In this document: piece by piece, positions 1 through 64,000 of the stretch
Layout of the letters: each line of letters begins with the position of its first letter
How positions within the stretch are numbered: the stretch's first letter is position 1
Assembly: GCA_022844165.1 (NCBI GenBank)
Contig: JALHMH010000001.1
Location: 253,420-317,419 of the forward strand
From: Lysobacterales bacterium
GTDB taxonomy: Bacteria; Pseudomonadota; Gammaproteobacteria; Xanthomonadales; SZUA-5
DNA length: 64,000 bases
Direction: 5' to 3'
The notes under the pieces: model-generated
Seen by the model: the letters and a program-made list of their open reading frames with translations, nothing else
Told to the model about the DNA's origin: nothing
The model's database searches: none
Translations under genes and position numbers: made by a program

Positions 1-1119
1 AGTTATGTACTCAATAATCCGCTGACCGCCACCGATCCGACGGGGAACTTCTCGCTTAGGCAGGCGATCGGGATTGTCATTGGCGTCGTCGCCGCGATCA
101 TCAGCCAGCAGTATTGGGCAATCGACAAACTGATCTCGTTCGGCATCGCCGTTGCTGGCGGATTCGCAAGCGCAGCGATCTCGACCGGCTCGCTCAAAGC
201 AGGGTTGTGGGGTGCGGTCAGTGCGGCAGTGTTCTGGGGCATTGGCACGCAGTTCTCGAAGGCGTGGGCGTTCGACACGGGAACTGCTTGCACGCAGCAC
301 ATGACCCGAGGGGCTGTTGCGGCAAAGGTCGCGGCACACGCAGCGACAGGAGGAACGCTTAGCGTCCTGCAGGGCGGCAAGTTTGGCCATGGATTCTTCT
401 CCGCTGGATTTACTGAAGCGCTAAGTCCGGCCGTGGGACAGATGGGCGATGGAAAGTCGTTCGGAAGCGTTCTCGGACGTACCGCAGCTAGCGCCACAAT
501 TGGTGGGACGGTGAGTAAGTTGACCGGTGGGTCGTTCGCAAATGGGGCGGTCACGGCGGCGTTCACGGTTGCGTTCGGAAATGCGATCAGCGAAACCATT
601 GCGTTTTCTGGGCAGGAAACGATGGAAGAAATGGTTGATCCGGAAGAAGATATCGGGTCTGGGGAAGCCATATTTAACGAGGTTGTCACAGAGTTTCGAG
701 ATTCCGGAAGCCTCCCGAGTCATATACAAATCGCGTACAGCGACGATTTAGCATACTTCAGAAACAACGAAATAGTGCGTTTTAGATCAGCGGAAGAGGC
801 GCGGGCAGCGGGCTTTTATGGAGCAGGGATCGCTGGCTATACCCAGACCCGAGTTGTGGATGGGCAAACTCAAGCGCGAATCCTGATTTTGAGAGGCGCT
901 GCGCACCCACGAAGTGCACTTGTCGCCATGACTTCTATGGACAGAGCAACTTGGCGACCTATCGTATTCACCAGACATGGCATGATGCGTTTTACGATTG
1001 CTCATGAGATCCGCCATGCACTTGACTCGTCTCTTGGTAGCTCTTCGGGCTTAGATCATTGGCGTGCGAATGAATACGGCAGGACCGTGTGCAGGCAACT
1101 TGGAGGTGGTTGTGGGTAA
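1..1119 (+). CDS. Rhs repeat-associated core protein, C-terminal part (5' truncated by the window), with a putative HExxH metallopeptidase toxin tip
   Basis: Frame 1 is open from base 1: SYVLNNPLTATDPTG (Rhs core end motif, NNP..xDPxG), then a Gly/Ala-rich hydrophobic linker and a C-terminal AHEIRH motif; visibly lower GC in the tip. Confidence 0.85.
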   Translation, partial: SYVLNNPLTATDPTGNFSLRQAIGIVIGVVAAIISQQYWAIDKLISFGIAVAGGFASAAISTGSLKAGLWGAVSAAVFWGIGTQFSKAWAFDTGTACTQHMTRGAVAAKVAAHAATGGTLSVLQGGKFGHGFFSAGFTEALSPAVGQMGDGKSFGSVLGRTAASATIGGTVSKLTGGSFANGAVTAAFTVAFGNAISETIAFSGQETMEEMVDPEEDIGSGEAIFNEVVTEFRDSGSLPSHIQIAYSDDLAYFRNNEIVRFRSAEEARAAGFYGAGIAGYTQTRVVDGQTQARILILRGAAHPRSALVAMTSMDRATWRPIVFTRHGMMRFTIAHEIRHALDSSLGSSSGLDHWRANEYGRTVCRQLGGGCG

Positions 1120-1639
1120 GTATTTTTTCTGTTTGTTTTTGTGCCCCTCGTTTGCGAGTGCTACAACTGAGGCCGCCTTGGTAAACAAAGATTATCGGCA
1201 TGCGACGATTGTAGAAGCAGAAGCGACGGAGGCTGTTGACCGGGATTGTTATGTGTTCGAAACAAAGTCCGCTGGCAAGATCAGTCTACGGATAATAGGA
1301 GTTGGACCAGGGGACAAATTTGTTGTGGTTCTGCCAAGGAGAATTCCGAAGTGTTTCGCGGTCCCGAGAGACCCAAGAGTTATTATGCTCGTGACGGTCG
1401 ATGGGCTTAATTTGGCGACACTGTCGTGCGATGGCTTCGACCCACTCGCTCGTTTTTTGGAGCTGAGTAGCATTGCATTATTGGATGACAAAGAGCCGCG
1501 CAATTTCAATGGGTGCAATACGTCCAAAATTGTAGATAAGAGAGATGCGATGGCATTTCTATACCGAATGTGGCTGGGTGTAAACGTTGATGTCGTTGGT
1601 GGGAGCGCAATCGAACCTTTCTTACAAACTAAAGAATGA
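1112..1639 (+). CDS. Putative cognate immunity protein with signal peptide
   Basis: GTG start at 1112 with GGAGG at 1102-1106, overlapping the Rhs stop; N-terminus MGKYFFCLFLCPSFASA resembles a signal peptide; low GC; immunity role inferred from position. Confidence 0.6.
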   Translation: MGKYFFCLFLCPSFASATTEAALVNKDYRHATIVEAEATEAVDRDCYVFETKSAGKISLRIIGVGPGDKFVVVLPRRIPKCFAVPRDPRVIMLVTVDGLNLATLSCDGFDPLARFLELSSIALLDDKEPRNFNGCNTSKIVDKRDAMAFLYRMWLGVNVDVVGGSAIEPFLQTKE

Positions 1640-1880
1640 GCGACGGCGACAACAATGCGTGGCGCACCTACACAGAATCATTTGGTCCCTGTCGGCTCGG
1701 AGCACCAAGCTGAAAAAAGAGAAAGCTGAAAAAAGAGACACCCAGTTTTCGAAGCGCGCAAGCAGTGGTGGTGGCATCCAGGGCTACGGATGTCGAAATC
1801 GCTGTTCGGAGGAAGGAGGTTTTGAGCGCGCACGCAACGCGCCCAGACGCCAGCGGCGCCAAGAATCCCATGTGAGTTTC

Positions 1881-2029
1881 TCAGCCGGTCACGAGGCTCC
1901 GGGCGTAGCCGATGCCTTTGAGCCATTTCCGCTTCCACTCTGCGGCCTTGGCTTCGAGTGCTTCCACGCTGGCAACGAAGCGCCAATATCCAGAGCCGAC
2001 GCCTTTGACGTGCGCGGTCCGGTAGTTGG
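1881..2029 (-). pseudogene. 3' fragment (~49 codons) of a paralogous Y1 transposase
   Basis: Aligns without gaps to 2661-2809; encodes ...TAHVKGVGSGYWRFVASVEALEAKAAEWKRKWLKGIGYARSLVTG*. Confidence 0.85.
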
Positions 2030-2094
2030 AACTGGACTGCGGAGGAACTGGACTGCGGACACCCAGTGCGCCAGGCGAAGCTGGCGCGATCTAG

Positions 2095-2214
2095 GTGACA
2101 AATCGGAACTAACAATATTTGCCGCCTGTAACGTCTCCGCCGGGGCGATCATTCCGGAGTTTTGGCATCGAACAGCAAGGGGACATTGTTCGAGACTATT
2201 ACTACCTGAGGCAG
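2095..2214 (+). pseudogene. Fragment resembling the C-terminal half of an Rhs/VgrG-associated zinc metallopeptidase toxin
   Basis: Reads VTNRN*QYLPPVTSPPGRSFRSFGIEQQGDIVRDYYYLRQ; EQQGDIVxDY recalls the post-HExxH EQQ(A/G)xI..DY motif of DUF4157-like domains (recognised from memory); internal TAA at 2110. Confidence 0.45.
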
Positions 2215-2392
2215 GGTAAGGAAAAAGAGACACCCGGTAAGGAAAAAGAGACACCCAGTTTTCGAAGCGCGCGAGCAGTGTGGTGGCATCTAGGGCTACG
2301 GATGTCGAAATCGCTGTTCGGAGGAAGGAGGTTTTGAGCGCGCACGCAACGCCTCCAGACGCCAGCGGCGCCAAAAGTCCCATGTGAGTCTC

Positions 2393-2455
2393 TCAGCCGG
2401 TCACAAGGCTCCTGGCATAGCCGATGCCTTTGAGCCACTGCTGTTTCCACTGCGC
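2393..2455 (-). pseudogene. 3' fragment (~20 codons) of a second paralogous Y1 transposase
   Basis: Encodes AQWKQQWLKGIGYARSLVTG* versus AEWKRKWLKGIGYARSLVTG* in the intact gene. Confidence 0.8.
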
Positions 2456-2660
2456 AAGGGAAAAAGAGACACCCAGTTTTCGAAGCGCGCGAGCAGTGGT
2501 GGTGGCAAAAAAAGAGACACCCAGTTTTCGGAGCGCGCAAGCAGTGGTGGTGGCATCCAGGGCTACGGATGTCGAAATCGCTGTTCGGAGGAAGGAGTTT
2601 CTTGAGCGCGCACGCAACGCCCCCAGACGCCAGCGGCGCCAAGAATCCCATGTGAGTCTC

Positions 2661-3647
2661 TCAGCCGGTCACGAGGCTCCGGGCGTAGCCGATGCCTTTG
2701 AGCCATTTCCGCTTCCACTCTGCGGCTTTGGCTTCGAGCGCTTCCACGCTCGCAACGAAGCGCCAGTAACCTGAGCCGACGCCTTTGACATGCGCGGTCC
2801 AGTAGTTGGTGTCGAGTCCGAGTTTGCTTAACGCCGTCGGCTCACGCTCATCGATCTTGCCGCGTTTGCCGGGCCTGAGTTGGCGGCCGGTGTAGTCCAC
2901 CAGCTCAATGTACTGGCGATTGCTCATCGCCAGTCTGGCGAACGCTTGGTCTTTCAACATATCGAATCCAAGCCGAACGCCGGCAATGGGTTGGATTGGT
3001 TCATCCGCTTTGCTGGGATCTTTGCGCAGTTCCTCGGCACGCACCTGCACGCTGGTGTGATCGCTGCTCTCGATGCTGTCGGCAATCCCTGCTCGAACCG
3101 GATTGAGGTCCACGTACGCCATCGCCGCGGCGAGCGCGGCTTCGTCGTCAAGCAACTGAGATTTGAATCGGCCTTCCCAGAAGCGCCCCGTCACGTCATC
3201 TTCTGCGTTCGCCTTGCGCGCGATGTGCTCGTCAAGACAGCGCATAAACCACGAAAGATCCGTGAGCCGATCGCGGCGAGCCTTAAGTGCAGCTTTGTCA
3301 GCGCACAGCGCTGCGATTTTCGCCGTGTTCTGTTCCGCCTCACGCGCCGGGAACAATTGCACCCAACGCCGGGCAATTTCCTCATCAGACCAATTGCGCG
3401 CGGCGGTCGGTTCAATCGACAGCACCACGTGCAGGTGGTTGCTCATCACGGCGTAGCTGTAAACATAGACCGCAAAAATCCCAGCCAATTGCACAATACG
3501 CGAGGCGATCATTGGCTTGCGGTGCTCGTAGTCCACGCCCGTGATCGGATCAATGCCGCACAGCCACGCGCGTCGCACACATCGTGCAACGCAGTGATAG
3601 AAGGCTTGCTGGCCTTCGGCGACCGTGAGGTGGCGAGCTTGAGTCAT
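2661..3647 (-). mobile_element. Y1 HUH transposase (IS200/IS605 TnpA superfamily, long RAYT-like type), 328 aa
   Basis: YHCVARCVRRAWLCG, HUH motif MSNHLHVV, GRFWEGRFKS, catalytic-Tyr motif YVDLNPVRAG; likely start MTQAR at 3647. Confidence 0.9.
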
Positions 3648-3833
3648 GCGGCGATCATTGCGATGACCGCTGAGCTTGTCTGTAGGGCGTACGCTGAAAG
3701 TGGTGTCGGAATTTTCTGACAGCGAAGGAGTGCCGGCAATGTCTGGCTGGCTCGTCTGCTTTGCTGGGCTTGCCGCGCGGTTCTTCGGCACGCAATCTTG
3801 TCATGCCGAGTTGGCGAGTCGGCGCGCCCTTGC

Positions 3834-3863
3834 TTGACACATCCAGAATAATCCTCGCATTAT
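3834..3863 (+). promoter_or_regulatory. Putative sigma70 promoter of tRNA-Asn
   Basis: TTGACA at 3834, 18 nt spacer, CATTAT, then a GC-rich discriminator just upstream of the tRNA. Confidence 0.5.
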
Positions 3864-3877
3864 TGCGGGCTCACCGT

Positions 3878-3952
<75 letters not shown>

Positions 3953-3962
3953 AGCATCGTCA

Positions 3963-3988
3963 GGCTCGCCCATCGAGGCGGGCTTTTT
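3963..3988 (+). terminator. Rho-independent terminator after tRNA-Asn
   Basis: GGCTCGCC-loop-GGCGGGCT followed by a T run. Confidence 0.65.
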
Positions 3989-4005
3989 CGTTTTTGGGGG
4001 CTGGC

Positions 4006-5166
4006 ATGCGTCGCGTGTTGTTTTCGATGTCGCTACTTCTCTTGAGCGTTGAGATTGCAGCCAATACATTGCGTTTAGCTGATCCGGCATTCTTGGCAAC
4101 CATCCGCGACGATGAACCGACTCTGCCGCGCGGTATGACGGCTTTCGAGCAGAGCGTTTGGCGCGTACCTGATCTCTCACGCATGCCATTCGCGCCGCCC
4201 AGCGGCGTGGTTGATACGCCCTCTGAATTTGAGCGCAACGCCGGTTTGATGATTCGCTGGGGTTCGCAGAATGCGCTGCTGACCAGCATGGCCGTTGCTA
4301 TCACAACCGGCGAGCCAAATTTCACCTTGTACGTCGTCGTTTCGGCTGGCTTGCAGGCCTCAGCCCAATCGACTTTGACTGGAGCCGGCGCGAATATGGC
4401 TCAGGTGCAATTTGTGGTCGCCAACTCCAATTCGGTTTGGATACGGGACTACGGCCCCCGTTTCATCGACGACAACGGACGCCGCGCAATTGTTGACCAC
4501 ATCTACAATCGGCCTCGGCCTCTGGATGATGCGATTCCGGGCGTCTTCGCAACCATACTTGGTGAGACCAGGTACGAGTTGCCGCTGAGCCATGGCGGCG
4601 GCAATTTCCATTTGTTCGATGACAGCAGCGCTTATATGACTTCGCTGATTGTCAACGAGAATCCGGGGTCGACGGCGCAGTCGGTGCGGGATGCTTTTCT
4701 CGCATACCAGGGTTTGAACCTGACCATCACAGATCCCATGCCGGCAAGTTTCGACTCGACGCAGCATATCGATATGTGGATGCTGCCTGCGGACGACGGC
4801 CGGGTGATCGTCAACGAGTACCCCAATACCGGAGGCGTCTACGCAACGCCTCGTCAGGTGACCGAGGCAGTGGCGACGCAGTTGTCGAATGCTGGCAAGA
4901 CGGTGTTGCGTTTGGGCGGATTCAGCGTCAGTGGTGTGCACTACACCTATGCGAACGCGGTTATTCTCAACAGCACCGTTCTGGCATGCCAATTCAATGG
5001 CTATCCGAATGAGAATCAGAATGCGATTGCGGTGTTCCAGCAGGCATTCCCAACACGCGCAATCGTGCCAATCGATTGCAGCGGCATTATCAGTTTGGCC
5101 GGCGCGATACACTGCATCGTGATGCACGTGCCAGCTGTGCTGTTGCGCAATAGTTTCGAGTCATGA
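4006..5166 (+). CDS. Secreted agmatine/peptidylarginine deiminase family protein
   Basis: Signal peptide MRRVLFSMSLLLLSVEIAA; motifs WIRDYGP, GGGNF, HIDMW, GAIHC (catalytic Cys); ends LLRNSFES. Confidence 0.85.
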   Translation: MRRVLFSMSLLLLSVEIAANTLRLADPAFLATIRDDEPTLPRGMTAFEQSVWRVPDLSRMPFAPPSGVVDTPSEFERNAGLMIRWGSQNALLTSMAVAITTGEPNFTLYVVVSAGLQASAQSTLTGAGANMAQVQFVVANSNSVWIRDYGPRFIDDNGRRAIVDHIYNRPRPLDDAIPGVFATILGETRYELPLSHGGGNFHLFDDSSAYMTSLIVNENPGSTAQSVRDAFLAYQGLNLTITDPMPASFDSTQHIDMWMLPADDGRVIVNEYPNTGGVYATPRQVTEAVATQLSNAGKTVLRLGGFSVSGVHYTYANAVILNSTVLACQFNGYPNENQNAIAVFQQAFPTRAIVPIDCSGIISLAGAIHCIVMHVPAVLLRNSFES

Positions 5167-5197
5167 AGCTGTCATTGAGGTCGGCAATGCTGATCCC

Positions 5198-6037
5198 ATG
5201 GCGCTGCTTCCCTACCTGATCTGGCCAGGACTGCTGGCACTTTGCTGCCTCGGCACCGCATTTGGAATTGCGGTCGAACGGCCGTTGCTTGGATTCAATC
5301 TAAGTTATCTGTTCCTGGCTGGTACCTTGTTTGTCCTTGAGCGGACGATGCCGTTCGAGCGGTCGTGGTTGCGAGACGATGGTCAAATGTGGCCCGACTT
5401 CCTGCACACGCTGATCAGCAAAGGCGGCGTACAGCTATGGGTATTGGGTTCGACGGCGATCGGTTTTGCGCAACACGCGGTACCGGCGTACTGGTGGCCG
5501 AGCCATTGGCCAATGTGGTCGCAAGTGTTGCTGACGCTCGTCATCGCAGAATTCGGCCTCTATTGGGCGCACCGCTTGTCGCACGAATGGCCCGCCATTT
5601 GGCGCTTGCATGCCGTACACCACAGCGTGACGCGCCTGTGGTTTTGGAATACCGGGCGCTTCCACATCGGCAATGCCCTCACCAGCATCGCGTTCAGCGC
5701 GCCCCTGTTGTGGCTGATCGGCGCCCCCGGCGAGTGCCTGACCTGGTTGTCGGCGTTCACCGCTTTCGTCGGAATGCTCACCCACTGCAATGTCTCTTTG
5801 CGCTGCGGTTGGTTGAACTTTGTCTTCAATACACCCGAACTGCATCGATGGCATCATTCACGGGTGCTCGACGAGGGCAATCGCAACTACGGTGAGAATT
5901 TGGTGCTCTGGGACCAGCTGTTTGGGACGTTCTATTGGCCGCGAGATCGACGCCCTCCGGCCGATATTGGAATTGCCGAAGAGATGCCGCAGAGTTTCGC
6001 TGGACAACTGTTGTTTCCGTTCCGCCGCGCCGAATGA
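5198..6037 (+). CDS. Sterol desaturase / fatty acid hydroxylase family membrane protein
   Basis: His boxes HRLSH, HAVHH, HCN, HRWHH; NYG..L.LWD.LFGT. Confidence 0.9.
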   Translation: MALLPYLIWPGLLALCCLGTAFGIAVERPLLGFNLSYLFLAGTLFVLERTMPFERSWLRDDGQMWPDFLHTLISKGGVQLWVLGSTAIGFAQHAVPAYWWPSHWPMWSQVLLTLVIAEFGLYWAHRLSHEWPAIWRLHAVHHSVTRLWFWNTGRFHIGNALTSIAFSAPLLWLIGAPGECLTWLSAFTAFVGMLTHCNVSLRCGWLNFVFNTPELHRWHHSRVLDEGNRNYGENLVLWDQLFGTFYWPRDRRPPADIGIAEEMPQSFAGQLLFPFRRAE

Positions 6038-6516
6038 CGACTTTGCCTTTGGTTCTGTTGCTCGCGCTGGGAGCTGGTGGCGAAATTCACCGCTGCGTAG
6101 AAAGTGGCCGGGTCGTCTTTCAGGACAAGCCATGTGCCGGCAGTGCTGCACAAGGGCTCAAGACCCATAGCGACTCGGCGAAAGCTGAGCGCGAGCTGCG
6201 AATTTGGTTGGCGCAACAGCGGGCGCGGGCCGAGCCACCAAGTCCCTCCGCTGGGCGGAGTAGCGAATCGGTAACCGTCAGCGAAGCGCGACTGGCGGTC
6301 TGTTCTGAGCGTTTTCTGCATTGCGCCGGCAGCGATGAGTCAGCGATGGACGCCTGTGTCGCCACGTTACCACGCTGCGGGCCAAATGGTGGGGATTGTT
6401 GCCCCGCCGCTTGCATCAATCGTTATCAGGTCTTGCGTGCGGATGGACATGAGCGCGCCAGCGCTGTTCGTTTGGCGCTGCTCGATCCCAACGCCCCTGC
6501 GTGCGCCAGCCCCTGA
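6034..6516 (+). CDS. DUF4124-like secreted protein with a Cys-rich C-terminus
   Basis: ATGA overlap with the upstream stop; signal peptide, then IHRCVESGRVVFQDKPC; many cysteines. Confidence 0.7.
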   Translation: MTTLPLVLLLALGAGGEIHRCVESGRVVFQDKPCAGSAAQGLKTHSDSAKAERELRIWLAQQRARAEPPSPSAGRSSESVTVSEARLAVCSERFLHCAGSDESAMDACVATLPRCGPNGGDCCPAACINRYQVLRADGHERASAVRLALLDPNAPACASP

Positions 6517-6600
6517 GCGCGACTTAAGCCCCCTTCCGCGCACCGCGTCGTTTCTTCGCCTGCGCCGTCATCACGTCAAACCGTGGGCCATGCGCTCCGG

Positions 6601-7464
6601 TCAAGCCGCCTGAGGTTGCTTCTGCAGGATTCCGAGCATGGCCGCCAGCTTTTCGCGAAGCTCACGTCGGTCGACGATGGCATCGATCGCTCCCTTTTCG
6701 ACCAAGAACTCGCTTCGCTGAAATCCCTCCGGCAGTGTTTCGCGTACGGTTTGTTCGATGACTCGAGGGCCGGCGAAACCAATGAGCGCTTGCGGTTCGG
6801 CGATGTTGAGATCCCCCAGCATCCCGAGACTGGCCGAGACACCGCCCGTTGTTGGGTGAGTCAGGACTGACACATAAGGAACACCCGCACGCTTCATGCG
6901 AGCCAGCGCGGCACTGGTCTTGCTCATTTGCATGAGCGAAAACAAGCCCTCCTGCATCCGAGCGCCGCCGGTGGCCGAAAATCCGACCAGCGGCACCCTT
7001 TCGTCAAGCGCTCGCTCGGCAGCTCTGGCGAACTTCTCGCCAACAACGGAGCCCATCGATCCACCCATAAACCCGAATTCGAAGGCGCATGTGATGATAG
7101 TTCGCGATTTGAGCAATCCACGAGCGCTGACCAGCGCATCTTTTTCGCCGGTCGCACGCTGCGACTGGATGAGGCGATCGCGATAGCGCTTGGCGTCCCT
7201 GAATTTGAGTGCATCGAACGGCGCCAGGTTTGTGTCGATTTCGGAGAATGTGCCGGGATCGAGGAACTCCTGCAAGCGTTTGCGAGCGGCTATCGGCATG
7301 TGGTGACTGCATTTCGGGCAGACCCGCAAATTTCGCTCCAGTTCCGGGCCATACAAAACGGCCTGACACGATGGACACTTCTCCCAAAGACCTTCGGGAA
7401 CGTTCTTCTTTGCTGCGCCTTCGGTGCGAATACGCGAAGGCATGAGTTTGCTGAGCCAGGACAT
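6601..7464 (-). CDS. accD: Acetyl-CoA carboxylase carboxyltransferase beta subunit
   Basis: [11 protein letters not shown] zinc finger, [32 protein letters not shown]. Confidence 0.97.
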
Positions 7465-7962
7465 CGTGATCGCCGATCTGAATTGAGGGTTGCCAATCGT
7501 GTCAGTGCATCAACAATCTTCGTCAAGCGCTGCCGAATGGATGGCGGCCGGCCGATCGCCAACCTCAGTTGTACGGATCTGGCTTCAGATCATCCAGCAG
7601 TCGGTTCGTCTCGGCCAACGAGATCTATTTCGCCGTTGTGTCAACTCACGATTGGCGACGGATTATGGCGCTGTTTTTTCAAAACGCCATTCTCAAGGAT
7701 GCGATCGGGCTTCGACGCTCACCACAGACTGAGGCTCACTCAGGTCGCGACCATGCCTCTTCGGCCCGACTGATGCGTGGGCGCTGTGCGTAAAACTCGA
7801 ACCGCAGCAAAAGCGAATGCGATCGCGAGGATGAGCCATGAGGGCAAAGTGCCTCGAACACACGCGAAGGACCATGTCGCAGGACTACTGGAACAGCTGG
7901 CGGGGTTGCCCCGCCAGCTTACCCGATCGGCAATCGGGGAGGGTCGATTGCCGACGAGTTCT

Positions 7963-8343
7963 TCAGCGCTTCGATGCGGCTTTCGGCGTCTTGGCGACTG
8001 CATCGTTGGCGGCTTCGACGGTACCTTTCAGCAAGTTGCCAAAAGCCTCGGTGGTTTTCACAACAACGCCAGACACTTCTTGCGACACGGCGTACAGCTG
8101 TTCGGCCGAATCTTTCAGCGCGCTGACGCTCTTCGGCCACACGGCGCGAGCGGTATCGAAATCGCGCACTTCGCTGGCCTGGCCAACAAAATCCGTGGCC
8201 GACTTCAGCCCCGTTTCAAGCGATTTCAGTTGAATATCGACGAGCTTCTCGAAGCCGTCGACGGCGATTGCATTGACCTTGATGAAGGTCTCAGCGGCCT
8301 GCTTGGAGAGGGCCAGGACCTGATTGCTGGTTTGCTCGAACAT
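7963..8343 (-). CDS. Phasin family (PHA granule-associated) protein
   Basis: 126 aa Ala-rich helical protein with NAIAVDGFEKLVDIQ; PhaR-like boxes upstream. Confidence 0.75.
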   Translation of the reverse strand: MFEQTSNQVLALSKQAAETFIKVNAIAVDGFEKLVDIQLKSLETGLKSATDFVGQASEVRDFDTARAVWPKSVSALKDSAEQLYAVSQEVSGVVVKTTEAFGNLLKGTVEAANDAVAKTPKAASKR

Positions 8344-8370
8344 GACTTGTCTCCTGATAACGACGAATGG

Positions 8371-8406
8371 TGCGGTGCAGCATAATTCCGAGAATGCTGC
8401 ACTGCA
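8371..8406. promoter_or_regulatory. Inverted TGC-rich boxes, probable PhaR operator
   Basis: TGCGGTGCAGCAT-N10-ATGCTGCACTGCA imperfect inverted repeat ~30 bp upstream of the phasin start. Confidence 0.55.
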
Positions 8407-8461
8407 ACATTTTTCCGGAAGTTATTCAGGCGGACTTTACAAGTCCGGATGATCCGCGTCG

Positions 8462-9034
8462 TCAGGTCGAAGGCATGGTTGTAAGCGATGTGCGCACTGC
8501 GGAGTCCGCGTTCGGGCCCAGCCAGATCGACAACAACACACGATTGAACTCGATGCCGGCGATATGCGCGCTGTCGCCGCCCTCAACCTCGATCTTGGCA
8601 CCACCATCGGGCGTATAAAAAATCGTGATGCGTTTGCCGCGCTCCGCAGCGGGAAGGACGGCGAGAAACTTCTCGATCCGGGACGCTGTGCGTGCCAGCG
8701 TCTCTGCGTCGGTAGCGAGTTCGAACTGACGGCGGAAGTGCTCGACGACTTGATCCTTCGGTAGGGAATTGGCGTACCAGATCAACGTGATCCGCATCGG
8801 AGTCAAGCCAGCTGCGAGATCTTCGTGTTTGGCTGCACCCATCGGTGCATGCAACGCCAGCCCATAAAAGGGAATAAAGCTGCGATGCACAATCGCGCTG
8901 CCAGAAAGCGGCCATGGCCGCGATTCGTCTGGCACACGAATCATAGGCTCGATCTCAGTTCCAGCATGGTTGAGCGCTAGCATTTGCGCGGGAAACAGCG
9001 CGACAGCGAGACCCAGTAGCGCTGTTCTGATCAT
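8462..9034 (-). CDS. Chalcone isomerase-like (fatty acid-binding fold) secreted protein
   Basis: Signal peptide MIRTALLGLAVALFPAQMLA; C-terminal EFNRVLLSIWLG motif. Confidence 0.7.
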   Translation of the reverse strand: MIRTALLGLAVALFPAQMLALNHAGTEIEPMIRVPDESRPWPLSGSAIVHRSFIPFYGLALHAPMGAAKHEDLAAGLTPMRITLIWYANSLPKDQVVEHFRRQFELATDAETLARTASRIEKFLAVLPAAERGKRITIFYTPDGGAKIEVEGGDSAHIAGIEFNRVLLSIWLGPNADSAVRTSLTTMPST

Positions 9035-9104
9035 GTGCGGTCCATGTAAAGTGGATAGGCTCATCATAGACCTGTCGCGGCGGAACAAGCTAAGTGCTGG
9101 GTCG

Positions 9105-9467
9105 CTATTTTCCGGGCCCGTTATAGCGGGAGCCCGCTGTACAGGTTTCATGCACGACGATCGACGAAAGTAAGGGCAGGCGAGGCTTCAGCTGTTCCCA
9201 GATCCACTGTGCCAGGCGCTCGCTCGTTGGGTTCTCAAGACCGGGCACATCGTTCAGGTAGTGGTGGTCCAACTGATCGAACAGCGGCTGAAACGCCGCC
9301 TTGACGTCCGCAAAATCCATCACCCAACCTTCGGGCTCAATCAACTCGCCGGTCAAATGGACTTCGATGCGGAACGAATGCCCGTGCAAGCGCGAGCACT
9401 TGTGCATTGCCGGCAGATTCGGCAGCCGATGGGCCGCCTCGATGGTAAAGGCCTTAAAGATGTCCAC
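9105..9467 (-). CDS. queD: 6-carboxy-5,6,7,8-tetrahydropterin synthase
   Basis: [30 protein letters not shown] motifs. Confidence 0.95.
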
Positions 9468-9504
9468 GACGTGCAGATCGAGCGGAAAGAAAGTGACGCC
9501 GCTC

Positions 9505-9581
9505 TGGTGGCTATGGGTGGGCTCGAACCACCGACCTCAGCATTATGAGTGCCGCGCTCTGACCAGCTGAGCTACATAGCC
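9505..9581 (-). tRNA. tRNA-Met(CAT), elongator type
   Basis: GGCTATGTAGCTCAG...CACTCATAATG...CATAGCCACCA; paired 1:72 position, resembles E. coli metT. Confidence 0.93.
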
Positions 9582-9747
9582 AACGTGCGAAGACCGCGGA
9601 TCATGCCACAGCTGGTCCGCTGGCGAAAAGTACAGGCCATGTGCGTTCAGTGAATCGATAAAGTCGCGACATGGGTTAGAGAATTCACGGCCAGTCTTTG
9701 ACGGAACCCCGGTCCACGTTTCTTGCAGAGCATCAAGCCATGATCGC

Positions 9748-10037
9748 TGTGGATAAACCGCTGTTGAGCGAAACGAATAATGCTCGGCGGTCTGAGTCGA
9801 AGCCTCGCTGGTGTTGACGGAACTGGATCTCAAATGAGTCCAGTTTTCTTCGAAGCGGCTTTGGTTTTTGCAGCCCCATCAAGGGGGGGGCGAGGACCGG
9901 GGCTGACACGACGCAATGCATGTGTCGGGCCGAGCGCCCCGCGGCTGTGCCGTCGGGCCGGACATGCGAAGCGCGGGTTGTGGAAAGCACGCTGTCGAAG
10001 GAAGCCAACAGCGCTCGGCGATCTGAGGCGAAGCCTC
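9748..10037 (+). repeat. Dispersed ~250 bp palindromic repeat family: partial copy (9748-9807) plus diverged near-full copy (9812-10037)
   Basis: Shares TTCTTCGAAGCGGCTTTGG, GCTGACACG, GCGGCTGTGCCG and GCTCGGCG.TCTGAGGCGAAGCCTC with 52130-52370. Confidence 0.85.
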
Positions 10038-10118
10038 ATCAGATTTTCATTGAAGCGCTACGCCCGGCTGGCTAACATTGCGGGCGCCTATGGATGCCTC
10101 TTACCCATCAACCATCAC

Positions 10119-10610
10119 GTGAACCAGCCGATCAGCGAACTCAATACCGCGGGATCGATCGAAATCGTCGCGCGCCCCAATCGTTCTTCATCAATTCCGA
10201 CTTTAGTCTTGGTATTCTGCGCGCTGACGCTCGCCGTAACAGCGGTGGCTGTTTTTAGTTTTCGTCAGGGCAACGCTTTTGTGCCGTACTTCGCGTTGTT
10301 CGACATTTTGTTGGTTGGTGCGAGCTTGTGGTGGGTTTGGCGTCGGGGAGACGATTTCGACAGAGTCAGCATTGGCTTCTCAGCGCTAACGGTCGAACAA
10401 CGTCGTCGCGGAAGATCGAGTTGCGCAGAGTACGCGACACCATGGGCGAGATTGTGGGCGGAACGGCAGGTACATCGCACCGCACTGCTCGTCGGCTCGC
10501 ACGGCAGGGCGACAGAAATTGGCGAGTTTCTCGCAGACACGGAGCGCGAACAATTGTCGAGCTTGTTGCGGCAACGCTTGACTGAAATGCGCGCCGGCGA
10601 ACGAAAATGA
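10119..10610 (+). CDS. DUF2244 family membrane protein
   Basis: RPNRS motif, two TM helices, LLVGSHGRATEIGEFL..ER..L; start uncertain. Confidence 0.8.
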   Translation: MNQPISELNTAGSIEIVARPNRSSSIPTLVLVFCALTLAVTAVAVFSFRQGNAFVPYFALFDILLVGASLWWVWRRGDDFDRVSIGFSALTVEQRRRGRSSCAEYATPWARLWAERQVHRTALLVGSHGRATEIGEFLADTEREQLSSLLRQRLTEMRAGERK

Positions 10611-11476
10611 TGCAAAAGGAAGATATGGGCATGAGGAAGGCAAAGGGCGGGTTAGGAGTGGCGCTGATGGCGCTGTCGGTGTCGGCTTGGGCTGTACCCG
10701 AACGATGGCAACTGAACATGACGCCGGGCGTGACGGCAACCAGCCAAGACGTGTTCCAACTGCACATGCTGATATTGTGGATTTGCGTAGCGATTGGCAT
10801 CGTTGTGTTCGGCGCCATGTTCTACGCGATGATTAAATTCCGCAAATCCAAGGGCGCTGTCCCGGCCACGTGGAGCCACAACACCACTGCCGAGATCATC
10901 TGGACCGTCATCCCGGTGCTGATCCTGTTGGGCATGGCATGGCCCGCAACACAAACCCTGGTTCGTATGGCCGACACCGGCGATGCCGATATGACGGTCA
11001 AGATCACCGGATATCAGTGGAAATGGCGTTACGAGTACCTGGGCGAGGACGTGAAATTCATGAGTTCGTTGTCGCGCGCAGCGGATGAGGCGCGGCAACT
11101 GGGATCGGGCATCGATCCCAACTCGGTCGAGAACTATCTCTTGGACGTTGATCGGCCCCTGGTAGTGCCAACGAACACAAAAATTCGTTTTGTGATCACG
11201 GCGGACGATGTCATTCACGCATGGTGGGTTCCGGCGCTTGGATGGAAGCAGGACGCAATTCCCGGCTTCATCAACGAAGCCTGGACCGAGATCGAAGAAC
11301 CCGGTACTTACCGGGGGCAGTGCGCTGAATTGTGTGGGAAGGACCATGGCTTTATGCCAATCGTGGTCGTCGCGAAGCCGCGCGCAGAGTTCGATGCCTG
11401 GCTGGCAGAGCAAAAAGCGGCCAACGCGCCTGCGACTGACGCCGTAGTTCAAGCGCCGGCGCCCACCAAGAGCTGA
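10607..11476 (+). CDS. coxB: Cytochrome c oxidase subunit II
   Basis: GYQWKWRYEY, DVIHAWW, CuA motif CAELCGKDHGFM; start may be 10625 or 10631. Confidence 0.97.
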   Translation: MMQKEDMGMRKAKGGLGVALMALSVSAWAVPERWQLNMTPGVTATSQDVFQLHMLILWICVAIGIVVFGAMFYAMIKFRKSKGAVPATWSHNTTAEIIWTVIPVLILLGMAWPATQTLVRMADTGDADMTVKITGYQWKWRYEYLGEDVKFMSSLSRAADEARQLGSGIDPNSVENYLLDVDRPLVVPTNTKIRFVITADDVIHAWWVPALGWKQDAIPGFINEAWTEIEEPGTYRGQCAELCGKDHGFMPIVVVAKPRAEFDAWLAEQKAANAPATDAVVQAPAPTKS

Positions 11477-11506
11477 TCGATAGAGAATCTTAAAAGGCAC
11501 GACTAA

Positions 11507-13129
11507 ATGGCTACGTACGCTACGACAGATCACCACGAGGATCACGACCACAAGCCGAGCGGCTTCTTTGAGCGTTGGTTCATGTCGACCAATCACAAAG
11601 ACATCGGGACGCTCTACCTGGTGTTCTCGCTGATCATGTTCTTTATCGGCGGGGCGATGGCCCTGGTGATCCGAGCTGAGCTGTTTCAGCCCGGCTTACA
11701 GTTGGTCGAGCCGGATTTCTTCAACTCGATGACGACGGTGCACGCCTTGGTGATGATCTTCGGTGCCGTGATGCCGGCGTTCGTTGGTCTGGCCAATTGG
11801 ATGATCCCGATGATGGTCGGGGCACCGGACATGGCATTGCCGCGAATGAACAACTGGTCCTTCTGGATCATGCCGTTTGCCTTTGCATTGTTGCTCTCCA
11901 CTTTGTTCATGGAAGGTGGCGCCCCGGCAGGCGGCTGGACGCTTTATCCGCCTTTGTCGATTCAAGGCGGCAACAATGTCGCATTCGTCATCTTCGCTGT
12001 CCACATGATGGGTATCAGCTCGATCATGGGCGCCATTAACATTATTGCGACGATCCTGAACATGCGCGCGCCGGGTATGGATCTGCTGAAAATGCCGGTG
12101 TTCGTATGGACTTGGCTGATCACTGCATTTTTGCTCATCGCGGTCATGCCGGTGTTGGCGGGTGCCGTGACCATGCTGCTGACCGATAAGTTCTTCGGCA
12201 CCAGCTTCTTCAGCGCCGCTGGCGGCGGCGATCCCGTGATGTTCCAGCACATCTTCTGGTTCTTTGGGCATCCGGAGGTGTACATCATGATTTTGCCCGC
12301 GTTCGGCATTGTCTCCGAGATCATCCCGACTTTTTCGCGCAAGCCGCTGTTCGGCTACCAGGCAATGGTGTACGCGACCGCGTCCATCGCGTTCTTGTCG
12401 TTCATCGTCTGGGCGCATCATATGTTCACGGTGGGCATGCCGCTCGGCGGACAGTTGTTCTTCATGTACGCCACCATGCTGATTGCCGTGCCCACCGGGG
12501 TCAAGGTCTTCAATTGGGTGGCAACGATGTGGCGTGGATCGATGACCTTCGAGACGCCGATGCTGTTCGCCGTCGGTTTCGTTATTTTGTTTACGATCGG
12601 CGGATTCTCCGGTTTGATGTTGGCCATTGTGCCGGCCGACTTCCAGTATCACGACACTTACTTCGTCGTTGCGCATTTCCACTATGTGTTAGTGACCGGC
12701 GCAATTTTCTCGATCATGGCCGCCGTCTACTACTGGCTGCCCAAGTGGACTGGAAGAATGTACAACGAGACGCTGGGCAAGTGGCACTTCTGGCTGTCGA
12801 CCATCACCGTCAACATCCTGTTTTTTCCGCAACACTTCCTCGGTTTGGCCGGCATGCCGCGCCGAATTCCTGATTACAACCCAGCCTTCGCGGATTTCAA
12901 TGTGATTTCTTCGGTCGGTGGATTTGCGTTCGGCATCACCCAACTGCTGTTCGCCTGGATCGTCATCGACTGCTGCCTCAGAAAACGCGGTGCCAAGGCG
13001 ACATCGGGCGTATGGGAGTCGGCAAAAGGCCTGGAATGGACCTTGGCTTCGCCGGCGCCATACCACTCGTTTACCACGCCTCCGAAGATCGATGATCGGA
13101 TGTTGGCGCACGGCGATGTGTCGCACTGA
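11507..13129 (+). CDS. coxA: Cytochrome c oxidase subunit I (A1 type)
   Basis: NHKDIGTLY, FGHPEVY, WAHHM, AHFHYV. Confidence 0.98.
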   Translation: MATYATTDHHEDHDHKPSGFFERWFMSTNHKDIGTLYLVFSLIMFFIGGAMALVIRAELFQPGLQLVEPDFFNSMTTVHALVMIFGAVMPAFVGLANWMIPMMVGAPDMALPRMNNWSFWIMPFAFALLLSTLFMEGGAPAGGWTLYPPLSIQGGNNVAFVIFAVHMMGISSIMGAINIIATILNMRAPGMDLLKMPVFVWTWLITAFLLIAVMPVLAGAVTMLLTDKFFGTSFFSAAGGGDPVMFQHIFWFFGHPEVYIMILPAFGIVSEIIPTFSRKPLFGYQAMVYATASIAFLSFIVWAHHMFTVGMPLGGQLFFMYATMLIAVPTGVKVFNWVATMWRGSMTFETPMLFAVGFVILFTIGGFSGLMLAIVPADFQYHDTYFVVAHFHYVLVTGAIFSIMAAVYYWLPKWTGRMYNETLGKWHFWLSTITVNILFFPQHFLGLAGMPRRIPDYNPAFADFNVISSVGGFAFGITQLLFAWIVIDCCLRKRGAKATSGVWESAKGLEWTLASPAPYHSFTTPPKIDDRMLAHGDVSH

Positions 13130-13245
13130 TGATCGATGCTCGACGTAAAGCAGGCGTCAGGCGCACGGTGATTGTGTTATGCACAATCGCCGCGGCGCTG
13201 TACGGGTTTTTGTTCGTACGTGCTTTTTGGTTGACTGGACAATGA
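13129..13245 (+). CDS. 38 aa single-TM small protein of the cox operon (absent from the ORF track)
   Basis: MIDARRKAGVRRTVIVLCTIAAALYGFLFVRAFWLTGQ; TGATG overlap with coxA and ATGA overlap with ctaG. Confidence 0.75.
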   Translation: MIDARRKAGVRRTVIVLCTIAAALYGFLFVRAFWLTGQ

Positions 13246-13820
13246 ATGCATCCGGCCGCCATCGCGTGTTACTCAAGCGCATGTTGCTGACATGCGCGGC
13301 ATCGTTCGTTTTCTGTTTCTCACTGATTCCGATCTACACCATCTACTGCGAGATCACAGGCATCAACGGCAAAACGGGCACGCTGTCGCCTGTCGCTGCG
13401 GGCGCAACGACGATCGACTACAGCCGAACGGTGAAGGTCGAATTCGATGCCGCCGTGAAGTCTGGTCTCGATTGGGAGTTTCGCCCGAAGGTGGCCTCTG
13501 TCGATGTTCACCCCGGCGACGTGATCGAAGTAATGTTCGAAGCGATTAATCGCGAGCCCGAGTTGATTGTCGGGCAGGCGGTGCCGAGCGTTGCGCCGAA
13601 TCGCGCCTCGCTGTACTTCAGCAAGACCGAGTGTTTCTGCTTCACTGAGCAGCCGCTTGAGGCGGGCGAAAGTAAAGACATGCCCGTGCGTTTTGTGATC
13701 GATCCGGCGATACCGGCCAATGTGTCGACGGTGACTTTGTCTTACGTCTTTTATCGCAACGAACACGCCACACAAAGACTGGCGCAGAGCGCTGCTGCGA
13801 TCGATAATCGAGTCCTGTAG
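13242..13820 (+). CDS. ctaG: Cytochrome c oxidase assembly protein CtaG/Cox11
   Basis: YCEITGING and KTECFCF copper motif. Confidence 0.95.
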   Translation: MNASGRHRVLLKRMLLTCAASFVFCFSLIPIYTIYCEITGINGKTGTLSPVAAGATTIDYSRTVKVEFDAAVKSGLDWEFRPKVASVDVHPGDVIEVMFEAINREPELIVGQAVPSVAPNRASLYFSKTECFCFTEQPLEAGESKDMPVRFVIDPAIPANVSTVTLSYVFYRNEHATQRLAQSAAAIDNRVL

Positions 13821-13865
13821 TCGCTATACACCGTTGCAGCTTTCAACCGCTTTAGGAATGACATC

Positions 13866-14744
13866 ATGGGTCAAGCAACAGCATCGTCGAACGCCTACTA
13901 CGTGCCGCACGCCAGCGTGTGGCCGATTGTTGGATCTGTTGCATTGTTCCTTTTGATGAGCGGCGCCGCCACGTTGCTGAACGGCGGGTCTGGAATGGGT
14001 CTGCTGAAGTTCTGGCTGGGCTTTGCGATTCTGATCTTCATGTTTTTTGGTTGGTTTGGCGCGGTCATCAAGGAGAGCCTGCAGGGGCTCTACAACAGTC
14101 AGGTCGATGTCTCCTTCCGCATGGGGATGGTGTGGTTCATTTTTTCCGAAGTCATGTTTTTCGCCGCTTTTTTTGGCGCCCTGTACTACGCGCGCATCTT
14201 TTCGATACCGTGGCTCGGTGGCGAAGGCGATGGGTTTGCGACCAACCAGCTGTTGCACCAAGGTTACGAGGCGGCCTGGCCGACCAACGGTCCGGACAAC
14301 GTTGGCGGTTTCTTTGAGACGATCCCGGCATGGGGGATTCCGCTTCTTAACACGCTGTTGCTTTTGACCTCGGGTCTGACGATCACCTTGGCGCACTGGG
14401 CGTTGAAGGTTGGTCAGCGCGGCGCTCTGATCTTCTGGATGTCGGCAACGATCGTGCTCGGCATCATTTTCTTGTACTGGCAGGCCTATGAATACGTGCA
14501 CGCTTACCAGGATCTGGGGTTGACCTTAGGCTCCGGCATCTACGGCAGCACTTTTTTCATGTTGACCGGCTTTCATGGTCTGCATGTAACCTTGGGTACG
14601 ATCATGCTGATCGTGATTCTATTTCGCTGTATGGCCGGTCATTTCACCAAAGAGAATCACTTTGCATTCGAAGCTGTCGCCTGGTACTGGCATTTTGTCG
14701 ATGTGGTTTGGTTAGGCCTGTTCGTGTTCGTGTACGTACTCTGA
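13866..14744 (+). CDS. coxC: Cytochrome c oxidase subunit III
   Basis: FIFSEVMFF, TGFHGLHV, WYWHFVDVVW. Confidence 0.97.
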   Translation: MGQATASSNAYYVPHASVWPIVGSVALFLLMSGAATLLNGGSGMGLLKFWLGFAILIFMFFGWFGAVIKESLQGLYNSQVDVSFRMGMVWFIFSEVMFFAAFFGALYYARIFSIPWLGGEGDGFATNQLLHQGYEAAWPTNGPDNVGGFFETIPAWGIPLLNTLLLLTSGLTITLAHWALKVGQRGALIFWMSATIVLGIIFLYWQAYEYVHAYQDLGLTLGSGIYGSTFFMLTGFHGLHVTLGTIMLIVILFRCMAGHFTKENHFAFEAVAWYWHFVDVVWLGLFVFVYVL

Positions 14745-14795
14745 CACTGGAATGGGGCGCGGATCGGGTGCCGCTGGCCAACGTTGATGTGAGTT

Positions 14796-15605
14796 TCACC
14801 GATGATCGGTATGCAGATCGGCTAAAAAGGCCTGCAGCGAGTGGTTCACGAGTGCCGAATTTTCCAGGTTAGCGCTGTGTCCGCTTCCGGCCACAACGAT
14901 CAGCTTAGACTTGGCGATAGAATTCGCCATTCGCCGTGCATCGTGAATCGGCGTTGTTTGGTCGTGTTCGCCAGCGAAGATCAGCGTTGGAGCTCGAATC
15001 GCCGACAGTTCATGCACAATGCCTTCGCGGCTTATGACGCCACCGACCGGACCTGCGATCCGACGCGGCAGTGATTGAATATGATGCCTCCAGCGTTCCC
15101 GAAGTTCTGAGTGTTCGGTCGCCCGCAAAAAGCTCGGGCCGAACATGAGTGGCAGAATTTGAGGAACCAGCGGCTTTGGGCCGAATAGCCGCGCGATAAG
15201 CTGCATGATTCGATAGCGAAGTTTCTTGACGATCGGCTCACGGTCAGCCGATGAATTGATCAAGGTCAGGCTAAGCAGTAATTCCGGATACCGCGCAGCC
15301 ACGCGCAGGCCCACAAATCCACCCATCGACATACCAACGAAATGACAGGGTGCAGCGTTCTGCCGGATGAGTGCTGCTGCGTCTTCTGTCAGCGTGTCCA
15401 TATCAAAAGGACCGTCGGGCGACGACTGCCCTTGGCCCCGATGATCGTATGCAATCGTCCGATATCGTGTGTCGAGCGCCGCGCGCTGAGCCGCAAACAT
15501 GCCATGGTCCATCAGCAAACCATGTGAAAAGACGATGGACTCAGTTCCAATTCCGGACTGACTGACATACAACTCCGTGCCGTTCACCGCGACCATCTGA
15601 TTCAT
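14796..15605 (-). CDS. Alpha/beta fold hydrolase
   Basis: HG oxyanion motif, DHRGQG, GMSMG nucleophile elbow, GEHD, SGH. Confidence 0.9.
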   Translation of the reverse strand: MNQMVAVNGTELYVSQSGIGTESIVFSHGLLMDHGMFAAQRAALDTRYRTIAYDHRGQGQSSPDGPFDMDTLTEDAAALIRQNAAPCHFVGMSMGGFVGLRVAARYPELLLSLTLINSSADREPIVKKLRYRIMQLIARLFGPKPLVPQILPLMFGPSFLRATEHSELRERWRHHIQSLPRRIAGPVGGVISREGIVHELSAIRAPTLIFAGEHDQTTPIHDARRMANSIAKSKLIVVAGSGHSANLENSALVNHSLQAFLADLHTDHR

Positions 15606-15747
15606 GTCGGCCCCTGTTGGTGCTCACCTGGCGTGAATTTACGTGAGCGGGAATGAGATTGCGCGATGGCAATCCGGCACGTTTTGCTTACGTACGGGTG
15701 CCCATAGAACGGGCTTCGAAATCGGGTCCAGCGACGCTGAAATGGTG

Positions 15748-16179
15748 TCAGGCATTCAGCGCGCTGACCACTCCAGGGTTCGCGATACGGGCCACGTTGC
15801 AAGCTTCGGCCAATGACGACTCCATCTCGAGTTTGATGCGGTTAATGACCCGCAGTGCCGCCAGCGCTTCAGGGGAGTCAGGTTCTTCTCCTGCGGCCAG
15901 TGCCATTGAATCCAGCTGTGCTTGGCCTTGCGATACCGCCATCGCCTCATCATCATCCACGAACTGGGCGAGAAAAATATAGCCTCGAATCAGAGCATCG
16001 CGCAGTGCTGCATCCTCGGGCTCAAGACGCTTGAGTACACCGAGCGTGGCCTCTCGTATGGCGGTCTTGGAGTGTGGCAGAAACGACAACGGCAGGGCGC
16101 AACATCCAGGTTCGATGTTACCCAGCAACTTGCCATAGTCGCTCAAAATACGCGTGGCCATGGAGATCATTCGGAGCAT
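15748..16179 (-). CDS. Hypothetical protein
   Basis: 143 aa ORF filling the gap with plausible composition (LPHSKTAIREA...GYIFLAQF). Confidence 0.6.
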   Translation of the reverse strand: MLRMISMATRILSDYGKLLGNIEPGCCALPLSFLPHSKTAIREATLGVLKRLEPEDAALRDALIRGYIFLAQFVDDDEAMAVSQGQAQLDSMALAAGEEPDSPEALAALRVINRIKLEMESSLAEACNVARIANPGVVSALNA

Positions 16180-16274
16180 TCTTCGGCTGACGACTGCTTG
16201 AACAGTAGAAATCGCAAGCGAAAAAGTAAAGTGCGGCCGTTAGCAGGTTCTTAAGAAACAAAGCAAAAAGCTGC

Positions 16275-16395
16275 TGAGCACTGTTGACGACGTTCGACAG
16301 CGTGCCTGCCACAACCGCGCGCGGGGTTTGAAAAGCCAAGGCTGCCTCGGAGAAACTCAGATTCACTCACGGCTCAAGCAGAGCCTGTTAGGTTC
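16275..16395 (-). repeat. Degenerate, internally deleted copy of the dispersed repeat
   Basis: GAGCACTGTTG..CGACAGCGTGCCTGCCACAACC and AAAGCCAAGGCTGC resemble 53720-53760 and 53880-53895. Confidence 0.55.
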
Positions 16396-16421
16396 TTCGT
16401 TACGTATCGAGGGCTTACCCC

Positions 16422-16598
16422 ATGAATACCGAACCGCCTCTGACGCCGTGCATCGGTGTGTGCAAGATGGATGCAGAGGGGTTCTGTATCGGCTGTCGTC
16501 GCAATAGCCGCGAAATTTCAGCTTGGGGACAGCTCAGCAACCTGGAACGCGCCCACATCATGCGTTATGAACTACCGAAGCGAATTGTGCGTGAATGA
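16422..16598 (+). CDS. DUF1289 family small Cys-rich protein (58 aa, absent from the ORF track)
   Basis: TPCIGVCKMDAEGFCIGCRRNSREISAW. Confidence 0.85.
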   Translation: MNTEPPLTPCIGVCKMDAEGFCIGCRRNSREISAWGQLSNLERAHIMRYELPKRIVRE

Positions 16599-17253
16599 GT
16601 GGCTCACGGGTGCACCAATTGCCCAGGCGCGTTCCGCTCTGCGCCCACTGTCGGACTCGGTCGACTGCACACCTTTGAACCTGGATGAACTTGATGGGCT
16701 CCTGCCCCAGGACAGAGTATTTCGGGATGCAGGTGTTCTGGTTGGATTGGTGCCACGCTCCAGTGGCTGGCAGTTACTGCTGACGCGACGAACAGAAACA
16801 CTGGCCAATCACGCGGGGCAAATCAGTTTCCCTGGCGGGCGAGTCGAAGCCTCCGATGCCGGCGTGGTTGCAGCTGCGCTTCGCGAGACTACTGAAGAAA
16901 CCGGAATCGAACGTTCAGCAATGGCTCCGGTCGGTTTGCTTGATCGGTACGCCACGATCAGCGCGTTCAATGTGACACCCGTTTTGGCGCTAGTCCATCC
17001 TGAAGCCACCTATCGACACGATCCGGCGGAAGTCGATGAGGTGTTCGAAGTACCTTTGGCGCATGTGCTGGATCGTGCCAACCTGGTCCGCGAGGAGCGC
17101 TTTTTTATGGGTCGAATGCGCGGCTACTACGTGATCTGGTATCAGCACTATCGCATCTGGGGGGCCACCGCTGGCATGCTCGTGAATCTCATCGAACGAT
17201 TCGAGCGCCATGGACTCAAGCCCACTGATTTCAGTCGAAGAGTTGAGCCGTAG
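16591..17253 (+). CDS. CoA pyrophosphatase, Nudix hydrolase (NudL-like)
   Basis: LLLTRR..L..HAGQISFPGG, AALRETTEETG, IWGATA; GTG start overlapping the DUF1289 gene. Confidence 0.9.
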   Translation: MNEWLTGAPIAQARSALRPLSDSVDCTPLNLDELDGLLPQDRVFRDAGVLVGLVPRSSGWQLLLTRRTETLANHAGQISFPGGRVEASDAGVVAAALRETTEETGIERSAMAPVGLLDRYATISAFNVTPVLALVHPEATYRHDPAEVDEVFEVPLAHVLDRANLVREERFFMGRMRGYYVIWYQHYRIWGATAGMLVNLIERFERHGLKPTDFSRRVEP

Positions 17254-18046
17254 GGAACCCGGGATCGTGGTTCTCGATTGTCGCTTCGAGCTTTCGGATA
17301 AAGGTGCAGGACGACGCGCCTATGACGTTGGGCATTTACCGGGTGCATTGTTCGTCGATCTGGAAGACGATCTATCCGATATGCGACAAGTCGCTACACG
17401 CGGGCGACACCCCTTGCCGACAGATCGGCAGCTGAGCGCTGTGTTATCGCGTCTTGGCGTCAACGCAAACTCCGAGCTCGTCTGTTACGACGCCGCCGAT
17501 GGCATGTTTGCGGCGCGCGCCTGGTGGCTTTTTTCACACTCGACGCAACTTCGGGTCCGGGTTCTCGATGGCGGCTTGAAGGAATGGCTGGCGGCCGGAC
17601 ATTCGCTGACGATGGATAAGCCACAGGTCGAAACAACCGACTACCGTGCCTCATTGTCCGATGATGCGTGGATCGCAACGGACAAGCTGACAGCGTTCCT
17701 GAAAGGCGGTGTGTTGCTTGATGCCCGCGCGGCGCCCCGATTTCGTGGCGAAGTGGAGCCGATAGATCCCATTGCCGGCCACGTGCCCGGTGCCGTTAAT
17801 GCGCCGTTTGGCGACAATCTGCGTAACGGAAAATTCAAGCCCGCAGAGGAACTGGCTGAGCGTTTTGCGCCATTGATTAAACCCGGTGCCCACCGGGTCG
17901 CGCACATGTGCGGTTCCGGTGTCACTGCTTGCCACAATCTGCTGGCCATGGAGGTTGCCGGCTATCGCGGTTCGTGTCTATACGCGGATTCCTGGAGCGG
18001 CTGGATTACCGACCGGTCGCGAGCGATCGCTTTGGGCAGCGCCTGA
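17210..18046 (+). CDS. sseA: Tandem rhodanese sulfurtransferase (SseA-like)
   Basis: GHLPGA, GRHPLP, LDGG, CGSGVTAC active site, SWSGW. Confidence 0.88.
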   Translation: MDSSPLISVEELSRREPGIVVLDCRFELSDKGAGRRAYDVGHLPGALFVDLEDDLSDMRQVATRGRHPLPTDRQLSAVLSRLGVNANSELVCYDAADGMFAARAWWLFSHSTQLRVRVLDGGLKEWLAAGHSLTMDKPQVETTDYRASLSDDAWIATDKLTAFLKGGVLLDARAAPRFRGEVEPIDPIAGHVPGAVNAPFGDNLRNGKFKPAEELAERFAPLIKPGAHRVAHMCGSGVTACHNLLAMEVAGYRGSCLYADSWSGWITDRSRAIALGSA

Positions 18047-18080
18047 ACCTTGTCATGGCATGGTCAATTCCCGAAAGTCG

Positions 18081-21000
18081 TCAACTGCATGGTTTGCGTC
18101 CCGTGAGCAATGACACCGCCACATCAGTGGCAGTGAACTCACCGCTCAGTGGTGCCTGGAAATTCGATTGGAACGTCCAGCGGCCAGTGCTCCCGCCGAT
18201 GGCGAAACTGCGGGTCCACTGCCCCGCAGGACGTTGCGTCACCGGCGTGAATGCGCAGGAGGGGCAGAACCCGGTGAATTGGTTCAGTGTCAATGGCGCC
18301 GCATTAAATGCGTTCTGTTGGCCCAGCAGCCAGCGTGGGCGGCCAGCGCCATCGTAAAGATAGAGCACAGAGAAGTCGATGCCAGGCCGGGTAAAGTAAT
18401 TGGCCCCATAACCACTGCGGGCAGGTTCGAACCAGAGCCCGGTTGGATCAAAACTCTCTCCGGCATTTTGCACGCATGCGCTGCTCGCCAACAGTTCCAT
18501 GGGCTCGCTGCCGCTGCGGCCATCGATCTCCCAGTTGAGCATCAGGCGCTCTTCTTGTCGAACCAATACAACTTCGCCCACGCGTTGTCCATCAGCACCA
18601 TTGTTCAACCAGTGATAGCGGAACAGATCAGTGCGAACATGGCTTTGTCCTGTGCTCAATGCGTCGGGGAAAGCGAGGTACCAGGTCGGTTGCTGGTTCG
18701 CATCGTAGGTGTACCAAACCAATTGCACCGAATTCCCCGCCTGCGTGAAAAGCAATCCATGACCATCGCGCGCCGGGTTGTAATAGACCTCGGCAGCAAA
18801 TGACGGCGCGATCGCCGCCGCCAACCGGGCGGTCACGACAACCGGTACTGCGGTGGCGCCGGTATTTCGAGGGACCACGTAGTAGCGCCCTTGTGTCAAC
18901 TGCGGCGCATCCAGCGTGATGGTCTCATTCGAATCGCCGCTATCGACCGCGATCAGGGCATCGCCCAGGGGCGGAGCTGTGGGCAAGTCGGGTCCGACAA
19001 TCGAAGTGGCACGCGCAACATAGAGCGAGGCGTTTCCAACACTGCCGCGTTGTTCAATTACCAGGCGCGTGGCACCCGCCGGCACATCAATCGCGAGCCG
19101 GTCGTGTTGGCTGCCGGCGCCGATCAAGAACCCGTAGGGCACGCCGTTACTCAAGAACCGCGTCGTCTGCGCGGCTGCACCTGTGCGTAGCAGAGTGACG
19201 GGGGTACGCGCAAAGGTCTCGGCGCTACTGCGACCTGCGCGCATTTCCAAAACCGCGAAAGCGCGTTGACCCAATGCGAGGCCCGCAACATCGTAGTGGA
19301 TGGATACCGGCAGGCTGGCGCCCTCATCGACACGTGTCGCAGCCATTGCATGGCCATTGCGATTGGCGTCGCTGTAAGCGATTGCCGCAAATTCGAGCAC
19401 AACTTCGTTGCCTGCCGCACTGCCGCTGGCATTTTGGATTCGTACCCAATACTGCCCTGCAGGTTGCTCGTCCAGCACGCAGCGCTCGACGGAAATGCTG
19501 CTGATGGATCGACAGCGTGCTTCGCCAGCCACGGCGGCGCCATCGCTGTTATCGTCGCGGCCGACGAACAAATCGATGTCCGCTGCAGTGCTGGACACAA
19601 CGTCGGCCCGTATGGTCCCGGTGCTCGGCAGATCGATGAGGAAAGTGACGGTGCCGGCATTGCTGTCGTATGGATCGTTTGGCGTTGGGTCCACGACGAC
19701 ATTCGGCCGTTCCCGGCGCGGCTCGACGGGGCCATGTAGCCGATAGCTCAGTGCATCGATCGCGACCAGATTGGCGAAACTCGCGTCGAATCTCCCGCGG
19801 TCGGCGTCCACGTTGACATTGACGTTATTCGGTAGATTGCCAGCCAGCGAACGCATCACAACCGGCAGCCGGCTTTCGGGAATCGTGGGATCGCTGGCGC
19901 GGATCAGCACCTGGCCGTGAGCGATCTTGCCGAGTACCGTTGGTGCACTGACGTCGACCACAAATTCAACGCTCTGCGTTTGCCCCGCACTCAAAGTGAA
20001 CGACGCCGGTGTGGCACTGATCGCAACGCCCGCCGACATACTTTCGACGGTGTAAGTACCAGCACGCACTGCGCGAAACGTCCTAACGAACGTGCAGCGC
20101 GTTCGGCACGTGTCGCGGTACAGGTTCGGCAAATTCAAACGCGACGGATCACCGCCGATGCGCGGGTTCTCGCGCTCGAAGTCTGCCAGCGACACTGGCA
20201 TCACCAGTCCTGCTGACAGCGCACGATCAACACGGGCACGGCCTGAACCCACATCAAGAGCGGTCGCCAGAATAACGCCGTCTTGTGTCCGCGATCCCTG
20301 TGCTGCCGTGAGCTGCAGAGCCGAGTACAACTCGCCGGCAAGCAATTCTTGCCGGCGGCTCCTCAGAAGCGCCAGCGCGCCGGCCATATGCGGCGAGGAC
20401 ATCGATGTGCCGCTCAGCGTACGCTCGCCACTGGAGTTGTGGGCCGGGGCCTGAATACTGACGCCAGGACCGGAAATGTTCGGTTTCAAGACCCCCGTGA
20501 TGTTGGGGTCGGGCCCGCGGGAGCTGAAGCTCGCCAGGACGTCGCCGAAACTGTCGTCGAGTACTGAACTCACACCGGCAAGTCGACCTCGCGCGCTGCC
20601 CTGGCTGGCGCGAACCCAGGCCTTGAGCGACTCGCCGTCGCGGAATCCCAAGTGCGTCGCCGGGAGAAAGTGGTCGTCGCTGACGATGCTGTCGCCTTCG
20701 GCCACCGTGTTGACCAGGACCATGCCACCTCCGCCGGCTCGTTGCACATTGAACCCCTTGGCGACACGCGCCTGTACGCCACGGTCGCAGATGACGATTT
20801 CGCCATTGAACACTTGACCGGTCCATGGACTGGATGCACCCGTAGGTGGACTGTCGAGGTTATCGCCTTGGCTGCAACGCGCTGAGCCCTGGCTCTCGCC
20901 TAAGACAATACGCACAGGTCCAATACCGCCTGCGAGACCAGCGCCGATAAATCGCACGGCCGGTGGTGCCACGGCGTTGCTGGACAAATCTGTCAGGACA

Positions 21001-22079
21001 TTAGCGATGCGACGGTTGCTCGTCGCGGCGGCGGCGGCAAGTACCCACGGCGAATTTGCCGGTGAACCAATGGTTGCTGCGGTTGGTCCGGAGTTTCCGG
21101 CTGAAACGGAAATGGCGATGCCCGCACGCGCGGCGTTGGCCATGGCTCGAATTGGCGGCGATGCACCACCGGCCAGCCCGGGCCACGGATCGATCGCGCT
21201 GCCACCAATCGAATAGTTGATCACGTCAACCGCATCGATCACGGCTTGTTCCAGTGCCGCAACCGTCGCCGAGTTCGGGCAAGAGCCGCTGGCATTGTCG
21301 TTAACGCATGCCTTGTAACTAATCATGTTGGCGCGTGGCGCAACGCCGGAGAGATTCAGTGCCAGCGTCGCGGTTTGACCGGTAACCGAAGTGCTGCGAA
21401 CGTTGCCAACCGCGGTGCCGGCCACATGGGTGCCATGCCCGTTGGCGTCGCTGCCATCGCGAGCGCCTTCGTCGGTGAAATCATGGATTCCGATGAGCTT
21501 GTTGTTACAGCGTGCGGCGGCTGTGCTGTTGCACAACCCGTAACGCTGCGATCGCGGATTGCTGTGGCGGTATCCGGCGCTGTCGAGTTCGGCAAATGCG
21601 GGGTGCGCAGAACTGATACCACTGTCGATGATGCCGACGATCACGCCTTCACCGCGCGTACCGGTCGCATTCGGCACCCCTGCCCAGGCTTCGGCGGCGC
21701 CAATCCAAGCTGGCCCGGCATCGGTGTGCAAACGCTCGAATGCGTCAGGACTGACCCGTGCAACGCCAGGCGTCTGCGCCATTCGTAGCGCCTCCTCGGC
21801 ATTCAGGTCGATGGTAAATCCATTGAGCACATAGCGATAGCGATGTGTGGGCACCTGACGACCCTTCAGTTGCGCACTCGACAACACGGCCTGCTGCTCA
21901 AGATCGATACGGGCCACATAGCGCTGCACGTCCACCGACTTGGTGTCGAGTTGTTTTGTTGCCGCAAACTGCGCCGCAGGCGGAGAGATCAGCTCCACGA
22001 TGTAACGCTGGCGCGTTTCAGCCAGGGCCTCGGTCAAGCCGCACAGAAGGACGATTACGGTAACGATCGACAAACGCAT
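18081..22079 (-). CDS. Secreted S8 subtilisin-like serine peptidase with I9 propeptide, PA domain and C-terminal accessory domains
   Basis: Signal peptide; triad IDSG, HGTHVAGT, GTSMSSP; PA-like segment ICDRG..ARV.K; PPC-like DIDLFV. Confidence 0.93.
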   Translation of the reverse strand: MRLSIVTVIVLLCGLTEALAETRQRYIVELISPPAAQFAATKQLDTKSVDVQRYVARIDLEQQAVLSSAQLKGRQVPTHRYRYVLNGFTIDLNAEEALRMAQTPGVARVSPDAFERLHTDAGPAWIGAAEAWAGVPNATGTRGEGVIVGIIDSGISSAHPAFAELDSAGYRHSNPRSQRYGLCNSTAAARCNNKLIGIHDFTDEGARDGSDANGHGTHVAGTAVGNVRSTSVTGQTATLALNLSGVAPRANMISYKACVNDNASGSCPNSATVAALEQAVIDAVDVINYSIGGSAIDPWPGLAGGASPPIRAMANAARAGIAISVSAGNSGPTAATIGSPANSPWVLAAAAATSNRRIANVLTDLSSNAVAPPAVRFIGAGLAGGIGPVRIVLGESQGSARCSQGDNLDSPPTGASSPWTGQVFNGEIVICDRGVQARVAKGFNVQRAGGGGMVLVNTVAEGDSIVSDDHFLPATHLGFRDGESLKAWVRASQGSARGRLAGVSSVLDDSFGDVLASFSSRGPDPNITGVLKPNISGPGVSIQAPAHNSSGERTLSGTSMSSPHMAGALALLRSRRQELLAGELYSALQLTAAQGSRTQDGVILATALDVGSGRARVDRALSAGLVMPVSLADFERENPRIGGDPSRLNLPNLYRDTCRTRCTFVRTFRAVRAGTYTVESMSAGVAISATPASFTLSAGQTQSVEFVVDVSAPTVLGKIAHGQVLIRASDPTIPESRLPVVMRSLAGNLPNNVNVNVDADRGRFDASFANLVAIDALSYRLHGPVEPRRERPNVVVDPTPNDPYDSNAGTVTFLIDLPSTGTIRADVVSSTAADIDLFVGRDDNSDGAAVAGEARCRSISSISVERCVLDEQPAGQYWVRIQNASGSAAGNEVVLEFAAIAYSDANRNGHAMAATRVDEGASLPVSIHYDVAGLALGQRAFAVLEMRAGRSSAETFARTPVTLLRTGAAAQTTRFLSNGVPYGFLIGAGSQHDRLAIDVPAGATRLVIEQRGSVGNASLYVARATSIVGPDLPTAPPLGDALIAVDSGDSNETITLDAPQLTQGRYYVVPRNTGATAVPVVVTARLAAAIAPSFAAEVYYNPARDGHGLLFTQAGNSVQLVWYTYDANQQPTWYLAFPDALSTGQSHVRTDLFRYHWLNNGADGQRVGEVVLVRQEERLMLNWEIDGRSGSEPMELLASSACVQNAGESFDPTGLWFEPARSGYGANYFTRPGIDFSVLYLYDGAGRPRWLLGQQNAFNAAPLTLNQFTGFCPSCAFTPVTQRPAGQWTRSFAIGGSTGRWTFQSNFQAPLSGEFTATDVAVSLLTGRKPCS

Positions 22080-22215
22080 AATGCAGTTCTCAACGGACGC
22101 CAGTTGCGATTGTAAGGCCTTGGCAACGCTGCGGCGCGCAAGTCAGCTGAACGAACTTTGCTTGCAGTTGGCACGTGAGATGATGTCGCTACCGTCGAAA
22201 TTCAGGGGGGGAACA

Positions 22216-23016
22216 ATGACGCCAGTTCGGGTAGCTGTGAATGGTGCCGCAGGCCGTATGGGCGTCGAGTTACTGAAGGCGGTGCATCAGCAGCCTGACT
22301 GCCAGCTCGTCGCCGCGATCGTAAGAGCGGCATCGGGTTGGGTTGGCGAGCCACTGTCGGTAGCGCTTGGTCGTAGCGCACCTGCGGTCGATTTCGGCGC
22401 CACGTTAGATCCCGATACGCACGTTGATGTGTTGATCGACTTTTCCACGCCGGAGGCTTTCGATACGGCGCTCGCGATCGCCGTAGAGCGGCGCATACCG
22501 TTTGTGTGCGGCACCACAGGGCTTGATCGCGCGCATATGCAAGCGCTACGTGAGTCGGCGAGCCGCGTGCCGGTTTTGTGGAGCGCCAACTTCTCGCTGA
22601 GTGTAGCGCTGCTGAAAAAAATGAGCGCGCAGGCGGCGGCTCAATTGGGCCCCGAGTTCGAAGCCGAGATTCTCGAGATCCACCATCGGTTCAAGCGCGA
22701 TGCGCCATCGGGAACCGCGCTTGCGTTGGGACGCGCTATTGCCGATGCCCGAGGGCAGCAGTTCGAAGATGTGGCGCGAATGCCGAACCAGGTTGCAACG
22801 TCGACGCGCGCGCAACACCACATCGGTTTCGCCGTCATGCGAGCCGCCGATGTGGTAGGCGAGCACACCGTAGTTTTTGCCTCAACCGGCGAGCGCCTGG
22901 AACTCACGCATCGGGCCAATTCGCGCGCCATTTTCGCCAGTGGTGCAGTTCGTTGCGCGACTTGGCTGGCGCGACAAAAGCCGGGTTGGTACGAAGTGGG
23001 CGACGCGCTCAGCTGA
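22216..23016 (+). CDS. dapB: 4-hydroxy-tetrahydrodipicolinate reductase
   Basis: GAAGRMG, IDFS, GTTG, EIHHRFKRDAPSGTA, VGEHTV. Confidence 0.96.
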   Translation: MTPVRVAVNGAAGRMGVELLKAVHQQPDCQLVAAIVRAASGWVGEPLSVALGRSAPAVDFGATLDPDTHVDVLIDFSTPEAFDTALAIAVERRIPFVCGTTGLDRAHMQALRESASRVPVLWSANFSLSVALLKKMSAQAAAQLGPEFEAEILEIHHRFKRDAPSGTALALGRAIADARGQQFEDVARMPNQVATSTRAQHHIGFAVMRAADVVGEHTVVFASTGERLELTHRANSRAIFASGAVRCATWLARQKPGWYEVGDALS

Positions 23017-23111
23017 GCCTTGTCGGCGCTTGTTGGACTGACGCGAGACCCATCGGCTGACCTCGGCTGCCGCATGAAGCCAACAACGCTCGACGGCCGT
23101 CGCCAGCCAAC

Positions 23112-23912
23112 TTAATGAGATTCCAGCAGGCGCCGCAGTTCGGCGGTCGAGCACCAATCCCGGTTGCAAACATATCGTGGTAACCACCAGCGGTCGCTGC
23201 CGGGCCCGACCGCGCCGGGTTCCGTCGATACCGCGCCGCGTAAGCCGATCTGCGGCCCGCGCGATGGCAGGTAATGTCGCCGCAAATAGTCACTGGCCTG
23301 GCCATAGGGATAGGCAAACGCCTGCGGACGTCGCCCGCTGATCCGTTCGATGTCATGGCTGGCGCGGTCGATTTGCAGCGCGCAACTTTGCGGGTCATCG
23401 ATTCGCGCGAAGTTGCCGCGCTTGGGATCGGTAGGATCGACGTCTGGGTGATCGTGATCCAAGCCATGGCTTTCGATGGCGATCATCTGCTCACGTGTGG
23501 CTTCGGACCACCAGTCATCAGATAACCAGCCGCGACCAAATAGCGAGAGCCGATCCATTTCTTCGCGCGCGCGGCGTGAGGCGATTGCGAAGCTGCTGGC
23601 GCACAAGGGTGTCCCGGTCTGCTCAATATGATCGCGCATCAGATTGGCGAAACTACGCTGCGGCCCGAGCCCTGGATAGTCGATATCTCGCCAATCCAGG
23701 ACCGCGCCATCGTCGAAGGTGAGCACCACGGCATGAGTCAGGCTCGACCAATTGCGTAACCCATCGAACGCATCGAGCACAAACGACAACGGAACAACGG
23801 GTCGGGCGCAATCGGTCAGCAGGCGCAGGTCGGCCGCCAATGCCACATGGTCGTTGCGCGCATAGTCGTCACCGCTGAGAATCTGAGAGTGGTAGGTCAG
23901 TATTGTAGGCAT
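23112..23912 (-). CDS. Polysaccharide deacetylase family protein
   Basis: LTYH, LTFDDG, SHGLDH, FAYPYG. Confidence 0.88.
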   Translation of the reverse strand: MPTILTYHSQILSGDDYARNDHVALAADLRLLTDCARPVVPLSFVLDAFDGLRNWSSLTHAVVLTFDDGAVLDWRDIDYPGLGPQRSFANLMRDHIEQTGTPLCASSFAIASRRAREEMDRLSLFGRGWLSDDWWSEATREQMIAIESHGLDHDHPDVDPTDPKRGNFARIDDPQSCALQIDRASHDIERISGRRPQAFAYPYGQASDYLRRHYLPSRGPQIGLRGAVSTEPGAVGPGSDRWWLPRYVCNRDWCSTAELRRLLESH

Positions 23913-24021
23913 CCGGCGATGCTAGCTCGCCAGAACGGGCGTTTCGTGATAACCAGTGAAATGGTCAACATTGGCTGTAGCGGCGCGAGGCCAAAGCCAG
24001 CGACGCGCGCGCCAGGGCCAT

Positions 24022-24792
24022 TCATTGCTTGAGTCGATAGCCTGTGCGGAAAATCCAGGAGACGATTGCCAGGCACAAGCACAGGAAGCCCATGGTTGCG
24101 GCGAGGCTGATACCGACCGCAACATCGGCGTTGCCGTAGAACGACCAGCGAAAGCCGCTCACGAGATAGATAATCGGATTGAAGAGGGCTACGGTTTGCC
24201 ACACGCCTGGGAGCATATCGATCGTGTAGAAAGCGCCGCCAAGGAAAGTCAGCGGTGTCACAACGAGCATAGGAATCACCGAGAGCTGCTCCCAGCTCTG
24301 CGCCCAGATGCCGATGATGAAACCGAACAGGCAGAAGCTCACCGCCGTAAGTGCGAGAAACCCGATCATCCACCCGGGATGGAGAATCTCGATTGGCACG
24401 AAGAGACGGGCAGTTGCCAGCGTCACGAATCCCAGAATCATGCTCTTGGTTGCCGCCGCGCCAACGTAGCCGCAGACGATCTCAATGGGCGACACCGGCG
24501 CCGATAACAACTCGTAGCTGGTGCCTGTCCAGCGCGGAAAATAAATGCCGAATGCGGCGTTGTTAATGCTCTCGGTCAACACCGCGAGCATGATCAGCCC
24601 GGGGACGATGAAAGCACCGTAGCTCACGCCGTCGATTTCGCCCATCCGCCCCCCGATCGCTGCTCCAAAAACGACAAAATAGAGCGAGGTCGTGATCACG
24701 GGCGTCGCCAGACTTTGTCCAACAGTGCGAAAGAACCGCGCCAGTTCGAAGCGATATATGGCGGACATCGCGCGCCAGTTGACTGAGATCAT
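24022..24792 (-). CDS. ABC-2 type transporter permease (YadH-like)
   Basis: Six TM helices, [24 protein letters not shown]. Confidence 0.92.
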
Positions 24793-25733
24793 GCGGCCTC
24801 CCGGCGAGTCAGGCTGACAAAGATGTCTTCAAGCGAGCTCTGCTCGGTCGACAAGTCGCGAATGCCGATTCCGAGCGAGTTGATACGATTCAGCAGTTCG
24901 GGAATTCGGTTGTTCCCGGCATTGATGTCGAAGACATATTCGAAGGCATTCCCCTGATCGATCAGATTGAGCGACCAGGCGGCGAGTTCGGTCGGCAACT
25001 CTGGCAGCGGTTGCTGCAAATGCAACGTCAGGCGTTTGCTGCCCAGCTTGCGCATCAGGGCGCTTTTGTCGTCGACCAGCACCAGTTCGCCCTTGTTGAT
25101 GACGCCGATTCGATCGGCCATCTCCTCCGCCTCCTCGATGTAGTGCGTCGTCAGAACGATGGTGACGCCGCGCTCGCGCAGGCCGCGCACCAGCGCCCAC
25201 ATGTCCCGACGCAATTCGACATCGACACCTGCGGTGGGTTCGTCCAGAAAAAGTAGGCGGGGTTCGTGGGCGAGCGCTTTGGCGATCATGACGCGCCGCT
25301 TCATGCCGCCGGACAAGGTCTGTATGCGATCGCTGCGTTTGTCCCACAGCGACAGTCCGCGCAGCAATTCTTCAATCAACCGCTGATTGGGTGGTTTGGC
25401 GAACAGTCCGCGCGTAAAGCGCATTGCCGCCATCGGTGTCTCGAACATCTCAGTTGCCAACTCTTGCGGCACCAGGCCGATGAGCGCACGGGCCTGCCGA
25501 TAGTCGCTTGCGTGATCGAAGCCGCCGACACGAACCGTTCCGCCGCTAGCGCGCAGCAGACCGCAAACCAACCCAATCAAAGTGGTCTTGCCGGCGCCAT
25601 TTGGGCCAAGAAGCGCAAAGATCTCGCCCTCGCGGATCGACAGATGAATCGGTTTGAGAGCCTGCAGGCCGGACGCATAGGTCTTGCAAAGTCCATCGAT
25701 CTCCAGGATGTTGCGCATTGCGGCTGCCACCAT
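24789..25733 (-). CDS. ABC transporter ATP-binding protein (YadG-like)
   Basis: [27 protein letters not shown]. Confidence 0.94.
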
Positions 25734-26054
25734 CGACTCGGGTGCGCATCATGGCGAATTTGTTGATTGCGGCAAACGGTCAGGACTGTCTGGCTCTGCG
25801 GTGGCCGATCAATATGACGGTAGCACCTGGGGTACAGTTGTGCGTCGCCAGGGGTGAACCGATATCAATCGCCCAGTTCGGGTGTAACACTCGGCAAGTC
25901 CCTGCATTTTCGGCGGACTGACAGCGTCTTGAAGCACAGTGCGTGATCCGAAGCGTCATAACCTGCGCGCATTCGATCGCTCGATCAGGCCGGCTGGCGC
26001 CTGAATGAGCTGGAATTGTGCGATCACATGGTCGCCAGGAGCCGTCCTCGGCCG

Positions 26055-26084
26055 TTGACAGGCAAGCCCTCCTGCACTGAGAAT
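26055..26084 (+). promoter_or_regulatory. Putative sigma70 promoter of the tRNA-tuf operon
   Basis: TTGACA-N18-GAGAAT followed by GC-rich discriminator GCCGGGC. Confidence 0.6.
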
Positions 26085-26099
26085 GCCGGGCTCCGTTGG

Positions 26100-26184
26100 G
26101 GAGGGATACCCAAGCGGCCAAAGGGGGCTGACTGTAAATCAGCTGTCATCGACTTCGGTGGTTCGAATCCACCTCCCTCCACCA
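26100..26184 (+). tRNA. tRNA-Tyr(GTA)
   Basis: GGAGGGA acceptor, CTGTAAA loop, long variable arm, CCA end. Confidence 0.96.
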
Positions 26185-26234
26185 GTCGTTGTGTAACCGG
26201 AGTGTGTACGCGATAGCTGAGCGATCTCCAAAAT

Positions 26235-26308
<74 letters not shown>

Positions 26309-26468
26309 GGCATCAGAACGTTGTACTGAGATTCACTTGCCGGCCACGGATGGTCGGCTCAGCCAAGCCAAATAATGGCTTGGGTTGGGTCAAACGAAGA
26401 CGGCAAGTGCCGTTTCGGTAGAAGGATCGTAGAGCTCCGGAAAGGCTCTCGGTCTGGCAAAAATTGCT

Positions 26469-26544
26469 GCCCCCGTAGCTCAGTCGGTAGAGCACCTCCT
26501 TGGTAAGGAGGAGGTCGTTGGTTCGATTCCAATCGTGGGCACCA
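26469..26544 (+). tRNA. tRNA-Thr(GGT)
   Basis: CTCC-TTGGTAA-GGAG anticodon arm, CCA end, canonical position upstream of tuf. Confidence 0.94.
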
Positions 26545-26591
26545 CTCATCAATCGTTATTCATCATCTACAAACGCTAACAGAGGTTTCGC

Positions 26592-27782
26592 ATGTCCAAG
26601 GGTAAATTCGAACGCACCAAGCCGCACGTGAACGTGGGGACGATTGGGCATGTGGATCACGGCAAGACGACGCTGACAGCGGCGCTGACGAAGATTGGCG
26701 CAGAGCGCTTCGGCGGCGAGTTCAAGGCCTACGATCAGATCGACAAGGCGCCGGAAGAAAAAGCGCGCGGCATCACGATTTCGACGGCGCATGTCGAGTA
26801 CGAATCGCCGAATCGCCACTATGCGCACGTCGATTGCCCTGGCCACGCCGACTACGTGAAGAACATGATCACCGGAGCGGCGCAGATGGACGGTGCGATT
26901 CTGGTGTGTTCGGCCGCTGACGGCCCGATGCCGCAAACGCGCGAGCACATTCTGCTGTCGCGTCAGGTGGGCGTGCCGTACATCGTCGTGTACTTGAACA
27001 AGGCCGACATGGTCGACGACGCCGAGCTTCTTGAGCTGGTCGAGATGGAAGTTCGCGAGCTGTTGAGCAAGTACGATTTCCCGGGCGACGACACGCCGAT
27101 CATCAAGGGTTCGGCACTCAAGGCACTGGAAGGCGACCAGAGCGAGATTGGTGTGCCGTCGATCATTAAGCTGGTCGAGGCGCTGGACACGTACATTCCG
27201 GAGCCGCAGCGTGACATTGACAAGCCGTTCCTGATGCCAGTGGAAGACGTGTTCTCGATCTCGGGTCGTGGCACGGTCGTTACTGGTCGCGTTGAGCGCG
27301 GCATCGTCAAGGTGGGTGAGGAAATCGAGATTGTGGGATTGAAGGCCACGATCAAGACGATCGTGACGGGCGTTGAGATGTTCCGCAAGCTGCTGGATCA
27401 AGGTCAGGCGGGCGACAACGTGGGTTTGCTGCTGCGCGGCACGAAGCGCGACGACGTTGAGCGTGGTCAGGTGATCTGCAAGCCAGGTTCGATCACGCCG
27501 CACACCAAGTTCGAAGCAGAGGTGTACGTGCTGAGCAAGGACGAGGGTGGGCGTCACACGCCGTTCTTCAAGGGTTACCGTCCGCAGTTTTACTTCCGCA
27601 CGACGGACGTGACGGGCAATTGCGAGTTGCCGGAAGGCGTCGAGATGGTGATGCCGGGCGACAACGTGAAGATGGTGGTGTCGCTGATCCAGCCGATCGC
27701 GATGGAAGACGGCTTACGCTTCGCGATTCGCGAAGGCGGCCGTACCGTCGGTGCCGGAGTCGTTGCCAAGGTGATCGAATAA
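26592..27782 (+). CDS. tuf: Elongation factor Tu
   Basis: [20 protein letters not shown]. Confidence 0.99.
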
Positions 27783-27794
27783 GCGAATAGCCAC

Positions 27795-27870
<76 letters not shown>

Positions 27871-27936
27871 TGTTTCGGTGATTTGAAAAAGAGCACCAGG
27901 GTTGGCGACAACCCTGGTGGTCGTGTAGCAGGCTCA

Positions 27937-28314
27937 ATGAACGACAAGACTGACATCAAGACAGGCGCGTCTGCGCTCGACATAGCCAAACTCGTATTGG
28001 GCGTGGTCATTGCAGTGGGCGCGGCCATCGCGTTTTACTGGTTCGAAGATCAGTGGCCCATGTATGCCCGCGTGCTGACGGTGCTCGTCGGTGTTGGCAT
28101 AGGCGGGGCAGTTGCCGCCATCAGCGCGCCGGGCATTCAGTTCCGCAATTTTCTCAAAGACGCTCAGTTTGAGGTGCGTAAAGTTGTCTGGCCAACGCGC
28201 CAGGAAACCTGGCAAACCACGATGATCGTTGGTGTTGCGGTGCTGGTCATTGGCATCGTCATTTGGATGATCGACATGATCCTTGCCTGGATCGTGCGGC
28301 TGATGATGGGCTGA
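27937..28314 (+). CDS. secE: Preprotein translocase subunit SecE
   Basis: [13 protein letters not shown], three TM helices, synteny. Confidence 0.96.
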
Positions 28315-28318
28315 TGCC

Positions 28319-28879
28319 ATGAGCAAGCGCTGGTACGTAGTACATGCCTACTCGGGCTTCGAGAACACCGTGCGCAAGTCGCTCGATGATCGTATCGCTC
28401 GTTCGGGGTTACAGGATCGCTTCGGTCAGGTCCTGGTTCCAACCGAAGAAGTCATCGAAATGCGCCACGGACAGAAGCGCAAGTCGGAACGAAAATTCTT
28501 CCCAGGCTATGTGCTGGTGCAGATAGAAACCCATGTCGATGGGCGCAGTTTGCGCATCGACGATGAGTGCTGGCACTTGGTCAAAGAAACGCCAAAGGTG
28601 ATGGGCTTTATCGGTGGCACGGCTGACAAGCCGCTGCCGATTGCTGATAAGGAAGCCGATGTCATCCTGCAGCGCGTGCAGGACGGTGTCGATAAGCCCA
28701 AGCCCAAAGTCTTGTTCGAGCCCGGCGAAATGGTGCGTGTCACCGAAGGGCCTTTCAACGACTTTAATGCAGTGGTTGAGGAAGTCAATTACGACAAGAA
28801 TCGCCTCAAAGTGGCGGTCTTGATTTTCGGCCGATCCACACCGGTCGAATTGGAATTTGGTCAGGTAGAAAAAGCCTGA
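28319..28879 (+). CDS. nusG: Transcription termination/antitermination factor NusG
   Basis: [29 protein letters not shown]. Confidence 0.98.
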
Positions 28880-29000
28880 TCGCTAAAACGGTTCGCATTG
28901 CTGCCGAGTGCTGTACTTGTCACCTTGCAGGCCGAACGACAACCGATGGAGGAGTCCCGCAGCGTATGCGTGCAGACGTTTGAACTCCAGGAGAACTTAA

Positions 29001-29429
29001 ATGGCTAAAAAGGTCACCGGCTACATTAAGCTACAAGTTAAGGCTGGCGAGGCGAATCCGTCGCCGCCAGTGGGTCCCGCACTCGGCCAACGTGGTGTCA
29101 ACATCATGGAGTTCTGCAAGCAGTTCAACGCTGCCACGCAGAAGACTGAAAAAGGCACGCCATTGCCGGTGATCATCACCGTCTACAGCGACCGTTCGTT
29201 CACCTTTATCACCAAGACGCCACCGGCGACGATTCTGATCAAGAAGGCGATCGGTCTGGCGAAGGGCAGTTCGCGTCCGAATACGGAAAAAGTTGGCAAA
29301 GTCACGCGTAAGCAGTTGGAAGACATCGCGACCACCAAGATGCCGGATTTGACGGCAGCCGACCTCGACGCCGCTGTGCGCACCATCGCTGGAAGTGCCC
29401 GCAGCATGGGCTTGAATGTGGAGATCTGA
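29001..29429 (+). CDS. rplK: 50S ribosomal protein L11
   Basis: [13 protein letters not shown]. Confidence 0.98.
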
Positions 29430-29433
29430 TGCC

Positions 29434-30135
29434 ATGGCCAAAATGACCAAACGTGTAAAAGCGCTCCAGGGTGTTGTGACTCCGGGCAAGGCTTATGCGG
29501 TCGAGGAAGCGCTGTCGATCCTGAAGACGCACTCGAAAGTGAAGTTTGTTGAATCCGTCGACGTCGCAGTACGCCTGGGTATCGATGCGAAGAAATCAGA
29601 CCAGGGTGTCCGCGGCTCAACCTTGCTGCCCAACGGAACCGGCAAGACGGTTCGCGTCGCGGTGTTCTGTCCACCGGGTGAAAAGGCCGAGGCCGCCAAG
29701 GCCGCAGGTGCCGACGCAGTTGGCATGGACGATCTGGCCGAAAAAATGCAGGGCGGCGAGCTGAATTTTGGTCGCGTCATCGCAACTCCGGATGCGATGC
29801 GCGTCGTCGGGAAGCTCGGTCAGTTGCTTGGTCCGCGTGGCTTGATGCCCAATCCGAAAGACGGCTCGGTCACACCCGACGTTGTGACGGCGGTGAAAAA
29901 CGCCAAAGCGGGTCAGGTCAAGTATCGCAACGACAAAGGCGGCATCGTGCATTGCACGATTGGCAAGGCCAACTTTGAGGTCGGCGCGCTGAAAGAGAAT
30001 TTGAATGCTCTGCTGTCGGATCTGGTCAGGCTGAAGCCGGCTGCTTCCAAAGGACAGTATCTGACAAAGATCAGTCTGTCGACGACGATGGGAATGGGTG
30101 TGATTGTCGATCCTTCGACGATCTCGACCAAGTAA
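29434..30135 (+). CDS. rplA: 50S ribosomal protein L1
   Basis: [19 protein letters not shown]. Confidence 0.98.
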
Positions 30136-30222
30136 AGCAATTGTGCGGTTTCGGGTAGCGAAAGTCGCAGCCCGAATCAGACAAGAGGTTTTGAGGGCTC
30201 CCGCCATTGAATCGGCGAGAAC

Positions 30223-30308
30223 GCCGTCAAAGACCGCGGGTGCAACGGATGGTCCGCGCATCGGAAGGTGCTACGACCTCTACGCGCATAAATCCCGCGC
30301 AGATGGTG
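30223..30308 (+). promoter_or_regulatory. L10 ribosomal protein leader
   Basis: CCGTCAAAGACCGCGGG...CCCGCGCAGATGG upstream of rplJ, matching the L10-leader pattern. Confidence 0.7.
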
Positions 30309-30446
30309 CAGCCCGCTCCGAGATGTTTGGAAACGGCGGTACCGAGTGAAGGAGCACGATGCTCCGGCGTTTGCGTTCGATGCGAATCGAAGGCGAACGT
30401 TCCACGTAACACGCCGCTGCTTGCAGCGGCTCGCAAGAGGAATGCA

Positions 30447-30974
30447 ATGGCACTCAATCTCGCACAAAAGAAAGAGGTCGTTGCGGAACTCGCTCAAGTT
30501 GCTGGCAGCGCTCTGTCGCTGGTAGCAGCCAGGTACGACGGGTTAACCGTCGCCCAGCTCACTGCCCTGCGCTCCAAGGCGCGTAAGGACGGCGTCTACC
30601 TTCGAGTTGCCAAGAACACCTTGGTGGCTCGCGCCGTGAAGGGCACAGACTATGAGTGCGTTGTTGACGCACTCACGGGTCCGTTGCTGTTCGCGTTCTC
30701 AAAGGACGATCCGGGCGCTGCTGGTCGATTGGTCAAGGATTTCGCAAAAGGTAACGAGAAACTCGTTCCCAAGCTCGTGGCCGTGGGCGGCAAGCTCTAC
30801 GGTGGAGCCGAGGTGGACAAGCTCGCTAGTTTGCCTACGCGCGATCAAGCCCTGTCGATGCTTCTTGGATGTTTGGTCCAGCCGGTCACGAAACTCGTGC
30901 GCACGTTGGCCGAGCCGGCCTCAAGCCTGGCGCGCGTTATTCGTGCCGCTGGCGAAGCCAAAGAAGCTGCTTGA
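30447..30974 (+). CDS. rplJ: 50S ribosomal protein L10
   Basis: MALNL.QKKEVV, GLTV, VAKNTL, LASLPT. Confidence 0.97.
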   Translation: MALNLAQKKEVVAELAQVAGSALSLVAARYDGLTVAQLTALRSKARKDGVYLRVAKNTLVARAVKGTDYECVVDALTGPLLFAFSKDDPGAAGRLVKDFAKGNEKLVPKLVAVGGKLYGGAEVDKLASLPTRDQALSMLLGCLVQPVTKLVRTLAEPASSLARVIRAAGEAKEAA

Positions 30975-31027
30975 AGCGATCTTTCCGCAACATTTTTCAA
31001 GTTTCCTAAACAATTTGGAGTTTCACC

Positions 31028-31402
31028 ATGTCACTGAGCAATGAGCAAATCCTCGACGCCATCGCAAGCAAGAGCCTGATGGATATCATGGATCTCGTTA
31101 AAGCGATGGAAGAGAAGTTCGGAGTTTCTGCAGCGGCGCCAGTTGCCGCAGCCGCTGCGCCGGCCGCCGCCGCTGCCCCGGTTGAAGAGCAGACCGAGTT
31201 CACGGTCATCCTTGCGGCCGCCGGCGAGAAGAAGGTTGAGGTCATTAAGGCCGTCCGTGCGATCACCAACCTTGGTCTGAAAGAAGCCAAGGATCTGGTC
31301 GAAGGCGCGCCGGCGACCGTCAAAGACGGCGTCAGCAAGGACGACGCGAACAAGTTCAAGAAGATGTTGGAAGAGGCTGGCGCCAAGGTCGATCTCAAGT
31401 AA
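31028..31402 (+). CDS. rplL: 50S ribosomal protein L7/L12
   Basis: [10 protein letters not shown] hinge, [11 protein letters not shown]. Confidence 0.98.
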
Positions 31403-31677
31403 TCGAGCGAAGGCACCAGTTGGGCCGTGTTTTACTTCGGAGCGATGCGCTGCATTTTCCTCTGACGCAAATCGCTGCTTAGCGCCAAGGTCGGGAATCG
31501 AAAGGTTCCCGGCCTTCTGGCGTCTCGCGTTTTGGCTTGCCAGAACGCCACTTGCCAAGGCTTCGAAGCGAAGTTTTGGCAAGTGAAATCTAATGGCACG
31601 AGCTGCCAAGCTCGCGCAGACAGGCCGGTTCTAGTTCACGTCGCGCGACAGCGACTCTTAAAAGGCGAGAGACCTCC

Positions 31678-34600
31678 ATGACCTACTCGTTCACCGAAAA
31701 GAAACGCATCCGTAAGGACTTTGGCAAAACGCCGGGTGTTCTTGCGATTCCGTCTCTGTTGGCGATCCAAGTCAACTCCTACCGCGATTTCCTGCAATTG
31801 GAGGCCTCGCCGAAACAATTCAAAGATGTTGGCCTGCACGCAGCGTTGAAATCCGTGTTTCCGATTTCCAGTTACTCCGGAAGCGCCTCGCTCGAGTACG
31901 TGACTTATCGACTCGGTGAACCGCCGTTCGACGTGCGCGAGTGCAAATCGCGTGGATTGTCCTATGGCGCGCCGCTGCGCGTGACCGTGCGCCTGGTCGT
32001 TTATGATCGCGAGAGCTCGAACAAGGCCGTCAAGTACGTCAAGGAGCAAGAGGTGTACATGGGCGAACTACCGCTCATGACCGACACCGGCACCTTCATC
32101 GTCAACGGTACCGAGCGGGTTATCGTTTCGCAGTTGCACCGCAGCCCCGGCGTGTTCTTCGATCACGATCGCGGCAAAACGCACAGCTCGGGAAAGCTCC
32201 TGTACTCTGCACGCGTGATTCCGTACCGCGGCTCCTGGTTGGATTTCGAGTTCGACCCTAAGGACAGCCTGTACACCCGTATTGACCGTCGCCGCAAGTT
32301 GCCAGTAACGATCCTGCTGCGCGCGCTCGGCTACAACAACACGCAGATCCTGAATATGTTCTTCGAGATCAACCGCTTCGAGTTAGGCTCGACGGGTGCT
32401 TCGATGGAATTGGTGCCGGATCGGCTGCGCGGTGAGACGGCGAGCTTCGATATCGTGATCGGCAAAGAACTGATCGTCGAGTCCGGGAAGCGCATTACCT
32501 CCCGCCATGTTCGGCAAATGGAAAAGACCAAAGCCAAGGCTCTGGCCGTGCCGGATGAATACTTGATTGGTCGCATTTTGAGCGAGGATGTGGTTGACAG
32601 CAAAACCGGCGAGGTGTTGGCGCTCGCCAATGACGAGTTGACGGATGATCATTTGGCCGCTTTCCGTCAAGCCAAGATTGCCAGCATTGGAACGATTTTC
32701 GTTAACGATCTGGATCGCGGACCGTACATCTCGAATACGCTACGCATCGACCCAAGCCGAACACCGCTTGAAGCGCTCGTCGAGATTTACCGCATGATGC
32801 GGCCGGGCGAACCGCCGACTAAGGAGGCTGCCCAAAACCTGTTCCAGAACCTGTTCTTCCAGCAAGACCGCTACGATCTGTCGGCGGTCGGTCGAATGAA
32901 GTTCAATCGCCGCGTCGGCCGCAAGGAAACCACAGGTTCGGGCGTGCTGTCGCACGACGATATTTTGTCGGTGATGCGTGTGTTGATCGATATCCGCAAC
33001 GGCAAAGGCATCGTTGACGACATCGACCATCTCGGAAATCGCCGCGTGCGTAGCGTCGGCGAAATGGCCGAGAACGTGTTCCGCATCGGCCTCGTACGTG
33101 TCGAGCGCGCGGTCAAAGAGCGCTTGTCCCTGGCTGAGTCGGAAGGCCTGACGCCGCAGGAACTGATCAACGCCAAGCCAGTCGCTGCCGCAATCAAAGA
33201 GTTCTTCGGTTCCTCGCAGCTCTCGCAATTTATGGACCAGAACAACCCATTGTCGGAAGTGACGCACAAGCGTCGCGTCTCGGCGCTGGGCCCGGGCGGT
33301 TTGACGCGTGAACGGGCAGGATTCGAGGTTCGCGACGTGCATCCGACGCACTATGGTCGCGTCTGCCCTATCGAAACACCGGAAGGTCCGAACATCGGCC
33401 TGATCAACTCGCTCGCGGTATATGCGCGCACGAACGACTACGGTTTTATCGAAACGCCGTTCCGGCGTGTGATTGACGGCAAAGTGACGCCGCAGGTCGA
33501 TTACCTTTCGGCAATCGAGGAAGCCGAGTTTGTCGTTGCGCAGGCCAATGCCGTACTGGATGAGAAAGGCACGTTGATCGAAGATCTGGTGACTTGCCGC
33601 GAACGCGGCGACATCCTGCTCAAATCACCGTCCGAAGTGAATTACATGGACGTCTCGCCGATGCAGACCGTGTCGGTCGCGGCGGCACTGGTACCATTCC
33701 TGGAACACAATGACGCTAACCGCGCGTTGATGGGCGCAAACATGCAGCGACAGGCCGTTCCCACATTGCGCGCCGATGTGCCGGTCGTGGGCACTGGCAT
33801 CGAACGCAAGGTGGCCAGCGATTCTGGCGTGACCGTCAATGCGCGTCGCGGCGGTATCGTTGAGCAGATCGACGCAGGTCGCGTCGTAGTCAAGGTGCAT
33901 GAAGACGAAGTCGGCGAAAACGACGCCGGCGTCGATATCTACAGCCTGATCAAGTACACGCGCAGCAACCAGAACACCTGCATCAATCAGCGTCCGTTGG
34001 TGAATGTCGGCGACCGCGTTGCGCCGGGAGACGTGCTGGCAGATGGCCCGTCGACCGACATCGGTGAGCTGGCGCTTGGTCAGAACATGCTGGTCGCGTT
34101 CATGCCCTGGAATGGCTACAACTTCGAGGACTCGATCCTCGTGTCTGAGCGCGTCGTCAAGGAAGATCGCTACACCACGATCCACATTGAAGAGCTGACT
34201 TGCGTAGCGCGCGACACCAAGCTCGGGCCCGAGGAAATCACCGCGGATATTCCGAACGTCGGCGAACAAGCGCTGTCGCGGCTGGATGAAAGCGGCATCG
34301 TATACATCGGCGCCGAGGTCAATGCGGGCGACATCATGGTCGGCAAGGTCACGCCGAAAGGCGAGACCCAGCTGACACCAGAAGAAAAATTGCTGCGCGC
34401 GATTTTCGGCGAAAAAGCGTCGGACGTGAAAGACAGCAGCCTGCGCGTTCCGCCGGGTATGGATGGCACCGTGATCGACGTGCAAGTGTTTACGCGCGAC
34501 GGTCTGGAAAAGGACAAACGCGCGCAGCAAATCGAACAAACCGAGATCCGCCGGGTCCGGAAAGACTTTGACGATCAATTCCGCATTCTCGAAGCGGCCA

Positions 34601-35760
34601 TTTACAGCCGCCTCGCCGATGCGCTCGTCGACAAGGTTGTGAGTGGCGGCCCGCAAGGCATCAAGAAGGGCGAGACCATCACTCGCGAATACTTGGCCAG
34701 GCTTGAGCGCAAAGAGTGGTTTGCGATTCGCATGAAGGACGACGCGGCTGCCGAAGCAATCGAAAAAGCTCAAGAGCAAATTGAACGCCACAAGGCCGAA
34801 TTCGACAAACGTTTCGAGCACAAGAAGTCCAAGATCACTGCCGGAGACGATTTGGCGCCAGGCGTGCTGAAGATGGTCAAGGTGTATCTGGCCGTCAAAC
34901 GCCGTATCCAGCCGGGCGACAAAATGGCCGGCCGCCACGGCAATAAGGGTGTGATCTCGAACATCGTGCCGGTCGAAGATATGCCTTACATGGAGGACGG
35001 TACCAGCGTCGACATCGTGCTCAATCCGCTCGGCGTGCCATCGCGAATGAACATCGGGCAGGTGCTGGAAACGCACTTGGGCTGGGCCGCGAAGGGTTTG
35101 GGCAAGCGCATTGGCGAAATGCTCGAGGCCAAAGCGGCGATTGCCGATTTGCGAAAATTCCTGGATGAGATTTACAACAAGAACATGGCGCGCGAGCAAG
35201 TCAACCTGAAGGACTTCAGCGACGAAGAATTGCTGACGCTCGCGAAAAATCTGAAGAAGGGCGTGCCGATGGCAACGCCGGTATTCGATGGCGCGACCGA
35301 AGCCGAAATCAAGCGCATGTTGAAGCTGGCAGGTCTGCCGGATTCCGGACAAACGATTCTGTACGACGGTCGCACTGGCGATGCTTTCGAACGCCCGGTC
35401 ACCGTGGGCTACATGTACATGCTCAAGCTCAATCACCTGGTCGACGACAAGATGCACGCACGTTCCACGGGCCCGTACTCGTTGGTCACACAGCAACCGC
35501 TGGGCGGCAAGGCGCAGTTCGGTGGCCAGCGTTTCGGCGAGATGGAAGTCTGGGCGCTCGAAGCGTACGGCGCAGCGTACACGTTGCAGGAGATGCTCAC
35601 CGTCAAATCCGACGACGTGCAGGGTCGCAACCAGATGTACAAGAACATCGTCGACGGCGACCATCAGATGGTCGCGGGCATGCCCGAGTCGTTCAACGTG
35701 CTGGTCAAGGAGATTCGGTCCTTGTCCATCAACATTGAACTCGAGAACGAAGCGCAGTAA
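31678..35760 (+). CDS. rpoB: RNA polymerase beta subunit
   Basis: [43 protein letters not shown]. Confidence 0.99.
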
Positions 35761-35784
35761 TCGCAGGTCTTTGGAGCCATACCG

Positions 35785-39990
<4,206 letters not shown>

Positions 39991-40040
39991 CCTGAGCCTC
40001 GAAGCTCACGCTTCGAGGCGGTTCTGTGTAACACTCGTTG

Positions 40041-40074
40041 AGAAGCGCCCGAGTCCTCCTCGGGCGTTTCTTTT
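40041..40074 (+). terminator. Rho-independent terminator after rpoC
   Basis: AGAAGCGCCCGAG-TCCTC-CTCGGGCGTTTCT followed by a T run. Confidence 0.75.
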
Positions 40075-40301
40075 CGTTTGGGCTGACTGTTACCGTATGA
40101 TGACCGGCAGGCTGCTAATCGAGTAAATCAGTCACCCTCACAGAACCGGACGTGCGGCGAAAGGAGTACTTTCTCCCATCGTCGATTGGTCGTAGGCGCA
40201 GCTCAGCGGGATGGGAAAGCCTGCCCCAGACCTGGAGCCGGCACGTTTCTTGCGATCATGTCCAAAGCAGGAACGCCGTCACATCTTTAGGGGACACCAG
40301 C

Positions 40302-40703
40302 ATGCACAGTTTGGCCGGACTCAACAGCACTGCCGAGGTGAGTGGTCAAATGGGGCATGTCATCCTCGATCGGCGTCAAGAGCCGCGATTTGCGCTCCCC
40401 GGACGATTTCGCGTGGTCGCCGAACAGGCGATCGCAGGGTTGGTCATTGATGTGTCGCTCAATGGTGCTCTACTTGAGCAACAGGAAGGGTCCTTTGGTG
40501 CAATCGGCAATCATGTCGAATTGTTGCTCGAGCTTGACGAAAAGCGACCATTTGCGGCACAAGCCCGCGTTGCTCATATTGATGGCGCGAGGATTGGCGT
40601 TGAGTTTCAGGAAATCGAGCCTGCGGCATTCCAGCAACTGGCCGTGATCGTAGAATTGCTCAAGCGTGCGCCAGCCTTGGCGAAACTATCTCGCGTCGGT
40701 TAG
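40302..40703 (+). CDS. Stand-alone PilZ domain protein
   Basis: RRQEPR (RxxxR) and DVSLNG (DxSxxG) c-di-GMP motifs; start uncertain. Confidence 0.85.
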   Translation: MHSLAGLNSTAEVSGQMGHVILDRRQEPRFALPGRFRVVAEQAIAGLVIDVSLNGALLEQQEGSFGAIGNHVELLLELDEKRPFAAQARVAHIDGARIGVEFQEIEPAAFQQLAVIVELLKRAPALAKLSRVG

Positions 40704-40734
40704 CTTGTGTGGCAGCGACTGACGGCTGCCCTTC

Positions 40735-41145
40735 ATGCAATTGATCGATGTCCGAATTCCTTTACGATGGCGAGATCTGGACGCCTACGATCACGTCAAC
40801 AACGGGCAGTTTCTGACGTTCATCGAAGAGGCTCGCATTCAATGGTTTGCGTCATTGGATGGATCCTGGCGCAGTGCCGTTGCTGAACCTGTTCTAGCCG
40901 CCGCTAACGTCAACTTTCGCCGGTCGATCGGCTACCCCGCTGTTTTGCGTGTCCTGTTGACATGCGCTCGTGTCGGGACCACGTCCCTGACAGTGGATCA
41001 CAGAATGATCGATGCTGAAGACGAAGATATTCTCTACTCGGATGGTCACAGCGTTATTGTCTGGGTTTCGCCCGTGACAGGGCGTCCAGTTCGCTTGCCG
41101 GACGTTGTGCGTCAAGCTGCGACTGGAGCCAATGTACCAACTTAA
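40735..41145 (+). CDS. Acyl-CoA thioesterase (4HBT/YbgC hot-dog fold)
   Basis: RWRDLDAYDHVNN..F....EEAR. Confidence 0.9.
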   Translation: MQLIDVRIPLRWRDLDAYDHVNNGQFLTFIEEARIQWFASLDGSWRSAVAEPVLAAANVNFRRSIGYPAVLRVLLTCARVGTTSLTVDHRMIDAEDEDILYSDGHSVIVWVSPVTGRPVRLPDVVRQAATGANVPT

Positions 41146-41172
41146 ACCTGTGCTTTCAGATACCATCCGCGC

Positions 41173-42297
41173 ATGACTGACGATTCGTTACCGGGTGGGG
41201 ATGACGTCACGGCGCCCGCGCCGCGGCCTTCGAAGCCCCGTTTGCCTTGGCTCTTTCTGTTTGTTCTGTTGCTCGGCGTGGCTGGCTTCGGCTATTGGTG
41301 GTGGACTCGTGAGGTTGTCAGCTCCGTTGCCACGCCGATGGCGGCCGTATCGTCGCCGGAGGTCGATTCGCTGCGTGCGCGTTTAGACGATGCCGCTCAA
41401 GTCAATCGCGCCTTACGCCAGCAGGTGCTGGGGCTTACACAGCGATTGGGCGTGATCGAAGACAGTCTTGGCAATGTGGAACGCGGTGATGCCCAGGGAA
41501 TCGACAAACAGCGTGTCGTAGAAGCGGATTTTTTGATGCATCTGGCGGAGCAGCGCCTGATGTTATTCGGAGACATCAGTGGTGCGTTATCCGCTCTGCG
41601 CCTGGCTGACGCTCAACTCAAAGAAAGTGCCGACGTCCGCGTTGCCACGGCTCGGCAGACACTGCAGCTCGAAATCGAAATGCTGGCAGCGATCGTCGCC
41701 ATCGACCTTCCACCACTTCTCGCACGTTTGCAAGTCTTGTCGGAACAAGCCGCAACCTGGCCTCTGGCCAGCGGGAAGCAGCTGCACTCCAAACAGGGAA
41801 ATGCGTGGTATCAGAACGCATTGGCTTCGCTGGATCGTTACTTTCGGGTGCGCCGTCTGGAGGCGGGCGATACCAGCGATCTTTGGGTGCGCGATCGAAT
41901 CGCACTGGATCTGAGCGCCGCCCGCTGGCTGTTGCTGCGAGGCGAGGGCGTTTCTGCCAAGGCACTTTTGGCGGGTGTACGAGCGACCATGGCCGAACGT
42001 CTGGATCAGCGCGACAGTTCGGTCAATCAAGCGTCTGCAGCGCTTGACGAAATCATCGGAGCCCCCTTTGCGCCGGAACTGCCGACGCTGGGTGAGGCGC
42101 GGCGTGAGTTGGCCAGGATGGGGCGCAGAGAATCGGTGGATGGGCCGACCGCGGCGCCTCAGGACGTCGCGCAGGATGTGACGGACACCTTGCCGAAGGC
42201 GGACCTTCCGGAGGCTGCCGAGGACGTCGCGCCGCCGACGCAGCTGCCAGCCGAGGAACAGGAACGCGGGCCGTCGGGCGCGGCTGAGGTCCACTGA
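41173..42297 (+). CDS. hemX: HemX family membrane protein
   Basis: N-terminal TM, coiled coil, EADFLMHLAEQRL, AL.AL.LAD..L; adjacent to hemY. Confidence 0.75.
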   Translation: MTDDSLPGGDDVTAPAPRPSKPRLPWLFLFVLLLGVAGFGYWWWTREVVSSVATPMAAVSSPEVDSLRARLDDAAQVNRALRQQVLGLTQRLGVIEDSLGNVERGDAQGIDKQRVVEADFLMHLAEQRLMLFGDISGALSALRLADAQLKESADVRVATARQTLQLEIEMLAAIVAIDLPPLLARLQVLSEQAATWPLASGKQLHSKQGNAWYQNALASLDRYFRVRRLEAGDTSDLWVRDRIALDLSAARWLLLRGEGVSAKALLAGVRATMAERLDQRDSSVNQASAALDEIIGAPFAPELPTLGEARRELARMGRRESVDGPTAAPQDVAQDVTDTLPKADLPEAAEDVAPPTQLPAEEQERGPSGAAEVH

Positions 42298-43490
42298 TGC
42301 GTTGGATATTGCGGTTGGCCTGGTTCTTGGCTTTGGCAACATTTGCCGCGTTGACGGGCTATTTCCTGCGCACCGATCCGGGCCTTGTTCTGGTTCGATT
42401 TCACGGCTACGAAATCGACACAAGCGTTGTATTTTTGATGATTGCGGCAATCATCCTGAGCGCACTGCTCTTTGCGCTCTACGTTCTTCTCGTGCGATTG
42501 CCGCGTTTTTGGCGACATGGGCGTCGGACGAAGGCCACAACGCGTCTCGATGAAGGTCTGGTCTTAAGTTATGCCGGCCAGTTGTACGCGGCTCAGCGTG
42601 CGCTGTTGGCGGCAAGTCCGGAGCCGGCACAACGATTGAGTGCGCTGCTGTCAGCGGCTGATGTGGCGCAGCAGCGCGGTGAGGTGGCGTTGGTCGACGA
42701 GATTTTGCGCAATGCGGGCAAGCTTGATCGCGGAACGGACATTGCGGCCGTTCTCGGCGACGTGTGGCGCGCCGAACGCGGCGATGAGTCGGCGTTCGCT
42801 GGCGTTGTTGCGCGGAGCGAAAAGGCCGATGCGCCGCCGGTGGTCCTGCGTGCTGTGATCGATGGCATGCTCAAGCGTCAGCGCGCCGCTGACGCTGTGC
42901 CAGCGCTCGAACGCCTGGGCAGTTTGCGCCAGATCGGTGATCGCGAATTCGCCGCTTTGGAGTTGCGCGTATTGGCGGCTGCGTTAGAGCAGGCGCCTGA
43001 TCTCGCTTCATTGGATTCGCTATGGAGGCGCTTCGGTAAGATCGAGCGCCGGGATCTTGTGGTGTTGCAAGCCTTGGCTTGCGCAGAATCCCGCGTGGGC
43101 AGTCGCAACCTTGCGGCGGAGGCCATCGAAGCGGCACTGGCGAGAGAATGGTCGGAGCCTCTGGCCGAGTTGTATGCCGCTGCGCCAGTCGAATCCGCTA
43201 CATCTCGCATCAAACGTGCCGAGGCGATGTTGCCCAAACATCCTGGCAGTCCAGGGTTGTTACTCGCGCTGGCCCGCTGGTGTCGATTGTCGGAGATCAC
43301 CGGCAAAGCCCAGGACTACCTGCGCTTGTCGCTGTCGGCAAATCCGCGCATCGAGGCGCTGATCGAGGCCGCGCATTTGTTCGAGGCGCGCGATGAAGCC
43401 GATCGGGCAAGGCTGGCGTGGCGGCTGGCAGCTGAGCGTGCCATGGGCAAGACGCCGACAGGCAACGACTTGACAGCGTTATTGCGTTAG
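42297..43490 (+). CDS. hemY: HemY N-terminal domain / TPR protein
   Basis: DPGLVLVRFHGYEIDTS, TPR-like C-terminus LLLALARWC; coupled to hemX. Confidence 0.78.
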   Translation: MRWILRLAWFLALATFAALTGYFLRTDPGLVLVRFHGYEIDTSVVFLMIAAIILSALLFALYVLLVRLPRFWRHGRRTKATTRLDEGLVLSYAGQLYAAQRALLAASPEPAQRLSALLSAADVAQQRGEVALVDEILRNAGKLDRGTDIAAVLGDVWRAERGDESAFAGVVARSEKADAPPVVLRAVIDGMLKRQRAADAVPALERLGSLRQIGDREFAALELRVLAAALEQAPDLASLDSLWRRFGKIERRDLVVLQALACAESRVGSRNLAAEAIEAALAREWSEPLAELYAAAPVESATSRIKRAEAMLPKHPGSPGLLLALARWCRLSEITGKAQDYLRLSLSANPRIEALIEAAHLFEARDEADRARLAWRLAAERAMGKTPTGNDLTALLR

Positions 43491-43502
43491 CAAGTCGGTC
43501 GC

Positions 43503-44540
43503 TTACTTCAGCTGCTTGACCATCCCGGACAAGCCGCCGGTCAGCGCAAAGGCGTCGAATCCCAGTTTGGTCAGGATGAATGCGGCGGCTGCGCTGCGCT
43601 CCCCGGTGTTGCAATAACAGATGTAGGAGCGTTCCCTATCCAGATGCGCAATGTACTCGCGTAAACGCGATAGCGGCATGTTCATAGAGCCTTTGATCGC
43701 GCGCTCCTCGAACTCCTCGGGAAGCCGCACGTCGATCACGCCGGCACCTTGGCGAACCAGGATCGAGGCTTTTGCGGCGCTCAGCCATTCGACGGCGGGC
43801 TGCTTTAGCAACTCGCTGAAGTCGCTTTTTTTCAAACGCATCAGCTTTCCATCTTTGATCATTGTCACGCTGGCGTTGCGCACGCTATTGCTCAATAGCG
43901 CGTCTTCGCCAAAGCTGTCGCCGCGGACCAGGTAAGCAACCACTGCCGGTTCGCCGTCGCCGGCCTGGATCACGCTGGCTGCCCCATCCTTGATGACATA
44001 AAAATAATCGCCGTCGTCGCCCTCGCGGACCACGGTCTGGTGGTTCTTGACCGTGATCTCTTCGAAGCGCGTAAACAGGCGCTCCAAATTCCCTGCCGGT
44101 ACGCGACGCAGCGCATTGTTTTGGAGCAGGCGAAAAACCCAGCGATTCTCCGGATCCTTGTCGAGATGTTTGAAGCCATCGCTGCGCGTCAGTTGGTCGA
44201 AGGTGATGAGCTTTTCGAGAAAGCGGCGATCGACTGTGACGATGGTTGCAGTCAGCGATTGTACGGTTGCGGTAAAGCGCCTGGGCATCAGGTCGCCAAG
44301 TGGATAGCGGCCTTGCAAGGACTCGCCAGAGATGTCCTTGCGTTTGCCGTCTGGGTATTCGCCAGCGATGATTCCACTCAACAAGTAATGCGTATGTTCA
44401 TCGCTGTCGCCAGCGCGAAACAGCACCTGCCCGACGCCGAATTCTGCGGAGTCTGCTTCTCGTGCAATGACTTCCAGATGCTCAGGCCGTAATGAGTCGA
44501 GTGGGTAAAGATGCTTCAAACGGCTGGCGTCGATCGACAT
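43503..44540 (-). CDS. Protein with two cNMP-binding domains and a rhodanese domain
   Basis: GDDGDYFYVIKDG, FGEDALL..RNASV, IDVR..EF, CNTGERS. Confidence 0.85.
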   Translation of the reverse strand: MSIDASRLKHLYPLDSLRPEHLEVIAREADSAEFGVGQVLFRAGDSDEHTHYLLSGIIAGEYPDGKRKDISGESLQGRYPLGDLMPRRFTATVQSLTATIVTVDRRFLEKLITFDQLTRSDGFKHLDKDPENRWVFRLLQNNALRRVPAGNLERLFTRFEEITVKNHQTVVREGDDGDYFYVIKDGAASVIQAGDGEPAVVAYLVRGDSFGEDALLSNSVRNASVTMIKDGKLMRLKKSDFSELLKQPAVEWLSAAKASILVRQGAGVIDVRLPEEFEERAIKGSMNMPLSRLREYIAHLDRERSYICYCNTGERSAAAAFILTKLGFDAFALTGGLSGMVKQLK

Positions 44541-44724
44541 GGGCGCTTCAACAGTGCAACGGTCTATGCAATATAGCCGTTGAAACCTCCCATCGCGCTA
44601 TTGAGCAGAACAGTCCGGTTTGCTCTTACACGCCCATTACACGTAAGCCAAATTCAAATGCAGTGCGCACCTCAAGGCGAAGCGCGCCTTCGCTCATCGG
44701 CAAACTTGCGCTCCGTCCAGGGCT

Positions 44725-46055
<1,331 letters not shown>

Positions 46056-46131
46056 TCACAGCAGCACCTATAAGTGGAACGGCGCAATCAAACGTCGATT
46101 CCAAAAGCCTCTGACTTTCCGATACCACCAC

Positions 46132-46362
46132 TCAGCCCGCTTCTTCCGGCGTCAGCGTTTTCAGCGCCAGCGCGTGGATCGCCCCGCCGAGCAAGTCCCC
46201 GAGTGTGTCATAGACGCGCCGATGGCGTGCAAGCGGGCGCATTCCGGCAAATTCGGAGGCAATGACGGTCGCTTCAAAATGCACTCCATCGGCACCGTCA
46301 ACAGTGACGCGTGCGCCAGGCATACCTTTTTCGATCAACGTTCTTACGGTGGCTGCATCCAC
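46132..46362 (-). CDS. BolA/IbaG family protein
   Basis: DGVHFEA, RHRRVY, IHAL; upstream of murA. Confidence 0.92.
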   Translation of the reverse strand: MDAATVRTLIEKGMPGARVTVDGADGVHFEATVIASEFAGMRPLARHRRVYDTLGDLLGGAIHALALKTLTPEEAG

Positions 46363-46481
46363 GTTCAGCGCTCCTGGGCTATCTTGATCTTTATATTGTG
46401 CGCGTCGCCTCTGATATTCCCTAGCGCCGCGAAAAGGGCGCGGATCGTACCGCTAGCCGAACCGAAAGTGAAATCCAACCG

Positions 46482-47486
46482 ATGAATGCTGTATTGCAAC
46501 CAGCAGAACTTGCCGACGCCAATGCGCTGTTGTCATCGGCAAGAAGGGTGATCGACATTGAAGCGCGAGCCATTGCGGCGCTGGGGATGCGCATCGACAC
46601 GGCGTTTGTCCACGCTTGCCGCCTGATGCTCCGCTGCGAGGGCCGAGTGGTGGTCAGCGGCATGGGTAAGAGCGGCCACATCGGCCACAAAATCGCAGCC
46701 ACACTTGCCAGCACTGGTACGCCGTCGTTTTTTGTGCACCCTGCCGAAGCCAGCCATGGGGATTTGGGCATGATCATGGCGCAGGATGTTGTTGTCGCGC
46801 TATCGAACTCCGGCGAAACCGATGAGCTGCTCACCATCGTGCCAGTGATCAAACGAAAGGGCGTGCCGTTAATTGCCATGAGCGGCAACGGCCGTTCATC
46901 GCTGGCCCGGCTGGCCGATGTGCACTTGGATGTGTCAGTCAGTATTGAAGCCTGTCCGCTAGGATTGGCGCCCACCGCCAGCACCTCCACTGCGTTGGTC
47001 ATGGGCGATGCGCTCGCAGTAGCCCTGCTGGAAGCACGCGGCTTCACCAGCGACGACTTCGCCGCCTCGCACCCTGCGGGTCAACTGGGGCGCCGCCTGT
47101 TGGTGCATATCCGTGATGTTATGCACACGGGCGTAGAGATTCCGCGAGTCGATGAGCAGGCGTCGGTCACCGATGCTCTGATGGAAATGACGCGCAAGAA
47201 CTTGGGAATTGCCGCCATTACCGATCGCGATGGTTGCCTGGTCGGCGTATTCACCGATGGCGATTTACGGCGTACGCTCGACGATGCCAGTGTCGATCTG
47301 CGCGCCACGCCGGTCACGTCATTGATGACTCGTCAGCCGCGGATGATCGATGCGGACAAGCTTGCCGTGGAGGCAGCGCAGATGATGGAGCAGCACAAGA
47401 TCAACGCGTTGCCGGTCGTGGACGCCCAACGGCGCCTGGTCGGGGCACTCAATTTCCACGATCTACTGCGCGCGCGGGTGATTTGA
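46482..47486 (+). CDS. kdsD: Arabinose 5-phosphate isomerase (KpsF/GutQ family)
   Basis: GMGKSGHI, HPAEASHGDLG, CBS pair. Confidence 0.95.
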   Translation: MNAVLQPAELADANALLSSARRVIDIEARAIAALGMRIDTAFVHACRLMLRCEGRVVVSGMGKSGHIGHKIAATLASTGTPSFFVHPAEASHGDLGMIMAQDVVVALSNSGETDELLTIVPVIKRKGVPLIAMSGNGRSSLARLADVHLDVSVSIEACPLGLAPTASTSTALVMGDALAVALLEARGFTSDDFAASHPAGQLGRRLLVHIRDVMHTGVEIPRVDEQASVTDALMEMTRKNLGIAAITDRDGCLVGVFTDGDLRRTLDDASVDLRATPVTSLMTRQPRMIDADKLAVEAAQMMEQHKINALPVVDAQRRLVGALNFHDLLRARVI

Positions 47487-48007
47487 TGATCGCAGCAGAT
47501 TTCGCTGCGCGTGCCGAGCGCCTCCGGCTGATCGGCTTTGATGTCGACGGAGTGCTGACCGATGGCAGGCTGATTTATGGCGAAAGCGAATCCAAAGCCT
47601 TTCATGCCCGGGACGGCCTGGGACTGAAGCTCCTGCAGCTGGCCGGCATTCGTATTGTGGTCATCAGCGCCCGCCACAGCGAGGCGACCGCGCGTCGGTT
47701 GCGCGAACTTGGCATCCAAGACGTAGCACTCGGCGTGACGCAGAAGTTGACGAGCTTCGAAGCAATGCTTGAATCTGCCGGGATCGCGTTCGATGAGGCC
47801 GCGTTTATGGGCGACGATGTGCCGGATTTGCCGATTCTTCGTCGTGTGGGTCTGGCGGCAACCGTTGTTGAAGCATCCGCCGCGATCCATGTGCCCTGTC
47901 ATTTTGTGGCGACGCGTCCGGCCGGAATGGGTGCGGTACGCGAATTCATCGATGCTGTTCTGCATGCGCGTGGCCAACTCGATGCACTGATTGAGCGGGC
48001 GTTGTGA
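47486..48007 (+). CDS. kdsC: KDO 8-phosphate phosphatase
   Basis: FDVDGVLTDG, MGDDVPD, GAVRE. Confidence 0.93.
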   Translation: MIAADFAARAERLRLIGFDVDGVLTDGRLIYGESESKAFHARDGLGLKLLQLAGIRIVVISARHSEATARRLRELGIQDVALGVTQKLTSFEAMLESAGIAFDEAAFMGDDVPDLPILRRVGLAATVVEASAAIHVPCHFVATRPAGMGAVREFIDAVLHARGQLDALIERAL

Positions 48008-48579
48008 CGCCCGAACGAACCCGTTGGGTAGCGGCTGCGCTGGCCTTGACGGCCTTGGCGAGCTACGCCCTGCTGCGCTATTTCGCTCCCGATCGTCTGG
48101 CGCCGATAAAGCCCCAGGCGGCCCGGCAGGATAACGAGATCCGCGGCGTTGAGATGCGTGTATACGACAAAACCGGAGCGCCGAATCTGGTTTTGATCAG
48201 CCCGCGCATTGTCAGTCCAAGGCGCGGCGATGAATACCTGATCGAAACACCATTGTTTGACGTACTCAGCGAGGGGGGCGCGCGCTGGAAGGGCGAGGCC
48301 CGTGTCGGCAGACTCGATATCGGAGCGGATAGACTGTGGCTTGAAGACGATGTGCGAATTGTTGGGCGGCGCGAAACACGGCCGACGACGACCATCACGG
48401 GTGAGCGCATTGAGTTTCGCATGACCGAGCGGCTGGTCGTCAGCGACGAGGCCGTCACTCTGGCGCAAGCGCAGGGCCAGATCAGCGGCGTGGGCTTGCG
48501 TGCCGATCTTAAGAACGATCGAGTGGTGCTGCAGAACGATGTGGAGGGTGTTTATGTCACGCAAAAACGCAAGTCTTAG
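48004..48579 (+). CDS. lptC: LPS export protein LptC
   Basis: N-terminal TM plus beta-rich domain; synteny kdsC-lptC-lptA-lptB. Confidence 0.88.
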   Translation: MTPERTRWVAAALALTALASYALLRYFAPDRLAPIKPQAARQDNEIRGVEMRVYDKTGAPNLVLISPRIVSPRRGDEYLIETPLFDVLSEGGARWKGEARVGRLDIGADRLWLEDDVRIVGRRETRPTTTITGERIEFRMTERLVVSDEAVTLAQAQGQISGVGLRADLKNDRVVLQNDVEGVYVTQKRKS

Positions 48580-48720
48580 CGAGGCTTCGCCTCAGGCAGC
48601 GGAACGTTGTTGGCCTTATCCACGGACAAACAACGCATCCAGATCAACACAGTTTCGTGGCCCGGCGGAACAGCCGAAGGTCGTTCGGCTCAGCACACGC
48701 TGCTCTGTCAAGGACTCGAG
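48577..48720 (-). repeat. Internally deleted copy of the dispersed repeat between lptC and lptA
   Basis: Starts TAGCGAGGCTTCGCCTCAG at the lptC stop, contains GGCCCGGCGGAACAGCCG..GGTCGTTCGGCTC, ends TCAAGGACTC. Confidence 0.75.
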
Positions 48721-48721
48721 T

Positions 48722-49255
48722 ATGACCGCAGCTCAGAGACCCAAGGGTCGAGTTGCCGCAGCTCGGTTGATCACGCCATGGGTCGTGTCGCTGGGCGTGC
48801 TTCTATCGCTCCCGGTATTCGCGTTGGACAGCGATCGCCAGCAGCCGATGCGCATTCGCTCCGACCGTTCTGAGGCCGATCTGGCAAAAGACTCGACGGT
48901 ACTGATCGGCAATGTCCGCATCACGCAAGGCTCACTGGAGGTCGGAGCCGAACGCGCCTATATCACCCAGGCCCAGGGCGAAGTGTCGCGCGCGGTGTTG
49001 ACCGGCAAACCGGCGACGCTGCGCCAGCAGGTCGAGGCAGGCGGCGAGTTGCGCGCGCAGGCGCGTCGTATCGACTACGCACTCGCCAATGAGAGCATCG
49101 AGTTGACGGGTGGTGTCGTCATCGAACGCCCTCAGGGCACGCTTCGATCGGAGCGAGTTGTGTACTCGGTCAAAGATGGTCGCGTAGTTGCTGGCGATGA
49201 CGCAGGTGGTGTGGAACTCGTGATCCCGCCGCGAGCGCCGGCGAAACCCGAGTAG
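48722..49255 (+). CDS. lptA: LPS transport periplasmic protein LptA
   Basis: [26 protein letters not shown]. Confidence 0.92.
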
Positions 49256-49974
49256 TGTTGCTCGTCGACGACATCGCCAAGAGCTACCGCGGCCGCGAAG
49301 TCGTCCGCGGCGTCAATTGTCACCTGAGCGTTGGCGAAGTCGTAGGGTTGTTGGGGCCCAATGGCGCCGGCAAGACCACCTGTTTTTACATGATTGTGGG
49401 TTTGGTTGCGGCAGACCGCGGCCGCATCGAAATCGACGGCAAGAACATTACTGCGCTGTCGATGGCTGATCGTGCACGCATGGGTATCGGCTATTTGCCG
49501 CAAGAACCGAGCGTGTTTCGACGATTGAGCGTCGAGGACAATATCTTGACCGTACTCGAAATGCGCCGCGATCTGACCCGTCGGGGGCGGCAGAAGATCC
49601 TGGAGTCGCTGCTTGAAGAGCTGCAAGTGACGCACCTGCGCGCTCAGATGGGGCAAAGCTTGTCCGGTGGCGAGCGGCGCCGCGTCGAAATTGCGCGAAC
49701 ATTAGCTGTCAAGCCGCGTTTCATTATGCTTGATGAGCCATTCGCTGGCGTCGATCCGATTACCGTCGGTGAAATTCAGTCGACCATTGCGCATCTCAAA
49801 GACCGGGGCATCGGCGTGCTGATCACCGACCACAACGTTCGCGAGACCTTGGGCATCTGCGATCGCGCTTATGTGCTGAACGCAGGCCAGGTGCTTGCCG
49901 AGGGCAGTCCAAAACAAATCCTCGACCATCCCAAGGTCCGCGAGGTGTATTTGGGCGAACGGTTCACGCTCTGA
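49255..49974 (+). CDS. lptB: LPS export ABC ATPase LptB
   Basis: [47 protein letters not shown]. Confidence 0.97.
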
Positions 49975-50249
49975 GCCGCGGCACTTAGTTGGAACCGATG
50001 GCGACAATGCGAGCGGTCACGCACCCAATCAGATGACGGCCGACTGGGTGAAGTCATCCAACGGGCATGGCCTGGTCCGGATGTGACTTCGACGCCGCCG
50101 GAATCTCGATTCGCCGACTGCTACTTTAGCGTTGCAGACGACTCGGTTTCTCCGATTCTAAGGCTCACGAGCCCCGTTTTGGTCTCGCACTCCACTGTGT
50201 CAATGAGCTGCCCAGTCGCCAGCGCCTGAAATTGCCAGATCTCACGAGC

Positions 50250-51557
50250 TTAAGACGATGTGGGAATTTTCAACACCTTGCCAACGTTCACTCGATCGCT
50301 CGCCAACGCGTTGGCTCGGCGAATGCGCGCCACACTGACGCCATGACGCACGGCGATTTCGCTCAAGGTTTCACCGCGCGCAACAACATGTGATCGCTGA
50401 GTCGCGTTTGCGGCGATCCACGTTCCCGGCGGCGGCGCCGCGTGAAAGTAGTCGCGCATGCCGGTCAGAATTGCCTCTGCCAGCCGATCGCGATGGCCAG
50501 CATCGTTCAGTTTGCGCTCTTCGTCTGGGTTGCTGATGAAGCCGGTCTCGATCAGCACGCTCGGTACGTCGGGTGAGCGAAGGACGAAGAAGTTCGCGCG
50601 TTCAACATAGCGCTTATGGGCTTTACCCATGCGCTGCAAAGAGGTCAACAGATGTTCAGCTGCTTGAGAGCTGGCTTCTAGCGTTGCGCCTTGTGAGAGA
50701 TCGAGTAAGACCGAGGCAAGTACAGTGTCTTTGTTGTTCAGCGAAACGCCTCCGATCAGATCCGACCGATTCTCGCGTTCTGCCAGATATCGCGTGGCTT
50801 CGCTGCTGGCGCCACGAGTGCTCATGACATAAACGCTCGAGCCACGCGCAGAACGATTCAGAGCCGCATCTGCATGCACCGAGACGAACAAGTCTGCTTT
50901 TTCTTCGCGCGCCTTCTCATAGCGATCGCGGAGCGGAACGAAGGTGTCGTCGTCGCGGATCAGCACCGCGCGCATGCCGGGTTCGGCGTCGATTTTTGCC
51001 GCCAGGAGCCTGGCCACTTTCAGCGTGATGCGTTTTTCGTAGGTGCCGCCAGGTCCGATTGCCCCAGGATCGGCGCCACCGTGACCGGCATCCACTGCGA
51101 TCACGACATCGCGTTGCTCGGACTTGCCGATCCTGCCGGTCTTGGGTACTTCGTGCTCGATGGTGTCCAGCGCCGCCATGTCGACGATCAGCCGGTGACG
51201 AAACCGATCGGCGGGCGGCAACACAAAGGACTTCGGCCGAACCGGTGCCGTCAGGTCGAACACGATACGCAGACGGTTGTGAGCCGGCTGCCCGGTGCGC
51301 ACCGATTTGACTAAGCCGCGACCATCAGCCGTAACATCGCGCGTCAGTTTGCCATCGACGATATCGAGTACCAGCCGATCGGGCCCCTCCAACGTGAAGA
51401 CCTTGTACTCAGCTTCGCGCGAGAGCTCAACGATGGCTCGCGTTTCTTTCTTGAGTACCTGTACTCGCACATTGCGAACGTCTGCGCCGAGCGCTGCCGT
51501 AGGCAAAAATGCAACGAGAAGGGCAAACACGGCGCGCATAACAGTGGGCAATCTCAT
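50250..51557 (-). CDS. N-acetylmuramoyl-L-alanine amidase (AMIN + Amidase_3 + LysM)
   Basis: Signal peptide, PDRLVLD, DAGHGG.DPGA, SVHAD, LIETGFISN, LysM GETLSEIA. Confidence 0.94.
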   Translation of the reverse strand: MRLPTVMRAVFALLVAFLPTAALGADVRNVRVQVLKKETRAIVELSREAEYKVFTLEGPDRLVLDIVDGKLTRDVTADGRGLVKSVRTGQPAHNRLRIVFDLTAPVRPKSFVLPPADRFRHRLIVDMAALDTIEHEVPKTGRIGKSEQRDVVIAVDAGHGGADPGAIGPGGTYEKRITLKVARLLAAKIDAEPGMRAVLIRDDDTFVPLRDRYEKAREEKADLFVSVHADAALNRSARGSSVYVMSTRGASSEATRYLAERENRSDLIGGVSLNNKDTVLASVLLDLSQGATLEASSQAAEHLLTSLQRMGKAHKRYVERANFFVLRSPDVPSVLIETGFISNPDEERKLNDAGHRDRLAEAILTGMRDYFHAAPPPGTWIAANATQRSHVVARGETLSEIAVRHGVSVARIRRANALASDRVNVGKVLKIPTSS

Positions 51558-51705
51558 TTGATGAGATATTGAATCGCAAAGCTAGGCGTTTTGACAAGTG
51601 TTTTCTAGTTCTGGCAACAGTTTAGCTGTTCTTGTTAAGCCCGCTTGTTATGTTGGCGGACAGCTTGGCGCCAACTTTGCTCGCCGGTAGATCAAAAACC
51701 GACGC

Positions 51706-52005
51706 TCACCAACGATGACGCTTTGCATGAGAAATGGTGCGGGACGAAGCATTCAGCCGATGGTGCAGTCGGGCGCGTTCCTGCCGAGTCACAACCCCGT
51801 CGGATTCGAAGCGTCGCTCGGCGCGGGCGATTCGGTCCTGTTGACGATTGAGCGTTGCCAGTTCCCGCTGCGAGAGTCTGCCGCTGATCGCGCCTTGTTC
51901 AATGCGGGCCTCCTGCCGTGCCTGACGGACATCAATGCGCGGCGTCGCAGCGCTGGCGATTGTCGCCGACATCAGGATCGAGAGAATAAGTCCGAACTTC
52001 AGCAT
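51706..52005 (-). CDS. Small secreted Arg/Gln-rich helical protein
   Basis: Signal peptide, then TPRIDVRQARQEARIEQG..SG.L and DGVVT..ER repeats. Confidence 0.75.
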   Translation of the reverse strand: MLKFGLILSILMSATIASAATPRIDVRQARQEARIEQGAISGRLSQRELATLNRQQDRIARAERRFESDGVVTRQERARLHHRLNASSRTISHAKRHRW

Positions 52006-52129
52006 GTTGTGCTCCTGACTTCGGCAAGTTTGCCGGTTTGTGAGGAGAAAACGAAGATCAGTCGAATGCGTTGACCTGCAGGGGGTGTTGACAAGAATGC
52101 GCACGAACGAAGCTGATTGGTCTGCGGTC

Positions 52130-52370
52130 AGAGTCCTTGACTGAGCGGAATTTTGTCTCTTGAGTCAACGATTCTTCGAAGCGGCTTTGGCTGTTGAAGC
52201 CCCCTTGAATACCTGAGGATCGGCGCTGACACGCCGCAAGGCGTGTGCCGAGCCGAACGACCGGCGGCTGTGCCGCCGGGCCGGAAATGCGCGGAGCGCT
52301 CAATGGGGGTTGTGGCAAGTACGGTGTCTGGCGAAGCCAACAATGCTCGGCGGTCTGAGGCGAAGCCTCG
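52130..52370 (+). repeat. Full copy of the dispersed ~250 bp palindromic repeat (MITE/REP-like)
   Basis: AGAGTCCTTGA ... GAGGCGAAGCCTCG; close inverted match to 53696-53947. Confidence 0.9.
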
Positions 52371-52380
52371 ACAGGATTCG

Positions 52381-53310
52381 TTAGAAGTCTTGCTCATAAC
52401 GCACATAAGGGGTGCGCGAAAAGATGTCGGGTTCGCGGTCCTGGATGACCGGTTGCGCCAATTCCGGCGGCTGCCCTTTGGTGATCAGGTTCTGCGCGCC
52501 GACCGACAAAACGCCTCGCCAGGGTGTGCGCCAGCTGACACCAAGATCCAGGCCTGCCCACCATGGACTTAGCGAGTCCATTCCTCGGCGAATCATCTGA
52601 GTCGCCATGTCCGCACTGAAATCGCCATAAGCAAGCCTTAGCTGCATGCGATCAAGATCGGGCGAATTGTCCAGTAATGTCAGCTCTGTGCGAGTCAGGG
52701 AGATGCCCAGAGAGGACACGGGCGACAGCACCATTTCCCCGCTCACGAAAATCGATGTCGCAGGTTCCGCCAGGTTGAAACTGTGAAATGAGGTGCTCAG
52801 GGCTGCGGCCATATCGTTCATAGGCAATTGCCCAGGGAGGACCCAGATCGCGGGCGATTCGCTTGCACCTAAAGCCAGTCCCACAAATCCCAGCTGCACG
52901 TTCGCAGATACTTCGACGCCACTGGCGTTGAACGATGTGCACGGATCCGATTGCACCGGAGCGAGCGGCGTATGCATCAGGCTGCGGCAAGGCACGAAGT
53001 CAGTCACCGTCACGCTGGCCCCAATGCCCATCGAATCGGTCATGGACCAGCCCGCATCAATCGCGGTGGACTCCGTCCTGCCGCGCCAGAGGCGATCTCG
53101 CGAAACCTGGGCCAGTCCGATCATGACGCCATCGCCCGCGGATTGGTCTGCGTCGATCACCGGAAAAAGCGGCCCTGGAGTCTCGCCCAGAACGAACACC
53201 GGCACCCATGCCGACTGCACCTCAGCGCCTTGCGGCGTGAGCAAAGGAATCCCGTCGCTGGCCATCAAACCAGGCGCAACCAGCCACAAAAGGTGTGCCG
53301 CAAGTTTCAT
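52381..53310 (-). CDS. Conserved hypothetical exported protein, probable outer-membrane beta protein
   Basis: Signal-like N-terminus, amphipathic strands, WAGLDLGVSWRTPW, C-terminal PYVRYEQDF; start may be 53403. Confidence 0.65.
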   Translation of the reverse strand: MKLAAHLLWLVAPGLMASDGIPLLTPQGAEVQSAWVPVFVLGETPGPLFPVIDADQSAGDGVMIGLAQVSRDRLWRGRTESTAIDAGWSMTDSMGIGASVTVTDFVPCRSLMHTPLAPVQSDPCTSFNASGVEVSANVQLGFVGLALGASESPAIWVLPGQLPMNDMAAALSTSFHSFNLAEPATSIFVSGEMVLSPVSSLGISLTRTELTLLDNSPDLDRMQLRLAYGDFSADMATQMIRRGMDSLSPWWAGLDLGVSWRTPWRGVLSVGAQNLITKGQPPELAQPVIQDREPDIFSRTPYVRYEQDF

Positions 53311-53695
53311 AGGTTGGATGATCGCGCTGTTCAGCGTCTCTTTACTAGGCGATTGGACGTTAAATGTCGTTAAGAGTTCAACGGCTTGGCGCATCTTTTT
53401 CATTTATTTCGTGAAACACGGCGCCTTTTCAGCAACAGAACCACATTTGAACAGACGTTGGCGTGAAAGTGTGTCGATTGGATGTTGGTTCCTCCCCGAT
53501 GTTCGGGGATGAGTCAGGCGCGTTTGGCCAGCATGCGGACCGCAACTGCGAACGCCAGCGGCGCGCCGCTGGGCCGGGCAGGTTGGGGTGGAGTGAGGAA
53601 CAGCGAAGGTCTTCCGCACCGTCCATGGCCGCAAAACCCTCATTCTTGCGGGAGTATTTCAGCCATGATCGTGGTCGCGAACGCCTGCGAACTCA

Positions 53696-53947
53696 AGCGA
53701 GGCTTCGCCTCAGACCGCCAAGCACTGTTTGCTTCGCCAGACAGCGTGCTTGCCAAAACCCCCATTGAGCGCTGCGCGCATTTCCGGCCCGGCGGCACAG
53801 CCGCCGGTCGTTCGGCTCGGCACACGCCTCGCGGCGTGTCAGCGCCGATCCTCACCCCCCTTGTACTCAAGGGGGCTTCAACAGCCAAAGCCGCACCGAC
53901 GAAAATTTGACTCAAATGACAAGATCCAGCTTCATCAAGGACTCTAG
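53696..53947 (-). repeat. Full inverted copy of the dispersed ~250 bp repeat
   Basis: Reverse complement aligns with 52130-52370; ends at CTAG. Confidence 0.9.
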
Positions 53948-54103
53948 CAGGCTGTTGAGAAACAGCCTGCGGGCGCGAACCATGGATGGTTCGCACATGG
54001 ATCGAGCACGTAAGTGCTTGATCCGTGGAGAGCGAGTCCGGACATGTGTCGGACTCGCGACTTGAGAAACGCACAGGAAGTGCGTTTCTCAACAACGTGC
54101 TAG
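53944..54103. mobile_element. 160 bp MITE-like element with 19 bp imperfect terminal inverted repeats
   Basis: Left CTAGCAGGCTGTTGAGAAA; right (reverse complement) CTAGCACGTTGTTGAGAAA; internal hairpins; no ORF. Confidence 0.6.
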
Positions 54104-54145
54104 TGGCAATAAAGTCACGAGCGCTGTTGTCAGGACGAGGCGCAA

Positions 54146-54895
54146 TCATCCGCATCGCCTTTGGCGCACGGCTTCGAACAGCATCACCGCGGTTGCGACA
54201 CTGACGTTAAGGCTCTCGACGCCAGGCGCCATTGGTATTGCCCACAGGAAGTCGCAGGTCTTGCGGGTGAGTTCGCGCAGACCTTCGCCTTCGTTACCGA
54301 GTACGATCGCAATCGGTCCTTTCAGGTCGGCGCAGTAAAAGTCGCTGCTCGCGTCGCCCACCGCACCGCCGATCCAAATGCCCGCTTTCTTCAGTGCTTC
54401 CAGTGTGCGGGCAAGATTGGTGACGCGCACTAGCGGCAGGCGTGCCGCGAGCCCCGCCGAAGCGCGCAACACGGCGGCGGTCAACCCAACCGCACGATCT
54501 TTGGGAACAATCACCGCCAGTGCGCCCGCGGCTGCAGCTGTGCGAATACAGGCCCCCAGGTTATGCGGATCCTGTACGCCATCAAGGACCAGCAATAAGG
54601 GCGACTTTGAACCATCGATCAAGCGCAATAAGTCGTGCTCGTCGAGCGTCTGCGGTAGTCGAAAACGCACCACGATGCCCTGGTGTCGATCGCTGTTTGC
54701 ACGCTTGTCCAACGCCGCGCGCGGCACACGTTGTGTAGCGATCCCGAGACCGCGAAGACGCTGCCACAGAGCTTCGACACGCGCGCTGCGTTTGCCGTCT
54801 TCAACCCACGCCTCCAAAACGCGCGACGGATCCGCGTCCAACTGAGCTTGCACCGCATTGGGTCCAAGCAAAATATCTTCGTTGTTCTGGCTCAT
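54146..54895 (-). CDS. rlmB: 23S rRNA (Gm2251) 2'-O-methyltransferase
   Basis: HQG, LDGVQDPHNLGACIR, GNEGEG, ESLNVSVA. Confidence 0.95.
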   Translation of the reverse strand: MSQNNEDILLGPNAVQAQLDADPSRVLEAWVEDGKRSARVEALWQRLRGLGIATQRVPRAALDKRANSDRHQGIVVRFRLPQTLDEHDLLRLIDGSKSPLLLVLDGVQDPHNLGACIRTAAAAGALAVIVPKDRAVGLTAAVLRASAGLAARLPLVRVTNLARTLEALKKAGIWIGGAVGDASSDFYCADLKGPIAIVLGNEGEGLRELTRKTCDFLWAIPMAPGVESLNVSVATAVMLFEAVRQRRCG

Positions 54896-55215
54896 GGACG
54901 TTTGTATTTGTCGCCGCGCAGGACATCCACATTTTGTGCGAACAGGATGATCGAATAGTGTTCGAAATACCGTTCACGCATCTTCTCCGCGATGCGATCA
55001 ACCACTTCGATCGATGCCAATATCTGGATTTCGACGTTGTCGCCCTGCCATTCGTCCACCATCACGCCGCGCGAACCGCGTCCTTCGCTGTCGATGACGG
55101 TATAGCCGCTGACGCTCATTTGATCGAGATGGCGCAAGATGCGGTCACGAAGCAACCGCTCAGCCACAATGGTCAGCAAGCGCACCTGTTGCCACGCCAG
55201 TCCAGAGTCGCTCAT
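54892..55215 (-). CDS. sbtB: PII-like SbtB family protein (107 aa)
   Basis: LLTIVAE..L, SGYTV..EGRGSRG T-loop, NVEI, YFEHY; ATGA-coupled to sbtA. Confidence 0.8.
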   Translation of the reverse strand: MSDSGLAWQQVRLLTIVAERLLRDRILRHLDQMSVSGYTVIDSEGRGSRGVMVDEWQGDNVEIQILASIEVVDRIAEKMRERYFEHYSIILFAQNVDVLRGDKYKRP

Positions 55216-56174
55216 GACAATGCCCTCGCCACGGCCAGATAAATGGGAATTCCGAGCGCAAGGTTGAACGGGAAGGTCAATCCGAGCGCGGCAGTCAGAT
55301 ACAACGAAGGATTGGCCTCGGGCAATCCCATGCGCACCGCTGCCGGCGCAGCGATATACGAGGCCGACGACAACATTGCGCCAAACACGGCCGCGCCACC
55401 CGGGCTGAACCCAAGTGCGGTGCCCAGCCAAACGCCGAATACACCATGCGTGATGGGGACTGCCACGGTGAATGCAACGAAGCGCCAGCCCACGATGCGG
55501 ACATCCTTGAGGCGTTTTGCAGCCGCCATTCCAAGATCGAGCAAAAACAAAACCAAAACGCCGTCGAACAAGGTGAAGAACAGTGGCGTCACGCGTTGCA
55601 TTCGTTCGGCGCCTGCCAGGGCGCCGATCAGCAGGCCGCCGCCCAGCAGCATCATCGTGCGGCCGGTCAGCACTTCGCGGATGCTCAGCCACATGCGCTC
55701 GCCGCCGCGGCTGCTGCGTTGCCCGAGCCAAAGGCCGATCAGGATTGCCGGAATTTCCAGCGCTACCAATAGTGCGACCAGAATTCCCTCTGGCTCGCCG
55801 AAAACGCGCGCGGACAGGTCGCGAGCCGCGATAAACGTCACTGCCGAAACAGAACCGTAGTGCGCGGACACTGCGGCGGCGTCGATCTTTGAAAGCCCAA
55901 CGAACCGGCGCAACACCAAGTACGCAAAAAGGGTTGTCGCGATACCTGCGGCAACCGTTGTCAGCAACGGCAACCACAAAGTCGACAGCGACGCCTGCGA
56001 CACTGCAACGCCACCTTTGAAACCGATGGCGAGCAACAAGAACAAGCTCATCGCGCTGTGCATCGCCGGTGGCACTTCCAGATCGCTCTTGAGCGATGTG
56101 GCGACCACGCCAAGCACAAAAGCAAGAACGACCGGCGACAACAGGTTTGCCGCCAGCAAGTCCAGGCTCAACAT
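55212..56174 (-). CDS. sbtA: Sodium-dependent bicarbonate transport family permease (SbtA-like)
   Basis: KSDLEVP, LLAIGFKGG, AHYGSVSAVTF, SASYIAAPAA, LGLTFPFN. Confidence 0.88.
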   Translation of the reverse strand: MLSLDLLAANLLSPVVLAFVLGVVATSLKSDLEVPPAMHSAMSLFLLLAIGFKGGVAVSQASLSTLWLPLLTTVAAGIATTLFAYLVLRRFVGLSKIDAAAVSAHYGSVSAVTFIAARDLSARVFGEPEGILVALLVALEIPAILIGLWLGQRSSRGGERMWLSIREVLTGRTMMLLGGGLLIGALAGAERMQRVTPLFFTLFDGVLVLFLLDLGMAAAKRLKDVRIVGWRFVAFTVAVPITHGVFGVWLGTALGFSPGGAAVFGAMLSSASYIAAPAAVRMGLPEANPSLYLTAALGLTFPFNLALGIPIYLAVARALS

Positions 56175-56216
56175 GTCGCCACCGATTGGCGGATCATCAA
56201 AGGCGTGCCATCGACC

Positions 56217-57758
56217 TCAGGACGCAACCGGCAGGCTCAGTGGCGACCCTGGCCCAACAGGGATCCCAAGTATGATCCAGAGTACGAACAACAGGGTCCA
56301 ACCGATCAAGAACACGATCGAATACGGCAGCATCGTTGACACGAGCGTGCCGATGCCGGCGCCGGGCAGGTAGCGCTGCAGAAAGGCAATGATCAGCGCA
56401 AAATAACTCATCATCGGCGAGATGATATTGGTCACCGAATCGCCAACGCGATACGCGGTCTGCGTCACTTCGGGTGGATAGCCGAGCAGCATGAACATGG
56501 GCACGAACACTGGCGCCATCAGCGCCCATTTGGCGCTGGCTGAGCCCATGGCCAGGTTGATCGTCGCACACAGCAGAATGAAGGACACCAGCAAGGGAAT
56601 CTGATGGAGGCCCAGCGCCTTCAAGAACTCCGCGCCCTCAATGGCCATGATCAAACCCAGGTTCGTCCAGTTGAAGAAGGCAACGAACTGGGCGGCGAAA
56701 AACACCAGCACCATGTAACCGCCGAGCGTGCTCATTTGCTGGCTCATGCCCTTGATCACATCACGATCGCTCTTCACGGTGCCGGCACCGACGCCATAGG
56801 CGATGCCGAGCAGCACGCCGGCGATGAAAATGAACGACACAATGCCAACTAAAAACGGCGACTGCAAAATGGCGTCTTGACCGGTTGCGCCGAGCTTGCG
56901 CAAAAAGCCATCGGCTGGCACGAGGCCCCAAACCACCATCGCGCTGAGCGCAACAAACACCAGCGCCGCAAACTTGAGACCGCGCTTTTCGGCTGCGCTG
57001 AGCGGCTGGACTTTGTCCTGCTCGCCAGTTTCACCTTGGAATGCCGAAAACCGTGGTGCGACAATTTTTTCCGTCACCCACCAGCCCAATCCGGTGATCA
57101 AGAATGTAGAGACGAACATAAAGTAGTAATTCGCCATCGGCGAGACCACATACGCGGGATCGACGATTCGCGCCGCCTCCTGCGTCAAGCCAGCGAGCAG
57201 CGGATCGATCGTACCCAAAACAAGATTGGCGCTGTAGCCACCCGAAACGCCCGCGAATGCGGCCGCGACACCAAGGACGGGATGTCGGCCGGCAGCCAGG
57301 AAAATCAGTCCGGCCAGCGGCACGAGCAGTACGTAGCCGACTTCGGATGCTGCATTGCTCATCACGCCACAGAACACGACGATCGGTGTCAACAACACTC
57401 GCGGCGCATTGAGCACCAAAAGCCGCATCAGTGCGCCGATGAACCCACTCACTTCGGCAACGCCGATGCCGATCAGAGCAACCAGTACCGTGCCCAGCGG
57501 CGCAAAGCTCGTAAAGTTGGTAACCAGGCCAGTCATGATCCGATGCAGGCCCTCGATCGAAAGCAAGCTCACGGGTTGCACCAGATCGCCCGTCTTTGGA
57601 TGCGGCACAGCAAGGTCGAACTGCGCGGCGATGCCGGAAACCACGACGACGCCTAATGCCATCAGTGCAAAGAGGGTGGTTGGATCCGGCAAGGCATTGC
57701 CAACACGTTCGACCGAATTTAAAAAACGATCGACAGCGGTCTTCTTGGGATGGGTCAT
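56217..57758 (-). CDS. AbgT family transporter
   Basis: [48 protein letters not shown]. Confidence 0.93.
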
Positions 57759-57871
57759 GGGATCGTGCTCGAATGCAGTGGCGAGATAGTAGAGTGGTCG
57801 CCCGGCAAAGCATAGACGCCCCTTCGCCCGGAACTACCAAGACTTGCCTGTCGTGGCCCCCGGGGTGCACT

Positions 57872-57898
57872 AAAAAGGCGCCGTTGCCGGCGCCTTTT
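57872..57898 (-). terminator. Rho-independent terminator after the OmpA gene (bidirectional form)
   Basis: AAAAAGGCGCCG-TTGC-CGGCGCCTTTT. Confidence 0.8.
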
Positions 57899-57917
57899 GG
57901 TGCACATTCGCAGCGGC

Positions 57918-58976
57918 TTATTGCTGCACGTTGAGCTCTGTACGGCGATTGCGGGCGCGACCTTCGGCTGTGTCGTTGGTGTCGATGGGACGCGACTCTC
58001 CATATCCGTTAACGCCGGCGATTCTCTCGGTACTCACCCCGTTTCCGGTGAGATAGTCGGCGACCACTTTGGCGCGACACTCGCTCAATCGCTGGTTATA
58101 AGCATCGGTGCCCACCGCATCGGTGTGACCGGCGACTTCAACGCGAATGGGATTCGCGCCGAGCACGGTCACAGCCGCATCCAGGATGGCGATTGCATCC
58201 GAACGCAGCGTGCATTTGTCGAAGTCGAAATTCACGCCTCGCAGATCGATACCGACCGGCACCGCACAGCCATCGGCGCCGACCATCATGCCAGTGGCTG
58301 TACCGGGGCATTTGTCGTCGCAGTTGTTAATGCCGTCGCCGTCATCATCCAAGTCAGCGCAGGTTTTTTCCGGCATCGGCGGTGGCGGTGGATCGTCCTG
58401 GGCGACTGCTGCCGGCGGTGAGGCGCGATCGCCCAGCGCTATGGTCACACCGAGGCTGGCGATGTAGTCGCTGTAATCATCGCGTGTCAGTAATGACTCA
58501 TCGTCGGCGTCGTAGCGATAGCCCACTTCGGCACGGAAATTGACGCGTTCATTCATGTTGCTGTGCAAGCCGACGCCGGCTTGGAATGCCCAGTCGCTGC
58601 CGCTGTCGGAGCGGTCGCGGTCGTGGCGCAAGGAGCCAACGCCAGCCATCACATAGGGACGCCAGTTGCCGCTATCGCTGAAATACATCCGCCCGGCGAC
58701 GCCCAGTCCCAGGTTTTCCCAATTGCCCGTGGCCAGGTCGAGGTCGGCGTTGTTGTGCATCAATTCCAGGTCAATTGCGAACCTCGGGTGGAAGAAGCGG
58801 CCAATGCCGACGCCCAACAACAGCGAGTTATCGGCATCACGTTTGTTGTCGGCGAACACGACGCCAGCCCGCGGAGCGATATACCAACGGTCATCGTAGT
58901 CAACGCTCTGCGCGACGCTCGTCTGCCCATACAGCGCCATCGCCAACGCGCCGACTAACACTCTATTTCTGTTCAT
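57918..58976 (-). CDS. OmpA family major outer membrane protein (OprF/MopB-like)
   Basis: Signal peptide, beta-barrel, Pro linker, DDDGDG/CP calcium-type repeats, VAGHTD, NQRLSE.RA, RARNRR. Confidence 0.93.
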   Translation of the reverse strand: MNRNRVLVGALAMALYGQTSVAQSVDYDDRWYIAPRAGVVFADNKRDADNSLLLGVGIGRFFHPRFAIDLELMHNNADLDLATGNWENLGLGVAGRMYFSDSGNWRPYVMAGVGSLRHDRDRSDSGSDWAFQAGVGLHSNMNERVNFRAEVGYRYDADDESLLTRDDYSDYIASLGVTIALGDRASPPAAVAQDDPPPPPMPEKTCADLDDDGDGINNCDDKCPGTATGMMVGADGCAVPVGIDLRGVNFDFDKCTLRSDAIAILDAAVTVLGANPIRVEVAGHTDAVGTDAYNQRLSECRAKVVADYLTGNGVSTERIAGVNGYGESRPIDTNDTAEGRARNRRTELNVQQ

Positions 58977-59035
58977 CGCTAACTCCCCGGTTAAATCCCT
59001 GACATTGCCCCAATTGCGATCCCGCGATTCGCAAA

Positions 59036-61108
59036 CTAACCGAAATCATAGGACATCGTGCGCTGCGGCTCTTGCAAAAAGTTCCCTTGCACGAAGTTGA
59101 CGCCCACCTGGAACAAGATCGACATGCTCGCCGCATCTTCGACGAATTCGGCCACGGTCATGCGCCCCAGTCCGCGCGCCTGTTCGCACATATCCCGAAT
59201 ACGCTGTTGATGTTCCTGGCTTTTGGACAAGTCCGTCATATAGCTGCGATCGAGCTTTACGTAGTTGGCGCTCACGTGCTTGAGCAACTGGAAGGAGTTC
59301 AGGCCGCTGCCGAACTGCTCCAGTGCGAAGCCGCAACGTAGTTGCTCCAAGCCCTTTTGGAAGAACTTCGCTTGTTTCAAATGAGTGACGACTTTGCTTT
59401 CGGGCATTTCAAAGACGAGCTTGTCGCCCGGAACCCGGGCTGCTTTCAGTTGCTGCGCCAACCAAGGCAGAAGCGTACCGTCTTCAATGGCGGGTGGCGT
59501 CAGTTTGACGAAAAAGGTTGTGTTACGTCCTTGTTTGATGCGCTCTTGCAGTACGCGGATGACATGCTCGATCACCCATCGATCGATTTGCGGCAAAAAG
59601 CCGAATCGTTCTGCTGGCGGCAAGAACTGACCGGGGAGTATTTCGCCCGATGGCCCTTCCAGCCGCAGCAAGACTTCGAAAAATTCGCCGTCGGCGCCCT
59701 GCAGCGAGACGATGGGTTGGTAGAACAGGATGAACTTGTCTTTCTCGATCGCCGTTTTGATGCGCTCGGCCCATTCACGGTCTTTTGCAGCGTCTGCCTT
59801 GTCTTGCGCTGCCGGATCAAAGCTCACCACCCGGTTGCCGCCATCTTTCTGCGCGCTGCGGCAGGCTTCGTTGGCCTTTTCCAGCACCATTGCAGAACCC
59901 GCCACTTTCTCGGTGAGAAAACACACGCCGACGCTCGCATTCAGACTCACCGAGCGCTCGCCGACTTCGAATATCCGTTCTTCGAACCGTTTGCGAATCT
60001 GTTCTGCCCATTGCGCTGCGGTATCGTGGTTGCGACCAACCGCAATCACCGTGAAGGCGTGATCGGCAAAACGCGCCATGATGTCGCTCTCGCCGGCCAG
60101 AGATTTCAACAAGGACGCAACATCACCCAGCAGGAGATCGGCGCCGCTGACCCCAATCTGGTCGAGCACTTTTCGATAGTTGTCGATCTCAATATAGAGC
60201 AGCGATTGATCGACCTTGCCACCCACGGCTGCGGCAACCGCACGATCGAGCTCACCAAGGAAATGCTGCCGGTTGTACAGGCCGGTCACCAGGTCCTGAC
60301 GCTTCAGGGCGTCCAATTGTTCTGCCAGTTCGGTGCTGCCGGTTTGTTGCCGGAAAATGATCTGGGTGGCCGGCTCCCCCTCAATGCTTGCTTCGGCCAT
60401 CTCCATCACGGCATCGAAGGTCGAACCATCCGCGCGCTGCGCCTCGACATTCAACCGCTCCGGCGGCTTTTCACCCTTGCTCAGGGTCTTAAGTACATTG
60501 CGAAATGACGCTGCATCCTTTGGCGAGATCAAGTCGAGTATGGCCAGCCCCTCGATCTCGTCGAATTCCTCGAAGTTGAACATCTCAAGGTACGCCCGAT
60601 TGGCGTAAACGTGCATGCCTTCATGCACATAGGCGATTGGATCGCGAGAACTGTCGAGCAGCGAATGGGCTCGTCGTTCGCTTTCGCGCCACGCGGCCTC
60701 GATCTTGCGCAGATTCCGCCGCGCCGTGAGGTTCTCGAACTCGCGCAACGCGATCGCCTTCAAATGCTCCGGGACAGTGCGCAGAGCAACATCGCGAGCC
60801 CCCTCTTTGAGCGACTTGATCACAATATCCTGGGTGAGCGAGTCGACGAGCTGCAGGAGGCACAAGTCCTTGCCGCTCTTGGAAATGATCGCCGACACTT
60901 CGGCCAGTCCGATCCTTTTGGCCTTGGGGCTCAGCAGCACCAGATCGGTTGCGGCATCCAATGCGGCTTTCAACTGATCGCCATCTTCGACCCGATTTGG
61001 TCTGACCGCGATACCGGCGTTGCGCAAAATGCTGATCACCTGTTCGGCGTCCTCCACCGAATCCTCAATCAGAAGGACGCGCAAAACCTTATCAGCCGCT
61101 TTAGCCAT
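59036..61108 (-). CDS. fimX: FimX-like REC-PAS-GGDEF-EAL c-di-GMP receptor (degenerate catalytic motifs)
   Basis: 690 aa; GGDEF replaced by RFADHAF, EVLLR, DDFG replaced by EQFG, QGNF. Confidence 0.8.
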   Translation of the reverse strand: MAKAADKVLRVLLIEDSVEDAEQVISILRNAGIAVRPNRVEDGDQLKAALDAATDLVLLSPKAKRIGLAEVSAIISKSGKDLCLLQLVDSLTQDIVIKSLKEGARDVALRTVPEHLKAIALREFENLTARRNLRKIEAAWRESERRAHSLLDSSRDPIAYVHEGMHVYANRAYLEMFNFEEFDEIEGLAILDLISPKDAASFRNVLKTLSKGEKPPERLNVEAQRADGSTFDAVMEMAEASIEGEPATQIIFRQQTGSTELAEQLDALKRQDLVTGLYNRQHFLGELDRAVAAAVGGKVDQSLLYIEIDNYRKVLDQIGVSGADLLLGDVASLLKSLAGESDIMARFADHAFTVIAVGRNHDTAAQWAEQIRKRFEERIFEVGERSVSLNASVGVCFLTEKVAGSAMVLEKANEACRSAQKDGGNRVVSFDPAAQDKADAAKDREWAERIKTAIEKDKFILFYQPIVSLQGADGEFFEVLLRLEGPSGEILPGQFLPPAERFGFLPQIDRWVIEHVIRVLQERIKQGRNTTFFVKLTPPAIEDGTLLPWLAQQLKAARVPGDKLVFEMPESKVVTHLKQAKFFQKGLEQLRCGFALEQFGSGLNSFQLLKHVSANYVKLDRSYMTDLSKSQEHQQRIRDMCEQARGLGRMTVAEFVEDAASMSILFQVGVNFVQGNFLQEPQRTMSYDFG

Positions 61109-61321
61109 GAGCGTTGTGGGGCACTTTGTGACGACGAGCGTGCGATTTTGACCGAAAGGCGGTGGCAATTGCCAGCACTCGCAGCGCGAATCGTGCTCTG
61201 TTGACCGAAATCATCTGCTTCGTGGAACGATGTCCGCAATCGACAAGACATGAAACGTTGCACGGTGGCAAGCTCTCAACCGGCTAGACTCACCCTGTGT
61301 CGACAGCGCTGAGCGCGAATC

Positions 61322-63733
61322 ATGGGCCGAACATTGCGGTGGACTTTAACCATGGGCCTGTCGATTCTGGCGCTCTGTGCCGCCGCTTCTCAAGCGGGCG
61401 AGGTGGTGCGCTTGGAGTACGATCGGGCGGAACAGCTCCAGTTACTGGGCAGCACCTTTGGTCATGTTGTTGTCGATCAGGACAACAAAGTAGCGATGGT
61501 CGAGGTCGATGGATACGCGAAGCGGCGCCTGGTGCATTTGGGGTTTCGCGTTTCGGTTGCCGCTGAGGCAAGCAAAGCTCTCCGTGAGGCGCGACCGATT
61601 GGTCGATCAAGCAAAACCATCGGCGGACTCGTCTGTTATCGCACCGTTGAGGAAACCTATGGCGCGATGGACGCGCTCGCAGTTGCGCGGCCGGACCTCG
61701 TGTCCATCACGGATATCGGGTCCTCCTGGCGGCTGACCCAGGGGCTTTCCGGTTACCCGCTGCGGGTGTTGGTGGCCACGAACTCGGCGTTTCCGGGGCC
61801 AAAGCCAAAGCTGTTCGTTATGAGCTCTGTGCATGCTCGCGAATACACACCTGCAGAAACGATGACGCGATTCGTCGAGTCGTTAGTCGCCAGCCATGGG
61901 CATGACCCCGACGCGACCTGGATGCTCGACCACCACGAACTGCACGTACTTCTGCAAGCCAATCCTGATGGGCGGAAAATCGCCGAAGCGCAGTGGGCTG
62001 CGAGCACAGGCCAACGCAAGAATGCCAATACTGGGTTCTGTGCGGCGACACGAACCGGTGTCGACCTCAATCGTAACTATCCGTTTGGGTGGAATTCAAC
62101 CAGTAGCGGCTCCAGCGGCGATCCGTGCAGCGATACGTTCCGCGGCCCGATTGCAGCCAGCGAGCCCGAGACGAATGCAGTCACTCAATACATACGTTCG
62201 ATCTTCGACGACGCGCGCGGTACCGATCTGAACGCCGCAGCGCCCGACGACACGCCAGGCATCTTTATTGATATGCACAGTTACTCGCGGCTGGTCTTGT
62301 GGCCCTGGGGTGCGACTAACGTCGCTGCGCCGAACGCCGGACCCCTGCAAACCTTGGGTCGGCGGCTTGCCTGGTTCAATGGTTACACGCCACAGCAATC
62401 GACCGGTCTATACCTGACAGATGGAACGACCATTGATTTTGCCTATGGCGAATTAGGCGTTGCAGCCTTCACGCTCGAACTGGGTGTGGCGTTCTTCGAG
62501 AGCTGCGGCACCTTTATCTCGACCGTGTTGCCGGACAACCTGCGCTCGCTGACCTATGCACTGCGCGTGGCGCGCGAGCCGTATCGACTGCCCGCAGGCC
62601 CGGGGGCGCGCGAGCTGCAGATCGTGCCGGATCTGGTCGTACGTGGTTCGCCGGCGTCCGTGACCGCGACGATGGATGACAGTCGCTTTTCGGTGACCTC
62701 CGCGCCACCAAATCCTGTCATTCAACCGCAGCATGCGATCGTGGCTGCCGAGGCTTTTGTTGCGGTGCCGCCCTGGCAAGCCGGCGCCACAGCGCTTGCG
62801 CTGTCGGCGGTCGATTCGAGCTTCAATTCAAGCGTCGAAGCCGTGTCCGGGACCATCGATACGGCCGATATGGCTGCCGGTCGCCATCTGGTTTTCGTGC
62901 GTGGACGCGATGCCAATGGCGATGCGACTCGCACCACCGGGCCGGTCTCCGCGGCTTTTTTACGCATCGTTGAACCTGATCAAATCGCCACGCTCAGTGG
63001 GCGCGTGCGTGCCTTGGCCGATGGGGCGCCGGTTGCAGCGACGCTGCGGGTCGATGGTCTGGCCGCGACCAGCAATCCCGCGAGCGGTCGTTACAACCGC
63101 TCACTTGCGCCAGGCACTTTTGCCCTGGAGGTGGTTGCGTCCGGGTATGAGACGCGACGGATCGAGTCGCTGTCGGTGGCGGCGGGCGCCCAGATCGTTC
63201 GCGATATCGATCTATATCGCTGGTGCCCGCGCATCAGCGAGGCCGGCGAACCATCGCAACCTACGGGGCTTGTTGCCGAATCGCCTTGGCAGCGTCGCGC
63301 AGGCGCCGGGATGGGCGGCGGTGGCGGCTGGATTGCAGGCAGCGGCACCAGCTATCCGGCCAATGCCAATGCGAGCCTGACCTCGTCGGTGCTCGATTTA
63401 TCGAAGGAGACAACGGTGGTGTTGCGCTTCGAACAACGTTGCGCAACCCAGGCGCGGTTTGACTTCGGCATCGTGGAAGTGCGGGCAGCGCCAGGCGCGC
63501 CGTGGACCGAGGTGCATCGTTGCGAGGGCGACGCAAACTGGCGGCGAATTGAGATCGAGCTACCCGCGCTGGCGGGCGCCGGCGCTGCGCAACTTCGATT
63601 CCGTTTCGCTTCCGATGCGACCGGTTCCGGCCAGGGGTTTGCGATCGACGATGTGCTGCTCGACACGATCGGCCCGGCTTGCAGGGCTGCGCAGGAAAGT
63701 GGGCCGATTTTCAGGGATGGATTCGAATCCTGA
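61322..63733 (+). CDS. Secreted M14 zinc carboxypeptidase with C-terminal accessory domains
   Basis: Signal peptide, HARE, NPDG, GVDLNRN, SEPET, DMHSY, FTLEL; ends PIFRDGFES. Confidence 0.92.
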   Translation: MGRTLRWTLTMGLSILALCAAASQAGEVVRLEYDRAEQLQLLGSTFGHVVVDQDNKVAMVEVDGYAKRRLVHLGFRVSVAAEASKALREARPIGRSSKTIGGLVCYRTVEETYGAMDALAVARPDLVSITDIGSSWRLTQGLSGYPLRVLVATNSAFPGPKPKLFVMSSVHAREYTPAETMTRFVESLVASHGHDPDATWMLDHHELHVLLQANPDGRKIAEAQWAASTGQRKNANTGFCAATRTGVDLNRNYPFGWNSTSSGSSGDPCSDTFRGPIAASEPETNAVTQYIRSIFDDARGTDLNAAAPDDTPGIFIDMHSYSRLVLWPWGATNVAAPNAGPLQTLGRRLAWFNGYTPQQSTGLYLTDGTTIDFAYGELGVAAFTLELGVAFFESCGTFISTVLPDNLRSLTYALRVAREPYRLPAGPGARELQIVPDLVVRGSPASVTATMDDSRFSVTSAPPNPVIQPQHAIVAAEAFVAVPPWQAGATALALSAVDSSFNSSVEAVSGTIDTADMAAGRHLVFVRGRDANGDATRTTGPVSAAFLRIVEPDQIATLSGRVRALADGAPVAATLRVDGLAATSNPASGRYNRSLAPGTFALEVVASGYETRRIESLSVAAGAQIVRDIDLYRWCPRISEAGEPSQPTGLVAESPWQRRAGAGMGGGGGWIAGSGTSYPANANASLTSSVLDLSKETTVVLRFEQRCATQARFDFGIVEVRAAPGAPWTEVHRCEGDANWRRIEIELPALAGAGAAQLRFRFASDATGSGQGFAIDDVLLDTIGPACRAAQESGPIFRDGFES

Positions 63734-63759
63734 TCAAGGTGCTTAGCCGATCAGAGCGA

Positions 63760-63915
63760 TCCGCTCAATCAAGGACTCTAAGGCGGGCTTTGGCTGTTGA
63801 AGTTCCCTTAAGTACAAGGGAGGGATTGAGCGCGCAGCGCTCAATGGGGGTTTTGGCGAGTACGCTGTCGGACGAAGCCAGCAATGCTCGGCGGTCTGAG
63901 GCGAAGCCTCGCTAG
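63760..63915 (+). repeat. Internally deleted copy of the dispersed repeat, preceded by an inverted left end
   Basis: GCTTTGGCTGTTGAAG, AGCGCTCAATGGGGGTTTTGGC, AATGCTCGGCGGTCTGAGGCGAAGCCTCGCTAG. Confidence 0.85.
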
Positions 63916-64000
63916 TGTGGTGTTCCGTCATTAAGTTGAACAATATTTCCGATGGATTTCGGCGTCAGGCAAGGCGCGACGAGGGTGAAAGTCGGTGGCT

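Follow-up and report, generated by a model that had tools for sequence, protein, structure and literature searches.

Truncated end copies form arrays beside a multicopy HUH/Y1 element of TnpA-Y1 subclass 2.3 in a Lysobacterales bacterium

The transposase locus studied here is one copy of a multicopy, IS-like element of about 1.24 kb, located at approximately 2507-3745 of the window (the whole stretch of 64,000 nucleotides that was analysed). The element encodes a single transposase of about 325 aa belonging to TnpA-Y1 subclass 2.3 and contains no second ORF. Next to its right end lies an array of truncated units anchored at the same kind of end, and, judging from related loci, such end arrays are a hallmark of the family, present at both ends of the element and in many bacteria. 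We are confident of this description, that is, of an IS-like subclass 2.3 element with family-wide end arrays and no cassette role. The complete explanation, in which the terminal "stutter" array originates from cycles of nicking, extension and rejoining, is on balance the one that we favour, and the nick-extend-rejoin mechanism taken by itself may be the origin of the arrays, a proposal that we make with some reserve.

The transposase gene (2661-3647, minus strand) encodes a protein of 328 aa, close to the ~325 aa of subclass 2.3, and its homologues are mostly 316-335 aa long. The motifs N70-H71-L-H73, F-W157-E and Y178-V-D-L-N-P183 are invariant or nearly so among 36 sequences, the middle HuH residue being L in the window protein and Y or V in some members. 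As far as the available text of Quentin et al. 2018 (PMC6006769) goes, subclass 2.3 is characterized by ~325 aa and by NH(Y)H, WE and YVDLNP motifs, is reported mainly from Chromatiales and Alteromonadales, and has no described element ends; length and motifs of the window protein (NHLH, FWEGRF, YVDLNP) match Table 1 of that paper. In the AF2 model (pLDDT 85.4), strands 71-78 and 162-166 enclose helices at 80-149, and residues 199-327 form a helical tail, which agrees with the beta3-alphaC insertion of ~55 aa and the two-part C-terminal tail of the subclass. Foldseek ranks 1-11 are all Y1 transposases, among them 4er8_A (E 2.2e-3, prob 1.00) and those of ISDra2, S. tokodaii and IS608, with no match reaching E 0.001; this ranking is consistent with the Y1 fold, in which a beta-strand bears the HUH motif and the helix that follows bears the tyrosine. 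Profile scores were below the cut-offs both for Pfam Y1_Tnp (PF01797; E 0.0034, 18 bits against 23) and for NCBIfam REP_Tyr_transpos (E 7.5e-10, 38.9 against 80), and searches of PDB chains with the protein and with the 36-sequence profile gave nothing relevant. Motifs and fold match in supporting the sequence-only reading that the gene encodes an HUH/Y1 enzyme, and they place it, by sequence and model, in the catalogued but uncharacterized subclass 2.3.

The genome of this bacterium contains 28 protein matches to the transposase, many of them at contig ends. At least eight are full-length and open, with 67-100% identity, and thus the element behaves like an insertion sequence. Transposases of subclass 2.3 are abundant in Lysobacterales, and one search returned at least 7951 relatives. 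Matches in a plasmid collection carried only the generic labels "transposase" or "hypothetical", with no IS name, and no RNA datasets with the locus were listed.

Both ends of the element carry a subterminal inverted repeat, consensus GGGACACCCA, which sits 9-14 nt inside each tip. The non-coding right end (2507-2660, plus strand) has GACACCCAG at 2516-2524 and an outer tail at 2507-2515. At the left end (3648-3745, minus strand, outer limit approximate) the motif GGCACTCC at 3727-3734 is degenerate with respect to the family consensus GGGACACC; it lies ~85 nt upstream of the start, in the same position as the family consensus GGGACACCCA, and is followed inward by a short palindrome (TGTCAGAAAATTCCGACA). 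The absence of long terminal inverted repeats claimed from the sequence was correct as regards long ones, but the short subterminal repeat, degenerate in this copy, had escaped notice. All 11 aligned genomic copies end ~150 nt past the stop codon with ACTGG(G/A)TGTC, and most of the 79 related loci have the inverted motif ~85 nt upstream and 140-220 nt downstream. The regular expression for the motif was derived from the copies of the window genome and then counted in relatives, with the orientation contrast as control: at the 79 loci from other genomes, 180 downstream matches were right-end-oriented and 27 opposite, and upstream the counts were 123 and 11. The ends of the window copy gave no significant hairpin signal (fold z -0.1 to +0.8), no GTAG-REP palindromes flank the gene, as had been noted before, and inspection by eye of four full copies (C28, C3c, C54, C3b) revealed no target-site duplications. 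A reading of four junctions as a 7-nt duplication flanking a 9-/14-nt end fragment was dropped because it is indistinguishable from a plain two-copy tandem repeat. Runs of three or more GGGACAC are absent from the genome, and in a quick look GGGGCAC arrays had no link to the elements.

The array of the window lies outside the right end of the full copy, and all its units are on the plus strand. Module M1 (1723-2027, ~305 nt) comprises the non-coding right end and the last ~150 nt of a transposase gene, with GACACCCAG at 1737-1745, whereas M3 (2236-2455, ~220 nt) and M4 (2456-2506, ~51 nt) are right-end-anchored fragments of shorter reach. Between M1 and M3 lies module Mf (2044-2214), which has the motif GGACACCCAG followed by the hairpin GCGCCAG...CTGGCGC. 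The repeat search and blastn gave 95.7% identity over 302 nt for 1729-2029 against 2508-2809, and for 2243-2451 identities of 92.9% with 1730-1939 and 92.4% with 2509-2719. A 47-nt block starting AAAAAGAGACACCCAG occurs four times (1730, 2243, 2461 and 2509), the block of M4 (2461-2507, 47 nt) being 98% identical to the reference copy. The fragments have in common their outer end, which consists of GACACCCAG and a tail of 9-14 nt, and differ in how far they extend inward. These alignments bear out the earlier description of five motif-anchored modules in the same orientation, with a fixed outer and a variable inner end, and the module coordinates proved accurate. Moreover, three exact micro-units of 16, 16 and 21 nt, which had not been listed before, occur at outer junctions: the outermost (1707-1722), made of the tail and the first end-motif bases, is a tandem copy of 1723-1738, that of Mf (2028-2043) repeats 2044-2059, and the third (2215-2235), made of the tail and GACACCC, repeats 2236-2256. 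M1 and M3 differ from the adjoining full copy by 4% and 8%, as do unlinked paralogues, indicating that they are old copies or are derived from other copies.

Module Mf had been taken for foreign DNA, which does not hold. Mf is unique in the genome, but its first 30-40 nt (bases 2057-2094) recur in 6 of the 24 other genomes of the family, and its hairpin is present in both the MFE and centroid folds (z -1.3 and -1.6). Within the fetched stretch, a transposase homologue accompanies two of nine Mf-like loci and is lacking at the other seven. From these sequence comparisons, Mf is the end of a related repeat family and not cargo.

On the other side, the full copy is bordered directly at its left end by an internal transposase fragment of ~47-62 nt (3738-3800, minus strand). 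Its segment 3748-3794 shares 79% identity with 2997-3043, and 3732-3794 can be aligned with an inner part of the C28 copy. A tRNA-Asn(GTT) gene (3878-3952, plus strand, found by ARAGORN) borders the variable region. A genome of the same genus (G008) is syntenic only from position 3831 rightward and does not share what lies to the left of tRNA-Asn. The flanking gene of that genome is only 75% identical, which makes it too distant to show gain or loss of units.

Similar arrays were found at many homologous loci, as the sequence-only reading had proposed to check. At least two right-end motifs within 700 nt are present in 36 of 65 eligible loci and at least three in 22, against a single locus of the 65 with at least two in the opposite orientation. 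For left ends the corresponding numbers are 31 and 10 of 73 loci, with none in the opposite orientation, the count of at least two being possibly inflated by a second GACACC in the left-end palindrome of some copies. In each orientation, the background amounts to 0.14-0.20 motifs per 700 nt. Beyond GTGTC, units share a tail whose median length is 10 nt (IQR 9-13; 98 junctions, 43 loci). Most units are short, with a median spacing of 55 nt for right ends and 43.5 nt for left ends; those of the window (51-305 nt) exceed the median of the family. Tail-only units occur at L085, L086 and L044, the second of which has up to nine motifs in 570 nt, and family units of 8-30 nt were also seen. Arrays are also present in L111, whose record bears the title complete genome, and in L130, on a complete Pseudoalteromonas replicon with a 40% identical transposase. 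At about nine unit starts inspected by eye, unsystematically, no microhomology or conserved dinucleotide was obvious. Locus L063 has an odd unit that resembles the Mf case and comes from a different subfamily; neither this unit nor Mf can arise by purely local copying, an observation that speaks against local re-copying.

The earlier view that the enzyme acts at existing ends fits this pattern, which recurs at homologous loci in many genomes. In the mechanism that we propose, the strand 5'-tail-GACACCCA-3' would be nicked by the transposase outside the motif, always at the same distance from it, and a phosphotyrosine would keep the enzyme on the 5' end of the element. A host polymerase would then copy into the element from the 3'-OH of the flank, over anything from a few bases to a few hundred, and the new 3'-OH would attack the phosphotyrosine, leaving the old strand rejoined behind a fresh partial copy. 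Repetition of this cycle at any tip, at either end of the element, would build an array, and an enzyme-linked tip from another copy or from a related repeat might occasionally be joined, giving rise to Mf. The strand cleaved, the position of cleavage and its polarity are those that we infer from the geometry of the arrays alone. At L114, a 256-nt unit with a 32-nt mini-unit resembles a copy of the neighbouring pair, as tandem re-copying that ran through an older junction would produce, an argument that concerns this single locus. However, several micro-units include 3-13 nt without conservation between independent copies; the nick site would thus not coincide with the limit of conservation, which the model leaves unexplained. 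The divergence of M1 and M3 from the full copy next to them also weighs against the model.

The strongest alternative is that fresh full-length copies repeatedly insert, in the same orientation, into or beside the ends of a resident one, and that homologous recombination between the older left part and the newcomer then deletes the duplicate, leaving a full copy and the old right-end stub. Such nested insertion would account for Mf and for the odd unit of L063, which come from other subfamilies, for the 4-8% divergence of M1 and M3, and for the internal transposase fragment that abuts the left end at 3738-3800. Copies do cluster: by reading of the hit lists, a second large copy in the same orientation lies within 3 kb at about 10 of the 79 loci, and contig C3 has several copies within 23 kb. 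However, each tail-only or 8-30-nt unit would need a full insertion in the last bases followed by a clean deletion, the unit starts inspected were not preceded by a conserved target motif, where elements are dissimilar, their left parts would be hard to eliminate by recombination, and the composite unit of L114 is better fitted by re-copying. Thus, we regard nested insertion as an unlikely, albeit substantial, competitor. It is improbable that the host alone duplicated the units in tandem, through replication slippage or unequal crossing-over at a junction rich in repeats, with no part played by the transposase. Slippage can expand two existing units, and the runs of 10-12-nt tails at L085 and L044 look like its product, but the outer boundary is fixed 9-14 nt from a family-specific motif at 43 loci in many genomes, the same pattern is found at both ends with strict orientation, and the first duplications lack obvious microhomology at the inspected junctions.

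The array lies close to an Rhs/YD-type gene, whose 3' part (1-1119, plus strand) encodes a C-terminal tip with an HExxH motif. This ORF extends upstream beyond the window, to position 251398 of contig C1, and contains the core-end motif ...NPLTATDPTGN; the tip has no family match in Pfam or NCBIfam. It is followed by a small ORF taken from the ORF list (1121-1639, plus strand), with a GC content of 47% against 59% for the window and no family match in Pfam or NCBIfam, which is a putative immunity gene, a role assigned from its position only. It had been proposed that the array captures DNA segments as cassettes and so diversifies the adjacent Rhs toxin/immunity locus. The suggested enrichment near Rhs exists but is mild: Rhs-like sequence occurs within 3 kb at 6 of the 79 related loci, downstream and convergent in 5 of the 6 as in the window, and is absent at the other 73. 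This is above a rough expectation of less than 1 in 79, estimated from three Rhs-like loci in the 4.68-Mb genome and given here as a guide rather than as a formal test. Nevertheless, no module carries a toxin-, immunity- or cassette-like gene in the ORF list, M1, M3 and M4 consisting only of transposase 3' fragments and the right end, and Mf of a repeat end; arrays are frequent, at both ends, although 73 of the 79 loci have no Rhs-like match; and only one copy of the window genome, that of the window itself, is near Rhs. Moreover, flanks just outside the arrays are slightly poorer in GC than distant flanks (57.5% vs 61.2%; 59 loci, Wilcoxon p 0.0008), a difference in keeping with insertion into acquired DNA where it is tolerated, for example Rhs tips. 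Tolerated insertion sites give a simpler explanation of the mild enrichment, and we consider diversification of the Rhs locus by cassettes very improbable; the array is probably a by-product of end processing, with no demonstrated link to Rhs genes.

Least probable of all is an assembly artefact of this metagenome-assembled genome, in which repeat copies had been misjoined: the assembly has 59 contigs with many element copies at contig ends and its best public match is a metagenome run, but the units differ by 2-8% and are thus distinguishable, and the same architecture is found in many other assemblies, including complete replicons. Short contigs from one public metagenome run cover 1991-2321 and 2480-2588 with no differences and so bridge the junctions M1|Mf|M3 and M4|M5; as this run is possibly the source sample, these contigs may not be independent. 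The 2455/2456 junction was not seen among the contig pieces listed.

The sequence-only reading did not recognize a characterized system here, which stands for the ends and arrays of subclass 2.3, for which the literature search found no paper, but not for the subclass itself, the TIRtrons or the BIME amplification model, all of which are published. With subclass 2.3, as treated in the available text of Quentin et al. (PMC6006769), the window family shares the large insertion after the HUH strand, the long C-terminal tail, the several diverged copies (at least eight full-length, 67-100%) and the absence of palindromic REP hairpins beside the gene, with fold z near 0. It differs in its abundance in Lysobacterales and in having its ends, inverted-repeat motif and nested arrays now defined. 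TIRtrons (TIRYT) are Y1 genes flanked by terminal inverted repeats, many of which share GGGGWSAS, and these TIRs occur singly, as dimers or grouped, according to the text available of Di Nocera et al. 2013 (PMC3733652). The corresponding part of Quentin et al. (PMC6006769) assigns the majority of TIRYTs to subclass 2.1, which has an HTH tail, and not to 2.3. The (C/G)GGGACAC of the window family fits GGGGWSAS at 7 of 8 positions and flanks the gene on both sides, the left copy in the window being degenerate. However, nested truncated end-anchored units with transposase fragments are not described for TIRtrons in those sections of PMC3733652.

The closest precedent for the mechanism is TnpA-REP, which cleaves ssDNA with formation of a 5'-phosphotyrosine and performs strand transfer, and for which the Fig. 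7B legend, in the portions available of Ton-Hoang et al. 2012 (PMC3333891), proposes tandem BIME amplification by nicking, 3'-OH extension and rejoining. The likeness lies in the Y1 enzyme, the 5'-phosphotyrosine, the relaxed secondary cleavage and a "rolling-circle-like recombination" that adds tandem units. On the other hand, as described there, BIME units are REP pairs and the gene is domesticated and single-copy, whereas the units here are truncated ends with one fixed and one variable boundary and belong to an autonomous multicopy element. IS200/IS605 transposases cleave at a defined distance from a recognition element that lies subterminally, as stated in the same portions of that paper (PMC3333891), and the window protein resembles ISDra2 and IS608 in its Y1 HUH fold by Foldseek. 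That group has no inverted repeats, one-strand subterminal hairpins, a TnpA of ~150 aa and often TnpB, whereas the window element has an inverted repeat and a 328-aa protein, twice as long, with no second ORF, and does not belong to it. Nor is it a REPtron, a single-copy RAYT flanked by GTAG-type REP hairpins abundant in the genome: the window gene is multicopy and lacks flanking REP hairpins, and GACACCCAGTTTTC occurs only 6 times in the genome. In cassette arrays, whether integron-like or of Rhs orphan toxin/immunity genes, each unit is a gene with a recombination site, while the window modules lack genes and are of another kind. [quoted passage not shown] The analogy drawn earlier with IS91 and Helitrons fails because both ends anchor arrays and because the protein is a single-domain, single-tyrosine Y1 enzyme, which sets the element outside that group.

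Subclass 2.3 is large and had no described element structure or mechanism; its ends, its motif and a reproducible end-stutter signature are now defined, the conserved 8-10-nt recognition motif spanning Lysobacterales to Alteromonadales. The signature lets annotators recognize elements and their debris and explains breaks in short-read assemblies, and the strand cut, its position and its polarity offer biochemists a testable prediction. The attractive idea of an array feeding an Rhs toxin locus is removed as unsupported. More speculatively, and with less confidence than in the nick-extend-rejoin cycle itself, the movement of subclass 2.3 elements may be rolling-circle-like and two-ended, with the enzyme on 5' tips on opposite strands at the two ends, the arrays being a fossil record of initiations aborted after nicking, short extension and rejoining, and of occasional capture of tips in trans. 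If this were true, thousands of genomes would hold a readable log of HUH strand-transfer events, and solo end repeats and short arrays of tandem repeats elsewhere in such genomes could have the same origin.

The intact transposase gene (2661-3647, minus strand, 328 aa in the ORF list) is followed on its 3' side by a series of repeats, all in the same orientation. Repeat comparison of the window found the module coordinates of the sequence-only reading to be accurate: by blastn, 1729-2029 is 95.7% identical to 2508-2809, 2243-2451 matches both at about 92-93%, and a 47-nt block beginning AAAAAGAGACACCCAG occurs four times. The outer junctions carry three exact micro-units (the tail plus the first motif bases) of 16, 16 and 21 nt, and a piece of about 62 nt of internal transposase sequence (3738-3800) adjoins the opposite end of the full copy. 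A tRNA-Asn gene (ARAGORN) lies to the right of the element; to the left of the array lie the C-terminal tip of an Rhs-type gene and then a small low-GC ORF (47% GC), neither of which had a Pfam or NCBIfam match. The Rhs-type ORF (1-1119, extending upstream to position 251398 of contig C1; the small ORF follows and the block ends at 1639) carries an HExxH motif (TIAHEIRHAL) in its tip. Sequence shared with a same-genus genome, G008, begins at 3831 and continues rightwards only, the tRNA-Asn locus of that genome being without the entire block to the left; thus, the Rhs gene and the element lie in variable DNA.

Profile matches of the transposase are weak and fall below the cut-offs (Pfam Y1_Tnp, 18 bits, cut-off 23; NCBIfam REP-associated tyrosine transposase, 38.9, cut-off 80). 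Its motifs and predicted fold speak more clearly for its identity: NH-u-H, FWEGRF and YVDLNP are conserved in an alignment of 36 homologues, and the 11 best PDB matches of the AlphaFold model (pLDDT 85.4) are Y1 transposases, with E. coli TnpA-REP at the top and none reaching E 0.001. The protein matches subclass 2.3 of Quentin et al. (2018, PMC6006769) in length, motifs, several diverged copies per genome and absence of REPs, and, at the level of fold, in a large insertion past the HUH strand and a long C-terminal tail. Those authors describe it as an uncharacterised subclass in which no flanking structures could be identified. Relatives are labelled 'REP element-mobilizing transposase RayT' in one source, and only 'transposase' or 'hypothetical protein' in plasmid records. 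The genome also has a second, classical Y1_Tnp gene (contig C48, 21393-21728; 170-aa frame; 72 bits, above the Pfam cut-off), which is not related to those of subclass 2.3.

The gene belongs to a multi-copy element bounded by short inverted ends. There are 28 protein matches in the genome, many of them at contig ends, and eight are full-length and open (67-100% identity). [quoted passage not shown] The consensus of that upstream motif over 77 loci of other genomes is GGGACACCCA, at a distance of about 85 nt from the start; the window copy has GGCACTCC in its place, and its left end is therefore degenerate. The end motif is close to the GGGGWSAS common to TIRtron inverted repeats (Di Nocera et al. 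2013, PMC3733652), and it is kept in a Pseudoalteromonas replicon despite a protein only 40% identical. Most copies conserve a short hairpin directly past the stop codon (GACGCC-GCKG-GGCGTC type; window 2600-2640), and their 5' leader holds a conserved palindrome, GTCAGAAA/TTTCTGAC; these might act as a terminator, in control of translation or in binding of the enzyme. On contig C3, several full and partial copies occur in both orientations within 23 kb (443-23329), including a head-to-head pair at 14.2-15.6 kb. Runs of at least three GGGGCAC heptamers occur 15 times in the genome (C24:53332-60248, C3, C28 and others), some in inverted pairs. Their unit resembles the end motif, and likewise the GGGGWSAS of TIRtrons, and Y1 enzymes might generate arrays of this sort.

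A search near homologous transposases, in 79 loci from other genomes, mainly Lysobacterales, showed that the arrays recur. Motif matches in the expected versus the opposite orientation numbered 180 versus 27 downstream of the gene and 123 versus 11 upstream. At least two motifs within 700 nt were found at the right end of 36/65 loci in the expected orientation and 1/65 in the opposite one, and at the left end of 31/73 and 0/73, respectively; opposite-orientation arrays were counted for this class only. At least three motifs in the expected orientation occurred at 22/65 right and 10/73 left ends, and a 700-nt stretch of background averages 0.14-0.20 motifs in each orientation. Units of one locus share a tail beyond the motif with a median of 10 nt (IQR 9-13; 98 junctions, 43 loci), and so their outer boundary is fixed. 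Median spacing is 55 nt for right-end and 43.5 nt for left-end units; some units consist of the tail alone, and others exceed 1 kb (L062). To the left of the C28 copy (L026, 1260-1406), a CT-rich tandem array of at least six units of about 23 nt runs into the left-end motif, an extreme left-end stutter.

Two further loci speak against an assembly artefact, as they show the same pattern: L111, whose record bears the title complete genome, and L130, on a complete replicon of an isolate. Short public contigs, which may stem from the source sample, bridge two junction groups of the window array with zero differences. In a different sample of that study, one contig connects 2978 to 1729 with 6 extra letters; it would represent a different arrangement, with a unit of about 470 nt and then a new tip. 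Either the array may vary from sample to sample, or the contig may come from a paralogous locus.

The proposal of a cassette system diversifying the Rhs locus found no support, since no array module of the window contains a gene and 73 of the 79 related loci have no Rhs-like sequence within 3 kb. The six that do (L074, L116, L093, L054, L045 and L072, from six different assemblies) exceed a rough expectation of fewer than one, and in five the Rhs gene lies downstream and converges on the right-end array, as in the window; in L093, about 33 nt separate the outermost motif from the Rhs ORF end. The window copy is the only one in its genome near Rhs, and flanks beside arrays have slightly lower GC than distant flanks. 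There is some enrichment, and we read the proximity as insertion into tolerated, acquired DNA rather than functional coupling.

Nor is module 2044-2214 the foreign DNA it was taken for. It starts GGACACCCAG, and its head (2057-2094), the motif followed by a GCGCCAG...CTGGCGC hairpin, is found in 6/24 further genomes of the family, many of which hold it several times; the remainder of the module is unique in its own genome. As seven of nine fetched loci bearing this head have no transposase homologue nearby, the module is not cargo that was captured but one end of a related repeat family whose members are partly solo. Dispersal of such heads in related genera (L121-L129, genomes G008-G024), where the fetched stretch mostly lacks a transposase gene, suggests that they are solo ends or belong to a family of miniature derivatives; one (L122) has its own 15-nt stutter unit. 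The L063 array holds a comparable odd unit.

The arrays probably arise when the element is nicked at a specific site and a short stretch is then re-copied. This fits the geometry: the outer tip keeps a fixed distance to a conserved motif, the inner limit varies, both inverted ends behave alike, and the inspected junctions show no obvious microhomology. The enzyme-driven, one-ended part of the earlier cassette proposal is plausible. The enzyme would cut the strand 5'-tail-GACACCCA-3' and stay linked to the 5' tip of the element, the 3'-OH of the flank would be extended into the element, and the new 3'-OH would resolve the phosphotyrosine, so that a partial copy is inserted beyond the former tip. 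As the model predicts, a 256-nt unit with its 32-nt mini-unit in L114 resembles a copy of the neighbouring pair. The weak points of the model are that the fragments at 1723-2027 and 2236-2455 have diverged 4-8% from the full copy and that bases inside some micro-units are not conserved between copies. Moreover, since module 2044-2214 is foreign to the element, joining in trans, or nested insertion and later recombination, must also occur sometimes. The proposed steps correspond to the 'rolling-circle-like recombination' suggested for tandem BIME amplification by Ton-Hoang et al. (2012, PMC3333891), who had first shown that TnpA-REP cleaves, becomes covalently attached and carries out strand transfer.

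We found no description of subclass 2.3 ends or arrays in the literature covered; relevant material may lie beyond it, in the supplements of the two principal papers or in Di Nocera et al., Figure 9. The array first seen in the window is genuine and more widespread than the sequence-only reading had it, and the end array is a hallmark of the family.
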